Shown here in pieces: positions 1 to 64,000 of a stretch of 64,000 bases of DNA (positions are counted from its first letter, which is position 1; every line of letters begins with the position of its first letter). Source of the stretch: an uncultured delta proteobacterium (GTDB lineage: Bacteria; Desulfobacterota; Binatia; UBA9968); the NCBI GenBank assembly GCA_963804165.1, contig CAWDPO010000017.1, positions 394,178-458,177 on the forward strand, in the 5' to 3' direction. The notes beneath the pieces were generated by a model, which saw only the letters and a list, made by a program, of their open reading frames with translations, was not told the origin of the DNA and made no database searches. The translations under genes and the position numbers were made by a program.

Positions 1-265
1 AAACGGCATACCCGGCTTGCCGGTCAATTCTCCGTCCGACTTCATGAAGGACCCGCATATTCAAGCGCGCGGATTCTTCAGCGCCGTCACGCATCCCGTT
101 CTCGGTTCGTTTCAGCAACCGGGAAATAGTTTCATGGTTGATGGTGCGCGCACCGGTCCCGCGCCGGCGCCGCTCTTGGGGCAACATAACCAGGAAGTGT
201 TTTGTAAAGAGTTGGGGCTCAGCACGAGCGATATAAGCGCGCTCGCTGGGGACGGCGTGATATGA
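1..265 (+). CDS. CaiB/BaiF family III CoA transferase, C-terminal part (truncated by window edge)
   Basis: Typical C-terminus PVNSPSDFMKDPHIQARGFF...APLLGQHNQEV; tandem with the next CoA transferase. Confidence 0.85.
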   Translation, partial: NGIPGLPVNSPSDFMKDPHIQARGFFSAVTHPVLGSFQQPGNSFMVDGARTGPAPAPLLGQHNQEVFCKELGLSTSDISALAGDGVI

Positions 266-350
266 TCCATCTCAGATGTCAAATTTCAGATTCTAAAAAG
301 GACGGAGCGGTTTAGCCTTTGAGATCTAAGATTTGTGATTAGAGTAGGAC

Positions 351-1565
351 GTGAATACCACCAACGACATACTTAAAGGCGTGCGCATTGTCGCCTTCAC
401 CACCGGTTACGCCGGTCCGTACGCCGGCAGGTTGCTCGCCGGTTATGGCGCGGAAGTGATCAAGATCGAGTCCAAGAAGGGCGGTCTCGATACCTTTCGT
501 CATTACGGCCAGCACAAAGACATCGATGCGGCGCCGCGCTTTATCGAGTGCAATCTCGGTGTGCGCTCAATGGCGATCAATCTAAAGCATCCCACCGGCG
601 CGCGGCTGATTCGCGAGCTGGCCGGAAAATCAGACGGGGTCTTGCAGAATTTCCGTCCTAGGGTCTTGGATAAATTGGGTTTAAGCGACGACGAGTTGAG
701 AAAATCTAATGCAAAGCTTGTGATCGTGAAACTTCCCGGCTTTGGCAGCGAGGGGCCGAAGAGCAGCTACGGAACCTGGGGTTTTAATCTCACGGCGTTT
801 TCCGGCATGACCTATCTGTGGAATCATCCGGAACAGGATCGTCCCATCGGCAGCCAAGGCGTCTATCCGGATCACTTGGGTTTCGTCATGGCGCCGACAT
901 TGATCGTCGCTGCGCTGCTCAATAGCCGTCGCACGGGCAAAGGCGTGACCATCGATCTGGCGCAGATCGAAGGGACCGCGGCCGTTCTGGGCACGACCTA
1001 TCTGGAGACGTCGGTCAACGGCGATGATCCGCAACCCAAAGGCAATCACTACGCCGTTGCTGCGCCGCATGGTTGTTACCGCTGCCAGGGTGAAGACCGC
1101 TGGTGTGTAATCTCGGTCCGCGGCGACGACGAGTGGCGTGGATTCTGCCGCGTTATCGGACGCGGCGAGTTGGTGAGCGACGCGCGTTTTGTGAGTTTAG
1201 CGGCGCGGCTGGAGCAGCGCGCGGCGCTTGACGCAATCGTCGAGGAGTGGACTCGAGCGCGTCCCGCGGAAGAGGTGATGACGAAGCTGCAAGGGGCGGG
1301 CGTGCCGGCCGGTGTGGTGCAGACCGGTGCCGATCTATCAAAAGATGCGCAACTGCGCCACAGAAACTATTTCGCCCCATTCGCCGATTCGCTGATCGGA
1401 CCCTTTGAAATTCCACGCAGCGGTTTCTTGTTTCGCGGCGCGCAGGAAGAACCTTTGCGCTTGCCCAACCGCTTTGGCGCTGACAACGACGCGATTCTCA
1501 GTGAGCTACTCGGCTATGACCGAGCGACGATCGAGCAATGGCGCCAGGAAGAGATCTTGACATAA
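351..1565 (+). CDS. CaiB/BaiF family III CoA transferase
   Basis: LKGVRIV...AGPYAGRLLAGYGAEVIKIES, NFRP, PHGCYRC motifs; 404 aa. Confidence 0.9.
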   Translation: MNTTNDILKGVRIVAFTTGYAGPYAGRLLAGYGAEVIKIESKKGGLDTFRHYGQHKDIDAAPRFIECNLGVRSMAINLKHPTGARLIRELAGKSDGVLQNFRPRVLDKLGLSDDELRKSNAKLVIVKLPGFGSEGPKSSYGTWGFNLTAFSGMTYLWNHPEQDRPIGSQGVYPDHLGFVMAPTLIVAALLNSRRTGKGVTIDLAQIEGTAAVLGTTYLETSVNGDDPQPKGNHYAVAAPHGCYRCQGEDRWCVISVRGDDEWRGFCRVIGRGELVSDARFVSLAARLEQRAALDAIVEEWTRARPAEEVMTKLQGAGVPAGVVQTGADLSKDAQLRHRNYFAPFADSLIGPFEIPRSGFLFRGAQEEPLRLPNRFGADNDAILSELLGYDRATIEQWRQEEILT

Positions 1566-1668
1566 CGTCTCGGTTTACGCCTGGAAGCGTTCACGAAACC
1601 ATTCAAAGCGTCGCGAGTTAACGGAAAGTCGGCTGACGTTTCTTCACGTTTAGGAGATTGCATTGAAC

Positions 1669-1742
1669 TGTCATCCTGAGGCGAAGCCGAAGGATCTCGA
1701 CTTTGAAACGAGTTTGAAATGCGAGATGCTTCGCTTTGCTCA
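1669..1742. repeat. REP-like bipartite palindrome whose right arm is interrupted by the IS
   Basis: Left arm TGTCATCCTGAGGCGAAGCCGAAGGATCTC (1669-1698); right arm GAGATGCTTCGCTTTGCTCA (1723-1742) continues as GCATGACA at 3060-3067. Confidence 0.85.
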
Positions 1743-1761
1743 TCTATGAAAGCTTTGTCAA

Positions 1762-1948
1762 GGTGGCTGATATTCACATATCGATATTCCGTCAAAGGTT
1801 TTGAACAAACTTACTCATATCGTCCGTAGTCCTGCGCACCCGATGTTATCGGACTCATGCTATTCGCCGTCTTAAGCGGCAGAGGAAAATGCCACAGGGC
1901 TGTCGCAATCAGCATTCGAGCCTTGTTTGGCTCATGAGCGAAACGCGC
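1762..1948 (-). ncRNA. Putative bridge/seek RNA region of the IS1111 element
   Basis: ~190 nt non-coding region downstream of the transposase; CGTTTCGCTCA and ATGCTGA segments matching the target flank a GAGCC/GGCTC hairpin. Confidence 0.7.
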
Positions 1949-2989
1949 TTAGCCCCGCGTGGACGACATCGGTTCCCGATAGGACTCTCCCTTCTTAAGC
2001 ATCCAGAAAGCCGCCTCGGCCAAGTGTCGGGCGACCGCCACAATCGCTTTGCCATGACCGCGCCTGGCTTTGACGTTTTCATACAGCCGGCTGATATGTC
2101 GGTACTGGCAGCGCTCGCGGTTGAGCACCGCGCTGTTGGCCGCCTCGACGAAGGCCCACTTGAGATACAGGTTCACATCTTTGCGCACCCGCCCGTAGCG
2201 GATCTTGCCGCCACTGGAGTTCTCTCGCGGTACCAGTCCCGCATAGCTCGCCAACTGTTCGGCTCGGCCAAAGCGTTCGATGGTGCCGATCTCAGTCCAA
2301 ATCACCACCGCCAGCATTTCACCGACCCCCGGCTCACTCTTCAAGTAGGTCGTCTGGGGGCAGGGAGCAAACGCTGCTTGCATCTTTGCTTCGATGACCT
2401 TGAGATTGGCTTGTACATGATCGAGTTCGTCAAGCATCAACTTCAGCGCTTCGCCGGTATGAGGGGGCAGTTTAGCCAGCAGTCCTTCGAGGATCTGTCG
2501 TCCCTGCTTGCCAAAGGCGTCGCTGATTCCGTCCACCTTAAAGCCGTACTTACTTATAGTGGCGTGAATCCGATTCTTGAGTTGGGTGCGTTGATTGCTC
2601 AACACCATGCGGGTGCGCGGCAACTCCCGAGCGTCGCGCACCGCGGACGGGGGAATCCGGACCGTCGGCAGGGTTCCTGCCCTCTGCAAACGGTTCATTC
2701 CTTTGGCATCCAACTTATCGCTCTTGTTGACGCTGCCGATCATCAGCTTGGCCAAGCGTGCATTGACCAGTTGCGGACTCCCTTTTCCAACTTCGATCTC
2801 ATCGACTACCCAGTACCAGTTCCCAACCGTCTCCACCGCCACGGGAGTTCCGGGATTCCACTTCTTGGTAAAGTTCTCGATGGTTCCACCAACGTGCGCG
2901 AGTTTGCACTCATAGAGCTTATCGCCCTTGTCGTTTTCCACTCGCGCCCAGCTGTAGTGCTTGTGAACATCCAATGCAATGTATTCCAT
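1949..2989 (-). CDS. IS110 family DEDD transposase/recombinase
   Basis: IALDVHK, VAVET, KSDKLDA, RFGRAEQLASYAGLVPRENSSGG, KAIVAVARHL motifs; intact 346 aa. Confidence 0.95.
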   Translation of the reverse strand: MEYIALDVHKHYSWARVENDKGDKLYECKLAHVGGTIENFTKKWNPGTPVAVETVGNWYWVVDEIEVGKGSPQLVNARLAKLMIGSVNKSDKLDAKGMNRLQRAGTLPTVRIPPSAVRDARELPRTRMVLSNQRTQLKNRIHATISKYGFKVDGISDAFGKQGRQILEGLLAKLPPHTGEALKLMLDELDHVQANLKVIEAKMQAAFAPCPQTTYLKSEPGVGEMLAVVIWTEIGTIERFGRAEQLASYAGLVPRENSSGGKIRYGRVRKDVNLYLKWAFVEAANSAVLNRERCQYRHISRLYENVKARRGHGKAIVAVARHLAEAAFWMLKKGESYREPMSSTRG

Positions 2990-3180
2990 TTGCGATTTCC
3001 TCCTTCACCCGCCAGTCTAGTCACTGACGCTGTGGATTCCATCGCTTTCATATTAATCAGCATGACACTTAAGTGTTTGGGCGGTTTGCGACCTGTGTAG
3101 GATCGGCGAGAGAGTGGATTTGGAGAAAGTTAGCCAGACCTCTCATAGTTTCTGTCGCGCGTTCGGTCGAGGGGGAAAAT

Positions 3181-4161
3181 ATGTTTGGAGTGTCCGCTTC
3201 CCTGGCGCTTTTCCTCGTATTCGTCGGTCAAGCTGAGATCACCTACGCGCAAGAGCCGGTTAAACTCCGTGCCAGCGTGGTGGCAAAAACGTTCGGCTTC
3301 GGCCCGCTCTGGGTGGCATCGAAGCAGGGATTTTTCAGCCAGCAAAAGCTCGACGTAGAAATTCTTCTGATTCGCGGGTCCGATGTATCCACTCAAGCAT
3401 TAGCCGGCGGTTCGTTGCAAATTTCCGGCGCGTCTGCCGATGCGCCGATCGCCGCCTTTGATCGCGGCCTGGACATGGTGATTATCGGCGGCATCATCAA
3501 TGGGCTGAGCCAATCGATCATGGCGGGCAAGAATTATAGGACCTACGAAGACTTGCGCGGCGCTACGCTCGGTGCCAATAGCCTCACCGCCGGGACGGCA
3601 TTTGCTTTCCGGCGCGTGCTCAAAGCGAAGGGACTGGAATATCCGCGCGATTACAAACTGATTAACGTGGGCGGAACGCCGCAAGCGCTCGCGGCGTTAG
3701 CTTCGGGCCAAATCGCCGCAGCGCCGCTGTCGTTACCCGTAAATTACGTGGCCGAGGAGCAAGGATTCAATACCATCGGTCGCTTCATCGACGTTATCCC
3801 GCACTATCAGCTCTCGGTGTACTCGGTGCTTCGGCCCTGGGCGGAAAAAAATCGTGCGGTTGTCGTTCGCTTCATGAAGTCGATCGCACTGGCGGCGCGC
3901 TGGATTTACGCGAATAAGGATGCCGCGACGGATTTGCTCGCCAAGGAGATGGGCCTCAAGCGCGAATACGCGCGCAAAGGTTGGGAGTTTTACACCGAGA
4001 AGGGTCTTTGGAATCCGGTCGGTGACGTGACCCTCGACGGACTCGGCATCGTCGCACAAATCTACGCCGAACAGAATCAGTTGAAGACGCCGCCCAATCC
4101 GGCCAAGTTCGTCGACCAAAGTTATCTGCGTGCTGCGCTAAAAGAGATGGATGGAAGGTAG
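3181..4161 (+). CDS. ABC substrate-binding protein, SsuA/THI5 (NMT1) family
   Basis: Signal peptide; LWVASKQGFF...DLRGATLG; C-terminal FVDQSYL. Confidence 0.85.
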   Translation: MFGVSASLALFLVFVGQAEITYAQEPVKLRASVVAKTFGFGPLWVASKQGFFSQQKLDVEILLIRGSDVSTQALAGGSLQISGASADAPIAAFDRGLDMVIIGGIINGLSQSIMAGKNYRTYEDLRGATLGANSLTAGTAFAFRRVLKAKGLEYPRDYKLINVGGTPQALAALASGQIAAAPLSLPVNYVAEEQGFNTIGRFIDVIPHYQLSVYSVLRPWAEKNRAVVVRFMKSIALAARWIYANKDAATDLLAKEMGLKREYARKGWEFYTEKGLWNPVGDVTLDGLGIVAQIYAEQNQLKTPPNPAKFVDQSYLRAALKEMDGR

Positions 4162-4305
4162 GATTCGAACTTCGTCGGAGATGTTCAAACCGTATCCTTC
4201 GTTACGGATGTGTTACGTGATTCTCGATCGTCCGCGCGCGATCTCTTGAATATTTTTCCACGTGACCCTAAACTCGGCGATCAATGTCAGTGGGATCCGC
4301 CTAGA

Positions 4306-4842
4306 GTGATAAACCCGCCCAAGACTCTCAAGACCGAACGTCTGCGATTGAGAAAAGCAAAATTGAGCGATGCCGAGGCGATTTTTTGCCAGTACGCTCA
4401 AGATCCGGAAGTCACCAAGTACGTCAGTTGGCACGCGCACAGAGACCTGGAAGAGACGCGCGAGTACATGCGTATGTGCCAGCTCGCCTGGGACGTCGGC
4501 AAGGCGTTTCACTGGGTCATCGAGCGAAACGAAGACAAACAAGTGATCGGCATGATGATCGCGAGAGTGAGCGGAGAAAAATGGGAGCTCGGTTACGTTC
4601 TGGCGCGTATTCATTGGGGCCGAGGATATATGACCGAAGCCCTGAAGGGATTGGTCGCGTGGGCGCTCAAGCAGAAAGATATTTTTCGCATCTGGGCGGT
4701 GTGTGACGTCGACAACCTCGCTTCCGCCCGCGTTATGGAAAAAGCCGGCATGGAACGCGAAGGGGTGCTGCGCCGCTGGTCGGTTCATCCCAATTTGAGT
4801 CCTGAGCCGCGGGACTCGTATTGCTACGCGATTACGAAGTGA
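4306..4842 (+). CDS. GNAT N-acetyltransferase (RimJ/RimL type)
   Basis: LKTERLRLR, ELGYVL...HWGRGYMTEA, NLASARVMEKAGM; start GTG inferred. Confidence 0.9.
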   Translation: MINPPKTLKTERLRLRKAKLSDAEAIFCQYAQDPEVTKYVSWHAHRDLEETREYMRMCQLAWDVGKAFHWVIERNEDKQVIGMMIARVSGEKWELGYVLARIHWGRGYMTEALKGLVAWALKQKDIFRIWAVCDVDNLASARVMEKAGMEREGVLRRWSVHPNLSPEPRDSYCYAITK

Positions 4843-4907
4843 AGAAAAAGATTGAAGTGTTGCAGTAATGGAGTAGTGGAGTGATGGGTGAGGAGAAGAG
4901 GTTCCCG

Positions 4908-5958
4908 ATGGCAGCTTGGGAAATTGGCATTCGCAGGATTACGGTCAAATACATGGGCGTCGCTGTCCTTACATTTTTGACATTGGTCTGCGGTCCATCG
5001 GGCGCGCACGCCGCCAGCGATGCTATCGGCTCACTGGAAAAGACGGAACTTGTCTTGGCCTATCCTCAGGCGAGCGGAGTTTTCACGCCGATCTTCGTCG
5101 GCGAGCGAAGCAGGTCTATTCAAGAAACACGGTCTCACCGTCAAACTCCAGCAGCTCAATCCGCAACTCTCCGTGCAGGCCGTGGTTTCCGGATCGGCCG
5201 ATGTCTCGGTTGCCGCCGGCGACCTGGTTAACGCCAGCATTCAAGGGGCAAAGATCAAGCTGGTCGGCAGCTCCATGTCGCAGCTTGTTTTTCAACTTTG
5301 GGCAGCCAAAGAAATTACTACTGTCCAACAGCTCAAGGGAAAAACGCTTGCCGGGACGACGCCACGCTCGGTTCTCGAAATCGCCACCAGAGAAGCTTTG
5401 AAGCGCCAGGGACTTAACTTCGAAAGCGATTACAAACTGATCTACATGCAAAGCGTGCCGGCGATTCTTACGGCGATTTCGACAGGCAAAGCCGCAGCCG
5501 GGGCCTTGTCGGCGCCGACGACTTTGAAAGCAAAGGACGCCGGTTTGAATTTGCTCGTCGATATCGCCAAGGCCAACGTTGCCGGACTGCCGCTGGCTTA
5601 TGGTTTCACCGAGAAATTCATCAAAGAGAATCCCGGCACAATCACGGCATTTCTAAAGGGAGTCGCCGAAGGCGTGGCGCGCACCAAGAACGATTCGGTC
5701 ACGGCCAAACAGGCCATCGGCAAATTCACCAAGACCGACGATGCCAAAGTGATCGACGACACCTACGATTTCTATGCGCCGTATTGGGTGACGAATCTGA
5801 CGCTTAGGCCGGAACAGTTGCAAACCTGGTTTAGTTATCTCGACGATAAAGAGTATCCGCAGGCCGCAAAGGCGAACCCGAAAGACTTCTACGATAATTC
5901 GTTTGTCGAGGCGTTGGAGAAGTCAGGCTTCTTTCAAAAGCTCGCCCAAGCAAAGTGA
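4908..5958 (+). CDS. SsuA/THI5-family SBP (frameshift ~5105)
   Basis: Signal peptide in ORF 4881 joins ORF 5020 at EAGLFKKHGL. Confidence 0.8.
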
Positions 5959-5991
5959 GCGCCGGCGTTTACGCATCAGCCGAGGTGATCC

Positions 5992-6971
5992 ATGTCAAAG
6001 TTGATTAGAGCCCTGGCGATTCTACTGATGATCGTGGGCGCGACGTCGGCTTCAGCTCAAGACCGCGTGCGCGTCGGTTGGGCGGCCATGACTGCGTCAC
6101 ACACGCCGTTATGGGTGGCCCAGGAGAAAGGATTCTTGTCGAAGCAGGGACTGTTCGTCGAGCCGATTTTTTTCGGCGCCGGTCCGCCGGCGATGCAAGC
6201 GTTGGTTGCCGGCGACCTCGATATTGTGGTTACGTCGGCGCCCAATGTGGTCAATCCCCGCCTCGGCGGCGCGGACGTGGTCATGGTGCTCTCGATTATC
6301 CCGACGTTTATCGATCACATCATCAGCGCAGCCGAGCATCCGATCCCGAACAATTGAAAGGCAAGATCGGTTCGGTCAATCGCTTCGGCAGCATCTCGGA
6401 GATGGGGTTGCGGCTATCGTCGCGCCGCCTGGGCATCGATCCCGAAAAGGACGTGACGATCGTGCCCGCAGGCGGGAATCCCGAGCGGCTCGCGTCTATT
6501 TCTAAAGGGATTTCTCAATTTACCATCATGAACGAGCCGTTTATCAAAGAAGCGGAGCGTCTCGGCTTTCGCGATCTGGTCAACATGGCGACGCTGAAAA
6601 TTCCTTTCCATGGCAATGGCGTGGTGACGCGCGAGGCGACCATCAAAGCGCGACGGCCGGTCATCACAAAATTTGCGCGCGCCATCACCGAAGCGATCCA
6701 TTACATAAAAGCCGATAAAGAAACCACGAAGGCGATCATCGGCAAGTACACCCGGCTCGCGGACCCGGAGGGACTGGAGCGGACCTATCGGAACTACACC
6801 TCGGTGTTGATGGATATCCGTCGCCCGATCCCGCCGGCATGAAAACATTGCTCGATGACATGGCGCCGAAAAACCCCAAAGCCGCGGCCGCCGATCCGAA
6901 AAGCTTCGTCGACCAAAGTTTGTTCAGGAAATGGAGACCGCGGCTTTATCAAGCAGCTACACAAACGCTAA
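5992..6971 (+). CDS. SsuA/THI5-family SBP (several frameshifts)
   Basis: ORFs 5992, 6078 and 6839 join into one SBP ending at TAA 6969-6971. Confidence 0.8.
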
Positions 6972-7308
6972 CGGGACCATTGGCGGAAGGTCGCGGCCTG
7001 CTACCGCTTTTCTTTCCGCTCTAGGTTCCTCAGCTTGTGATTGCAAGCGGAGCGTTGTGGATGGTTGCATTTGCGATATTCGTCGTCATCTACACGCCCA
7101 TCCTGACCCAAGCGAGAATCGACAGCCGCCCGGGCTAAGGTTGTGCAAATCGGCGCGGCATAGTACTGGCTCAAAGACGACGGTCGAAGTGCCGGCGCGG
7201 ATCGCGTCTGTGCTTGGCCTCCGGGTACTTAAATAGTTAAAGCGGGAACCTACATGAGCGATTAGGTTTTTGCTGCCGATAAAAAGGCTAGGCAAGGAGA
7301 GATAGTCC

Positions 7309-8320
7309 ATGAGTCAAATTATTATCACTCGGTTCCTAGTCCTGACATTCGTCGTGATCTGCGCGATTCTACGCTGCGAGTCACCGGGATTCAGCCGCGG
7401 AAAAACTCGTTGGTCTCCAGTCTGCGCCGAGCATTGCGATGGCCTTGCCCTGGTTCGCCGAAGAAGCGCGGCTCCATCCGAAATACGATCTCGATTTTCA
7501 ACTGGTTTACATCGCCTCGTCGGGCATCGTGACTGCCGCGATGAGCGGCGGCAACGGTTCGGTGGCCCTGGTCGGCGGCGAGGGACCGATCCGCGCCTTT
7601 ATCGGCGGTAATACCGATTTCGTTTTCATCGGCTCGGTGAAGAATGTCCTTACGCACAGCATCATGGGCAAGCCCGAGATCAAAAGGCCGGAAGACCTGA
7701 AAGGCAAGAAAGTCGGCGTCGGCCGCATCGGCGGCAACTCCCACTACTTTGCTCAATACGGCATGCGCCAGAAAGGCATGGACCTGGCGCGAGACACTAA
7801 CTTTATTCAAACCGGTGGGGCTCCTGAAACATTTCTGGCTCTGGCGACGGGTGCCGTCGATGCCGCCTCGTTGACCACGCCGCAGGACACGCGGGCAGCT
7901 TTCCTGGGTTACAATTACGTCATCGACGGCAGAGAGCTGAAACCGCCTTACGTCGCGACCGGGTTTGTCACGTTGCGCTCGGTCATCGCCAAGCGGCCGA
8001 AGGTGGTCAGCCAGTTCATGCACATGATGGCGGAGTCGCTTAAAATCATGTTGTCGGATCGCGATCTGGCTTTCCGACTCATGTCAAAGAAAATCGGTCT
8101 CACCGACCGCAAGGTCTTCGACGCCGCCTACACCGCGGAGCTTAAAGTGCTGGAGCCGCGCCTGGACATTAAACCGATCGCGATCCAAGCGACCCTCGAT
8201 GAGATCGCCAAAACAGACCCACGCGCCAAGCAAGTAAAAGCGGAGCAGTTGATCGACCGGCGCTTTCTCGAAGAGATGGAGAAGGACGGGACGTTTGAGC
8301 GGTTGGGACTGGCGCGCTAG
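7309..8320 (+). CDS. SsuA/THI5-family SBP (frameshift ~7390-7430)
   Basis: Signal peptide in ORF 7309; body in ORF 7439 (EDLKGKKVGVGRIG); paralog of 13537. Confidence 0.8.
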
Positions 8321-8335
8321 GTGGGACGCGAGCGC

Positions 8336-8391
8336 GTTCAAAGTTCAAGGGTTCAAGGTTCAAAGTTGGGAGAACGAAGACCTTGAACTTT
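8336..8391. repeat. GTTCAA(A/G) short tandem repeat with inverted copy
   Basis: gttcaaa-gttcaagg-gttcaag-gttcaaa followed by ccttgaactt. Confidence 0.75.
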
Positions 8392-8472
8392 TATAGGCGA
8401 GCGCGACCTTCGCGGGTAAGCTGCCATAACAAGTGACTGCTATGCCGCTATATGAGGTCATAATACGTATCG

Positions 8473-8501
8473 TTGACAACTATTAATGAAAGCAACACAA
8501 T
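8473..8501 (+). promoter_or_regulatory. Sigma70-type promoter of the three-gene island
   Basis: TTGACA (8473-8478), 17 bp spacer, CACAAT (8496-8501) in an AT-rich patch. Confidence 0.6.
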
Positions 8502-8607
8502 CGCCGCTTAACTGAATCTCGCGCTGTGCGGAGATCGTGTATCGGTTGCTTAAGGCTGCGTGGGGTCACTTCCGGCCGCGCGGCCGAGGTGCGCTCGGAG
8601 AGAACTC

Positions 8608-9368
8608 GTGAACCTTGGCCAAGTCATCCTGACTGTTCAACACTTCACACGGCGATGGCCAGAAGTGAAGAGGTTTCCAGGCGAGGCGGCGCGTGCCGAA
8701 GGCGACACCGATGGCGGCTTCGAGCGTCACCTGCGCGCAAATCTAGAGGCAGTCGGCATTCCTGGAGATGTCGCGCTTGCGCGCGAGCTTCACTTCCACG
8801 ACGGACGTCCTGGCGCGATCGTGCCTCAGCACGAGCTTGACTTGGTCATGCGACTCAGCGAGGGCCCGTGCGTTCTCGAAGCCAAGGCGTGGACTGCCGT
8901 CGTCGACAAAGACCCCATCATCGTGTTTCTCGGTAAGGTGCTCGACTTTATCGCATCGCCGAGGTCTGACTCCCTGACGGACTCGCTCAAGGTGGGCTTT
9001 ATTGGCCTCTCCGGCTTCACCGAGGCCGCACGTCGGATCATGTTCGATTCGGCGTGGTGCCGTTCTCCAAGATCGGAGCCGATCTGTCGTTCCAATTCAT
9101 TGACCTTCAGCTTGCCGAGCTTGAGCGATGTTGTATCAATGCTAGTGATGTAGGGGCGGAGGATGTGATCACGGCCCGCGCATTCATCGGGCCTTTCGTG
9201 GCTTTTGAGCGCAGGGAACTCACCACAATTGTGCGAGTCGAGGGCGACGAGGCCATTGTGGACCTTGCCGGACTCAGGCGCGGGGCGGAACTGTATGAAG
9301 AGGCTAGGACTGCCCATGCTTATGCCCTGGACATTTACCGCAAAGTGAGTAAGCGCTTCACGGTGTGA
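8608..9368 (+). CDS. PD-(D/E)xK restriction-endonuclease-fold (Mrr-like) protein (frameshift ~9048)
   Basis: GGAG RBS plus GTG 8608; GFE...HELDLV...VLEAKAW...SGFTEAA motif series; continues in ORF 9054. Confidence 0.7.
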
Positions 9369-9381
9369 GCAGGGAAACGCG

Positions 9382-10549
9382 ATGCCCAACATCACTCATT
9401 TCAACGTCAGCGACGTCGCGCTCTACTATCAGGGGCTGGTTGCGCTAGCGGCGTCCCCGATGGCGAGCGCGGTCGCAGCTGAAGAGATACGGAGGCGCGC
9501 TGTCACCTATGTCGAAAGGCGTCGGGCTATCTTTTCTCTGCCATCGCCACGAGGACAACTCGACACGCTGGGTGAGAAGATTCTTTTTGACTTGCGCCAG
9601 ATGGACCTTGCCACTGTCGCGGACACAAAAGTTAAACTTACCGCAGCCGGCCTCGCCATCGTAGACAGTCTGAAAAAAGGCGAAGGCCGTCGGGCGCGGC
9701 TTGCGATCCTCGCACGGCTCGTCGAGACCTACGACAACGCCGCATTCCTCTGCACAACGGTCACTCCACCGAAGGGCAAGCCCCTCTTCGTACCGATTCC
9801 GCGCGCGACGACGGAGGAGATCGAGGACGACGAGGGGGAGACCCGTCTTGTGCCGGCCAACCTGGAGTCCGTATGCGCAGCGTGGGTGGAGTGGAGTCTG
9901 GAAAACCACCGGCCGGACCTCATGCCTCCCGATCTTCAGAAGCAGACGGAGGCACTTGTGGAGGCGTCCAAAGACAAGCGCGGCTTCGCCGAGAAGGCCG
10001 CAACGCTCTCGCGCAGATTGTGGTGGGCACAGCCACGAAGGGCCACATCGCCAAGGCCCCAATCTACCGTACTGTCCGGGATCGCCTGAGCACGGCAGGC
10101 GGCCTTAACAGCATCATACGTCCTGTCCCAGAGAAACCGCTCTCCGTCGAGGTCGTGTTCTCTTGCATGCATTTTGGCCCGCCTTCGTCGCGCGGTGGAA
10201 GAGTGGCAGCCGCTGGGGCGGTAAGTTCATCCCGGACATCTGGATTCACGAGGCGGAGCCAGCACACTTGGAGTCGAGCGTCCTTACGGCACTCCGAGAG
10301 GCGCAATCCTCCCTCGTCGAGCGCGCTGGCTACTATAGGATCTACGAGCTTCGAGACCGAGTCTGCGAGGCACTCGCATTGTCGCAAGGAATGTTCGACT
10401 CGGTCTTCGTTTACATATATCGAACGCGACCCGGTTTGATGACGCTAGGGGTCGATTACGAGAAGATTACGGCCAAGCGTCTTCCAATCGAGATCCGCGA
10501 TGGGACCTCATCCAATCTCTTTAACCTTGTCGCCTTCAAGGGCGAGTAG
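9382..10549 (+). CDS. Hypothetical ~390 aa protein with probable winged-helix domains (frameshifts ~9995 and ~10200)
   Basis: ORFs 9382, 9873 and 10163 join; N-terminal DLRQMDLA...VKLTAAG and C-terminal YRIYELRDRVCEALALSQGMFD resemble wHTH. Confidence 0.6.
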
Positions 10550-10559
10550 GAGGTAGCAC

Positions 10560-11954
10560 ATGCCGTTGCCGATAAAGTCCGGGACCTTGCCGACTTCGAA
10601 TCATTACGAAGCGCTCGCCCTGACAAATAACCCGTTTCCGAGCGACCCGATCATCCGGCCTCGTTCCACCGACCGGCGCACGAACGGCGCGATTTTCGCG
10701 GACGGATGCCGCAAGGAGGTCATCTCTCGATTTGAGAAGCTCCTCTTGCGTGGCCCGGACTTCGAAAATCGCGCACGCATGGCGCTGCTGTGGTCAGAGG
10801 GTGACAAGGAAACCGGCCGCGGAACCGGAAAAACGGCGCTCCTTCGCCACTTCCAACACCGAATCAACAATGACTGGGGTGCAACTGAATTCCGGCAGTT
10901 CAGTGCGGCGGTCATCTACGTCTGTTTCCCTGACCAGGTCGATCGCCTGTTCTCAGAGCAGCTTGCGTGGGCGGCCCTCGTCGACGCTCAGGACTCCGGG
11001 CTGATTCGCGCCGCGAGCGCGATGCTACGCCTCGGGGAGATTCAGAAGCGTTGGCCGAAACAGAGTGATGCACTGCTTGAGGAAATGAAGCGTGCGGAAT
11101 CTGAGAGCCGCGACTCTGTAGACGTGCTGTTCGACGACCAAGTGCTCAAAACCACCGGCCTTATCGTCGAGGACGTCGTCAGCGCCGTCGTCGAACATTT
11201 GACTGACGCTGAGGTCAAGGCTGCGGTCGCCGAAGCGCTTGCCGCTGCGGACCTCACGGGACACCTCCGTTCCTTTCGTCGAGACGGTGAGGTGCGGCCG
11301 TACTACGTCCAGCGAGAAACCAAGGGCCTTACGCATGCGAAGGACGTTCTCTTCAACGACGTCGTCCGCTTCTTAAAGGAGGCAGGATTCGCCGGTGCGT
11401 ACCTATTCATCGACGACGTCGAAAACCTCACGGACCAGATGGCGAACAAGGAGACAATCGAGTTTGCCAAGGAGCTTGCGCTGTGCCTTGTGCGTCCAGG
11501 GCGTGCATCTGGCGACACGCGCTTCTTTACCGGCGTGCTCACAACGCACCAGCAGGCGGCAACGAAACTCGCTCGAGGCTGGGGCGAAGCTGGCCTCCAG
11601 GGCGTGGCACGGTTGGATGCTACGGCGGAGACGTCGGTCAAGGTACCTCTGCCCTCTGAAGATGGCGCATTGGAGATGTTGGGGGAGTACATCATACATC
11701 ACCGGCTGCCGAGCAAGATTGATTTGGAGCCGCTTCATCCATTCACCGAGGCTGCCGCACGCAAGCTGGTATCCGGTGTAAAGCCTGCGCTTCACCCACG
11801 CACCTTTCTCCAAAAGGCACATTTCGCCGTGCGGCAAGCCGCTGACGATGGCTTGAATTCCATCGAGGTGGCGCAGATCGAAAAGCTTTTTACCAACATG
11901 GGCGTCGAAGCGACCGCGAGCACGGGCGAGCCTGAAACCTTTGACACCTACTGA
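10560..11954 (+). CDS. P-loop AAA+/STAND-like ATPase
   Basis: ExeA-like start YEALALTNNPFP; Walker A GRGTGKT; Walker B YLFIDDVE; lid HPFTEAA...HPRTFLQ; RBS GGAGGT. Confidence 0.85.
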   Translation: MPLPIKSGTLPTSNHYEALALTNNPFPSDPIIRPRSTDRRTNGAIFADGCRKEVISRFEKLLLRGPDFENRARMALLWSEGDKETGRGTGKTALLRHFQHRINNDWGATEFRQFSAAVIYVCFPDQVDRLFSEQLAWAALVDAQDSGLIRAASAMLRLGEIQKRWPKQSDALLEEMKRAESESRDSVDVLFDDQVLKTTGLIVEDVVSAVVEHLTDAEVKAAVAEALAAADLTGHLRSFRRDGEVRPYYVQRETKGLTHAKDVLFNDVVRFLKEAGFAGAYLFIDDVENLTDQMANKETIEFAKELALCLVRPGRASGDTRFFTGVLTTHQQAATKLARGWGEAGLQGVARLDATAETSVKVPLPSEDGALEMLGEYIIHHRLPSKIDLEPLHPFTEAAARKLVSGVKPALHPRTFLQKAHFAVRQAADDGLNSIEVAQIEKLFTNMGVEATASTGEPETFDTY

Positions 11955-12120
11955 CAGGATCGTTTCCCGCGACGGTATGTGCCTTGGACTGGGTCGAGAA
12001 AGGGGTTCGTACAGTGAATACTGAAACAGCGTCTTCGGCCTCGCGAAAATGCTGGCAGTGCCGTCGTCTTCGATAACCGGCAAGCCCTGCCGTCGCAACA
12101 GGGTGAGTCAAACCCTCGGG

Positions 12121-12151
12121 GCAACAACCGCAACAACCGGGCGCAACAACC
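12121..12151. repeat. Three copies of GCAACAACC at the right edge of the island
   Basis: Copies at 12121, 12130 and 12143. Confidence 0.7.
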
Positions 12152-12237
12152 GGGTCAGGCTTGCATAGATGAATGTAGGTTGAACGAGGATGATCGGCGA
12201 TGGATTTCCGACGCCATCCTCGATCTTCTATCCTCGG

Positions 12238-13248
12238 TTAGTTTAGCTCCAGCCCCACCACCTTCGCCGGATTCTTCGTACACACCGTGTAAAGCTCGTC
12301 CTGATTCAAGCCGAAGGCTTCCATGTACCCGCGCACGAGGCGCATCGCTTCGACGGAGTCGGGGAAGAGCGGCTCGCCGGCGTCGCTGGAAAGCGTGAAA
12401 TGCTCCGGGCCGACGTCGCGGATGGTGTTGTACATGATCTGCGGGTCGACGCCGAGGAGCGGGGAGAGCTCGTCCCAGGTGAAGTTAAAAAGAATCCCGA
12501 CCGGCGCGAGCTCTTTCATCATGTCCGGCGAGACGTTCAAGAACGGGCTGTAAGGATGATCGATGACCGCGCGTTTGAGGCCGGCCTTGTCGACTTCTTC
12601 AGCAAGCTTATAAATTTCAGAATGGGTGGCGTGGCCGAAAAACAGCGCGACGTTGCGATCGGCGCAGAGATGCACAATGTCGCGGATTTCCGGTTTCAAC
12701 TTGCCGTTCTCATCGAGATCGTAGTGGCCGACCTGCATCGCTTCATCCCATGGCAGCGGGCCGGTCCAACCCGGAGAGTTGCGGCTTTGCACGAAGCGTC
12801 CGTAAGTTCCGACCGTGCTCATGGTAATCACGTGGGTGAACACCGGCAGCCAGACCGCGGCGATGCCGCGATCGATCATCGCGCTCACCGTCTTCGCCGA
12901 GATCGGCGCCATTTGCCGGCCGCACACGTAACTCGACCAGCAAGTGATCGGCGTGACGCCTTCCTTTTCCGCCCAGCGATTGACATCATCCTGAACGTCT
13001 TGCGTAGCTTTGACCGGATCGTCCCCGGGAATGCTTTTGAACAACAGGCCTTTCATTTCTGCTAGCGAAGCGCGCTTTGCCAAGTCATAGGGGTCTTGCT
13101 GTCCTTCGTGGGTATGGCAGTGGATGTCGATGGCATCTTTGACTTTGATATGCGGCGGATGCACGACGCCCGGCTTATATTGCGTGCGCGCGGCATAGGA
13201 AGTGACGCAGCGTTCGTGGGTCGGGGTGGAGACGGTGGGGTTACTCAT
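12238..13248 (-). CDS. Amidohydrolase-superfamily metal-dependent hydrolase (DUF6282-like)
   Basis: IDIHCHT, GH, IDHP, LSSDAG, KNPAKVVG motifs. Confidence 0.8.
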   Translation of the reverse strand: MSNPTVSTPTHERCVTSYAARTQYKPGVVHPPHIKVKDAIDIHCHTHEGQQDPYDLAKRASLAEMKGLLFKSIPGDDPVKATQDVQDDVNRWAEKEGVTPITCWSSYVCGRQMAPISAKTVSAMIDRGIAAVWLPVFTHVITMSTVGTYGRFVQSRNSPGWTGPLPWDEAMQVGHYDLDENGKLKPEIRDIVHLCADRNVALFFGHATHSEIYKLAEEVDKAGLKRAVIDHPYSPFLNVSPDMMKELAPVGILFNFTWDELSPLLGVDPQIMYNTIRDVGPEHFTLSSDAGEPLFPDSVEAMRLVRGYMEAFGLNQDELYTVCTKNPAKVVGLELN

Positions 13249-13330
13249 AAGAGTCGTTCTCCTTTGTTTAACTTGATTAGATGTTGCTACAATCGCGATG
13301 AGTTTGTCAAAGCGTTTCGAAACGGTAGAG

Positions 13331-13392
13331 GTTCAAGCCGTTCAAAACGTTCAATCCCCCGGATCAAGTCCGGGGTCCGTTCAAGTCGTTTA
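13331..13392. repeat. (C)GTTCAA short tandem repeat
   Basis: gttcaagcc-gttcaaaac-gttcaatc...gttcaagtc. Confidence 0.7.
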
Positions 13393-13536
13393 ACGCTAAG
13401 ATCAGAAAGGGCTTAGGCAGGCAATAGTTTTGGGAGCCGAAGGGAATGGAGAAATTCGAGTTGGTTTTTGTCCCATTGTTGATATAAGAACGGGTCGGTT
13501 GTTAGGGGACTTGCGCGACTACACGGAGGACCGGGT

Positions 13537-14550
13537 ATGAGGCGAGACGGCTTCAATTCACAATACTGGACATCTTGTTTGGTCTTCGTGTGGATTCTGC
13601 TCTTGCCCGGTTCGAGACTTTTCGCGGCGGACAAGGTCAATATGATCTACACCGCGCGCGTGATGTCGCAGGCCTATCCCTGGTTCGCTCAGGAGGCGGG
13701 ACTTTTCAAGAAGTATGATCTGGATGTTCCGCTGGTTTTCGTCACGCCGGGCGCTCCTTCGGTGGCGGCGATCTTATCGGGCGACAGCGAGATCGCCATC
13801 ATTGGCGCGGCAAGCATCACCCGGCCGTTTGTGCAGGGAAACAAGGATCCGGTCTTGATCGGCGGCATCAAGAGTTTGCTGACTCACAGCATCATCGCCA
13901 AGCCGGACATCAAACGGCCCGAGCAACTCAAGGGTAAACGCATCGGCGTCTCGCGCATCGGCAGCAATCCGCATTATTTCGCGGTGCAGGCGCTGCGCCA
14001 CTTTGGTATCGAATCGCGTGAGGTCAGCTACATTCAGGCCGGCGGCGCGCCGGAGACACTCGCGGCGCTGGTGGCCCAAGGAATCGATGCGGCGGTGTTG
14101 ACCGTGCCGACAGACGCGCAAGCGCTCAAGCTCGGTTATCACTATGTCGTCTATGGTCCGGACCTTGGCATCGCCTACGCCGCGACGACGATCACGACGC
14201 GTCGCTCGATCATCGCCAAGCGCGGCCCGGTCATCGGCCGCGTGATGCGCGCCTTGGCGGAGGCCGCGAAGATCATGCACACGGACAGAGAATATATGTA
14301 CAAGGTCATGGTAAAGTATCTCCGCGTCGACGACCGCAAACTTTTGGAAGCGAGTTTCAACGTGGAAAGCAAAGCGCTGGAGCCGAGACTGGCAATAAAA
14401 CTGGAAGGCATCCAATCAACGCTCGACGAGATCGCGCCGACCGACCCGCGCGCGAAGGCCGTGAAGCCGCAAGAGATGATCGACACACGCTATCTCGACG
14501 AAATGGAAAAAACCGGCTTCATGGAACAGCTTTGGGGTGGAAGGAAGTAA
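13537..14550 (+). CDS. SsuA/THI5-family SBP
   Basis: Signal peptide; AQEAGLFKKYDL, QLKGKRIGVSRIGS. Confidence 0.85.
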   Translation: MRRDGFNSQYWTSCLVFVWILLLPGSRLFAADKVNMIYTARVMSQAYPWFAQEAGLFKKYDLDVPLVFVTPGAPSVAAILSGDSEIAIIGAASITRPFVQGNKDPVLIGGIKSLLTHSIIAKPDIKRPEQLKGKRIGVSRIGSNPHYFAVQALRHFGIESREVSYIQAGGAPETLAALVAQGIDAAVLTVPTDAQALKLGYHYVVYGPDLGIAYAATTITTRRSIIAKRGPVIGRVMRALAEAAKIMHTDREYMYKVMVKYLRVDDRKLLEASFNVESKALEPRLAIKLEGIQSTLDEIAPTDPRAKAVKPQEMIDTRYLDEMEKTGFMEQLWGGRK

Positions 14551-14708
14551 GAACCAAATAAGCATATTCGCTAATGCTTCGTCTGCGGGAAAAAATTTTA
14601 GTAGGACTCGCCGCCTGCTGTTTAAGCAGCGCATGAGCAACAAATGAGCATTAGCAGCGCTGGCGAATTATACCCCACTGAAATAAAGGTAATGTGAGCG
14701 AAACGCCG

Positions 14709-14724
14709 TGGCATAAGCATTGCT
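14709..14724 (+). promoter_or_regulatory. Sigma54 (-24/-12) promoter
   Basis: TGGCATAAGCATTGCT fits GG-N10-GC; ~110 bp upstream of SBP start. Confidence 0.55.
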
Positions 14725-14833
14725 CTATGGCCGAAGAGTTTGGCGAGCACACTCTAATTTAGTATTCGGGCTTTTGCTGTTGCGGGCACGAGTTCCATCA
14801 AAGAGGTTTTCGAAACATGAGAGGAGAATTGAC

Positions 14834-15883
14834 ATGAGTCGTCAGCAGGTTTTATCGACCACTATCAAACGAGGGATCGTTTTTTGGACAATCGCCTTCG
14901 CCCTGGCGTTTTGCGGGATTTTTGCCGGTGACGTTTCGGCGGCTTCGGATTCCCTCGATCAACTTTATGAGAAAGCTAAAAAGGAAGGAAAGATCACGCT
15001 CTATGCGCCGCTTTCCGCACAGGCGATGACGGTCGTTCCGGCCGGTTTCATGAAGCGATTTCCCGGCATCACGGTCGATCATATCGACGGCACCAGCGAT
15101 AAGCTGATCGCCCGCGTCCTCGCCGAGCAGAAGGGCGGACGGGTGATCGCCGATGTCCTCAGCGGAGCTCTCACCTATTTGCCGCAGATCCTGGACCTGA
15201 AGATTGTTGCGCCTTTAGTCGTGCCGGAGGCTGCGCCGTATCCCGCACAGCTCAAGGGCGACCTTTGGGTCGCGACCGACATGCAATTTTACATCGCTGG
15301 TTGGAACACTAATCTCGTCAAAAAAGGCGAGGAGCCAAAGGGCTACGAGGAGCTGGGGAACGCTAAATGGAAAGATAGCCTCATGGGCGAGCCGCGCGAT
15401 TACCAAATGCTGGTCGGATTTGCCAAGCGGAAGTTTAACAACGATGAAAAGGCAGTCGATCTGTTTAAAAAAATCGCGGCCAACCAGGTCGAGTTTCACC
15501 GCGGCCATTCTCAGTTGATCGAGTTTCTCGTGGCCGGCCAGCGCCCCGTTTGTTTTACTTGCTACTCGCACCATTTTCCGGGACGGGTAAAGAAAGGCGC
15601 GCCTATTCAAGCGTTGCTGAACGAAGGCGTGGGTGAAATCGGTGGGTCCACGACTATGCTAAAAGGCGCGCCCCATCCCAACGCCGCCTTGCTGTGGGTG
15701 CGTTGGGCCGTTAGCGAAGAAGGGCAAAAAGTCTATGCGCAGGCCGGTGAAACTCCCGCCCATCCCAAAGTGGAACCTTTGGAAAAAATCCGGCCGGCGA
15801 CGCCGTACATGCTTACGATCGACGACGTTAAGGAATTTCCCAAGTATGAAAAAATATGGAAGGAGATCTTCCAAATTCGTTGA
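14834..15883 (+). CDS. Extracellular solute-binding protein (AfuA/FbpA-like)
   Basis: LYEKAKKEGKITLY, WNTNLV, APHPNAALLW...SEEGQ. Confidence 0.85.
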   Translation: MSRQQVLSTTIKRGIVFWTIAFALAFCGIFAGDVSAASDSLDQLYEKAKKEGKITLYAPLSAQAMTVVPAGFMKRFPGITVDHIDGTSDKLIARVLAEQKGGRVIADVLSGALTYLPQILDLKIVAPLVVPEAAPYPAQLKGDLWVATDMQFYIAGWNTNLVKKGEEPKGYEELGNAKWKDSLMGEPRDYQMLVGFAKRKFNNDEKAVDLFKKIAANQVEFHRGHSQLIEFLVAGQRPVCFTCYSHHFPGRVKKGAPIQALLNEGVGEIGGSTTMLKGAPHPNAALLWVRWAVSEEGQKVYAQAGETPAHPKVEPLEKIRPATPYMLTIDDVKEFPKYEKIWKEIFQIR

Positions 15884-16292
15884 ATGGACCAGGTGAATAC
15901 AATTCTTGGCCCACAGTTGGCGCGCGCGTCTTGCGGGGCGATTTATAGATGAAAGTTTGCAGGTCTACGGAAGGACGCAGTTGCGGCGCATCGGCATGAT
16001 TTAGCGGGGATGTGAAAGCCGACGCGCCGCAATCGATCGGATTACTATGCTTGTTGCACCGCCCGTCAATTTCCACGAATTCGGACCGACCGGACGGCCG
16101 AAGGTCCAATATTCCCCGAATTCGATTGGCTCGGAGTTGCTGCCGGTGACGACGGCGCCGGTCTTGGCATCGACCGTGTAATCGAGGAGATTGGCGCGAA
16201 GCCGGACGGTGATGAAGTCCTCGCCGTTCTCCGTCCACACTTCGCTGACTTCGCTTTCGAGCAAGGTAATATTTTCTATGCGGTTTTGTGGT
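15881..16292 (-). repeat. Direct repeat of the tim44-like gene 3' end plus downstream DNA (copy of ~19875-20285); gene fragment
   Basis: Encodes QNRIENI...EVWTENGEDFITVRL...GPNSWKLT, nearly identical to the C-terminus of 20034-20999, plus the same hairpin. Confidence 0.92.
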
Positions 16293-16477
16293 CTGCCCCA
16301 TTCTCGACGAAGCAATCCGAATTCACGGACGCAGCTCTGAAATTCTGTTCGGCGATCTAATCGCGGTTTTCTGCAGCGGCGAATCTTTACTGTAAGCTCC
16401 TTCGAAAATTGGGGTCGGGGCCGCGCGAGTGGCCCACTTAAGCCGATCGGCGACAGTGCCCCATTCCTTCCCCTTGA

Positions 16478-16643
16478 GAGACTGTTCTCAATGTCATTCT
16501 GAGGAGTGGAGCGACGAAGAATCTGCTTTTGGTTTTGGGGTTTCGGACACCATGCCGATTCAACCCGAATACGGAAGAAAAAGCAGATCCTTCGCTAGGC
16601 TCAGGATGACGCAGGGCAAATTTTTGGATTGAGACACAGTCTC
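16478..16643. mobile_element. MITE-like element carrying a REP-like palindrome
   Basis: Terminal IRs GAGACTGTTCTCAA and TTGAGACACAGTCTC enclose TGTCATTCTGAG...CTCAGGATGAC (16492-16610). Confidence 0.65.
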
Positions 16644-16872
16644 GAAGACAAAGGTAGGGATGATAGTTTAATCAGTTCCCAAGCACCCCTATCCCGGCCT
16701 TTCCCTATCAAGGGGAAAGGAGTCTAAGTAAGATGCAGCGATACGCCACTATTTTTCATCCTTCGCTGGTGAGCGTAAGCTCATGACCCACTTCGTTGTG
16801 ATAGGCGGGCCTTTTTCTTATAATCCGCGAAACTCTCCCCGTCATCAGACTTACGAACCTGGAGGTTGCAAG

Positions 16873-17703
16873 ATGGATTATGTTCGTTGGGTCGAAGCCC
16901 TCGACAAATCATTCAATCTTTTTATCCAGAGAATCGCCGAGCATTTTCCGAATATCCTGGGCAGCATTTTGCTCGTCCTCGTTGGATGGCTCCTGGCGCG
17001 GCTGCTGCGCGCGGCGATCATACGATTGAGCGGTAGGCTCGACGGCTTGTTCCACAGCCAGATCAGGGACGATTTCCTCAGACGCTTGGGCGTCGAGCGG
17101 CCGGCCTCGACTTTAATCGGCGGCATCGTCTTCTGGCTCGTGTTTCTGGTTTTCTTCACGGCGGCCACCGAGACCTTGGGGCTGCCGGTGCTGGCGACGT
17201 GGCTGAGCGGAGTGTCTTATTACCTGCCGCGCATTTTAGTCTCCGCTTTGATCATTCTCGCCGGTTTGTTTGCCGGCAATCTGGCGCGCGATGCCATCGC
17301 CGCGACGGCGGGCGCTGCCGGACTTGCCTACAGCGAGCTGTTAGGCCGCGCCGTTTACGTCATTGTTCTGCTCGTCGCCATCGTGACCGGGGTCGACCAG
17401 TTGGGCATAGAGAGCCGGTTTTTGACCTTGACGATCACCGTGGTGATCGCTGCTCTGATCGGCGGCGCCGCGCTCGCCTTCGGGCTCGGCTCGCGCACGG
17501 CCGTGAGCAACATCATCGCCGCTCATTACCTCCGGCAGATTTACCGTGTTGGTCAAACCGTCAGAATCCACGACATCTACGGTCGCATCGCGGAGATCAC
17601 ACCGACATCCGTCATTCTCGACGGGCCGGAAGGACGCGTGCTCGTGCCGGCGAAGGATTTTAGTGAAGTCGCGTCGGTGTTGATCACCAAGGAGAGCGCA
17701 TGA
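16873..17703 (+). CDS. MscS-family small mechanosensitive channel (CmpX-like TM-helix repeat)
   Basis: PNILGSILLVLVGW repeats, ALAFGLG...VSNIIA, GRIAEITPTS. Confidence 0.8.
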   Translation: MDYVRWVEALDKSFNLFIQRIAEHFPNILGSILLVLVGWLLARLLRAAIIRLSGRLDGLFHSQIRDDFLRRLGVERPASTLIGGIVFWLVFLVFFTAATETLGLPVLATWLSGVSYYLPRILVSALIILAGLFAGNLARDAIAATAGAAGLAYSELLGRAVYVIVLLVAIVTGVDQLGIESRFLTLTITVVIAALIGGAALAFGLGSRTAVSNIIAAHYLRQIYRVGQTVRIHDIYGRIAEITPTSVILDGPEGRVLVPAKDFSEVASVLITKESA

Positions 17704-18572
17704 ACTCCGACTGGCCGCTGGCGCGTGATTTTCTGGAAAAGCATCCTTACGAAGCGGGTCTGGTTTTGGAAAAACTCGCACCGGCGCGGATCGCAGAGCT
17801 TTTGCGGGAAGTTCCGCTGGCGACGGTGGCGAGGGGATTGGAGCAAATGACTTCTTCGACCGGCGCCGCCTGCCTGCTCGCCTTTTCTCTCGACCATGCC
17901 GGCACCGTGATCGAGTCACTTTCGCTCGACGCCGCAGCGCGCATGCTGCGCTGCCTGCCGGCCGGCGAGCGCGATCGTTTGCTTGCAGCCGTTTCGGACC
18001 GGCGCGCAGAGCCATTGAGGCGTCTTCTCACTTACCCGCTCGGAACCGCGGGTGCGTTGATGGATCCTCGAGTACCGGCGCTGCCGGATTCGCTTCAGGT
18101 CGGCGATGCGCTGGAGCGCGTGCAGCGCACGCCTGAACATACTCTTTACTATCTTTATGTCGTCAACCGGGAACAAATGCTCGTCGGCGTGATAAACCTG
18201 CGCGAGTTGATGCTCGCGGTGCCGCAGGATCATCTTTCTGCGGTCATGCATACACATGTCGAGCGTTTGGCGGCCGGCGCGGCCCTGGCGACCATTCTGC
18301 TCCACCCGGCATGGCGCGAGTTCCACGCGCTGCCGGTCACGGACAGTCAAAACAAATTTTTGGGCGCCATTCGCTACAAAACCCTTAAAAGACTGGAACA
18401 AGAAAGCGCGCGGCAGCGTCCGCCGGACGAATCGCTCACCGCCTTGCTCAGTCTTGGCGAACTATGCTGGATCGGTTTTGCCGGGATGCTCACCGGACTT
18501 GCGGCAACCGTATTTCCGCGAGCACTGCCGACGAACCGAGGCGAGGAGAGCACGCATGATTCCAATGACTGA
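17700..18572 (+). CDS. MgtE N-terminal/CBS-domain protein lacking the transporter domain
   Basis: LLTYPLGTAGALM, YYLYVVN...LVGVINLRELM, LPVTD. Confidence 0.8.
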   Translation: MNSDWPLARDFLEKHPYEAGLVLEKLAPARIAELLREVPLATVARGLEQMTSSTGAACLLAFSLDHAGTVIESLSLDAAARMLRCLPAGERDRLLAAVSDRRAEPLRRLLTYPLGTAGALMDPRVPALPDSLQVGDALERVQRTPEHTLYYLYVVNREQMLVGVINLRELMLAVPQDHLSAVMHTHVERLAAGAALATILLHPAWREFHALPVTDSQNKFLGAIRYKTLKRLEQESARQRPPDESLTALLSLGELCWIGFAGMLTGLAATVFPRALPTNRGEESTHDSND

Positions 18573-19869
18573 ACCGGCCGCGGTAAATTTGGCGCAGGCG
18601 TATTTGCGACTCTATCCCGGCGAGGCTGCGCGAGTCTTGGAGACTCTTGCGGTCGATGAAATTGTCGCGCTCTTCGGGCGGGAGCCCGCGACGCAGTTGA
18701 CGGCGCTTTTCGAACGTATCCTGCCCGACGTCGGCGCGGAAGTTTTGCAGCGCATGGACGCCGACGCCGCGAAAGACGTTCTGTCGAAGTTGGAGCCTGA
18801 TCGCGCTGCCTTGCTGCTGTCGCGCGTCGATCAGGAAGCGCAAGCCGCTTTATTGCGAACCTTGGACGGCTGGCTCGCCAAAGAGTTGCAAAGTTTGATG
18901 ACCTATCCTTTCGGAACCGCTGGCAGCCTCATGGACCCGCGCGCCACGGTGGCGCGGCCGGAAGCCACCGTGGCGGAGACCTTAAACGCGGTGCAGGCCG
19001 CCGGTCGTAAGCGTATTTACGACGTCTGTGTCATTAACGACCAAGGCCAACTGGTCGGCACGGTGGCGCTCCAAGACCTGGCGGTGTCCGACGGCCAGGA
19101 ACGGTTGGAAGAATTCTTGCGCGCGGCGCCGGTGAGCGTGAGCGCGATGGCGACGCGCGAACAAGTCGTCGACCTCATGACGCAGCACCAGCTCTCGAGC
19201 CTTCCGGTGGTCGACGCGGATAGTCGAATCGTCGGCATCATCCGCCATGACAAGTTGATCGCGGTGGCGCAGGAAGAAGCCAGCGCCGATATTCAGACCA
19301 TGGTCGGCGCCAGCAAGGAAGAGCGGGCGTTGTCGGACGTATCGTTCGCGATTCGCAAAAGGCTGCCCTGGCTGCAAATCAATCTGGTGACAGCGTTCGT
19401 GGCCGCAACGGTGGTCGGGATCTTCGAGGGGCTCATCGCGAAATTTACGGCGCTGGCGGTGTTGCTGCCGATCGTTGCCGGACAATCGGGTAACACGGGC
19501 GCTCAGGCACTTGCCGTCACCATGCGCGGGCTCGCGCTGCGCGAGATTCGCCCGCGTCATTGGCTGCGCGTCACATTTAAAGAAATCAACGTCGCCTTAT
19601 TCAACGGTATCGCCGTCGCACTGACCACCTCGCTCGGTGTCTATGTCTGGAGCCGCTCGATCGGCCTAGCTTTGGTGATCGGTGTCTCGATGATTATTTC
19701 GATGGTCGCCGCCGGATTGTCGGGCGCGGTGATACCGATGATCCTGCTCGCGCTCGGCCAAGATCCGGCGCAGTCATCATCGATCATTCTGACGACCGTG
19801 ACGGACGTCGTCGGCTTTTTCAGCTTTCTCGGCCTCGCTACACTATTGGCTAGCATGCTGCCGACGTGA
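18556..19869 (+). CDS. mgtE: Magnesium transporter MgtE
   Basis: CBS pair plus RLPWLQINL, AGQSGNTGAQ, DPAQSSSIILTTVTDVVGF. Confidence 0.9.
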   Translation: MIPMTEPAAVNLAQAYLRLYPGEAARVLETLAVDEIVALFGREPATQLTALFERILPDVGAEVLQRMDADAAKDVLSKLEPDRAALLLSRVDQEAQAALLRTLDGWLAKELQSLMTYPFGTAGSLMDPRATVARPEATVAETLNAVQAAGRKRIYDVCVINDQGQLVGTVALQDLAVSDGQERLEEFLRAAPVSVSAMATREQVVDLMTQHQLSSLPVVDADSRIVGIIRHDKLIAVAQEEASADIQTMVGASKEERALSDVSFAIRKRLPWLQINLVTAFVAATVVGIFEGLIAKFTALAVLLPIVAGQSGNTGAQALAVTMRGLALREIRPRHWLRVTFKEINVALFNGIAVALTTSLGVYVWSRSIGLALVIGVSMIISMVAAGLSGAVIPMILLALGQDPAQSSSIILTTVTDVVGFFSFLGLATLLASMLPT

Positions 19870-19970
19870 CGTATTGATTGGACCGACCGGAATGCAGTCC
19901 TTCGCCTGCAGTTGGCGCTCGCATTTTATCTGAGCTGGTGAAGTTTTATGGATCTAAGGAAGGAATCAGG

Positions 19971-20020
19971 TGCGGCGCATCGGCGTGATTTAGCCGGGAT
20001 GTGAAAGCCGACGCGCCGCA
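19971..20020. terminator. GC-rich stem-loop between convergent genes (second copy at 15982-16031)
   Basis: TGCGGCGCATCGGC...GCCGACGCGCCGCA stem, 13/14 paired. Confidence 0.5.
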
Positions 20021-20033
20021 ATCGATCGGATTA

Positions 20034-20999
20034 CTATGCTTGTTGCACCGCCGTCAATTTCCACGAATTCGGACCGACCGGACGGCCGAAGGTCCAGTAT
20101 TCCCCGAATTCGATTGGCTCGGAGTTGCTGCCGGTGACGACGGCGCCGGTCTTGGCATCGACCGTGTAATCGAGGAGATTCGCGTGCAGACGAACGGTGA
20201 TGAAATCTTCACCGTTCTCTGTCCACACTTCGGTGATCTCACTTTCGCGCAGGGCGATATTCTCCATGCGATTTTGCTGGTTGCGCGCGCGCAACTGGCT
20301 CAACTCTTCTTCCCAGGTTTGCATCAACTCGCGGCCGCAAAGCGAGTTTAGAGCCGCGGTATCCTGCTTGTTCCAGGCGCCTTGAACCTTGAAGAAAATA
20401 TCCTGGGCAGTTTTCAGGAAACGATCGGGATCGAAGGTCCGGTCCATCAGCGTCAGAGAGCGATAGTCGATCTGGTCATTTATTGCCGGCGCTTCCTGAG
20501 CGGGTCCGCTTGCGGGAGTGTATTGCGTGTAGGGTTGGCTATTCTGATACTGCATCGAGCCGAAGCCGGACGATGCCACTGCCGAGCCGCGAAACTTGCG
20601 ATAAAGGAAATAGGCCAGGCCGCCGAGCAACAGAATCTCGATCATGCCAAAGCCGCTACCGCCGAAGCCGCCAATGCCGCCAAAACCATGAGCTAAGCCG
20701 GAAAAGAGCATGGAGCCGAGAAATCCGCCCAAGACTGCGGTACCCAAGCCACGCATAAAACCGCCGCTTTGAGGCATCATGCCTGGTTGTTGCCCGGGAG
20801 TCGCCTCGCGTCTTTGCTGCGTCTGGCTTGGCTGTGACGGTCTACTGGGTGAGCTGTAGCTGCGCGAGCCGCGAAAACCGCCCGAGCGGCCGCCGCCGGC
20901 GCGTGCGTCGACGTAACTCTCTAAAACCACTTGCGATAAGCCAATGACGGCGAAAAGGCTAATCGCCATCAGGACTGTTGAGCGTTTTGATATCCACAT
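20034..20999 (-). CDS. Tim44-like domain protein
   Basis: ARAGGGRSGGFRGSRS N-terminus, Gly-rich TM region, FDPDRFL...VQGAW...EYWTF. Confidence 0.9.
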   Translation of the reverse strand: MWISKRSTVLMAISLFAVIGLSQVVLESYVDARAGGGRSGGFRGSRSYSSPSRPSQPSQTQQRREATPGQQPGMMPQSGGFMRGLGTAVLGGFLGSMLFSGLAHGFGGIGGFGGSGFGMIEILLLGGLAYFLYRKFRGSAVASSGFGSMQYQNSQPYTQYTPASGPAQEAPAINDQIDYRSLTLMDRTFDPDRFLKTAQDIFFKVQGAWNKQDTAALNSLCGRELMQTWEEELSQLRARNQQNRMENIALRESEITEVWTENGEDFITVRLHANLLDYTVDAKTGAVVTGSNSEPIEFGEYWTFGRPVGPNSWKLTAVQQA

Positions 21000-21202
21000 A
21001 AGTTTGCCTCCTACGATTAAGACGCAGTCTATGCTGGAAAGAGCTAATGTCAAGCTCGCTGTCAGTTATGTGAATATGCGGTTTCCGACGATTTGACGGG
21101 GCGATCTCCTTTCTCGTATGTATTGAATTCTCGATGCATTTTCTTACCCATCCTTTGTGTCTAGTGGGCTGCGTTGCCGGCCCGAGAAATAGGAGGAGAG
21201 CT

Positions 21203-22218
21203 ATGATATGCAGGTTCCGGCACGTATTTTGGGTCGCGGGTTCGCTGCTGATCGCTTTGCCTGCTGGACCGGTGGTCGCGCAAACCAAAATCACCATCGG
21301 CGTCGCGGCCATGAGCCCGCGCACGATACCGTTGTTGATCGCACAAGAGCAGGGGCTTTTTGCTAAACAAGGCATTGAAGCGCGCATCGTCTTGATCAAA
21401 GGCGCGCCCATTCTCGTCGCCAGTCTCATCTCCGGCGACCTCGAAGTCGGTTACACCGGCGGCACGTCGGTGCTCGGCGCGGCGGCGCAAGGGCCGTACT
21501 TAAAAATCCTCTCCTCGATCTCCAGTAAGCTCACGCATACGATGCTCGCCAATCCGAGTCTCAAGACCGCCGAGCAATTGCGCGGCAAGCGCTTCGGCAT
21601 CCAAAGCATGGGCGGCACCACCTGGATGCACACCATCCTGGGTCTCGAATATGTCGGTCTCGACGTCAAACGCGACCACATCAACATACTGATGATCGGT
21701 GACTCGGTGCTGATCGGCCAGGCGCTGGAGGCCGGCCGGGTGGATGCTGCAGTCCTCGATGGCGTGCTGGCGCGGCGGCTGATCAATAAAGGTTTCTCGG
21801 TGATCGTCGACCTTACTCCCGCGAATATTCCCATGGTCAATCAAGCCGTCGTCGTGGCCCCCGACTTTGTGCAAAAACGCCCGGAGCTCGCCGAACGGAT
21901 TCTAATGGTACTGGTGGATAGCCTCGCGTATACGCTTGCGCCGATGAACAAGAGCGTCGTGGTCAAAACTATCATGCGGCGCCTCCAGATCGACGACCCA
22001 AAGGTCAGCGAGGAAGGTTATCAGGATCTCATGACGAGCATCGAGCGCAAGCCGTTTCCTTCGCTCGAAGGGCTGCGCAATATTCGCCGGCTTATGGCGA
22101 CGCAAAATCCCAAAGCCGCGAACGTCAAGGTCGAGGATCTGATCGACGCGCGGATCATCCGCAAGCTCGATGAGAACGGGTATATCATAAGGTCGCCGCG
22201 GGTTATGGGCTGAAGTAA
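21203..22218 (+). CDS. SsuA/THI5-family SBP (frameshift near 3' end)
   Basis: IAQEQGLFAKQGIE, QLRGKRFGI. Confidence 0.85.
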
Positions 22219-22291
22219 AGATCGAAGGATTGGGAGACCGGATTCATAAATCTTACGGGACTTCCGTGCGGCGTGCGCGAATGCATAATGC

Positions 22292-22340
22292 ATCTAACGC
22301 AAGTCTGTCGCGACGGCTTCCGCTCATCGAATGATTCGGC
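22292..22340 (-). other. Degenerate attC-like site
   Basis: Minus strand, right after HIT stop: GCCGAAT-CATTCGATGAGCGG...-GTTAGAT. Confidence 0.5.
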
Positions 22341-22341
22341 T

Positions 22342-22768
22342 TTATACTTCCAGCGCCTCGCATATTTTTGCAGCGGCTTCCTCAATTGCCTCACGCGCTG
22401 GCCGGTGATTGTAGCTTTCCGAGAATCGAAGACCAAACCCATCGCCAGTGAAGCGGGGAATCACACGGAGATGAGCGTGAAAAACCTCTTGCATCGCCGC
22501 CTCACCGTCTGCGAAAAATAAGTTTACGCCCTCGCAACGCAGACCGCTCTTCCGAAGGGCTGCGCTAACCGTCTGCGCGACAGCGAACATCCTGCTTCCG
22601 ATATCGGCTCGCAGATCCGCCAGACCCACGAAGTGTTGTACAGGGACAATGAGCGCATGCCCGGGATTGACCGGTCGGAATGTCCATAAACGCTGCGACT
22701 CGGTCGTCAGCGTAAATGAACGTTGCTTCCAACTTTCCGGTCAGTGTGTCGCAGAATATGCACTGCAT
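22342..22768 (-). CDS. HIT family protein (frameshifted; motif reads HAHLR)
   Basis: CIFCD...AFMDI, QEVFHAHLRVIPRF. Confidence 0.8.
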
Positions 22769-22871
22769 GGCATTCTACTCCGGCGATCGCGCGCCTGCAG
22801 GGTCGCCGCGTGCTTCGCTGGGTTCGTTCCGAGGTGTGGCTAGGCGCTTCGAGTGACTACAGTACGGAGAT

Positions 22872-23603
22872 TCAATCGACGACAAACGCATGGTCGGCGT
22901 ACTTGATCCTGCCGGGCATGAGCACCTCGGCGTACACTCCGAAGTGCGATTCGGCGCGAGCAATACTCCTCAATATTCTTGGATCGGCCGGCAGATCGGT
23001 TTGTGAGAGCTCCACCATAACGCAACGCTCCGTGAGATCTCTTACCCGCAGCCTGACCTCATCGCCAATGCAAAGCGTCTTGCCGAGCCAGCCTTGTTCG
23101 ACCTGCGTCTCCCCCGGCACATCGATCAACAGATTGGGCCGAAACCGACGGTCATCGACACGCGCCTCTGGCAGCACCGTCCGCAGCCAGGCGAGGGACG
23201 CGGTCGTAAGGAGGTGAAGAGGCCCGGCGTCGAGATGTGAGATACCACCCTCAGGAGTAAGTGTGACCGGCTGACCTAAAGTATCGGAGAGCGCGGCGTG
23301 TATGTCAGGATCATCTCCCAGCATGCTGCGGCCGTTTGGGAAGGTGATTCTCGGGAGATCGCCATCGTAAGCGGCACGGAAAGCGAAGAGTCCGTCGATC
23401 TGCCGAAACCGATGAGTAGTCTTGCCGCTTCCAAACTTTCCATCGACATCACGAACTGCGAAGACGCGATCGCCATCGACGCCGCGCTCATTTACAATGA
23501 TGTGGTCGCACTCTTCACCGAGCATCGACTTCACAGGGTAGCGCCAGAGCCTGACGACTCTTCCCGTCACATCACCGTATCCTGCTGGGTTTCTCGGTTT
23601 CAT
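22872..23603 (-). CDS. MOSC domain protein
   Basis: LWRYPVKSMLGE, GDR, RRFRPNLLI, RCVMV. Confidence 0.9.
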   Translation of the reverse strand: MKPRNPAGYGDVTGRVVRLWRYPVKSMLGEECDHIIVNERGVDGDRVFAVRDVDGKFGSGKTTHRFRQIDGLFAFRAAYDGDLPRITFPNGRSMLGDDPDIHAALSDTLGQPVTLTPEGGISHLDAGPLHLLTTASLAWLRTVLPEARVDDRRFRPNLLIDVPGETQVEQGWLGKTLCIGDEVRLRVRDLTERCVMVELSQTDLPADPRILRSIARAESHFGVYAEVLMPGRIKYADHAFVVD

Positions 23604-23720
23604 GACACCTTAACCGCTGGCGAGTCCTCTTTGGGAAACAGCCGCTGTCCAATGCCATGGGCTTCGTCTAAGTTCATAGTTACATCCAAGAAGCGGTTCG
23701 CGAAGTGGAACGCTTTGAGA

Positions 23721-25674
23721 TCACTGCGTAGCGCTGCTGGGTTTGCGCGTCGGCGATATTGCGGGAACCGCTTTGCCGCGCTCCCAAACAATTAGACTCA
23801 CGCCCAACACTAGGCCGGCGGCGTCGGCGATCAGCCATGCGCCGTGCCAGGTGGGGAGCATGAGCAGCAGGCCGGCTAAACAGAATAGGCTGCGCTTAAA
23901 CCAATCCAGCGGACGAAAGAGAAAGCCGGCGCAGCCGACGGCGAGCAAGAAAGTTCCAATGGACGTGGCAATGACGGCGAGAACTATCTCGCCGAGCGTG
24001 CCTTTCAAAATCAGCGCTGGATGGAGCGCAAAGACAAACGGAACCACATAGGCGGCGATGCCGAGGCGCATGCCGGTCCAACCGGTTTTCCAGAAATCCG
24101 AGCCAGCGATGGCCGCCGCCGTGTACGTCGCCAGGCAGTCGGGCGGGGTGATGAGGGACAGCATGCCGAAGTAAAAAAGAAACAGATGCGCGGCTAGCGG
24201 ATCGATACCGAGCTGGGCTAGCGCGGGCCCGACGAGAACGGCGAGGGTGATGTAGACGACCGCGGTGGGTAGGGACATGCCGAGAAGAATGCAAACGACG
24301 GCGGTTAACGCCAACAGGGCCAGCACGTTGCCGCCCGAGAGACTTACCAATATAAGCGACAATTTGAAGGTCAGACCGGATAATTGGAGCGCACCGATGA
24401 CAAGCCCGGCCAACGACGTGATGACGACGATATCGAGCAAAGTACGCCCGGTTTCTTCGATACTGGTAATGATTTTTCCGAGGGTCGGGCGGGTGTCTTT
24501 CTGCAAGGCGCCGACTAAAAATGTAAGAATTACGGTTGCGATGCCCGCCTTGCCTGCTTCCCAGTTAAGAAACATCAGGACGTAGATTAAAAAACCAAGC
24601 GGAAATATGAAGACCCAGCCGATGCGCATGATGCCGCGAAATTTTGGAATCTGGTCCGCCGGCAGACCGCCGAGGCCATGCTTGGCCGCCTCGAGATCGA
24701 CTTGGGTAAACAGAGCCAGATAATAGAGCGGGCCGGAACAGATGGCCGCGAGCGCGACTTGGCCGTAGGGAATATTCAAAAATTCCGCAATGAGAAAAGC
24801 CGCTGCGCCCATCACCGGCGGCGTGATTTGCCCGCCGTTCGATGCGACGGCTTCTATCGCCGCCGCCACGTGCGCGGGATAGCCGGTTCGTTTCATCAGC
24901 GGGATCGTGATCGCCCCGTCCACCGCCACATTGGCGACAGCACTACCGGAAACTGTGCCGAACAGCGCCGAAGAGACTACCGAGACTTTGGCCGGACCGC
25001 CGCGGTATTTCCCCATGGCAATGAGTGCGATGTCGGTGATGAACTTGTCGCCGCCAACCGCATAGAGGGCCTGGCCGAAAAAAATAAAGGCAATGACGAC
25101 GCTGGCTGCGACCGTGAGAGGCACGCCCAAAAGCGCATTGGAATCAAGATAGAGATAACTTGCAATGCGTAACCACGAGGCGCCTTTCGCGGCCAAGAAG
25201 ACCGGGAAAAAAATCTGCGAATTTCGCATAGAAAATACACGCAAGCCCGACCCAAACGAGGGGCCATCCCGCAACGCGCCGCGTCGCTTCCAAGATTAGA
25301 AGAATTGCCAAAATGCCCAAAATCCAGCGCTCCGGCGATAAAACGCCGAGGCGGTAGGCGATGGATGGATACATCACCATAATGAATCCGCCGGTGACCA
25401 GACAGCCGAAAAAGCAAAACCAGTCGTTCCAAGGAACACTGTCGCCGCGCTCGTCACTCCGGCGTTTGACGCGCAGAAACACGCCGGCCATGCCGAACGC
25501 AAAAAAGAAACCGAGAAACTGTTCCTTGAAAAAAGTAAGATTTAAATAAACGTGAAGCTCGCCGGCCCACGCCGCCGACACCAAGGTGAGAGCGATGACG
25601 ATTATTTTCTCGAGGATCCGGACACCGCCGGTCAACGGACGAAACTTAGTGGCGGGATTAAAATCGTCGCTCAT
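23721..25674 (-). CDS. TRAP transporter fused 4TM/12TM permease (frameshift ~25190)
   Basis: GGPAKVSVVSSALFGTVSGSAVANV, EAVASNGGQITPPVMGAAAF. Confidence 0.9.
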
Positions 25675-25781
25675 TTCTTAAGATCGAACCGTTTCAATCG
25701 TTCAGTCGTTCAAAACGTTCAAACCGTATTCGGAACGAAGTCCCTTTCGTCCCGTGGAGTCTTTGGCGCGAGCCGCGGTTG

Positions 25782-26822
25782 TCAGCGGTTGAGCGCGAGA
25801 AGCCGGTTCTGTGTTTCGTCCATCTTTGCCGACCAAGCACCATTGTCCTTGAAATATCGGATGGCCGCGGGATGATAGGGAGCGTCACTCGGCGTCGACG
25901 GCTCGCGCTTTCGTCCATTCCGCAAAGCCCGGATGGAATTGGCGGAAGCTTGTCGACATTCACCCATATCGCTTGCAGGACGTTGCGTACCACCGCGTCG
26001 GGCAGCGCTTTGTGGCCAACCAGATAGATATCGTAGGTGTACACGCAAGTGTCCTCGACGATGCCGGTGGAGGAGCCGGCTTTGACGACGGACAGATAGT
26101 AACCCGGCACCGCTTTTTTTATGCGCGCTTCGCCCTGCTTCGAGCAGTCGAGAGGAATATAACGGATACCTATTGCGGCATCGGCTTCTTTCATTTTCGC
26201 CATGCCGATCGCGCGCGTGGTGACGTCGGCGCGACCCTGAACCAGCGCGTCGACGCCTTCGTTGACGGCTGGAACGGGCACGACTTTAACATCATTCCAC
26301 GTGAGTCCGCCGTTGGAGAGGGCGCCGAAGACGTTGTACCAGACGGCAAGTTGGGCAGGATATTCGCCGGTCACGCGTTTCCCTTTGACATCGTCGATGG
26401 TCTTGATCGGCGAATCTTTGCGCACAATCAGGCTGCTGCGCAGCGGCGAGCCGCGCATGATCAAACGCGAGCTGGCGACATGAGGAAAGGGGTTTTTTCC
26501 TCCGGCTTTGAGCCTCTGGCCCTGGTACACCATGCCCATATCGACCGCATTCACCACGCCGAAGTCGAGCTCGCCGCTATCTAACAAGCGGCACGAAGGT
26601 GCTGGTGCCGGCGTAGTGGTTGAACTTGCGCCTGTATCGGCGACGCTTCGCTGACCACTTTGGCCAAGCCGCTGGCCAGAGCATAGAAAAGCGAGCCGGG
26701 CGGGTTGGTGCCGATCGTGATGGATTTGGGAAGCTGCTGTGCCTGTGCCGGGCCGCAGCTGGAGGAGTAGTGACACCAGTAGCGAAGCCAAAAGAAGCGC
26801 CGATGTTCCATCTCGTTTTCAT
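25782..26822 (-). CDS. TAXI family TRAP solute receptor (several frameshifts)
   Basis: ITIGTNPPGSLFY, DVKGKRVTGEY, HPAAIRYFK; paralog of 26888. Confidence 0.85.
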
Positions 26823-26887
26823 CGAATCTCCTCTTTCACCCAAGAAATCTATTTTTCATTTTTTGCCGCAGTCATTGAAGCGCCGGC

Positions 26888-27916
26888 TCACGGATTGAGC
26901 GCCAGAAGTTTCTTCTGTGCTTCGTCCATCTTTGCCGACCAGATTCCTTTTTCCTTGTAGAACTGCACGGCTGCCGGATGATACGCCACCGTCACGTCGG
27001 CTGAGGCCGCGCGTTCGCGCGTCCATTCTTTGAATTGCGGATTTAACGGCGGAAGCTTTTCAATATTGTCCCAGATCGCCTTCAGCGTCGCTTGCACGAC
27101 TTCGCCCCGCAGCGCTTTGTGGCCGACAAAGTAGATGTCGTAGGTAAGCACACAAGTGTCGGCGACAACGCCCGGCGACGTTCCCGGCTTGATCGTGGTG
27201 AGATAGTAACCCGGCACCGCTTTCTTGACGCGCTCTTCGCCCTGGGGCGAACAGTCCAACGAAATATAACGGACACCCGTCGAAGCGTCGGCTTCACGTA
27301 CCTTGGCGGCGCCGATCGCATGATTGGTGACGTCGGCGCGCCCTTGAACGATCGCATCGACGCCATCGTTGACGGCGGGAACCGGCACGACTTTAACATC
27401 GTCCCAGGTATATCCGGCGCTCGCGAGGCCGGCGTAGAGATGAAACCAGATGGCGACGTTGGCCGGATATTCTCCGGTCATGCGTTTGCCCTTGACGTCG
27501 TGGACGGTCTTGATCGGAGAATCTTTTTTGACGACCATGCTCACCGACAATGGCGAGCCGCGCATGATCAATCTCGTGTTTGGCACATGCGGCAGCGGAT
27601 TTTTGCCGCCCACTTTCAATCGAGCCGGTCCCTGGAACGACAGGCCCATTTCGATGGCATTGACGATGCCAAAATCGATCTCGCCATTGTCGAGTAGCGG
27701 CAAAAAAGTGCTGCTGCCGGTATAGGGCTGAATGCCCGCTTGAAAGGGCGCGCCGCCGCTGATGACACTCGCCAGACCGCCGGCGACGGGATAAAAAACC
27801 GTCCCCGCCGGATTGGTGCCGATCGTTACGACTTGGGGCTGCTGGGCCTGAGGCAGAACCAAATCAGAAACAATAGCGCGATCAGAATCAAAGCCAGTGC
27901 TCCATTGCGCGCGCAT
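26888..27916 (-). CDS. TAXI family TRAP solute receptor
   Basis: VTIGTNPAGTVFY, YHPAAVQFYKEKG. Confidence 0.9.
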   Translation of the reverse strand: MRAQWSTGFDSDRAIVSDLVLPQAQQPQVVTIGTNPAGTVFYPVAGGLASVISGGAPFQAGIQPYTGSSTFLPLLDNGEIDFGIVNAIEMGLSFQGPARLKVGGKNPLPHVPNTRLIMRGSPLSVSMVVKKDSPIKTVHDVKGKRMTGEYPANVAIWFHLYAGLASAGYTWDDVKVVPVPAVNDGVDAIVQGRADVTNHAIGAAKVREADASTGVRYISLDCSPQGEERVKKAVPGYYLTTIKPGTSPGVVADTCVLTYDIYFVGHKALRGEVVQATLKAIWDNIEKLPPLNPQFKEWTRERAASADVTVAYHPAAVQFYKEKGIWSAKMDEAQKKLLALNP

Positions 27917-28003
27917 ATGGCTACCTCCTTTATAGGGCGGTCAATCTAATCCCAGCCATAGTTTGTGTCAACGGATAGATGGCACTAAAGAAACTCGGAA
28001 GAA

Positions 28004-28121
28004 TTCACCGCAGAGACGCCGAGACCGGAGGGGAAAGCATGCCTTGCCCCTAAATCTATTTCCCTCGCGTCCTCAGCGTCCGCTCAGCAAACCTGATCCT
28101 CCTTCGGCGGCTCCGCGGTGA
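28004..28121. repeat. Composite palindromic intergenic repeat
   Basis: TCACCGCAGAGACGCCGAG...TTCGGCGGCTCCGCGGTGA arms. Confidence 0.6.
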
Positions 28122-28135
28122 TTCTTTCTCGTTCT

Positions 28136-29217
28136 TCAAGGAAGCGTCGCTCCGAGATGCTTCGCAAGAAAATCACCGATGGCCGGACGGTAGCGGAACG
28201 GCATGTTGTTGCAAACGTGATTGCCGCCTTCGAGCAAGAGCCACTCTTTAGGGCCCGAGGCTTCGTCATAAATCCGTTTCGCCTGCTCCACCGGCACGAA
28301 ATCTTTGTCGCCGTGGACGACCAAGAGCGGGCAGCGAATTTTCGACGCCAACCCTTCGAGCGTGCAGCGGCTGTGCAGTTCGACTAATTTCTGTTTGTCG
28401 TAGACCTTCCAGATATGCGCGATGCGCGCGAACTCGAAAGGATCTTCGAGACGATTGAGCACGCGGGTGCGATCGTACATGCCGCCGGCGAAGGCGCAGG
28501 CTTTGATGCGCGTGTCGCAAGCGGCGGAGCGCGGCGCGAGATAGCCGCCCATGCTCGGTCCGAAGACGCCGATGCGGCTGGCGTCGACTTCGGGCAATTT
28601 TTCGAGGTAATCGATCACGGCCGAAGTCGCGCGCTCGAACTCGACGATGAGTCCGCCTTGAAACCAGCTCTCACCCTGGCCCGGCCCATCGAAAGTGAAA
28701 GTCGCCATGCCGCGGCGCAGAAACCGTCCTCCATCGTGCGCGCTTCTTCCTTGGTCGACTCCAAACCCGAGATGATCATGACCACGGGCGGTTTGGTGAT
28801 TCCCGCCGGCACGCGTAGGTAGGATGCCATGCGAAAATTTTCAAACGGCACTTCGTGGCGCACTGCCGGCGGATTCAAATACGGCGCCGCCTTGGCGTAA
28901 CACTCGACGCGCTTCTTCGCCGCGGGAACATACTCGTCAAGATTTTGCGGCGAGTTGTTGCAACCGAAGTGATAGGCCATGGACGCCATTAAGTATGCCT
29001 CGGTGGCGCTTTCCCGATTGCCCGCCGATTCGGCTTTACGCGCAAACTCTTCATGTCCGGCAGCGGTCACGCACCATTCCCGGCACCAGTCGTCCCAAGT
29101 CCCAATGCGCTCACCAGTCGTCATCAGATCGTTGTAATCGATCCCCTGAACGATCATGCGCGGTGCCCAGGTTTTCAGAACGTGATCGACGGTCGGATCG
29201 GGATGATTGGTGAGCAT
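28136..29217 (-). CDS. Alpha/beta hydrolase, 2,6-dihydropseudooxynicotine hydrolase-like (frameshift ~28715)
   Basis: GLESTKEE, FDGPGQGE, GPSMGGY, GGNHVCNN. Confidence 0.85.
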
Positions 29218-29334
29218 TGGACTGCCTCCTTGTTTGATAGGTGTAAGTTGCGCTCTGCTTTTCCGTGATCGAGTCTTACGCCGCAAAGGTAATCGATTGC
29301 AACCTGCCCCCGTTCGCAGGTGCAGCCGGCTACT

Positions 29335-30083
29335 TCATTTCTTCTCTCAGCAAGTTTTTGCTTTAATAGTTCGAGAGAATCCGGTCCGTCCAAGACTCTC
29401 ACCGAGGCAGAAGCGGTCAATGTCCTTCCCTGAGCAACTGCAGGATCGGGCTGGAACACGGCTTTTAGATCATACACTCCTGGTGGATTACTGATATAAA
29501 ACTCATCAAAATAAGTTCGCGTTCCCCGTAATCTAGCGCTCTCGTTCATTGCGCCGGCTCCAGAGAACCCAGATGCTGAGGCCAGCTCCCTAAGCTGACT
29601 GGTAAATTGGTCGAGCCTGTTCTGCCTGACACTCTCCGGCTCAAGGATATCGATCGAAACCGATAAATAATGAATTCCCTTGCCATACCCTTGCCCGGAC
29701 GAAAATATACGAATCGGCAGCAGTTCCCATTCGTTTGTACCGACCCGCCTCACCTCCAGTGAAACAGTAGGTCCAGGCCTCTCTTTGAAAAAATCGGGAT
29801 GTTGATTAGTTGCACGAATCGATAACGGACTATAGTCGATGCCTGGGGAAACTCGGTAAGGAACGTTGGTTACAAACTGAATCTGAAACTCCAGGCGCTC
29901 CGCTCTTTTGAGAGTGACGGGACTGTGCGGCAATTTCGCTCTTTGGTTATTTCCCTCGCTGAACTTGAGAGACAGATACGGTGCGGAAGAGGCAGATTGT
30001 GGGAATCCAGCTTTGACACTAGCGCTGCAGAAAGCAATCACTAGCGTTCCGTAAATCAACCTTTTCAAAAACTTAAAACTCAT
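29335..30083 (-). CDS. Hypothetical exported protein (cassette-like)
   Basis: Signal peptide, lower GC; ORF reads on to 29175 into the next gene, so the true stop is probably ~29335 after an indel. Confidence 0.6.
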
Positions 30084-30107
30084 TTGTTTCTCGGGTCCTT
30101 ACACCGC

Positions 30108-30170
30108 ATCTAAACGTTTCGGCTGAGCGGCTCAGTCTCCTAAGTTTCCGCTCAAAGCTGGTGGTTCGGC
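30108..30170 (-). other. attC-like integron recombination site
   Basis: Minus strand: GCCGAAC...TTGAGCGG...CCGCTCAG...GTTTAGAT, ~10 nt after the ModA-like stop. Confidence 0.75.
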
Positions 30171-30179
30171 GTCGCGTAC

Positions 30180-30934
30180 CTATTCGACGCCGGTTGCAGC
30201 AAATGCCGCCTTGGCGGCCGAAGTCATCAGAAAACTGATGAACGCTTTGGCCGCCTGTGGAGACTTGGCACTGGTCATCGGAGCTGCGGCGTAGACAATG
30301 TGACTTTGGATTTCCGCGGGGAGCGGCCCCACTAGCTTTAGACCTTTGGTTGCGATGATCTGCGTTATTGTGCCCACGCCGATGTCGTTGCCCGTCCCTT
30401 GAAGAATGCGCTCAAACACAACTGGAGGATCGACGCGAATAATCTTCGTTTTCACTGTGTCGGCAATGTTGAGACGATCGAGAACTTGGCGAAGTAATTG
30501 CCTGACGCGACGTTGTTGAAGACGATCGAATCAGCGTTCAGCAGTGTCTGCTTGAGCGCCTCAGTTGTGGTGATAGCGGTACCGGGGGCGTCGGCACGTG
30601 CGGTCAGGCCAAAGCCAACGCGCCCGATCACGGGGTGTTCGCCACGGACCACTTTTCCAACTTTAAAGAGTTCCTCGATGAAATTTGGCTGAATGATCAG
30701 GACGTCAGCGACTTCACCGTCTGCTACCTTCTTGTGCACGACCGGTGAAGTCCCAAAGGTAAACTCAACGTGGTGCCCGGTATCGCGACGGAACGCTTCG
30801 CCAATCTGGATCAATGCCGGCCGAAGGGGGCCGTCGCTCAGAACCTTGATCTTTTCTTGTGCATGAACCGACGGCTGTGCCGTCACGAGCCCAAGGGCGC
30901 AAACCACCGCTAGGACGTAAGCGCTCTTGTTCAT
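30180..30934 (-). CDS. ModA-like substrate-binding protein (frameshift ~30480)
   Basis: FRRDTGHHVEFTFGTS...GEVADV, VGPLPAEIQSHIVYAAA. Confidence 0.85.
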
Positions 30935-30950
30935 CGCTGTGCCTTTCTGT

Positions 30951-31002
30951 GACGTCGAACCAGCCCCGATCGGCTTTGTCCGCTGAAGCGGGATGGTTAG
31001 GC
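30951..31002 (-). other. Shortened attC-like site
   Basis: Minus strand: GCCTAAC-CATCCCGCTTCAGCGGAC...-GTTCGACGTC just before the ModA-like RBS. Confidence 0.6.
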
Positions 31003-31110
31003 GGCGCCGATGGCCCTACAAGTGTACAGCTCTATCCCAGCACTCCATCAGGATCTTCATGAAATCTCCTTCACGGACAGCCGCGCGGATTGCCTTGCCG
31101 GTGATTGGAC

Positions 31111-31506
31111 TTATCCCCTTTTTCTCCCTGAGTCCTCATCATCTTCCGGCATGTCATTCTCCTGCGTGTCCTCAGCCGCTTCGCGATCTGCATAAAACTT
31201 AATCCATGCAGCAAGATGTTCGAGCAACTCGGGCGGAATTTTGTCTTTGTCCAAGACGCCGGTGACGATCGCGTGCGCGACCGGCGCTTCGAGGTGATTC
31301 GTGTTGTATTTCACAAAGAGCTCACGCGGCGGACCTTGATGAAACTTATGAATGAGATTGCTAAGCTCCGAGCTGGTGTTGTCGCCGCGCTTCCAACGAT
31401 CGAACGCCTCAGCCAGCGGTACAAGCGCCCGTCGCAGTTCCTCTTCATGAGCCTCTCCCGCCCACGTCCTAAGAAGCCTCTTCAGCCGCTTTGGGATCTC
31501 TGTCAT
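31111..31506 (-). CDS. Hypothetical protein
   Basis: 131 aa ORF with helical, protein-like composition (KRLKRLLRTWAGEAHEEEL...). Confidence 0.7.
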   Translation of the reverse strand: MTEIPKRLKRLLRTWAGEAHEEELRRALVPLAEAFDRWKRGDNTSSELSNLIHKFHQGPPRELFVKYNTNHLEAPVAHAIVTGVLDKDKIPPELLEHLAAWIKFYADREAAEDTQENDMPEDDEDSGRKRG

Positions 31507-31609
31507 AAATTCTAGTTCGTGTGGCCAGCAAGCTTAGCCGCTGTAGGAGTCTGGAGTATTGGGGTTAAATTCATCACTCCATTACTCCATCATTCCAGTA
31601 CTCCAATCT

Positions 31610-32681
31610 CTAATCGGCGCAGCCGCGAATCTTGGTCGGCCCGCCGGCGGCCTTTAGCGCTTCTTCGCCGAGCTTGACGTCGACGACCTGCTCGTAGGTA
31701 GGTTTTTTGTCGGCCTGAATGTCGCCGTTCTCGATGCCGTTGTCGATGGACCAGTCGGTACGCTCTCTGGAAAAGCCGGTGTTGACGCTCCAGACGCAAT
31801 TTTTCACCAGGTAATCGTACGAGAAACTGACAGCCTCCTGAGGCTTCTTCGTCGCTTCCACCATGATCGGGATGACTTTTTCCTTCTGGTTGTAGATGAC
31901 GCGGTTGGCCTCAATGAGGGATGTCGCCACGTCGCGCACCATGGCGCGGTCTTTGGTGAGCATGCTGTCGGCCGCGCCGTAAGCGTTGAAGAAATATTTC
32001 GGCATCAGCTTGGAGAGATCGACGAGCACGTGCACACCCGGTTTTTCCTTCTGCGCCAGGTGAACGTCTTCCGGATGGAGCGCCACTCCGTTTAGCTGGC
32101 CGGCAAGAAGACCCGGGAAGTCTTCCCGCGGTCGCTTGGGAAATGAACTGAACGTCGTCGACTTTGAGGCCGGCGGTCTTGAGCACCTCGCGGCCCATCA
32201 CCCAGTTGAAGCCGCCCACGCCGCCGCCGGTGGCGCTAAGCCGCTTGCCTTTAAGGTCCGCCGCGGTTTTGATTTCCTCGCTTACCATGTAGGCGTGCGG
32301 CAATCGTGGCGCCATGCCCCAAAACTGCTTTGCCTTTAGGCCCTGCGAGATGGCTGTAGCGTTGATCGTGGCCACCGCTTGGCCTTGGGTGACCGCCGCC
32401 AGATTGGCTGCCGATGAGCCACCTTCGAACTCGACGATTTCGGCATCGATACAACGGCTTTTGAAGATTCCCAAATCGCGCGCCACATAGACCGGCGTGT
32501 GCACCACGTTGGGTGGCGCGACCGACACGCCGATTTTTATTTTGCGCATCTCTTTGCAAGGAGCCTTGGTTTGAGCCGCGGCGGTGCCGACTTCGGCAAT
32601 GATCCCGGTCATAGCGGCGATCATCATCAGCACCGCGCGCAACGCCAAAATAAGACGATTGCGATCATTTTCACTCGTCAT
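31610..32681 (-). CDS. SsuA/THI5-family SBP (frameshift ~32105)
   Basis: VYVARDLGIFK, DLKGKRL; downstream of a cognate permease and ATPase. Confidence 0.85.
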
Positions 32682-32702
32682 GTCTCGCCTCCTTAATTTG
32701 CG

Positions 32703-33578
32703 TCATTCTTGGTCCGGTTGGTGCATCCATGGTGCTACTCGCTTCTCAACGAAACGCAGCAAGCCGGTCAAAGTAATACCGAGAAGACCCAATGTCGCGA
32801 TAGGTACGAACATCGCGTCGGTGCGATAGATGCTGGCATAGCGCGAGATCAGATAGCCGATGCCGGTGATCGCGGTATAGAGATCCGCGAGCACCATGCC
32901 GATCAAGCCGCGGCCGATTGCCAGCCGTAGGCCGGTCACAATGAAGGGCACCGCAGCGGGCAAGACGATGTGGATCCAGAGTTGTCTCTCACTGCAGCGA
33001 AAGGCGCGGCCCACCTCGGTTAGATGGGCGTCGACGTTTTTAACACCCTGGTGCGTGTTGATCACGATGGGGAAAAAGGTAAAGAGAAAAACCACGGCGA
33101 TCTTAGCGGTGGTCTCGAAGCCGAACCAGAGGACCAATACCGGCACCAGTGCCACTGATGGTATGGAATAGAGCGCCGTAATATAGGTGTCGAGAGCGAC
33201 ATCGACGACCCAGAAACGCGCCATGACGAGTCCCAAGGCGATACCGAAGACGGTTGCGAGACCCAGGCCGGCGAACAGCACGATGAGGCTCTGGGAAAGA
33301 TATTTCCACAGCTCGCCGCTGGCGATCATTTTGGCAGCAGCATTGCCGACCGCGGTGGGATAGGTAAATAGGACTGGATTGATGTGCCGGCCCACGTATT
33401 CCCAGGCACTAAGCACGACGACGAGAGAGATCACCCGAATCGCTATCTGAGTCGTGGCCCAGCGACGTTGCACGGCCCGTGCTCGCTCCCGCGCCGCCTG
33501 TTGCTCTGCGGCAAGCTCTTGGTGCGCGGTAGGCGCTGACGCAGCGGCGGATCGCTCTTCAGTGCTGCTGATGCTCAT
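32703..33578 (-). CDS. ABC permease (SsuC/TauC type)
   Basis: IPSVALVP...WFG, HIVLPAAVPFIVTGLRLA. Confidence 0.9.
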   Translation of the reverse strand: MSISSTEERSAAASAPTAHQELAAEQQAARERARAVQRRWATTQIAIRVISLVVVLSAWEYVGRHINPVLFTYPTAVGNAAAKMIASGELWKYLSQSLIVLFAGLGLATVFGIALGLVMARFWVVDVALDTYITALYSIPSVALVPVLVLWFGFETTAKIAVVFLFTFFPIVINTHQGVKNVDAHLTEVGRAFRCSERQLWIHIVLPAAVPFIVTGLRLAIGRGLIGMVLADLYTAITGIGYLISRYASIYRTDAMFVPIATLGLLGITLTGLLRFVEKRVAPWMHQPDQE

Positions 33579-34348
33579 TGCATCACCACCGAGGGACGCA
33601 GCTCCTCCCAAATATGGTTTCGGATCTCGGTGTAGCGAGAATCGGCCCGCACCGCCGCTGGATCGCGCGGTCGTGGAAAACCCACCGTTAAAATTTCCTT
33701 GATGCGACCGGGGCGGGACGCCATGACCGCCACTCGGTCACCCAAGATAATTGCCTCGTCGATCGAGTGGGTGATGAAAATCATGGTCTTACGTTCGCGC
33801 TCGTGGAGTTGAAGCAATTCCTCCTGAAGTACCTCGCGGGTTTGGGCGTCCACCGAAGCGAAGGGCTCGTCCATCAAAAGGATCTCAGGATCAATGGCAA
33901 GGGCGCGCGCTAAGCCCACCCGCTGCTGCATGCCGCCGCTTAGCTGGTAGGGATAATGGTTTTCAAAACCGGTCAATCCGACCAGCCGGATGTAGTGATC
34001 GAGGCGCTCGGCGATCAACTCGCGAGGCGCGCCGGCGATTCTAAGCCCGAAGGCGACGTTGTCCACCACGGACTTCCACGGCAATAAGCCGAAATGTTGG
34101 AAGACGATAGCGACGCCTTCGCGTGGACGATCAACGGCTTGATCGTCGATCAGAACTTGTCCGGTACTCGGCGGTAGGAGACCGCCGATGCAGCGCAGTA
34201 AAGTCGTCTTACCGCAACCGGAGGGCCCGACAACGCAAAGAACTTCCTGGTTGTTTATTTGTAGATCAACATTGCGAAAGGCGACGACGGTTCCCTCGAG
34301 GAAAAGCTTGCTGGCGTGGTCAACCACGATTTTGGCGCCGATAGCCAT
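33575..34348 (-). CDS. ABC ATP-binding protein (SsuB/TauB type)
   Basis: GPSGCGKT, LSGGMQQR, LLMDEPF. Confidence 0.95.
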   Translation of the reverse strand: MAIGAKIVVDHASKLFLEGTVVAFRNVDLQINNQEVLCVVGPSGCGKTTLLRCIGGLLPPSTGQVLIDDQAVDRPREGVAIVFQHFGLLPWKSVVDNVAFGLRIAGAPRELIAERLDHYIRLVGLTGFENHYPYQLSGGMQQRVGLARALAIDPEILLMDEPFASVDAQTREVLQEELLQLHERERKTMIFITHSIDEAIILGDRVAVMASRPGRIKEILTVGFPRPRDPAAVRADSRYTEIRNHIWEELRPSVVMQ

Positions 34349-34513
34349 GCGAAAGATCTATCAGTTTAGAAATGCCTTTGTGAAAAAAACGCGCCGAAAC
34401 GTACCAAGGCACCCACGACCTGTCAAGACAAGCGGAAAAGATTGAGTATCGAACATGGAAGATCCAAAATCGCGATTCTCAATCTTCGATCCTCCATTTC
34501 CCTGTAGCGCGCA

Positions 34514-35665
34514 TTACCGCCCCCACAGCTCTTTTGTTGCCAGGCGCGCGCCTTCGGCCATCGCTTCAAACTTCGACCAGGCGATTTGTGGATCGCCGAC
34601 ACGCGGGCCGAGACCGCAATCGGTTCCCGCCATAACGTTTTCGCGGCCGACGATCTTGGCGTAGCGGAGCAAACGATCGGCGATGGCTTGCGGGTGCTCG
34701 ACGATATCCGTTGCATGGCCGACGACCCCGGGCACGAGGACTTTACCAGCGGGAAGCTTTACTTCTTCCCAAACGCGCCACTCATGCTCGTGGCGCGGAT
34801 TGGCGGCTTCAATGGAAATCGTGTTCGCTTTCACTTTGAGAATCAGATCGATGATGTCACGCAGCGGAATATCGTACTTGTGCGGGCCGTGATAACTGCC
34901 CCAGCAGGTGTGAAAGCGCACGCGGTCCGATGGGATATCTCTCAGGCCGTGATTGAGCGCGTCGACGCGCAGCTCGGCGTACTTGCGATATTCCGGCACG
35001 GTCATCTTCGACATGAACTGCCAGCCGTCAGGCAGATCGGGATCGTCGATCTGCAGCAAGAAGCCGGCGTCGACGATCGCCTTATATTCCTCGTGCATCG
35101 CGTCGGCGATGGCAATCAGATAGGCTTCGTCGCTCGGATAGTAATCGTTTTTCATCCAGTGCTCGATGGTGCCGGGCGCGATGGCGGGAAGAAAAGCTTC
35201 TTCGTAATTTTGGTCCTGAAGCCCTGCCTTGAAATCCTCGATTTCCGATTTCAGAGAATCATGGCCGACATATTTCAGCGGCGCGTCGCAAAACACCCGT
35301 TTGACGTTGTCGCCGCGATGATAAGACCGATTTTGAAAATACTCGCGGAATTCCACCAAGTCGCGGGCATAGATCGTCGAAGTCTGATCGCCGGGCTTGG
35401 CGTCGCGCTCGATGAAGCCGCTCAAGCGCTCGCGCGCGTAGCGTGAGAAATTCGACTTGCCGACTTCGCCGTCGTTGATGATGTCGACGCCGCAGGCAAT
35501 CTGTTTCTTCACCGCTTCCGCTACCGCGGCGCGGACTCTTTGGCTGAAAGCGTCCGGACTCAATGGTGTGCCCGAGTCTTTGGCGATGTGCATCTGTTTT
35601 AAATCTGGCGGCTGCGGCAAGGCGCCGGCGTGGGTGGTCAGTATTCGGTCAGTGCTGTATTTCAT
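34514..35665 (-). CDS. Cobalamin-independent methionine synthase II family protein
   Basis: ILTTHAGALP, NDGE, LQIDDP, Zn ligands HTCWG and TDCG. Confidence 0.9.
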   Translation of the reverse strand: MKYSTDRILTTHAGALPQPPDLKQMHIAKDSGTPLSPDAFSQRVRAAVAEAVKKQIACGVDIINDGEVGKSNFSRYARERLSGFIERDAKPGDQTSTIYARDLVEFREYFQNRSYHRGDNVKRVFCDAPLKYVGHDSLKSEIEDFKAGLQDQNYEEAFLPAIAPGTIEHWMKNDYYPSDEAYLIAIADAMHEEYKAIVDAGFLLQIDDPDLPDGWQFMSKMTVPEYRKYAELRVDALNHGLRDIPSDRVRFHTCWGSYHGPHKYDIPLRDIIDLILKVKANTISIEAANPRHEHEWRVWEEVKLPAGKVLVPGVVGHATDIVEHPQAIADRLLRYAKIVGRENVMAGTDCGLGPRVGDPQIAWSKFEAMAEGARLATKELWGR

Positions 35666-35780
35666 TAGCTTTCCTGTTCTAAACGGCTGGAATGATTGAA
35701 ACTGTTGGAACGATTATAACCGTTCCATACGTTCCAGTTGTTCCAGCCGTTCCAAGAGGTTGTCACAGAAACGATACCAT

Positions 35781-36773
35781 CTACTTGAGTGACTCCCCGA
35801 CTTTTTGAACGAAACTAAAATCGAAGACGCGCTCCGGCGGCACCGGTTCTTTCGGTTTGATGCGCTGCGACGCGGTGGCGATCATCTCGCGCTGGAGTTT
35901 CTCATCGACGGTGGGCGTTTGCAGATAAAGCTGTACAGCCGCATCGTAGATTCGCTCCGCATAGCGTTCCTTGTCCTTGCCCAATTCGAGATAGGGTCCC
36001 TTTATGAACTCGATCGCGTATTTCTTGTCGTTCCTGATGAGTCGAACCGCACGCGTCGTCGCCCGGATCATTTTGCTGACCAGATCGGGACGGTCTTTGA
36101 GGATGGCCTTGGTCGTCGTGAGTCCGCCCATGACGGCGCGGTAGACATCCGCGCCGGCGGCGAGATTGCGAAAGCCTTCATCGACGGCAAAAAATTTCTG
36201 CGGGATCTGCAGCATAGTGGCGTCGATGGCGCCGGCTTTCAAGGCGACGTAGGTCACGTCGCTGGATCCCAGCGGGAGCAAAGTGACTTGCTCCGTCGGG
36301 ACCTGATGGGCGATCAAAATCTGCCGCGTGAGAATTTCCGCCAATGATCCGACTCCCGAAACACCGAGCTTTTTACCTCGCAGTTGTTGGATATTCGTGA
36401 TGCTCGGCAGCGAAATCAAATCGAATGTCGGACGGTCCGTTAGAGCGTAGATGAGTCGGAGGTCGGCGCCGCTTACCGCCGCGCTGATGCCGGTGCCGGT
36501 CGCCGTGGCGAAATCGATGCCGCCGGCTAACAGGACCTGCGGCGTCAGACCGGCTTTCACAAATACAAGCTCGGGTTCCAAGCCTTCTTCGCGAAACAAT
36601 CCTCTGTCGCGGGCGATCATATAGGGCATGTCGAGGATGCTGCGTGAAACGTAACCGATGCGCACGGGCAGGAGCTTGGCGGATTTTTCCGCGGCCCACA
36701 GGTTCGCGCGAACTAAAAGAAAGGCCACGAACAAACTGCAGGGCGGCAATAATACGCGCACTGTTGTTCTCAC
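35781..36773 (-). CDS. SsuA/THI5-family SBP
   Basis: IARDRGLFREEGLEPEL; tandem paralog of 36796; start uncertain. Confidence 0.85.
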   Translation of the reverse strand: MRTTVRVLLPPCSLFVAFLLVRANLWAAEKSAKLLPVRIGYVSRSILDMPYMIARDRGLFREEGLEPELVFVKAGLTPQVLLAGGIDFATATGTGISAAVSGADLRLIYALTDRPTFDLISLPSITNIQQLRGKKLGVSGVGSLAEILTRQILIAHQVPTEQVTLLPLGSSDVTYVALKAGAIDATMLQIPQKFFAVDEGFRNLAAGADVYRAVMGGLTTTKAILKDRPDLVSKMIRATTRAVRLIRNDKKYAIEFIKGPYLELGKDKERYAERIYDAAVQLYLQTPTVDEKLQREMIATASQRIKPKEPVPPERVFDFSFVQKVGESLK

Positions 36774-36795
36774 GGCTTGTCGCCTTCCCCGTGCG

Positions 36796-37788
36796 TTATT
36801 TGAATGAATCCGCAACTCTCAATGCGAAGCTGAAATCGAACACGCGCTCCGGCGGCGCCAACTCCTTGGGTTTGATGCGCTGCGCGGCCACGCTGATCAT
36901 CTCTCGCTGCAGCCTTTCATCGACGGCGCCGGAAGTCAGGTAATACTGCAGCCCGGCGTTGTAGATACGGTCGGCGAAGCGATCACGATCCTTGCCGAGG
37001 TCGAGATACGGTCCTTTAATGAACTCCACGGCATATTTCCTATCGGCGCGAATGAGCCGGAGCGCTCTCTGCGTGGCGCGAATCATTTTTGTCACCAGCT
37101 CGGGGCGCTCGTTGATCGTTGCCTTCGTGGTGGTCAGCCCGCCCTGGACGGCCCGGTAGAAATCCGCGCCCGCGGCAAGCTTTCGGAAGCCTTCGTCTTG
37201 AGCGAGGAACGTCTGCGGGATCTGCAGCATGGTGGCGTCGATGGTGCCGGCCTTTAACGCAATGTAAAGGACATCGCTTGTGCCCAGGGGTAGAAATGTT
37301 ACCTGGTCGGGCGGAATCTTGTTGGCGAGAAAAATTTGCCGGGCGAGAATCTCCGCAAGCGCGCCAAAGGCCGTGATGCCGATTTTTTTGCCGCGGATTT
37401 GTTGTAGCGTTGCGACGCTCGGATGGGCCAGCAGGTCGAAGGACGGCTTGTCCGTCAGGGCGAAGACGATCCGCACGTCGACGCCGCTCACCGCTGCCGC
37501 TACAGCCGTGCCGGTCGCCGTGCCGAAATCGATCCCGCCGGCGAGCATCGCGGGAATCGTCTGAGCCGCTTTCATGAAAATAAGCTCGGGTTCAAGCCCT
37601 TCCTCGCGAAAATAGCCGCGGTCACGGGCGATGATAAAAGGCATGTCCAGGATGCTGCGCGAAACATAGCCGATGCGCACGGGCGGGAGCTTGGCAGTTG
37701 TTTCCGCCGGCCAAATCCGCTCGACCGGGGCCGCAAATAGTACAACGACGGCAAGGCCGATCAGTGCGGAGCGAAGTCCAATAGTCAT
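36796..37788 (-). CDS. SsuA/THI5-family SBP
   Basis: IARDRGYFREEGLEPEL. Confidence 0.85.
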   Translation of the reverse strand: MTIGLRSALIGLAVVVLFAAPVERIWPAETTAKLPPVRIGYVSRSILDMPFIIARDRGYFREEGLEPELIFMKAAQTIPAMLAGGIDFGTATGTAVAAAVSGVDVRIVFALTDKPSFDLLAHPSVATLQQIRGKKIGITAFGALAEILARQIFLANKIPPDQVTFLPLGTSDVLYIALKAGTIDATMLQIPQTFLAQDEGFRKLAAGADFYRAVQGGLTTTKATINERPELVTKMIRATQRALRLIRADRKYAVEFIKGPYLDLGKDRDRFADRIYNAGLQYYLTSGAVDERLQREMISVAAQRIKPKELAPPERVFDFSFALRVADSFK

Positions 37789-37873
37789 CTTTTGTGCTTC
37801 CGCTTTACATAGGCCCAGACGCAAGCCTCAAAACTTCAAACACGAGACCCGAAACGGAAAACCCGAAACCATC

Positions 37874-38542
37874 CTATGCATAGGCGTCATAGATGCCGTC
37901 GAACTTGGCGAGCTTGAAACGCACCATGTTTTTGGCGGCGGCGCGCACCAGTTCCTTTTCACGATCCGAATTGGCGTTGCGGGCGATGGTCTCGGCGGCC
38001 ATCGCCGTGTGTTCCTGGTCGACTTTGCCGTGCACGATAAAAAAAGTACGGGCGCGACTATCGAGACCGAAATGCTTCTCCAGCGCAGCATCGAATTCGT
38101 CCGAGTATCGTTGGACCATGGTTTCGTTCACCAGCGCGCCGGCGCGGGTTTCCGCCGCTGTGCCGAGAAACATGCCGCGAATGATCGCTGCGGTATGGGC
38201 GACGCATTCGAAGATCATGATCTCCTTGTCGAAATCTTCGTCGGTCAAACCCATGGCTTGGCCGAACCGTTTCATTAACGCGGGATGGGACGATTCTTCA
38301 ACGAAGAGCTCGACGAACTGATTGTACGCCGGCGGGTTGCTGGCATTCTTCACCATGCAGAAGGCGAGCCCCTTGTTGATCGCATGATTAGATAGGTAGT
38401 GCTGCATGGCGAAGCCGGCGAGACGCTTTTTAGAAAGCTTGCCCTGGCGCAGCTCGCTGAAATACCGGCCGTTCATCAGCTGGTCGACGCCCGGCCGTAT
38501 AATTTCATGCAACACGGACTCGACGAAAGCTTCGTTTCCCAT
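37874..38542 (-). CDS. Heme-oxygenase-like (TenA/PqqC/CADD) iron redox protein
   Basis: GKLSKKRLAGFAMQHY, VEESSH, FFIVHGKVDQEH. Confidence 0.75.
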   Translation of the reverse strand: MGNEAFVESVLHEIIRPGVDQLMNGRYFSELRQGKLSKKRLAGFAMQHYLSNHAINKGLAFCMVKNASNPPAYNQFVELFVEESSHPALMKRFGQAMGLTDEDFDKEIMIFECVAHTAAIIRGMFLGTAAETRAGALVNETMVQRYSDEFDAALEKHFGLDSRARTFFIVHGKVDQEHTAMAAETIARNANSDREKELVRAAAKNMVRFKLAKFDGIYDAYA

Positions 38543-38599
38543 AAAAACTCCTTAGATTCCGTTAAAGTTGAGACACAGAAACATTCTCAGAGGAGAAAA

Positions 38600-39180
38600 G
38601 GAGTGTCAAGGGAGAATTTTGCCGAGCGGCGCCTGCGAATCGGTGGCGATCAACTCACATGGGCTCCCCGTAAGTCCCCGTTTATACAGATCGGCTAAAA
38701 ACGCTTCCCAGCACGCCCCCGATTCACTGGCTGCGGGATAAAAATCAATCATCTCATGGCGGCCTTCCACCGTGATGCCGAAGGCACAAAGTAAGATCTT
38801 CTTTTGCACCTTGACCGCTCCTTTGCTCTTTAACACTACGCCATCGAAGAATAGATACTGATATTGATCCTTGAGCGCACGGCCGTGATAGCCACTGACC
38901 TCCTGGTCCAAATCCCGCGCGATGCGCGAAATCGTGGAGGCCGAGACCTTCTCTCCCAGCACAGGAGCCAGCACTGAGGCGGCTTTGCGCGTCGACAGCC
39001 CTAAACAAAAACAGGCCAACAACACCTTATCGACCGAGCGGCAGCGCCGGGCATAGCGCTCAAAGAGCTTGGAAGGAAACTTTCCCCTACGGCATCTCGG
39101 CACTAAAAGCTCGATATCTCCCATCTCGGTCAACAGATGTCATTTGGCCAACCTTGGTTGACAGCCCGGCGTGAGCCTCC
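38600..39180 (-). pseudogene. IS256 family transposase remnant
   Basis: GDIELLVPR, GLSTRK, YLFFDG, ESGACW...LYKRGL...ATD; N-terminus deleted and C-terminal half missing. Confidence 0.85.
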
Positions 39181-39282
39181 TTATATTCGGTTGCGCCGCC
39201 AGTGGACCGAGGACGCGGCGGCAATCGACAGATCAAGGGCGTAGGAATCTCTTGAGGCCAGACAATTTTGAGAGGATATAAA

Positions 39283-40125
39283 ATGGCCAAGGCGACGCTC
39301 AACGGCGTAGAAATCTACTATGAAGCGGAGGGGAGCGGCGAAGCAGTGCTGTTCCTGCCGGCTTCTTGGTGGCCGTCGGACACGTGGAACGTTGGGGTCG
39401 TGCCGTTTCTGTCACGCCGATTTAGAACGATTATCCTCGATTGCCGCGGCACCGGCCGAAGCGGCAAGCCGAACGACGGCTACACGGTGGAGCAGTTCGC
39501 TCGAGACGGCATCGCCTTGTTGGAGCATCTGGGCGTGCCGCGTTGCCACGCTGTCGGTTTCGCCCTCGGCGGCCAGATCGTTCAAGCGATGGCCATCGAG
39601 CGCCCCGATCTGGTGGCAACGCTGACTATCGCGGCTTCCGGCGCAGGGGCGAAAACGCTCACGGGCGGACCGCGTAGCTTGTCGCCCGATACGGAGCGCG
39701 AAATTCGCGACATCGGCTTTGAGCGCTACATCCGCAACTACATCGAGAACGACACGATGGCGTTTACCCCAAAATTCTATCGCGAGCATCCGGAAGTGGT
39801 GGCGGCTCTCGCCGATGCGGTTTGGTCGGGACAAAGCACGGTGGAAATGTTTCGCCGCCACGAGGACGCGCGGCTCACTTGGGATACTCTGGCGAAGGCG
39901 GCCGAGGTGAAAGTGCCGGCGCTGATTATTTGCGGCGCCGACGACGACGTGAGCCGGCGCGGCAGCACGCCCGTCGGCACGGCGGAGCGTCTCGCCGAGC
40001 TGACGCCCGGCTGCGAATTGTTTTTGATTCCAAACACGAAGCATATGACGTTCTGGGATGGCACCGGTGGATTGGTTGCGCTGCAAGAGTTCTTGATCCG
40101 CCACCCGATTGGAGCAACGCAGTGA
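39283..40125 (+). CDS. Alpha/beta-hydrolase-fold protein with Ala at the nucleophile position
   Basis: PASWWP, DCRGTGRS, GFALGG, GADDDV, HMTFWD. Confidence 0.85.
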   Translation: MAKATLNGVEIYYEAEGSGEAVLFLPASWWPSDTWNVGVVPFLSRRFRTIILDCRGTGRSGKPNDGYTVEQFARDGIALLEHLGVPRCHAVGFALGGQIVQAMAIERPDLVATLTIAASGAGAKTLTGGPRSLSPDTEREIRDIGFERYIRNYIENDTMAFTPKFYREHPEVVAALADAVWSGQSTVEMFRRHEDARLTWDTLAKAAEVKVPALIICGADDDVSRRGSTPVGTAERLAELTPGCELFLIPNTKHMTFWDGTGGLVALQEFLIRHPIGATQ

Positions 40126-41129
40126 TTTTCACATCCGAACTCTTCAAGAGGTTTCTGCGCAGTGCATTCATGTTCTTCATCTGTTGCGTTGTAGCGGCGC
40201 TGTCGAGTTTCGTCGAAGCGCAAACCAAAAAAGTTCGCGTCGCGGTTCCCGGCTACACGATCGCAGTGCTGTCGTTTCTTGCCGCCAAGATGAACGGCTA
40301 TTACGTTGGGGAAGGTTTGGACGTTGAACTGATCGCGATGCGCGCGCCCACGGCTAATTTGGCGCTCATCGGCGGCAACGTCGAGTTTTCGGCAGTTCCA
40401 CTCGCCGGTCTTACGACCGCGCTGCGCGGCGCACCGTTGAAATTGATTTTCTGCCAGTTCGACAAACCGCAGCATTCGCTTTACGCCAAGGCGGAGTTTC
40501 CCAACATCAAGGCGTTGCGCGGAAAGAAAGTCGCTGTTTCTGGCCTCGGTACCATCGACGATATTTTGCTGCGCGAAGCACTCGGCGGGAGTGGTGTCGA
40601 TCCCGCACGGGATGTCACTGTTCTCGCGATGGGTGCAGCGGACACCCGATTTAGCGCTCTTGTCAGCGGCGCCATCGATGCGTCGATGCTGATCGCTCCG
40701 GTTTCCTTTTACGCTCAGGAGCAGGGATTCAAAGAGTTGGCTTCGTTTCAGGACTTAGGTTTTGTTCTGCCCAGCGGCGGTATCGTTGCTCGTGACGAAA
40801 CCTTAAAGAACGATGCGATCACTGCGGAACGATTTGTCCGGGCAACAATTATGGGTTTCTTGTTCATGCGCGACAATCGTCCGGGAACGCTCAAGGTCAT
40901 GTCGCGAATGCTTCGAATTGATGAGTCGACGGCGGCCAAGCTTTATGACTCGTCTCGGCCAACTCTGACAAACGACGGCACGGTCACGGGAGAATCGGAA
41001 AAAAAGATGACCGGTATGGTCCTCAAAATTGCTGGCGTCAAAGAAGCTCCACCGATGGATAAGCTCTATGACTTCTCGCTTGTGAAGAAAGCCCATGCGG
41101 CGCTACAAGCGAAAGGGTGGCGCCCGTAA
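40122..41129 (+). CDS. SsuA/THI5-family SBP
   Basis: GTGA overlap with hydrolase; GYYVGEGLDVEL, LRGKKVAVSG. Confidence 0.85.
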   Translation: MIFTSELFKRFLRSAFMFFICCVVAALSSFVEAQTKKVRVAVPGYTIAVLSFLAAKMNGYYVGEGLDVELIAMRAPTANLALIGGNVEFSAVPLAGLTTALRGAPLKLIFCQFDKPQHSLYAKAEFPNIKALRGKKVAVSGLGTIDDILLREALGGSGVDPARDVTVLAMGAADTRFSALVSGAIDASMLIAPVSFYAQEQGFKELASFQDLGFVLPSGGIVARDETLKNDAITAERFVRATIMGFLFMRDNRPGTLKVMSRMLRIDESTAAKLYDSSRPTLTNDGTVTGESEKKMTGMVLKIAGVKEAPPMDKLYDFSLVKKAHAALQAKGWRP

Positions 41130-41175
41130 CCAAGGCGCATTGTGGAATCGAGCAAACAGACTAGCGAGGTTGACC

Positions 41176-42006
41176 ATGTCTAGCGCGAAAATCGGCGACA
41201 TCGACATCTATTATGAGGACCATGGACAAGGCGAGCCGGTGCTGCTCGCGCCGCCGTCGTGGTGGCCGAGCGATACCTGGAAGGTCGGCGTCGTGCCGTT
41301 TTTATCGCAGCGGTACCGCACGATCATATTTGATTGCCGCGGCACGGGTTATTCGAGCAAGCCCGATCATGGTTATACGATCAGCCAGTTCGCCAAGGAC
41401 TGCGCGGGTCTTCTGGAACATCTGAAAATTTCCCGTGCTCATGCGGCGGGATTTGCGCTCGGCGGCCAGATCGTGCAGGCGCTCGCCATCGAGCGGCCCG
41501 ACTTAGTCGCAACCTTGACGATCGCCGCCGCTGGAGCGGGAATGAAGGCGACCAGCGGCGCGCCGCGCGAGGCGCGCAATACCGACGAGGAGGAGATTCG
41601 CGCGCACGGCTTCGAGCGCTTCATCCGCGGTCATATCGAGAACACACACATGGCGTTCGATCCGAAGTTTTACAAAGAGCGCCCCGAAGTTGTCCAGGCG
41701 CTTTCCGACGCGCTATGGAAAAGGCAGACGAGCCCTGAGCAGCACCAGTATCACTACGAGGCCCGGCGCACCTGGGACACCCTCGGTAACGCGCCGAAGG
41801 TCAAAGTGCCGACGTTAATCCTTTGCGGCGCCGACGATGACGTCAATCGTGGCGGCAGCACGCCGGTCGGCACGGCGCGCAAACTTGGCGAATTGGTTCC
41901 CGGCTGCGAGCTTGCGCTCGTGCCTAACGTCAAGCATATGACTTTTTGGGACGGCGACGGCGCGCTCCACGCGCTGCAGGATTTTTTGCAAAGGCATCGC
42001 ATTTAA
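41176..42006 (+). CDS. Alpha/beta-hydrolase-fold protein with Ala at the nucleophile position
   Basis: PPSWWP, GFALGG, GADDDV, HMTFWD. Confidence 0.85.
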   Translation: MSSAKIGDIDIYYEDHGQGEPVLLAPPSWWPSDTWKVGVVPFLSQRYRTIIFDCRGTGYSSKPDHGYTISQFAKDCAGLLEHLKISRAHAAGFALGGQIVQALAIERPDLVATLTIAAAGAGMKATSGAPREARNTDEEEIRAHGFERFIRGHIENTHMAFDPKFYKERPEVVQALSDALWKRQTSPEQHQYHYEARRTWDTLGNAPKVKVPTLILCGADDDVNRGGSTPVGTARKLGELVPGCELALVPNVKHMTFWDGDGALHALQDFLQRHRI

Positions 42007-42061
42007 TAACGTTGAACCTTGAACGTTTGAACTCTTGAACCAGCGGAGGATGAATCGGGTC

Positions 42062-43110
42062 ATGAAACTGCGAAATTTCACAGCTGTCATCGTTATATTG
42101 CTCGTGAGCGGATTTGCCGGTGGCGCGGGCTACGCGCAAGACAAGGAGTGGCATCACACAACTTTACAACGCCGCGAGGAAGGAGGGCAGAGTTGTCATC
42201 TGGGGGCCGACGGACGCGATTGTCTATCAAAGAATGCAGGAGGCGATGGATAAGCAGTACCCGGGGATCAAGATCGAGTCCTTCGAAAGCATCCCCGAGC
42301 CGCTTGTGCAGCGAATCATCGCCGAAAGCCAGGCAGGTAAGCCGGCGGCGGTCGACGTCATACAGTCCGGGTCGTTGCGAGCGCTGCGGCCGCTGATCGA
42401 TCGCGATATGCTGGCGCCTTACCCGGGATGGGAAAAAGTATTCGGCCTCGATGCCGTCTATGCGAACCAACGGTTCGTCGGCGGTTATAATCTGACTTTG
42501 CCAATCGCCTACAACACCAAGACGGTGAGCGCACAGGAAGCGCCCCGAAACTTGGGAGGATCTCGCCGATCCGAAATGGAAGGGTAGGAAAATCATCATG
42601 GAGGCTCGTCTGGTGCCGTTCGCCATGCTCGGCACCGAATGGGGCAAGGGCAAGGCGATCGAACTCACCAAAAAAATACTTTCACAGCAGCAGCCCCTGA
42701 TCGTTCAAGGCGGCACAACCGTAGCCAATGCGCTGGCTGGCGGGCAGGTTTCGATCGCCGTGGGCACTTACGCTTTCACGATCGAAGGCTTGAAAAAACA
42801 GGGCGCGGCGGTTGATTGGGTTGCGGTCTCGCCCTTGCCGGTCCTGACGTCCGCGGAAGGAGTTCTCAAAACCGCGGCTCATCCCAACGCCGGGCGATTT
42901 TTTGCCGGCTGGATGGGGACCGCCGAAGGGCAGAAGATAAGATACGCCGCGAGGGGCCAAGCCATGGAGGTGGGCAGAAACGCAATCGGTAACGTCGCCG
43001 AAAGAATCAGGAGCCAGAAACCGGCAATTATCTTGGAGACGGATAAGACCTTCACGTCGATTCTCGAAATTCAGCGCGAGCTGGGAAAACTGCTCGGCGC
43101 GCTGCGATAA
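42062..43110 (+). CDS. Extracellular solute-binding protein (AfuA-like; frameshifts)
   Basis: LYNAARKEGRVVIW, AYNTKTV, AAHPNAGRFF. Confidence 0.85.
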
Positions 43111-43156
43111 CAATGAGTTTACCCTCGCTGGGAAATAACAGAAGAAAAAGACCGAA

Positions 43157-43269
43157 TGTCATCCTGAGCCAGGGGCGAAGGATCTGCTTTCGTTCAGTGG
43201 CCGCGACGCTTGGATCGCGTGCAGGCTTGTAAAAGCAGATTCTTCGTCGCGGCGCTCCTCAGAATGACA
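43157..43269. repeat. REP-like bipartite palindrome (family of 1669 and 16492)
   Basis: TGTCATCCTGAGCC...AAGGATCTGCTTT and AAAGCAGATTCTTCG...CTCAGAATGACA. Confidence 0.8.
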
Positions 43270-43321
43270 TTAGTGGGCATCACAGTTTTTGTGCTATTGA
43301 CCTGTAAAACAAGATCCATCG

Positions 43322-45102
43322 ATGAGCGTAGCCCAAACCACCCTCGATAGAAGCGCGCGCACGCGGACGTGGCCATGGACTCGGGTGTTATCGGTCCGCT
43401 CCCTTGCTTTCGGCGCGACGCTTGCCGTCGTCTCCTACTTGGTTCTCGTGCCGCTTATTATGTTGCTCTTTGCCAGCGTAAAGAGCACCGAGGATAAGTT
43501 GCCGTTCGAAGCCACGGGCATGACGATCGCAAATTACACCACGGTTCTGACCAGTCCTTCGACCTTGCCGATCTTTGTCAATACTTTTTTCTTCACCGCC
43601 GGCTCGTTGGTGATCGGATTGCCGCTCGCGGTGCTCATGGCGTGGCTCTTGGAGCGCACCGCCATTCCAGCGCGGCGCTGGATCGCCACGCTGATCCTCG
43701 TGCCGATGACGATTCCGTCGCTGCTCTCGGCGATCGCCTGGATTCAGTTGCTCGATCCGCGCATCGGTCTCATCAACGTCGTGTTGCGCAGCGTTTTCGG
43801 CATGTCGGGCGACAGCGGGCCTTTCGATATCTATTCGCTCTACGGCATGTGCTTCGTCCAAGGTTTGCGACTGGTGCCGTCGGCGTATCTCATGATCGCG
43901 GCCTCGTTTCGCGCCATGGACCCGTCGTTGGAGGAGCAGAGCGCCATGGCGGGCCGCGGGCGTCGCGCAAACGACTCTGCGCATCACGTTGCCGATCATG
44001 CGCCCGGCGTTGCTCGCGATGTTGATTTACTACATCATCGTGGTCATCGAGTCCTTCGATATTCCGGGGCTGCTCGGTTTCACCGCGCGCATTCGCGTGC
44101 TCAGCACCGCGATCTATTGGGCGACCCATTCTGAAGTGGGATTGCCCGATTACGGGTTGGCTTCGGCCTTGGGAGCGATGGTGTTGGCCGTGGCGTTGTT
44201 GCTCATGTGGGGATATCAGCGTTTGACCGCGCACCAGGAAAGATTCACTACGATCACCGGCAAGGGCTACCGGCCGCGGCAAATCAATCTCGGCGGGTGG
44301 ACGGTTCCGGCCACGGCGCTCTGCGTTGTCTATGTGGCGCTGGCGGTGGTGTTGCCGTTCTTGATGCTGATCTGGACCAGCGTGCAGCCGTTCTATGCGG
44401 TTCCGTCGGCGGACTCATTCGCTCGCGTCACTTTCGAGGGCTACTTCAAAATCTGGCAGGAAAGTACGGTCATGCGCGCGCTGTGGAATACCACGGTGCT
44501 GGCGCTGGTGACTTCGGCGGCGACGATCTTGCTCGCCGTCCTCGTGAGCTGGTTCGTGGTCCGGCGCACACGAGCGGCGGACGGCTTGTCGCATTATCTC
44601 GCCACGGTCTCGTTCTTGCCGCAATGCGTGCCGAGCATCGTCATCGGCTTGGCGTTTATTTTCGTCTACGTGCGATTTCCGATCCCGATTTACGGCACGC
44701 TTGTGGATTATCGCCTTGGCGATGACGACGCGCTATCTCGCATACAGCTCGCGCACTATGACTTCCGCGCTGATGCAGGTGCACGGCGAGTTGGAAGAAG
44801 CATCGCAAATGTCGCGCGCGCCGTGGGCCCGCACCCTGCGTAAAATCACCATGCCGCTATTGGCGCCCGCGATGATCAACGTGTTTTTCTGGGTGGCGGT
44901 GCATGCGATGCAGGAGCTATCGATGGCGCTCATGCTCTACAATCCCGACACGGTGGTCGTGTCGACGATGATCTGGAGCATGTGGCAAAACGGCCGGACC
45001 ATGGACGCGGCGGTTTTGGGCGTCATATTGATTTTGCTCTCCGCTATATTGCTGCTCGGCGGCCAATTGTTTGCGCACCTCCGGCGCGATTCCAATTCTT
45101 AG
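43322..45102 (+). CDS. FbpB-type ABC permease (frameshifts ~43965, ~44700)
   Basis: Two EAA-loop halves MDPSLEE and VHGELEEAS. Confidence 0.85.
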
Positions 45103-45215
45103 GCCAAGAGTTGAATTCCTTAGCGAGCTTGGCGCCTTTGCGGGAAAATTCGATCGGAATTTCTATTCGTGCCAAGACGCAAAGAGCGCAAAGGTTCGGA
45201 GTCAGATGGGTGTAA

Positions 45216-46314
45216 ATGATTAGCGTCAGAGAATTGCAAAAATCATTTGCCGGTGCCAAAGGCGAAGTTAGGGCGCTCCGCGGCGTGTCCTTCGAAGTGG
45301 GCAAGGGCGAGCTGTTTACCTTGCTCGGTCCGAGCGGCTGCGGCAAGACCACGACGCTTCGCTGCATCGCCGGATTGGAGCAGCCGCTGTCCGGGGAAAT
45401 TCTGATAGACGATCAGCCCGTTTACAGCGCGGCGAGCCGCATATTCATTCCGCCGGAGCGGCGCAACATCGGTATGGTGTTTCAGTCCTACGCCATCTGG
45501 CCGCATATGACGGTTTTTCAAAACGTCGCTTATCCTTTGACGAAAGAGGCGGGCCGCGCCGAGATCGGCGAGCGAGTCGCGGGGATTCTCGACCGATTGA
45601 GTCTCGGTCCCCTGTCGGATCGGCTGGCGCCGAACTTGAGCGGCGGGCAGCAGCAGCGGGTGGCGCTGGCGCGCGCGCTGGTCGCGCAACCCCAGGTGCT
45701 GCTCTTGGACGAACCGTTGAGCAACCTCGACGCCAAGCTGCGCGAGCAAATGCGCTTCGAGCTGAAGGCACTGCAGGAGTCCTTCGGTATCACGACGGTA
45801 TATGTAACGCACGATCAGGAAGAAGCCCTCGCGTTATCGGATCGAATCGGCCTTATGCACGAGGGCGCGTTGATCGAAGTCGGGTCCCCGGCGGACCTTT
45901 ATCTGCGTCCGGCGCATCGAGTGACGGCGGATTTCTTGGGAACAGCAAATTTTCTTCCGGCGCAAGTCGAACGCAACGGCAGCCAGCCGTGGGATGAGAT
46001 GATGGTCGCGACAGCCGATCGGCTCGTTCGTCGCGCAGCGCAGCGTAGAATGGCAACCGGGAATGGCCGCGCAGTTGTTCTTTCGTCCGGAATCCGTCGA
46101 GTTCCTCGACGAGGCAGCCGCGGCGGACAGCTCGCCGAACCAGGGCGCCGGCGTCGTGGAACGGGTCACGTTTCTCGGGAATTCCGCGGACGTGATCATG
46201 CGCTGTAACGACGTCAAACTGCGCGTGCGCACACATCCCGCGCGCACGCCGGCTGTGGGCAAAGCCGTCCGTTTTGTTGTGGCACCTAACTCGTGCATTG
46301 TTTTTCCGATTTGA
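45216..46314 (+). CDS. ABC ATP-binding protein (FbpC/PotA type; frameshift ~46015)
   Basis: GPSGCGKT, LSGGQQQR, LLLDEP; TOBE-like end. Confidence 0.9.
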
Positions 46315-46517
46315 AAGGGAAGGCTTCTAGAAGCCGCCATGATAGTCAATTTAGGATTAGATCGATGTATGGGCGTGCGGCGCACGCCCTCGTTTTGACA
46401 CCCCTATATCAGTCTTCCCCCGTCGAAGGGGGAAGAGGTTGCGGTCGATGCTTGAGGGAAGCTCCCAGCAAGCCAGCCCGGTTTGCGGAAACAGTGGTGC
46501 AATTTAGGAGCAGTAGC

Positions 46518-47465
46518 ATGACGTCAGAAAATATTTCGAATGACAAGGATCAGCAGAACAGCATCGAATGGCGGCTTTACACCAATATGCTGACGACGCG
46601 GGTGTTCGAGGAGGCGCTGGTCCGCTGGGAACATGAGGGGAAGCATTCGGCGCAGACCTTTCCGAGCAAAGGGCAGGAAGCGATTGCGGTGGGAACTTGT
46701 TTGGCGTTGGAGCAAGGCGACGATGTCATCCCGTCTTTTCGCACGCGCGGCGCGATGGTCGCGATGGGGGTGCCCATAGTCGAGCAGATTCGCGAGTTTT
46801 TTCACACGCCGTTCGCCGTAGGAGATGCGCGCGATGCGCCGCATCACGCGTCGTGGCCGGAGCGCGGCGTGATGCCGGGCTCGACGATGATCGGCGGCCA
46901 CCTGGCGATGGCCGCGGGCATCGCATTGGCCGATCAATGCGATCGGGCCGGCAATGTCAGCGTCGCCTTTTTCGGCGACGGCACGCTCGGTTCCGGCGAT
47001 CTGTACGAGACCATGCATATCGCCGGCGCGTGGAATTTGCCGTTGATATTGGTGTGCGAGAACAATGGTTGGGAGATGGCGACGGCCTGGTCGAAGGTTC
47101 GCAAATCGCGCTCGTTGATCCCCTACGCCGAGCCGTTCGGTTTTGCGACGCGCAACGTCGACGGTAATGATGCTTTAGAGGTTTATCAGGCGGCACGCTG
47201 GGCGCGCGCGACGGCGCTCGCGGGTCAGCCGGTGTTCCTCGATTGTTTCACGTTTCGCCTCGGACTCTACAGCTCTCACTTCGGCGAGGTGCGGAGCGGT
47301 ATCGAGGGCGACTTGGCTGAATGGGAAGCGCGCGATCCGTTGAAACGGTTGGGAGATTGGCTGGTTGGGAAGGGTTTTGCTTCCGCCGCCGATCTCGATC
47401 GGTTGCAGCATGAGGAAGAGAAACGAATCGACGCGGTTTTTGAAAAAGTAAGGAGTGAAAAGTAA
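46518..47465 (+). CDS. ThDP-dependent dehydrogenase E1 alpha-like subunit
   Basis: GQEA, FFGDG...ENN ThDP motif, VDGND. Confidence 0.9.
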   Translation: MTSENISNDKDQQNSIEWRLYTNMLTTRVFEEALVRWEHEGKHSAQTFPSKGQEAIAVGTCLALEQGDDVIPSFRTRGAMVAMGVPIVEQIREFFHTPFAVGDARDAPHHASWPERGVMPGSTMIGGHLAMAAGIALADQCDRAGNVSVAFFGDGTLGSGDLYETMHIAGAWNLPLILVCENNGWEMATAWSKVRKSRSLIPYAEPFGFATRNVDGNDALEVYQAARWARATALAGQPVFLDCFTFRLGLYSSHFGEVRSGIEGDLAEWEARDPLKRLGDWLVGKGFASAADLDRLQHEEEKRIDAVFEKVRSEK

Positions 47466-47523
47466 GGAGTAAGGGAGTAGGGAATGGACGAACCCCTCAC
47501 TCCTGACTCCTCACTTCTCACTC
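47447..47523. repeat. Inverted heptamer tandem repeat
   Basis: gtaagga/gtgaaaa/gtaagga/gtaagg followed by cctcact/cctgact/cctcact/tctcact. Confidence 0.75.
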
Positions 47524-47553
47524 TTCCAACGGAGTAGAAGAGGCAAGTCAACG

Positions 47554-48505
47554 ATGTCCACCATGAATTACCGCGATGCCGTCAGCAAAGCACTGCAGGA
47601 CTCCATGCGCGAGGAGCCGCGCTTGATTATCATCGGACAGAACATTGCCAGCCACGCGCTCAAGCAATTGGCCGATACCTACGGCACGGAACGAGTGCGC
47701 GATTCGTCGATCAGCGAGAGCGCGATGGTAGGTATGGCCGTCGGTGCGGCGATGAAAGGTATGAAAGTTCGTGGTCATGATCGCCTACGCCGACATCGCG
47801 TCGGTGTGCCATATGGCGATCGTGCAGAGCGCGGCAAAACTTCATTATCTGACCAACGGTCGTCTGAAGTGTCCCGTGATCATCCGGCTGCCGATCGCGC
47901 GTTTCCGCGGCCACGGGCCGGAAGGCAACGAAGTCGGCGCATCGTGGTTTTACAATGTGCCGGACTTGAACATCGCCATGCCGGGCTCGGCGAGCGAAGC
48001 TTACTGGAGCTTTCGCCAGGCGCTGCAACGACCAACGCCGACGCTGTTCTTCGAAGACCGCTCGATTCACATGCGATCGGGAGAAGTGGACGAAACCAAT
48101 CCCGGCAGCAAAGCGCAGGTCACTCGCTCCGGCGACCGGTTGACCATCATCGCTGCGGGACGTACCGCGGCACTCGCCGAAGACGCCGCCGACGAGTTGG
48201 CCGGCCAAGGTTATCGCAACGCCGTGGAGGTGGTAAGCCTGGGATTCATCAAGCCGTTGGATAAGGAAACGGTGCTCAGGGCCGCAAGCAAGACGGGCAG
48301 AGTTTTGATCGTGCAGGACGAGCCGGCAGTATCCGGCTACGCGCCGTACGTCCGTTGCGTGCTCGATGAATTACCGGCGACGAAACTTACGCTGGCGCCG
48401 CGCATTCTCGCCGGCGCGGACCAGTATCTGCCGTACTGGGATGAACGACCGTTTTTGCCTTCCTTGGAAACCGTGATGGCCGCGGCAAAGGAGTTGATGC
48501 GATGA
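47554..48505 (+). CDS. ThDP-dependent dehydrogenase E1 beta-like subunit (frameshift ~47765)
   Basis: YGTERVRDSSISE, IKPLD...KTGRVLIV. Confidence 0.85.
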
Positions 48506-49527
48506 AGGCAAATAACAAAATTCTGCTGCTGAGTGGTGCGCTGGTTCTGCTAGGGTTTGGACCGGCGATCGCTCAAGTGGCGAATCCTGAACTGCTCGCC
48601 CAGGCAAAGAAGGAAGGGCGGGTGACTTGGTACACCACCGTTTCGATCCCTGAGAGCAAACAATTCATGGACATGTTTGAGAAACAGTATCCGTTCATAA
48701 AAGTGGACCTGCTTCGTTCCGGCTCCGGGCCGCTGGTCAATCGGATCGTCAGCGAGTACGCGGCAAAAACCTACGCCGCGGACGTCTTGCACGGCATGTC
48801 CAGCCGCGGCGGATTCACTGTGCTCAAGCAAAGAAATATCATCGGCCGCTACGACTCGCCCGAGCGCAAATATTATTCCGCCGACCTCAAGGACAAGGAT
48901 GGATTCTGGTCGTCGACATTTCAGAACACGTTTGTGTTGGCTTATAACAAGCGGAACGTAAAGCCTGACGATGTTCCGAAAACCTACGAGGACTTGCTGA
49001 AGCCCTTGTGGAAGGGCAGGCAGATCATCAACGACACGGACAACTTCGAATGGTTCGACGGGCTGCTAAAGTTTTGGGGCCGCGACAAAGGCATGGCTTA
49101 TTTCAAGCGGTTGGCGCAGCAAGACCAGATTTTTCAGCGCGGTGCCCGCGGCCGCATCCAACTCGTGGCGGCGGGCGAAGCGCCGCTGACGATCGGCTAC
49201 GGCCCGCATGCGCAAAGTTACGTCAACCAGGGCGCGCCCATCGAGTGGGTGCCGTTGGAGCCGGTCGTGGTTATCGTCAATACCGTTAGCTTGGCGCAGC
49301 GTGCGCCGCATCCCGCGGCGGCAAAACTCCTTATCGACTTTCTGCTCTCCAAAACCGCGCAGACGAAACTTCGCGAGATGAGTCGGATCCCATCGCGCGG
49401 CGATGTCGAATCCGATCCGCCGCGGCTGATCAAGGGGTTTAAGAAAGTGGTGCAAGATATCGAAAATGAACATATGGCGGAGTCGATCAAGCTTTATCAG
49501 CAAACCTTCGGTTTGGCTCCAGGGTAG
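48502..49527 (+). CDS. Extracellular solute-binding protein (AfuA-like)
   Basis: AKKEGRVTWYT, PKTYEDLLKPLWKG, APHPAAAKL. Confidence 0.88.
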   Translation: MKANNKILLLSGALVLLGFGPAIAQVANPELLAQAKKEGRVTWYTTVSIPESKQFMDMFEKQYPFIKVDLLRSGSGPLVNRIVSEYAAKTYAADVLHGMSSRGGFTVLKQRNIIGRYDSPERKYYSADLKDKDGFWSSTFQNTFVLAYNKRNVKPDDVPKTYEDLLKPLWKGRQIINDTDNFEWFDGLLKFWGRDKGMAYFKRLAQQDQIFQRGARGRIQLVAAGEAPLTIGYGPHAQSYVNQGAPIEWVPLEPVVVIVNTVSLAQRAPHPAAAKLLIDFLLSKTAQTKLREMSRIPSRGDVESDPPRLIKGFKKVVQDIENEHMAESIKLYQQTFGLAPG

Positions 49528-49536
49528 AAGCTGAAC

Positions 49537-49578
49537 TCGTTCAATCGTTCAAATCGTTCAAGCCGTTCAAAACGTTCG
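49537..49578. repeat. CGTTCAA short tandem repeat
   Basis: cgttcaat-cgttcaaat-cgttcaagc-cgttcaaaa-cgttc. Confidence 0.75.
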
Positions 49579-49664
49579 GAGGTGGAACGGCGACTTTCGA
49601 AGACAATCATGCGGTGTGCCGTTGACCCAATAAAAATGCGCTTTGAAGATTTCCGGAGCAAATC

Positions 49665-50498
49665 ATGGCGATTGCGAATGTAAACGGAGTCGACATTTAT
49701 TATGAGACGCAGGGGAGCGGAGAACCGGTTTTGCTGGTTCCGCCCAGCTGGTGGCCGTGCGCGACGTGGAATATTGTTGTGGTTCCGATCCTTTCGCAGC
49801 GCTATCGCACGATCATGTACGACGGACGCGGGACGGGGCAAAGTGGTAAACCCCGGGACGGTTATACCGTGCGTCAGTTTGCCGCTGATGGCATCGAGCT
49901 TTTGAAGCAACTCGATGTTACCCGATGCCACGTCGTTGGCTTCGCAATCGGCGGCCAGATCGTGCAGGCGATGGCGATCGAGCGACCCGATCTCATCGCG
50001 AGTTTGACAATAGCTACGACGGGACCAGGCTCACGACGGCTCGACGGCACGCAGCGGGAAGTCGGTCCGGAAGCTTTGGAGGAGATCGGTAAGATCGGGT
50101 TCGAGAAATACATCCGCAGCCACATCGACAATGACCACATGGCGTACAATCCCGATTACTACCGCGATCATCGCGAGGTGGCCGCGAGTTTGGCGCAGGC
50201 GCTATGGGCGGGGCAAAGCACGGTGGAGCAGTATCATATCCATGAACAAGCGCGGCTTAGCTGGGATACGCTGGCCGAGGCGGCGAAAGTAAAAGTGCCG
50301 ACGCTGGTTCTTTGCGGCGCGGACGATGGCGTCGAACGGCGCGGCAGCACGCCCGCAGCAACTGCGAAAATGCTGGCGCCGTTGATTCCGGGATCGGAGT
50401 TAGCACTGATTCCCAAAACAAGACATATGACGTTCTGGGATGGCGATGGCGCGTTGATCGCGTTACAAGATTTCTTGGCGCGCCATCCGATTGCTTGA
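49665..50498 (+). CDS. Alpha/beta-hydrolase-fold protein with Ala at the nucleophile position
   Basis: PPSWWP, GFAIGG, GADDGV, HMTFWD. Confidence 0.85.
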   Translation: MAIANVNGVDIYYETQGSGEPVLLVPPSWWPCATWNIVVVPILSQRYRTIMYDGRGTGQSGKPRDGYTVRQFAADGIELLKQLDVTRCHVVGFAIGGQIVQAMAIERPDLIASLTIATTGPGSRRLDGTQREVGPEALEEIGKIGFEKYIRSHIDNDHMAYNPDYYRDHREVAASLAQALWAGQSTVEQYHIHEQARLSWDTLAEAAKVKVPTLVLCGADDGVERRGSTPAATAKMLAPLIPGSELALIPKTRHMTFWDGDGALIALQDFLARHPIA

Positions 50499-50638
50499 AA
50501 ATAAGCAGAGTTCAAAGTTCAAGGTTCAAATGTTCAACGCCGGACCCGAGGAACAAAGCAAAAACTAGGGGCGGGTTTCAAACCCACCCCTAGTTGTATA
50601 CTTCGTGTTCTTCGCGTCCTTCGTGGTGAATATGTTTC

Positions 50639-51496
50639 TTACGCGAATTTTGCGGTCACCAGCATCGAAAGCTTGCCTTCGCCATCCAACGCCCACAGCT
50701 TCGCTTCGCGGCCGTCCGCGGAGGGTGAGCCAGCGAGGGCAACCTTGCCGCTGGTATCGTACACCGAGCGCAGATTCTGAAAATCAAAATTGGTCATGCG
50801 GCGATTCGGCAGTTCCCTGCGGCACATCTCCATGAGCAACTGCGAGATCAGCGAACTTTGTACGACCAGCCCGGGGAGTTTTTCCACCTTGGTCACGTAG
50901 TCGCGATCGTAGTGGATACGGTGGCTGTTGAAGCGGATCGCCGAGAAACGGAAGAGCAGCGGGGGATTGGGCTCGACGACTTGCTGCCATTTCGCTTCTC
51001 CGGGAACGGCGGGCGTGGTCTTTGGCGCCGCGTCTGCCCGCGCTTCGCTGAGCATGCACATATCGCGTTCTTCGACGACGCAGAGTCCACTTTTAGTGGA
51101 CAGGCTGTTGCGTTCGATCACCGTCACCATGGCGCCGCTCGGTCCGTCGTCGATCTGAATATCGGCGATCTCGGTCTTGCGCGTGACTTCGTCGCCGATT
51201 CTCAACGGCTCTTGGAACGAAACGCGCGTGCCGCCGATGCGACGGCGCGGCAGCGGAATAGGCGGAGCAATTCCTCCGCCGGACGCCTGCCCGTCGGTAC
51301 GCATCTTGTCCGGCCGGTGCGACGCAGGGAATAAGCCGCCGTACCAACCGGGCGGGATCGGCGAGCCTTTGTCCAGCGGTGGATTCTCCAATCCCAACGT
51401 GGCGGCGAATTTTACCAGCAGCGATGCCGAGACCACGTCAGTAGCGGTTTCACTCTTGCCGATGTAGCTTTTGAAGCTTTCCAAGGATTCAGCCAT
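50639..51496 (-). CDS. Double hot-dog acyl-CoA (de)hydratase (mesaconyl-C4-CoA/itaconyl-CoA hydratase-like)
   Basis: PPIPLPRR, LFRFSAIRFNSHRIHYD...PGLVVQ. Confidence 0.8.
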   Translation of the reverse strand: MAESLESFKSYIGKSETATDVVSASLLVKFAATLGLENPPLDKGSPIPPGWYGGLFPASHRPDKMRTDGQASGGGIAPPIPLPRRRIGGTRVSFQEPLRIGDEVTRKTEIADIQIDDGPSGAMVTVIERNSLSTKSGLCVVEERDMCMLSEARADAAPKTTPAVPGEAKWQQVVEPNPPLLFRFSAIRFNSHRIHYDRDYVTKVEKLPGLVVQSSLISQLLMEMCRRELPNRRMTNFDFQNLRSVYDTSGKVALAGSPSADGREAKLWALDGEGKLSMLVTAKFA

Positions 51497-51879
51497 AGCG
51501 TTGACCTCCATTTGGATTTGTCTGTGATGCGAAGACTATTCCCGCGTGAACGGCTGTGTCAAGCCAGCGCAGCATCTTCGACCACCATCTGCCTCATCTA
51601 GAGGGTCTAGAGGGTCGTGCAGCGCCCGGATTTGGACTTGGAATTTGTCAGCGTCAGGGAAACAGGTTTAGATTGCCCGGGAAAGGCGATGCGGTGCATT
51701 GTTCGCAGCGCCTATTTAGAAACCAGGCCGCCTCTAGGTTTTGGAAAATACGCAGTCCGTGAAAGAAATGCGGAAAACCGTGTATACTCAAACCAGTTCA
51801 GTTGGAATGGTTGTCGTTGAGGCCGTTACAAACAAAGAAAAATTTCCAATTCACTGGTTGAAATTCGGGGAGAATCGAA

Positions 51880-53259
51880 ATGATGAAGATCTCCGCCAAC
51901 GTGCTCGAAGCCGTCGGTAACACTCCGCTCGTCCGCCTCAACCATATTACCGCGGGAATTTCTGCGACGGTCTGCGTGAAACTCGAGGCGTCCAATCCGG
52001 GACGGAGCGTCAAGGACAGAATCGCGCTTGCGGTGGTCGAGGATGCGGAGAGGAAGGGATTGCTCAAGCCGGGAGGCACGATCGTCGAGCCCACTTCGGG
52101 AAACATGGGAGTGGCGCTGGCGATTGTCGCCGCGGTCAAGGGTTACAAGTGTATCTTTACGATCCCGGACAAAATGAGCATCGAAAAGATTCGCCGCCTG
52201 CGCGCTTTTGGCGCGGAGGTCGTCGTGACTCCCACGGCGGTGCCGCCGGAATCCTCCCAGTCCTACTATTCGGTTGCCAGACGTCTTGCCGAGGAGATCC
52301 CGGGCGCCTATATGCCCATGCAGTACGATAACCTCGCGAACCGGGAAGCTCATTACGCGTCCACGGGTCCTGAGATCTGGCAGCAGACCGACGGCAAGAT
52401 CACTCACTTTGTCGCTGGGATTGGAACCGCGGGGACAATCTCGGGAACCGCCAAATACCTGAAAGAAAAAAATCCCCAGTGCACGGTCGTCGGAGTCGAT
52501 CCTGAGGGATCGATCCTCGCCAAGGCTTTCAAGCGCGAGCAATGGTCATGGAGCGACTCACACCCGTACAAGGTCGAAGGGATTGGCGAGGACTTTGTGC
52601 CGAAGAACCTGCTCGTCGAATACATCGACGACGTCGTAACCGTTTCCGACCGCGACTCGTTTCTGATGGGCAGACGGCTTACACGGGAGGAGGGCCTCTT
52701 CTGTGGAGGATCTTCCGGTTCAGCCGTTGCGGGCGCGCTTGAATACGCTCGCGAGCGGCAGGTCGGCAAGGACAACCTTGTCGTCGTCTTACTTCCCGAC
52801 GCGGGAGAAATCTATCTTTCGAAGATGTACTCCGATGAATGGATGAGGCAAAACCAGTTTCTTGGCAAAAGCGCCCGGGTGGGCGACATTCTCGAATCGA
52901 AGCGGCGAAAGCTTCCCGGGCTTCTGTCGGTCGAGATGACCTCCACCGTGCGCGATGCGATCACCACCATGAACCGATTCGGTGTCTCGCAACTTCCCGT
53001 ATTCGATAAAGGGAATCTCGTCGGGTCGCTATGCGAGAGCGCGCTCTTCCAAAGATCTATGGAGACTCCCGAGGTGATGGAGCTTACTATTGGATCTCTG
53101 CTCGAGCCGCCGTTTCCCACGGTCGGGCCGGACGAAGACGTCTATGAGGTCGTGCAGCTCCTCAAGTCCTCGCCGGCCGTTCTCGTCCGCGATGCGGAGA
53201 AATACCAGGGAATTGTGACACGATTCGATATCGTCGGTCACATAGGTGGACAGCCCTGA
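51880..53259 (+). CDS. cbs: Cystathionine beta-synthase with C-terminal CBS domains
   Basis: VGNTPLV, SVKDR (PLP Lys), TSGNMG, GTAGT, YKVEGIG, CBS pair. Confidence 0.9.
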   Translation: MMKISANVLEAVGNTPLVRLNHITAGISATVCVKLEASNPGRSVKDRIALAVVEDAERKGLLKPGGTIVEPTSGNMGVALAIVAAVKGYKCIFTIPDKMSIEKIRRLRAFGAEVVVTPTAVPPESSQSYYSVARRLAEEIPGAYMPMQYDNLANREAHYASTGPEIWQQTDGKITHFVAGIGTAGTISGTAKYLKEKNPQCTVVGVDPEGSILAKAFKREQWSWSDSHPYKVEGIGEDFVPKNLLVEYIDDVVTVSDRDSFLMGRRLTREEGLFCGGSSGSAVAGALEYARERQVGKDNLVVVLLPDAGEIYLSKMYSDEWMRQNQFLGKSARVGDILESKRRKLPGLLSVEMTSTVRDAITTMNRFGVSQLPVFDKGNLVGSLCESALFQRSMETPEVMELTIGSLLEPPFPTVGPDEDVYEVVQLLKSSPAVLVRDAEKYQGIVTRFDIVGHIGGQP

Positions 53260-53289
53260 TGGCACGGAAGACGGGCGGCGGGCAGCTCC

Positions 53290-54429
53290 ATGCAATTTGC
53301 CACGCGCGCCATCCACGCCGGACAAGAACCCGAAGCCGCGACCGGGGCGATCACCGTTCCGATCTATCAGACCAGCACTTTCGCTCAGAGCGCGCCGGGC
53401 GTCCACAAAGGTTACGACTACTCGAGGACCGACAATCCGACGCGCAGCGCGCTCCAGACGGCGCTCGCGAGCTTGGAGTCGGCCGAATACTGCCTCGCGT
53501 TCTCCTCCGGTATGGGCGCGGCGACCACTGCGATGTTCCTGTTCAAAAAGGGCGATCACGTGGTCTCCTCGCGCGACGTTTACGGCGGTACCTACCGGCT
53601 CTTTAGGACGGTGCTGGAAAACTTCGGGCTCACATTTTCCTTCGTGGAAACGTCCAGCGGCAGAGAAATCGAGCGCGCCATGACTCGGCGCACCCGGCTG
53701 GTCTGGATCGAGTCGCCGACCAACCCGCTTCTCCGGATCACCGACATCAGGGCGGCGGCGAAAATTGCCCATCACCACGGCGCTCTCTGTCTGGTCGACA
53801 ACACCTTCGCATCGCCGGTTTTCCAGCGGCCTCTCGAACTCGGCGCCGATCTCGTCCTTCACTCCACAACAAAATACCTGGCGGGACACGCGGACGTCGT
53901 CGGCGGAGCCATCTGTCTCAATGAATCCTCACTCTACAAGCGGCTCAAGTTCCTGCAAAATGCCGCCGGCGCGACGCCTTCTCCCTTCGACTGTTTTCTC
54001 ACGCTGCGAGGGATAAAGACTCTCGCGCTGCGCATGCGGGAGCATGAAAAGAACGCGATGCAGATCGCGCAGTTTCTGCAGGAGCATGCGCGTGTGCGAC
54101 GGGTCTACTATCCCGGGCTGGACAATCACCCGGGCCATGATGTCGCGGCTGCCCAAATGGACGGCTTCAGCGGGATCGTCTCGTTCGAGGTGAAGGGCGG
54201 GCTTGCGGAAGCGCGCCGCGTTCTGGCGCGCTTGCGCCTCTTCAAGATCGCCGAGAGTCTCGGTGGCGTCGAGTCGCTCGTCGAGTTGCCCGCAGTCATG
54301 ACCCACGCCTCGATCCCCAAACAAGAGCGCAAGAAGGCGGGACTCGATGATGGACTGATCCGTTTGTCAGTGGGAATCGAGCATGTTCAGGATCTTCTTG
54401 AAGACCTCAGGCGAGGATTGAGTGGGTAG
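53290..54429 (+). CDS. Cystathionine gamma-lyase/synthase (MccB/MetB family)
   Basis: PIYQTSTF, YSRTDNPTR, ESPTNP, HSTTKY, AESLGGVESL. Confidence 0.95.
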   Translation: MQFATRAIHAGQEPEAATGAITVPIYQTSTFAQSAPGVHKGYDYSRTDNPTRSALQTALASLESAEYCLAFSSGMGAATTAMFLFKKGDHVVSSRDVYGGTYRLFRTVLENFGLTFSFVETSSGREIERAMTRRTRLVWIESPTNPLLRITDIRAAAKIAHHHGALCLVDNTFASPVFQRPLELGADLVLHSTTKYLAGHADVVGGAICLNESSLYKRLKFLQNAAGATPSPFDCFLTLRGIKTLALRMREHEKNAMQIAQFLQEHARVRRVYYPGLDNHPGHDVAAAQMDGFSGIVSFEVKGGLAEARRVLARLRLFKIAESLGGVESLVELPAVMTHASIPKQERKKAGLDDGLIRLSVGIEHVQDLLEDLRRGLSG

Positions 54430-54659
54430 CCCGTGTGAGTGATTCAGTTGCTTATGACGTAAATCGACTCTTTCAGCGTGCGCACAACGCGCGTGGACTT
54501 CCGTGCGCCGAGTTTCCGCTTACCGAAGAGGTCTTGCAACCGAGCGAGCGAAGGGGACTTTCAACTTGGTTGAACGTGAGTTAGATAAAAAAGTGTATCT
54601 GTCGATCTGGCTTGGCAGAGTGTCGATGAGCCGGGGCCAGGTAAGTAGATAGGCCCCAT

Positions 54660-55610
54660 ATGAAAAGGGTCACCCTCTATAGCTCGAGCCGTTCGTCGGT
54701 GTCTCGCAAGACAGTGTCCGCCGGCGAGCCGTGGCGACCGGAAGATCTCCAGCAAAATCAAGCGCAGAACGTCGCCGCCGGACCGGCGCTGAATCGACGG
54801 CCGCGCTCCCGGCGGCGAAACCTCTGCGTTCGCTATGAGCGCCCGCTTTGGGTTGGTGCCGCCGTGCTGCTCGCGCTGCTCGTGGTGCTAACGCATACGT
54901 GGATCATGCCTGGGCCGCGCCAGATCACCCAAGAAGATATCAACGCCGCGGTGCTGCACACTTTCGAAACCAAAGACCTGCCTTCGCCGGCGGTGAAAGC
55001 GTACGACGCCATTCGTCCTTCGGTGGTGCGTGTGCGCCGCATGGAACCCGATAAAGCCGGTGGCTCGGACATCGAAAAGGGAGTCGGCACCGGCGTCGTG
55101 ATCGTCGCCAAAGGCATCATCTTAACAAACCTCCACGTCGTATTCGCCGCCAAGCGCGTGCAAGTTGTGTTCGCCGACGGGCTCGAATCCGAAGCAACTG
55201 TCACGGGCGTGCGTCCGGAGCATGACTTGGCGGTGCTGCAGGCGCACAAGGTTCCAGACGACCTCGTCGCGGCGACGATGCGTTCCACCGCCGATCTGAG
55301 GCTCGGCGACCGGGTTGTCGCCGTCGGTTTTCCGTTCGGCATCGGCCCATCGACAACGGCCGGAGTCGTGTCCGGGCTGCGCCGTGAGTTTCACTCGCCG
55401 GAAGGGAAACGACTGCTGACGAATCTCATCCAGTTCGACGCCGCCGCGAATCCCGGCAGCTCGGGTGGTCCGTTGGTAAACGGCCAGGGTGAAGTCGTCG
55501 GCATCGTGACGGCAATATTAAACCCGACGAGGGAGCGTTTCTTCGTCGGCATCGGCTTTGCGGTGCCGATAGAAAACGCCGCGGCAGCCGCTGGCTTGCC
55601 GCCGTTTTAA
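54660..55610 (+). CDS. Membrane-anchored trypsin-like serine protease (HtrA-like, no PDZ)
   Basis: TNLHV, DLAVL, NPGSSGGP triad; N-terminal TM helix. Confidence 0.88.
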   Translation: MKRVTLYSSSRSSVSRKTVSAGEPWRPEDLQQNQAQNVAAGPALNRRPRSRRRNLCVRYERPLWVGAAVLLALLVVLTHTWIMPGPRQITQEDINAAVLHTFETKDLPSPAVKAYDAIRPSVVRVRRMEPDKAGGSDIEKGVGTGVVIVAKGIILTNLHVVFAAKRVQVVFADGLESEATVTGVRPEHDLAVLQAHKVPDDLVAATMRSTADLRLGDRVVAVGFPFGIGPSTTAGVVSGLRREFHSPEGKRLLTNLIQFDAAANPGSSGGPLVNGQGEVVGIVTAILNPTRERFFVGIGFAVPIENAAAAAGLPPF

Positions 55611-55743
55611 GGAAAAGCTAGGGAACGACGTTGGCCGTTACGCGATGATCTCGAGCGTCGCGCCGTGTTTCCGCTGATCGTGAGTTTCGTTGAACGATAG
55701 CGAAAGATATTTCTCGGCACACTCATCGTGGGATAGAACATTT

Positions 55744-56757
55744 ATGAACAGAGAAACCAACCGTAGCGAAGTTGCGGCGCTCATGGAGCGCATTCTCTAC
55801 GAAGTAAAAAAGGTCATCGTCGGTCAGGATCATTTTCTTGAGCGCGTGCTCGTTGTGGTGCTAGCCCAAGGCCACTTGCTCGTCGAGGGCGTGCCGGGGC
55901 TCGCCAAGACGCTTACAGTCAAGACGCTGGCGCGGACGATTCGCGGCTCCTTCAGGCGTATTCAATTTACGCCAGACTTGGTGCCCGCAGATCTGGTGGG
56001 CACGCGGATTTATAATCAAAAAACCGGCGAATTTACCACATCGCTCGGACCCGTATTTACCAATCTGCTGCTCGCCGACGAGATCAACCGCGCGCCCGCG
56101 AAAGTGCAGAGCGCACTCCTCGAAGTCATGCAAGAGCGCCAGGTGACCATCGCAGGCGAAAGCCATCGCGTGCCCGACCCATTCCTGGTGATGGCCACGC
56201 AAAACCCCATCGAGACCGAAGGGACCTATCCGCTGCCCGAGGCCCAGGTGGACCGCTTCATGATGAAGGTGCTGGTCGGCTATCCGACTGAAGAGGAAGA
56301 GTTCGTCATCGTCGATCGGGTGACCGGGGTGCCGAACGATGTCAGCCCGACGGCCACGACCGATGAACTGAACGCGCTGCAGCGCGAGTGCCAGAACGTC
56401 TACGTCGATCCGTCGCTCAAGCAATATGCGGTGCGCCTCGCCACGGCAACGCGCCATCCGGACCGCTTCGGCATCCAGGAGATCGTGAAATACGTTTCCT
56501 TCGGTGCCAGTCCGCGCGCCTCGATCAACCTCATCGAGGGCGCGCGAGCACTGGCGTTGCTGCGCGGGCGCAGTTACGTCTTGCCCGACGACGTGAAAGA
56601 CTTGGTGCCCGATGTATTTCGCCATCGGCTGGTGCTCACCTATGAGGCTCTTGCCGAAGGCATCACACCAGATCATTTAATCGAAGGTATCATGCGGCAT
56701 ATCCCGGCTCCCGATAAGCCGCTGGAGACCCATGTTAAAGTTGCCGCCGGGTCGTGA
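55744..56757 (+). CDS. moxR: MoxR family AAA ATPase
   Basis: EGVPGLAKT, RIQFTPDL, LADEINRA, GTYPLPEAQ. Confidence 0.95.
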   Translation: MNRETNRSEVAALMERILYEVKKVIVGQDHFLERVLVVVLAQGHLLVEGVPGLAKTLTVKTLARTIRGSFRRIQFTPDLVPADLVGTRIYNQKTGEFTTSLGPVFTNLLLADEINRAPAKVQSALLEVMQERQVTIAGESHRVPDPFLVMATQNPIETEGTYPLPEAQVDRFMMKVLVGYPTEEEEFVIVDRVTGVPNDVSPTATTDELNALQRECQNVYVDPSLKQYAVRLATATRHPDRFGIQEIVKYVSFGASPRASINLIEGARALALLRGRSYVLPDDVKDLVPDVFRHRLVLTYEALAEGITPDHLIEGIMRHIPAPDKPLETHVKVAAGS

Positions 56758-56862
56758 GGAGGAAGCACGGAGTACTGGATTATTGGAATGCTCGGCACGA
56801 AATCACAACCCCATTGCGCCACCGCTGCGGCACGCCAATTTTTTTCTTTGAGGCGCTAACCC

Positions 56863-57828
56863 GTGAGTCTTCCTCAACAACCAAGCCGTACCGCCGGCGC
56901 CGAGCACATCCTGCGCCGCTTGGAATGGACCGTTGTCCGGCGCCTGGACGGCTTGCTGCAAGGTGATTATCGCACCTTGTTTCGCGGGTTTGGTTTGGAC
57001 CTCGCCGAGCTGCGCGAGTATCAGTATCACGATGACGTCCGTTACATCGACTGGAATGTCACCGCCCGCCTTCAGACGCCTTACGTCCGCGTCTACAATG
57101 AAGACCGAGAAGTGACGGCGTGGTTCCTGCTGGACCTCAGCCCTTCGGTGGAGTTCGGCTCCCACGAAAAAAAACGGTCGGTGTCGACAGAGTTCGTCGC
57201 CGTGCTGACGCGGCTTTTGACTCGCCACGGCAATCGTGTCGGCGCGCTTCTCTACGGAGATAGCGTCGATACCATGATTCCGGCGCGCAGCGGCAGACGC
57301 CACGTGCTGCATATTCTGCATAGAATTCTCTCGCGGCCCGAGGCTACCCGTTCGGCCGCGACAAATCTGCAAGATTTTTTCAAGACAGCTTTTAGCGTCA
57401 TACAAAGGCGATCGCTGGTTTTCGTCGTCTCCGATTTCATCAGCGCGCCCGGCTGGGTGAAGCCGCTCGCTTACCTGGCGCGGCGCCACGAAACCATCGC
57501 GGTGCGGCTCTACGATCCGTTGGAGGTTGAATTACCGGATCTCGGACTGATTACGATGCGCGATGCCGAGACCGGCGATCAGTTATTCGTTGACACGCAC
57601 AACCGCGCCTTTCGGAAACGTTTCGCGGCTTTGGCCGAGCGGCGCGAGCAGGAGTTGCGCTCCGCTTTCAGCCAGGCCGGAGTGGATGCGTTGGAGTTGT
57701 CGACAAACGACGATTTGGTCGACGCGATTCTCCGCTTCGCCGACCTGCGCAAGCGGCGCAGCCAGCTCAGCGCCGGTGGCGCGTTGCCGCGGCACTTGAG
57801 AGAAAGTCATGAAATTTCTTTGGCCTGA
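56863..57828 (+). CDS. DUF58 domain protein
   Basis: LREYQYHDDVRYIDWNVTAR, VVSDF. Confidence 0.9.
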   Translation: MSLPQQPSRTAGAEHILRRLEWTVVRRLDGLLQGDYRTLFRGFGLDLAELREYQYHDDVRYIDWNVTARLQTPYVRVYNEDREVTAWFLLDLSPSVEFGSHEKKRSVSTEFVAVLTRLLTRHGNRVGALLYGDSVDTMIPARSGRRHVLHILHRILSRPEATRSAATNLQDFFKTAFSVIQRRSLVFVVSDFISAPGWVKPLAYLARRHETIAVRLYDPLEVELPDLGLITMRDAETGDQLFVDTHNRAFRKRFAALAERREQELRSAFSQAGVDALELSTNDDLVDAILRFADLRKRRSQLSAGGALPRHLRESHEISLA

Positions 57829-58852
57829 GATGCTCTGGTTTTTATTGTTCGTGCCGGTGTCGGTGGCGGGATACTTTTATCTTCTGCGCCGCAAGCAGCA
57901 GGCGGCGCTGCGCTATGCCAGCCTGACCATGGTCCGAGAGGCCATGGGCACGGGCCAGCGAATCCGCCGACATATCCCGGCGCTATTTTTCTTGCTTGCA
58001 CTCATCGCCATGCTCGTCGCCGTCGCCCGGCCCGCCGCCGTGGTGACGCTCCCGTCCCAGCAGCAAACGATCATCCTTGCCATGGATGTCTCAGGCAGTA
58101 TGCGGGCCACTGACGTCGAGCCGAGTCGTATCGTAGCAGCTCAGGCCGCGGCGAAAGCCTTCGTCGCTGAGCAGCCTTCCAATGTACGCATCGGTGTGGT
58201 TTCCTTTGCCGGCACGGCGGCGGTCGTGCAGATGCCGACGAATAACCGTAAGGACATCATCGGGGCGATCGACCGCTTCCAGCTGCAGCGCGCCACCGCC
58301 ATAGGGAGTGGTATCATCGTCGCGCTCGCGACGATCTTTCCTGATGCCGGTATCGATGTGAGCTCTTTGCTCTATGGGCGCGACCCCTCACGCGGAGCGT
58401 CGCTCGATCAGTCCGGAAAAAAGGAAAAGAAAGAATTCAAACCGGTATCACCCGGCTCGTACACGTCCGCCGCGATCATTTTACTAACCGATGGGCAGCG
58501 GACTACGGGGCCCGATCCTCTTGATGCCGCGCGCATGGCCGCCGACCGCGGCGTGCGTATCTTCACTGTCGGCGTCGGCACAAAAGGCGGCGAGACCATT
58601 GGCTACGAAGGCTGGTCGATGCGCGTACGCCTCGACGAAGACACGCTCAAGGCGATCGCCGACATGACCCGAGGCCAGTATTTCTATGCCGGCAGCGCCA
58701 ACGATTTGAGAAAGGTCTACGACTCTCTGAACAGTAAGTTCATGTTGGAAGAGGAGGACATGGAAATCAGCTCCCTCTTTGCAGGCGGCGCCGCGATCAT
58801 CGCGCTGGTCTCCGCACTGCTCTCGCTTTTGTGGTTCAACCGGATTCTATGA
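57809..58852 (+). CDS. VWA domain protein (BatA-like)
   Basis: DVSGSM MIDAS, LLTDG; N- and C-terminal TM. Confidence 0.9.
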   Translation: MKFLWPEMLWFLLFVPVSVAGYFYLLRRKQQAALRYASLTMVREAMGTGQRIRRHIPALFFLLALIAMLVAVARPAAVVTLPSQQQTIILAMDVSGSMRATDVEPSRIVAAQAAAKAFVAEQPSNVRIGVVSFAGTAAVVQMPTNNRKDIIGAIDRFQLQRATAIGSGIIVALATIFPDAGIDVSSLLYGRDPSRGASLDQSGKKEKKEFKPVSPGSYTSAAIILLTDGQRTTGPDPLDAARMAADRGVRIFTVGVGTKGGETIGYEGWSMRVRLDEDTLKAIADMTRGQYFYAGSANDLRKVYDSLNSKFMLEEEDMEISSLFAGGAAIIALVSALLSLLWFNRIL

Positions 58853-59032
58853 GGCAGCGCTTCGGCAATGGCAGACCGACATTTAAACGCGGAGCAAGTG
58901 CTCGTATGCCTGCCGCCAATGCAACATCAGCCGACGCGTAAGCTCGTTCGTCCCACGGAAATTTGATTATCGGCTAAGACGCCGAGACGCGCGCCGGATT
59001 TGTGCCGCGCACGCACGTGCCAAACGTCACAT

Positions 59033-59536
59033 TCAATGCGGTACGGAATTGCCTTCGCTGAGATGGCTGAAACGAGAATATCGGTTAGGCTCGTGAGATG
59101 CACCGCGCAATTTGTAAATGTTAATGTACAGCTCGTAAATAGCAGAGCCTCGAAGCTCCTCAGCCATTCTGGAATGCTCGCTGGTTTCGTATTCGAGCGT
59201 TAGGATTGGCACGGTCGGGAGCGAAGCTGTGTTGGAAACAGTTAGTAACCGGCCTTGCTTACTGCTTATATATGTTGCGATCGCCCACAAAATATCCGCG
59301 AGACTTAGAAAGTTCTTCACCAATGAGATGTGATCGTTTCTTTGTTGCGATTCGCGCATCAGCCGCTCGATATCGGATCGTGTGTAGTGCAGCGTGACAG
59401 GCATAACAGCCGGGGGCGATTGGTAACCCCCTTCGACAACCAATATGTCAGCTTGACACTCTATGAGAAAAGTCTTGATACCGCGGAAATCTAGATCCCG
59501 GCCAATCGTACGCAAGTCTTCTAAACGAGAAAGCAT
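59033..59536 (-). CDS. Hypothetical protein
   Basis: 167 aa low-GC ORF; no recognised domain. Confidence 0.6.
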   Translation of the reverse strand: MLSRLEDLRTIGRDLDFRGIKTFLIECQADILVVEGGYQSPPAVMPVTLHYTRSDIERLMRESQQRNDHISLVKNFLSLADILWAIATYISSKQGRLLTVSNTASLPTVPILTLEYETSEHSRMAEELRGSAIYELYINIYKLRGASHEPNRYSRFSHLSEGNSVPH

Positions 59537-59808
59537 TGGTAAAATTTTTGTTGGCTCTCACCTAACGACAAACTCTAATCACTGGGAGTCCAGGTTAAGC
59601 ACAAGGGATGCCACATAGGGAAATAGTTCCGAAACGGACTGAGGCGCTAGAATCTTACAAAAAACTCAGTCCACATTGGCAAAGAAGGCGACAATACCTA
59701 TGACCACCTTGTCACAGGGGTTATGAATCTGCGAGGTGGGGGCGCCCGGCGCTGCTGATTTTGAAGTCAGTTAATGAACAATTGGGTCTTTTCATCCCAG
59801 TGCCGTCA

Positions 59809-59975
59809 CTATTCAATATCCCAGAGAGCCTCGGTGGCGTCGAGTCTCTCGTCGAGCTGCCCGCCGTGATGACCCGTGCCTCGACCCAAAGCAGAATGCA
59901 AAAAGGCATGACTGGACGACGGCTTGATCCGGTTGTCAGTCGGCATCGAGCACGTTCAGGATCTTGTTGAGGCCT
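59809..59975 (+). pseudogene. Degenerate copy of the cystathionine gamma-lyase 3' end
   Basis: LFNIPESLGGVESLVELPAVMT matches 54238-54405. Confidence 0.9.
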
Positions 59976-60208
59976 TTGACAAAGGGGGATGTTACTTAAA
60001 GCATCTGAAAATCCCTCTTTGAAAAAGAGGGGCAAGGGGAGATTTATTCAATGGACTTCTGATATACACTGGGACAAGTCAACAACGCGGATTTAGGTCA
60101 AACTTCGTGTATGCCTTTAATGTTTCGCGGATGTGGTTTGACATGACAGATCGCATTCAGATAGGCTCCGCCCAAGTTCCGACGATGTAACCAAGAGGAG
60201 GTCCAGCG

Positions 60209-61810
60209 ATGAATAGACGAAGCTGGAGGCTTTTGGTTTGCGCAATCCTTGCGCTCCTCCCCGTTTCGGCGGCGAGCGCCGCCGCGGCTCCGAAGGCGGG
60301 AGGTATCTTGAACGCCACCCTCATCGAGGCCCCACCTAGCTTTTCCATCCACGACGAAACCACGATTTCCGCAGTCTGGCCAATGATGCCGTGTTACAGC
60401 AATCTGCTGCTCTTCGATCCGCTGAAAAAGCAGGAGAGCCTGGACACGATCATTCCCGAGCTGGCCGAGAAGTGGTCGTGGCAGGACGGTGGCAAGAGCC
60501 TAGCTTTCTCCCTCCGAAAGGACGTGAAGTGGCACGATGGCCAACCCTTTACTTCCAAGGATGTCAAACACACCTTCGATACCATTCGAGAGGTCGAAGG
60601 AGTGACGGCCAAGCTCCGTGTGAACCCGCGCAAACTTTGGTACGAGAACGTGGAGTCGATCGATGCCACCGAGCCTCAGAGCGTGATCTTCCGGCTCAAG
60701 CGGCCGCAACCGTCGCTCCTCCTGATGCTGGCCTCGGGCTACGCACCGATCTATCCTGCCCAGGTGCCGTTGTCGGAGTTGCGGACCAAGTGCGTTGGCA
60801 CCGGTCCGTTCAAGCTCAAGGAGTATCGACAGGGCGAGCTGATCGAGCTAGCGAAAAATTCTGACTACTTCGTGAAAGGCCGGCCCTATCTTGACGGAAT
60901 CCGTTATACGATTATCAAGGAGCGCGGCACCAGATACTCGGCCCTTCAGACGGGACGGCAGGATATTCCGTTCATCTGGGAAGTGGCCAAAACGGCCGTG
61001 GAGACGGCGAAGCAAGCGGTACCCCAACTTGTGATGATCGAGACGAGCACAAACGTCAACGATCATATCGTCGTCAACTTCAGGAGGCCACTCTTCAAAG
61101 ATCCGAAGATTCGCACGGCTATCAGTCTCGCCGTCGATCGCAAAGGTTACGTTCAGGCCGGCAGACAAGGGGCGGCGGTGCTTGGGGGTGTGATGCTTCC
61201 GAAGCCGTACGGTGTGTGGGGATTGCCTGAAGCGGAGCAAAGGAAGCTTCCCGGATTTGGTGATCCGGCCAAGCAGAAAGCGGAGTCGAAAAAGCTCTTG
61301 GCTGAGGCTGGCTTCGGGCCGTCCAAGCCGCTCAAGATCAACGTCTCGACAAGGGCCATCCCGATCTATGTTGACATTGCCAGCTATATTATTGACCAGC
61401 TCAAGCAGGTTGGGATTGAAGCCACTCTTGAGCAAGTCGAGACCGGAGTGTGGCACCCGAAGATGACGCGGGGAGAATTTGACGTGGGCGTCAATTTGAC
61501 CGGCATCGGTCCCGACGATCCTGACGCCAACTTTTACGAGAACTTTAAATGTGGCTCTGCGCGGAATTACTCCGACTACTGCAGTAAGGAAATCGACAGC
61601 CTGATCGACAAACAGTCACAGACGACCGACCAGAAAAAGCGCCTCCAGTTGGTCAACGAGATCGACAAGCGCCTCCAACTCGATGGCGCTAGGCTTATGC
61701 TCGGATGGAGCAAAGAGTACGTAGTGATGTGGCCCTACGTTAAGAACCTCGTGCCGCACCAGTCGATTTACAACTACGGCCGCATGCAAGAGGTCTGGTT
61801 GGATAAGTAA
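60209..61810 (+). CDS. Peptide/nickel ABC substrate-binding protein (DppA/OppA family)
   Basis: PELAEKW, LRKDVKWHDG.PFTS.DV, VGTGPFK. Confidence 0.92.
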   Translation: MNRRSWRLLVCAILALLPVSAASAAAAPKAGGILNATLIEAPPSFSIHDETTISAVWPMMPCYSNLLLFDPLKKQESLDTIIPELAEKWSWQDGGKSLAFSLRKDVKWHDGQPFTSKDVKHTFDTIREVEGVTAKLRVNPRKLWYENVESIDATEPQSVIFRLKRPQPSLLLMLASGYAPIYPAQVPLSELRTKCVGTGPFKLKEYRQGELIELAKNSDYFVKGRPYLDGIRYTIIKERGTRYSALQTGRQDIPFIWEVAKTAVETAKQAVPQLVMIETSTNVNDHIVVNFRRPLFKDPKIRTAISLAVDRKGYVQAGRQGAAVLGGVMLPKPYGVWGLPEAEQRKLPGFGDPAKQKAESKKLLAEAGFGPSKPLKINVSTRAIPIYVDIASYIIDQLKQVGIEATLEQVETGVWHPKMTRGEFDVGVNLTGIGPDDPDANFYENFKCGSARNYSDYCSKEIDSLIDKQSQTTDQKKRLQLVNEIDKRLQLDGARLMLGWSKEYVVMWPYVKNLVPHQSIYNYGRMQEVWLDK

Positions 61811-61815
61811 GTAGC

Positions 61816-62771
61816 GTGCACGTCTATCTCCTCCAGCGCTTAGTCACGGCGTTCCTGACCTTGTTCGGGATGTCCGCCGTGATTTTCGTCTGCTGCGACT
61901 AGCCCCCGGAAATATCGTTGACATTCTCTTCGCAACGGCTGGGTTCGTCAATCCCGCAGCCAAGCAGGAGATCGCGCGCGAGCTCGGCCTCGACCAACCG
62001 ATCCCGATCCAGTATGGCCGTTGGCTCAAGGAGATTGCGCGGGGAGAGCTGGGAAAATCCTATCGCTACGACATCCCTGCCTGGCAGGTGATTAAGCCTC
62101 GGATCCCTGTCACCGTTGAGTTGGCCATCCTGGCGATTCTCATTGCTATTTCTCTGGGGGTACCCGTCGGTGTGTCAGCACCATCCGGCAGGATACGGTC
62201 ACGGACTACCTGTTACGGACCCTAAGCCTTGCAGGACTGTCTATGCCTTCATTCTGGCTAGGCATGGTGATCATCCTGTTCCTAGTCTCTTATTTCGGAT
62301 GGATTCCTTCGATGACCTACGTCTCGCCGTTCGAAGATTTTAAAGCCCATATCTTGCAATTCCTCTTTCCCGCTCTAGCCGTGGGCTACCGCAGTTCCGC
62401 TCTGATCATGCGCATCACCCGCTCTTCGATGCTGGATGTGCTCCGTGAAGACTACATTCGAACGGCTTGGGCTAAGGGACAGCGGGAGTGGATCGTCGTC
62501 TTCGGTCACGCACTGAGTAATGCCACTCTTCCCCGTGATCACTGTGATCGGCATTGAGTTCGCGTTTATGATCGGAGGCCTGGTAGTCACGGAAACCGTC
62601 TTCAATCTTCCTCGCGTGGCCCGTTATCTTGTCGACGCAATTCTGTGGCGCGATTATCCTGTGGTTCAAAACCTAGTCATGTTCATGGCGATTGTCGTGG
62701 TCATCGCTAACCTGACGGTAGATCTCCTTTATGGTTGGCTGGACCCACGCATCCGCTACCAGGTTAGGTGA
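61816..62771 (+). CDS. Peptide ABC permease DppB/OppB (frameshifts)
   Basis: LGLDQPI, MPSFWLG, RSSMLDVLREDYIRTA, RDYPVVQ. Confidence 0.85.
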
Positions 62772-63674
62772 GTATGAACGTAGGGACCGCTGGATCTTCT
62801 TTTGAAGCATCGGCCAGTTTCCATGCGCACGGCAGGGCGAAAAATCTTTTCCTCTTCTGTCGGGAGAAGCCCCTGGGAGCGCTCGCGGCCATTCTCCTTT
62901 TAGTCTTGGTACTGGCAGCCAGTTTTGCTGAGACCCTCGCGACCCACAACCGAGTCGGACCAATGCGGAGCACACGCTGGCTCGTCCCGATCACGTCCAC
63001 TGGTTCAGGCACCGACAATCTCGGACGAGACATCTACAGTCGGATCATTTACGGCGCTAGGATTTCTCTCGCGGTGGGGATCGCCTCGACTCTTCTTGGC
63101 GCCGTGTTTGGAGGAATCATCGGGGTCATCTCGGGCTACTTCGGTGGATGGTTCGACCTGATGACGCAACGCATGATGGACATCCTGCAGGGATTGCCGC
63201 TCCTGATTCTAGCGTTGGTGATGGCGGCTGCCCTTGGACCTTCTATCGGAAACGTCATAGTAGCCATCTCGGTGCCCATCATACCGAGGGCGCAGCGTGT
63301 GATCCGTGGGAGTGTCATCGTCATTCGCGAATTCGCTTATATCGAGGCAGCAAGGGCCCTGGGGGCTCAGACATTCGAGAATAGCTTTTCGTCATGTGCT
63401 GCCAAATACGATCGGTCCTTTCATCGTGTTGATGACCGCTCAGTTCGGCGGCGCGATCCTCGTCGAGGCTGCGTTGAGTTTCTTGGGACTCGGTGTTCCA
63501 GAACCCTATCCCTCGTGGGGCAGAATGCTTTCCGTCTCGGCGGCCGAATTTGCCCAGAAGGCGCCGTGGCTTGTCCTTTTCCCTGGAATCGCGATCAGCC
63601 TGGTGGTTTTTGCCTCGAATCTTCTCGGCGATGCTGTCCGCGACAAACTCGACCCGCGACTACGCGGAGCGTAA
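62768..63674 (+). CDS. Peptide ABC permease DppC/OppC (frameshifts)
   Basis: GTDNLGRDIYSRIIYGARISL, RHVLPN, EAALSFLGLG. Confidence 0.85.
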
Positions 63675-63732
63675 AAGCGAAACAATCTAACCGGAAGGGC
63701 TTAAGCAAAAAAGTTTCTGCGGGATATTGTGA

Positions 63733-63881
63733 TCGTCGATGCCCTGCCGTCATGACCCACGCCTCGATTCTCAAACAAGAACGCAAGAAAGCGACTCGAT
63801 GACGGTCTGATCCGTTTGTCAGTGGGGATTGAACACCTACGGGATCTTCTTGAGGATCTGAGGCGAGGACTGGGGCGGTAA
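63733..63881 (+). pseudogene. Third copy of the cystathionine gamma-lyase 3' end, including a stop codon
   Basis: PAVMTHASILKQERKK...DDGLIRLSVGIEHLRDLLEDLRRGLGR* matches 54278-54429. Confidence 0.92.
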
Positions 63882-64000
63882 CGCGAAATGGCCAAAATCG
63901 TCCGCAGCGATAGATTTCCCGAGCGCTGTTCGATCCGCAAACGTCGTTTCATCTAAGCGTCCGCTTAGCTCGACCACGCGCTAGAGAACTCTACTTAGCC

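Follow-up and report, generated by a model that had tools for sequence, protein, structure and literature searches.

The segment 1743-3059 of the window (the whole 64,000-nt stretch of DNA that was analysed) is very probably an IS110-superfamily insertion sequence laid out like IS1111 elements, in which a DEDD transposase gene overlaps a predicted bridge (seek) RNA; membership of IS1111 is assigned by architecture. In an alignment of about 40 related elements, which occupy 33-35 different targets, fixed positions of this predicted RNA vary together with the flanks of the element concerned. The basic biology of such elements is already established, and the present element adds a case and detail to it, not a new principle. 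An earlier note on this DNA had proposed an RNA-guided recombinase directed at a host repeat, a reading upheld by the family match of the protein, by guide-flank covariation and by the positions of the genomic copies.

Extent of the insertion sequence and its transposase

The borders of the element are the points at which similarity begins and ends in an alignment of ten genomic copies, and its main features are as follows.

1743-3059, minus strand: whole insertion sequence, 1317 bp, with one TGA counted to the left end (alignment of 10 genomic copies)
3044-3052, minus strand: left subterminal inverted repeat TATGAAAGC, the reverse complement of 1745-1753
1745-1753, minus strand: right subterminal inverted repeat GCTTTCATA, read from the sequence
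1949-2989, minus strand: transposase gene, 346 aa, with DEDD/RuvC-like and Transposase_20 domains and stop TAA at 1951-1949 (ORF, Pfam, NCBIfam)
1756-1761, minus strand: TTGACA, a putative -35 box that would form a promoter with TAATAT at 3050-3055 (17-nt spacer, read and counted) only if the ends were joined in a circle

The subterminal inverted repeats span 9 bp, with a 7-bp extension on the left and a 2-bp extension on the right, and the corresponding runs in homologues cover 7-16 bp. The same end rule is kept in homologues, with TGA+N5-6+TGAAAG at the left end and CTTTCA+N4 followed by TG at the right. The non-coding sequence is distributed unevenly, amounting to 206 nt past the stop codon (1948-1743) versus 70 nt ahead of the start (3059-2990). 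A promoter and terminator scan of 1600-3200 found none, with zero sigma-70-like promoters in the integrated element, and the contigs of four public DNA runs included none spanning an empty site or a circle junction. Two variants among these contigs skip 1763-1837 or 1770-1837.

The transposase matches the Pfam families PF01548 (E 3.7e-11) and PF02371 (E 3.3e-21) with scores that pass the cut-off of each family, and reaches 230 bits against NCBIfam NF033542, 'IS110 family RNA-guided transposase', for which the cut-off is 140. The catalytic residues D7, E53, D91 and D94 are kept in 64-65 of 65 homologues, residue 259 is serine in 61 of 65 and residue 260 is glycine in 63 of 65. S259 aligns with the serine of the ESG motif in IS621 (chain 8wt6_A), the N-terminal correspondence with IS621 being a weak alignment, and a GL-P----SG motif occupies residues 251-260 (G251-L-V-P-R-E-N-S-S259-G260). 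These features identify the predicted protein as an IS110-family DEDD transposase. It had earlier been called compact, a description that does not apply, as 346 aa is usual for IS1111 transposases (330-350 aa).

A conserved RNA structure across the stop codon

Covariance model R1, built from 58 sequences, matches the window at 1811-1974 with 133 bits. It returned 84 matches (75 distinct), every one directly 3' of a homologous transposase gene, and exactly ten of its matches lie in the genome of the window. The predicted parts of the RNA, in 5' to 3' order after its overall extent, are listed below.

1819-1967, minus strand: predicted bridge/seek RNA, about 149 nt, from the P0 5' strand GTCGTCC (1967-1961) to the P0 3' strand GGACGAT (1825-1819) (covariance model R1)
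1967-1961 with 1825-1819, minus strand: outer stem P0, tentative (61% of cells pair)
1951-1958, minus strand: 5' strand of stem P1, comprising the last codons and the first base of the stop codon, paired with 1894-1901 (RNAalifold)
1944-1947, minus strand: invariant CGCG, paired with UGCG at 1904-1907 and closing the target-binding loop (paired in 100% of cells, with almost no variation among 75 distinct sequences)
1935-1943, minus strand: right target guide TTTCGCTCA, showing complementarity to the top strand over the core and right flank (alignment columns versus flanks)
1917-1934, minus strand: hairpin P2 between the two target guides, GAGCC 1933-1929, AAACAA 1928-1923, GGCTC 1922-1918 (read; model alignment)
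1908-1915, minus strand: left target guide ATGC + TGA (+T), reading like the top strand over the left flank and core (alignment columns versus flanks)
1881-1891, minus strand: probable right donor guide CATTTTCCTCT, 7/11 complementary to the left end TGATTAATATG (counted by eye)
1866-1880, minus strand: hairpin P3 (GCCG cttaaga CGGC) between the donor guides (model alignment)
1854-1864, minus strand: left donor guide AATAG[C]ATGAG (match to the element's own right end)
1840-1852, minus strand: hairpin P4 (CCGAT aac ATCGG), tentative (read directly)

Folding of the region, a check suggested in the earlier note, gave a divided result: the single-sequence fold of 1742-1951 was no better than shuffles (z 0.18), and comparative structure was therefore used. 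Across the 84 homologous copies, 82.3% of structure cells are paired versus 67.8% in shuffles, and the covariation score of 0.383 versus 0.135 was equalled by none of 500 shuffles; when stem partners were slid by 1-3 columns, only 31-39% of cells paired. The stems P1, P2 and P3 pair in 96.8%, 95.3% and 96.9% of cells, with changes on both sides in 5/5, 4/4 and 3/4 pairs, respectively, and P2 shows a compensatory change between two families of the same genome, GGGTC/GACCC in the sister family and GAGCC/GGCTC in the window copy. P0 is a 7/7 complement in 33 of 74 homologues, the window copy among them, and P4 pairs in only 57.6% of cells in the model alignment, partly through register shifts. 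A scan of 1400-3300 against Rfam with E up to 10 returned no matching family, the one snoRNA match being due to chance, and of the public runs that hold this stretch none is on record as RNA. Transcription aside, the comparative evidence indicates that the region across the stop codon folds into a conserved RNA structure. The earlier proposal of an IS1111-type guide RNA downstream of the gene agrees with the long non-coding region and the order of the guides, and requires one correction, as the predicted RNA starts about 17 nt inside the ORF.

Donor guides and the extra C of the window copy

A donor-binding loop, which the earlier note could not identify with confidence, was found, with AATAGATGAG corresponding to the right end of the element and CATTTTCCTCT, weakly, to the left end. 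The left donor guide AATAGATGAG runs in the sense of the right end and, once the C at 1859 is set aside, reads as the right-end ATAGA, the TG and the first two flank bases AG; over its positions -5 to -1 it agrees with the right end of the respective element at 5/5 in 34 of 39 loci, across seven right-end types. Of the four guides, the right donor guide is the weakest. When read in the standard register, it reaches 6-7/11 against the left end of the same element in 26 of 43 homologues, and in the window clade the register is shifted by one base, with a match of 7/11. Donor guides provide weaker evidence than target guides because guides and ends are inherited together, and the donor-side covariation map is dominated by shared ancestry, so that only per-locus counts were used.

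The C at 1859 raises the possibility, which we do not favour and yet consider substantial, that the RNA system is real and the window copy is non-autonomous, or else that the C is an assembly error. The additional base splits the left donor guide (AATAG-C-ATGAG), otherwise the best conserved of the guides, and the copy's own RNA would therefore bind the right end poorly, leaving it to move only with the RNA of a sister copy. The C is absent from the other three copies of the family and from all six sister copies, the RNA model gives the window copy 133 bits where the copies on C36 and C41 reach 139.5-140, and clear decay is seen in two further copies, whose ORFs measure 129 and 222 aa. The C is also 'left out' in one contig of run X2 and three contigs of run X4; since public contigs are not assignable to one copy, this is no proof that the window locus itself is without it. 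However, the transposase ORF of the window copy is full length, differing at 2 of 346 residues from two other copies, and one bulged base may be tolerated. The earlier description of the element as intact accordingly holds for the ORF and fails for the donor guide, which carries the 1-nt insertion.

Family placement

IS4321 and IS5075 belong to the IS1111 family and target the inverted repeats of Tn21-type transposons. Their IS1111 architecture is described in the literature. The window element has another target, and its transposase is only 23% identical to theirs. Such distance could mean that the element lies outside the IS1111 group proper, in a branch of the IS110 group with a downstream non-coding region, an unlikely placement under which the function would be the same and only the label would change. 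It would agree with the 33% identity of the best plasmid homologue, with the failure of model R1 to recognise the non-coding region of IS4321 (best 5 bits) and with the occurrence of a 3' non-coding region in some IS110-family groups, as described by Siddiquee et al. (PMC11187229). Several traits nevertheless favour IS1111-type placement, including the subterminal inverted repeats (9 bp in this element, as many as 16 in homologues) with their 7-bp left extension, the 346-aa protein with its GL-P----SG motif, and the alignment with IS4321 over residues 1-337 (E 3e-11), essentially the full length, whereas the alignment with IS621 covers the C-terminal domain only (E 2.6e-10). The order of the guides is likewise that of IS1111, the top-strand-complementary segment lying 5' of the bottom-strand-complementary one, and Siddiquee et al. 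(PMC11187229) report the same match order and a downstream location for IS1111 seekRNAs.

Model R1 gave no convincing match in an unannotated Klebsiella plasmid homologue or in a haloarchaeal homologue. A 12.7-bit match was noticed upstream of the haloarchaeal homologue gene. Members of the clade occur in metagenome-assembled genomes that carry the labels Binatia, Nitrospirota, Rokuibacteriota, Acidobacteriota, Chloroflexota, Planctomycetota and others.

Target guides follow the flanks of each element

Guide-flank counts were made with element ends set from the inverted repeats, independently of the RNA. In the left target guide, columns 74-77 are identical to positions -4 to -1 of the flank at 84-95% of 43 loci (z 7.9-10.2). 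In the right target guide, columns 42-39 show complementarity to positions +3 to +6 of the target at 72-51% of 39 loci (z 4.5-6.0), the right-side counts leaving out 8 loci without TG at the expected place of the right junction; these permutation z-scores overstate significance because related sequences are not independent. Mean matches are 4.74/8 for the left guide versus 2.06 in mismatched pairs (33 distinct target types), and 6.03/9 for the right guide versus 3.58 (35 distinct target types). The check for guide/target covariation across homologues that the earlier note had put forward thus turned out in its favour, with guide columns tracking the flanks in about 40 loci. Locus L059 and some others were dropped from the counts, their ends having been mis-assigned by the automatic inverted-repeat search. 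Examined by eye, L059 shows canonical ends and guide matches of 7/7 and 9/9. ARAGORN found no tRNA in five homologous loci whose left flanks resemble a tRNA T-arm.

In the window, the target is formed by two parts of a host repeat.

3060-3066, minus strand: left half of the target, GTCATGC, with which the host repeat begins (conserved beside the left end of all 4 family copies)
1670-1742, minus strand: rest of the host palindromic repeat, TGA, GCAAAGCGAAGCATCT and following bases, with the opposite arm at 1670-1697 (the stretch has about 30 other matches in the genome)

The reconstructed site comprises GTCATGC (3066-3060) and TGA (3059-3057) on the left, and TGA (1742-1740) and GCAAAGCG (1739-1732) on the right. 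Reading of the junction flanks reproduced this target as the earlier note had given it, together with the 7/7 match of ATGCTGA, and the minus strand carries the segments at the positions claimed, namely CGTTTCGCTCA at 1945-1935, the hairpin at 1933-1918 and ATGCTGA at 1915-1909. The 11-mer CGTTTCGCTCA, proposed as the other guide, does match the bottom strand at 9/11; its first CG (1945-1944), however, belongs to the invariant CGCG/UGCG stem in 75 of 75 distinct homologues, and the variable guide is therefore TTTCGCTCA (1943-1935), which matches the window site at 7/9.

Taken from the window alone, the guide-target signal is no more than moderate. When the 206-nt non-coding region was shuffled by mononucleotides, a 7-nt exact match within the 24-nt target arose in 875 of 5000 cases, the 9/11 bottom-strand match in 88 of 5000 and both together in 17 of 5000, and it is the comparison with other copies and homologues that makes the guide matches more than chance. 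That the matches between non-coding region and flanks are coincidental, as the frequency of the 7-nt match would allow in the window alone, or mark protein-binding sites in DNA rather than RNA, is highly improbable and appears largely refuted already by guide-flank and stem covariation, considering the rarity of both matches together, the tracking of 33-35 different targets by the same alignment columns and the preservation of P1-P3 pairing through both-side changes, which a double-stranded protein-binding site would not need.

One host repeat shared between two families

The uninterrupted host repeat reads GTCATNC-TGA-G with a single TGA, and 133 arms genome-wide fit this motif, of which 17 are empty G-type arms. 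Target-site duplication is absent, the empty arms having a single TGA, and the orthologous intergenic region of a same-genus genome (L115) contains an unbroken repeat without the insertion sequence. The genome of the window holds four copies at 97-100% identity, six full copies at 80-82% and one fragment. All four near-identical copies lie at ATGC-TGA(G/A)C and face the same way with respect to the repeat arm, and the six sister copies, with guide ATTC, all lie at ATTC-TGAGC; copies at unrelated sites, which the earlier note had named as contrary evidence, were not among them. A single left-guide base differs between the two families (ATGC to ATTC), the left flank differs likewise, and their transposases are 87-88% identical (301-304 of 346 residues). 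The window family is thus predicted to read the G-type arm (ATGC-TGAGC) and the sister family the T-type arm (ATTC-TGAGC).

The right target guide matches the four sites of the window family at only 6-7/9, counted by eye, and fits T-type arms about as well as G-type arms. Discrimination between the two types seems to rest mostly on ATGC+TGAGC. Non-repeat sites in the genome with a 10/11 right-side match are unoccupied.

Proposed mechanism and comparison with characterised elements

In the proposed mechanism, the predicted RNA would overlap the last codons of the gene and run about 130 nt beyond the stop. Its target loop would be closed by P1, formed from the last codons, and by the invariant CGCG/UGCG stem; TTTCGCTCA would pair with the top strand of TGA+GCAAAG and ATGC+TGA, 3' of the hairpin, would bind the bottom strand over the left flank and core. 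The donor loop, 3' of P1, would hold CATTTTCCTCT and AATAGATGAG around a second hairpin in a multi-branch loop. By analogy with IS621 and ISEc11, the element may excise as a circle whose joined ends make a TTGACA-17-TAATAT promoter driving transposase and RNA, and the RNA-protein complex would then recombine the circle junction with a host site at the shared TG(A) core without target duplication, the target being one arm of the palindromic host repeat. For the window copy itself, we infer transcription, RNA-protein binding, chemistry and activity from such analogy.

In this clade, the left donor guide continues past the TG core with two bases matching the right flank of the target, and the left target guide continues with TGA(T/A), matching the left end of the element. 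Each of the two guides that pair with the bottom strand may thereby recognise the opposite DNA partner through a few additional 3' bases. Such extensions would mirror the IS621 handshake guides, with the bottom strand as their site of action, which is the same as recognising the two element-host junctions for excision. Together with the single-base guide split of repeat variants, this would constitute an IS1111-type rule set, a reading that we hold tentatively, with confidence approaching balance from below. Such a rule set was not found in print in the papers searched.

Several features recall IS621, a member of the IS110 group (Durrant et al. 2024, PMC11208160; Hiraizumi et al. 2024, PMC11208158): a single RNA with separate loops for target and donor, each loop presenting a guide for either DNA strand around a short shared core, an active site of DEDD plus Ser, a REP target, weak and discontiguous pairing of the right donor guide (for IS621, discontiguous right-donor pairing is reported by Durrant et al., PMC11208160), and guide bases pairing with non-cognate DNA, the handshake guides. 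The two differ in that the RNA of the window element follows the gene whereas that of IS621 precedes it, with reversed guide order; in that the donor guides of the window element lie in a multi-branch loop and not a simple internal loop, donor-binding bases in a multi-loop being known from many IS1111 elements (Durrant et al., PMC11208160); in the core, TG(A) versus CT; and in the handshake-like bases, which here extend bottom-strand guides rightward of the core, not top-strand guides leftward.

ISPa11 and ISEc11 of the IS1111 family, compared through their published description (Siddiquee et al. 2024, PMC11187229), share with the window element the subterminal inverted repeats, the 7-bp left extension, the lack of target duplication and a promoter formed at the circle junction, which for the window element is a prediction. 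A host REP is also the target of ISPa11, and the long form of the ISPa11/ISEc11 seekRNA measures 154-172 nt versus about 149 nt predicted here. The natural redirection between the relatives ISEc11 and ISXne4 (PMC11187229) parallels that between the window and sister families. In contrast to those elements, the redirected families here share one genome and differ by a single left-guide base.

Biological implications

RNA-guided IS110/IS1111 recombinases are under development as programmable genome-insertion tools, and to our knowledge almost all mechanistic work on them concerns IS621 and a few relatives. The present clade is distant from the studied elements, and all four of its guides are readable from sequence. 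If the tentative handshake-like reading is true, it would provide an IS1111-type rule set in which guide extensions act on the bottom strand and the variants of one host repeat are split between sister elements. The sister pair represents a natural retargeting pair and hence a ready-made specificity experiment, and on the host side, one family of palindromic repeats appears as a landing pad shared out between sister elements.

Element, ends and copies

The element lies between a 404-aa ORF (351-1565) and a 362-aa ORF (3073-4161), both on the plus strand, and interrupts neither because the insertion is confined to a repeat. Alignment of genomic copies, which delimits it, shows a left extension of 7 bp and no target duplication; in the copies of its own genome the left junction reads GTCATGC, then TGA TTAATATGAAAGC, and the right junction GCTTTCATAGA, then TGA GCAAAGCG.

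Features of the element and its predicted RNA
3059-1743, minus: whole insertion sequence, 1317 bp with one TGA counted in; both limits from aligned genomic copies
2989-1949, minus: transposase ORF, 346 aa, with two Pfam domains of IS110-family transposases
3052-3044 and 1753-1745: subterminal inverted repeats, 9 bp
1943-1935, minus: programmable right target guide (predicted) TTTCGCTCA, 7/9 match to the window site
1891-1881, minus: right donor guide (predicted) CATTTTCCTCT, complementary to the left end
1880-1866, minus: hairpin P3, between the donor guides
1865-1853, minus: left donor segment (predicted) GAATAG[C]ATGAGT, same sense as right end ATAGA plus TG
1761-1756, minus: TTGACA, 17 nt from TAATAT (3055-3050) once the ends are joined (hand count)

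The transposase scores 230 bits against NCBIfam NF033542, 'IS110 family RNA-guided transposase' (cut-off 140), and the non-coding stretch measures 206 nt 3' of the gene versus 70 nt 5', a layout that corresponds to the IS1111 type in the available text of Siddiquee et al. (PMC11187229) and Durrant et al. (PMC11208160). A scan of the integrated element found neither a sigma-70-like promoter nor an intrinsic terminator; modelled on ISEc11 and IS621, end joining would bring TTGACA and TAATAT to their 17-nt spacing.

The genome (7.50 Mb, 46 contigs, 55.8% G+C) contains four copies of family A (the window and contigs C36, C41 and C20; 97-100% identity) and, 80-82% identical to the window element, six full copies of family B, plus one fragment. 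The insertion point of all four family A copies has ATGC on its left and TGA(G/A)C on its right. In the six family B copies the guide reads ATTC where family A has ATGC, the left flank is GTCATTC instead of GTCATGC, and the pre-hairpin segment is CGCGGCTCA instead of TTTCGCTCA; their right flanks are mostly GCCGCAGG or GCCGAAGG rather than GCAAAGCG or GCAATGCG. The hairpin between the target guides is altered on both strands (GGGTC/GACCC versus GAGCC/GGCTC), and 301-304 of 346 transposase residues are identical between families. Judged by sequence, A and B are a natural retargeting pair, resembling ISEc11/ISXne4 as presented in the available text of Siddiquee et al. (PMC11187229).

The window copy keeps a full-length ORF; compared with two other copies, 2 of its 346 residues are different. 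One copy of each family (A, C20:85263-86682; B, C30:69026-70354) has a truncated transposase ORF, of 129 and 222 aa, and single-base insertions occur at several points of the C20 copy, in part within homopolymer runs, and may reflect decay or assembly error. Of the ten copies, only the window copy has its left donor guide interrupted by an additional C, at 1859; this C is missing from contigs of two public runs, which are not assignable to the window locus. Contigs of two public runs also join 1762 or 1769 straight to 1838, and therefore represent variants without the spacer (1763-1837) between RNA and -35 box; the spacer differs wholly between families A and B, which suggests that it is dispensable.

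Target guides and host flanks

The earlier note had read the element as an RNA-guided recombinase with two guide segments matching opposite target strands; every segment was recovered at its position, and the 7/7 and 9/11 matches are correct. Within the window alone, these matches are only moderately unlikely by chance: when the non-coding region was shuffled 5000 times, an exact 7-nt match to any part of the 24-nt target arose in 875 shuffles, a 9/11 bottom-strand match in 88, and both in 17. Decisive support for the predicted guides comes from comparison among copies and homologues.

With each species represented by one genome, a scan gave 80 homologous loci, which come from metagenome-assembled genomes spread over many phyla and whose transposases show 40-84% tblastn identity; 58 regions around the stop codon were aligned. 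Element ends, set at 49 loci of this alignment from the inverted repeats alone (left TGA+N5-6+TGAAAG; right CTTTCA+N4 then TG), gave 43 usable left and 39 usable right flanks; right-side counts omit 8 loci without TG at the expected right junction, and a few loci were mis-assigned by the script. Compared column by position against permuted loci, guides and flanks produced clean diagonals: flank positions -4 to -1 are reproduced by RNA columns 74-77 in 84-95% of loci (z 7.9-10.2), and columns 42-39 complement positions +3 to +6 in 72-51% (z 4.5-6.0), z-scores that are generous because related loci are not independent. With the best of three registers taken on both sides, the 8 nt 5' of the TGA in the RNA share on average 4.74 positions with the flank, versus 2.06 in 1764 mismatched pairs, and the mean match of the right guide to +3 to +11 is 6.03/9, versus 3.58 in 1468 mismatched pairs. 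The diagonal pattern, spread over 33 left and 35 right target types, is hard to explain otherwise, despite the kinship of the loci. Guide/target covariation, which the earlier note had named as a check, is thus seen across the 43 left and 39 right flanks compared and between families A and B, and the RNA-guided reading is supported, as guide columns follow targets across copies and homologues.

Two details of that reading change. The 11-mer CGTTTCGCTCA proposed as a guide begins with a CG (1945-1944) belonging to an invariant CGCG stem, shared by all homologues regardless of target, and only its remaining 9 nt are predicted to be programmable. The predicted RNA starts inside the ORF: the final codons, together with the first base of the stop codon, supply one strand of its stem P1. 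The right target guide matches the four family A sites at 6-7/9 (hand count) and fits T-type arms of the host repeat (N = T in GTCATNC) about equally well as G-type arms; in family A, ATGC+TGAGC seems to be the main determinant of recognition. In general the shared core is TG, with the third base, A, always supplied by the element's left end and also present in the target in 21/39 loci.

Three Acidobacteria homologues (L080, L084, L088) have AG, not TG, where the right-junction core is expected, while their relatives have TG before the same flank, ACGTGTC. In homologues from Rokuibacteriota and other genomes (L039, L043, L046, L049) the left flanks resemble a tRNA T-arm (GGTTCGAATCC), and at L049 both flanks form an inverted repeat of this sequence; ARAGORN detected no tRNA gene at these loci.

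The host repeat as target

The right flank is a portion of a palindromic host repeat, whose motif GTCATNCTGAN..GAAGNATYT occurs 133 times in the genome. Its two N positions, spaced 15-25 nt (for example, window 1670-1742), co-vary (C:G 57, T:A 57, G:C 17), as expected of a hairpin arm. Among empty arms, the 17 of G type suit family A and the 58 of T type suit family B. The C-type arms suit no resident element of this genome, although one Nitrospirota homologue (L033) carries ATCC in guide and flank alike. A same-genus genome (L115) retains the orthologous intergenic region, with the same two genes, an unbroken repeat and no element, which supports the empty site reconstructed in the earlier note. 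Non-repeat sites with a 10/11 right-side match exist in the element's own genome and are empty, so either transposition is rare or the repeat adds more, such as structure. In each of two further copies of the repeat in the window (16493-16610 and 43158-43268), a T-type arm stands with a C-type arm, and the T-type ones are unoccupied candidate sites for family B.

Conserved RNA structure

RNAalifold on the 58-region alignment yielded P1, formed by the gene's last codons and a segment 3' of the second target guide; an invariant CGCG/UGCG pairing; P2, the hairpin between the guides; and P3, a second hairpin. A covariance model of these and two tentative stems gave 84 matches in 90 sources, each directly 3' of a homologous gene, and in the element's own genome matched exactly the ten copies. 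Across 75 distinct aligned rows, 82.3% of pairing cells are paired versus 67.8% in shuffles, the covariation score is 0.383 versus 0.135 (0/500 shuffles as high), and sliding partners by 1-3 columns lowers pairing to 31-39%; this alignment was fitted to the model and is hence biased towards structure. RNAalifold on the MAFFT alignment recovered P1, P2 and P3 independently of that fitting. These three stems are paired in 95-97% of cells, with two-sided changes in 12 of 13 pairs. Pairing reaches 61% of cells for the outer stem P0 and 58% for hairpin P4; in a separate count, 33 of 74 rows, the window among them, had a perfect 7-bp P0 complement (mean 6.22 versus 5.47 for shuffled downstream sequence). 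Both stems are probably real in the window element and not universal. The sole match in a haloarchaeal plasmid homologue (33% identity; L113:534-690) is weak, at 12.7 bits, and upstream of the transposase gene.

Donor guides and a handshake-like signal

The donor-binding loop, which the earlier note could not confidently identify, is here predicted 3' of P1 as two segments around P3. Directly 5' of TG, the left donor guide carries five bases that agree with the right end of the same element at 5/5 in 34 of 39 loci and 4/5 in the other five, spanning seven right-end types. The right donor guide matches in its usual register at 6-7/11 in 26/43 loci, the core always included; the window's clade has a register displaced by one base and gives a 7/11 match (hand count). 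In the available text of Durrant et al. (PMC11208160), the IS621 right donor guide pairs similarly discontiguously, and many IS1111 elements carry donor-binding bases in a multi-loop, the arrangement seen here. The donor-guide evidence is weaker than that for the target guides because guides and ends are co-inherited.

In the left donor guide, the two bases that follow TG agree with the left end of the same element in 0/36 dinucleotides and with the target's right flank in 19/39 loci (53/78 single bases); flanks permuted within donor-guide types gave 11.3 dinucleotide matches, and 0/10000 permutations reached the observed values. In the window (1854-1864) these bases are AG, as in TGAGC. The left target guide runs on as TGA(T/A), its fourth base equalling that of the left end in 37/43 loci. 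In the portions available of PMC11208158 and PMC13626964, IS621 handshake guides lie beside the top-strand guides, base-pair to the non-cognate DNA once strands have been exchanged, and adjust the balance between insertion and excision; in the window's clade the signal falls, in contrast, on the bottom-strand guides. It could be handshake-like or, equally, reflect recognition of the two element-host junctions during excision. In the available passages of papers that mention both handshake guides and IS1111, the handshake is credited only to IS621 and other IS110 elements.

Relation to known systems

The element matches the IS1111-type seekRNA/bridge RNA in predicted function and architecture, the label being taken from layout. 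By sequence it represents a distant clade: IS4321/IS5075 share 23% protein identity with its transposase, the best plasmid match reaches 33%, IS621 aligns over the C-terminal domain only, and the covariance model does not detect the IS4321 non-coding region. What it adds to the known IS1111-type systems is a natural retargeting pair that is useful and, possibly, a new detail of the rules that the guides follow.
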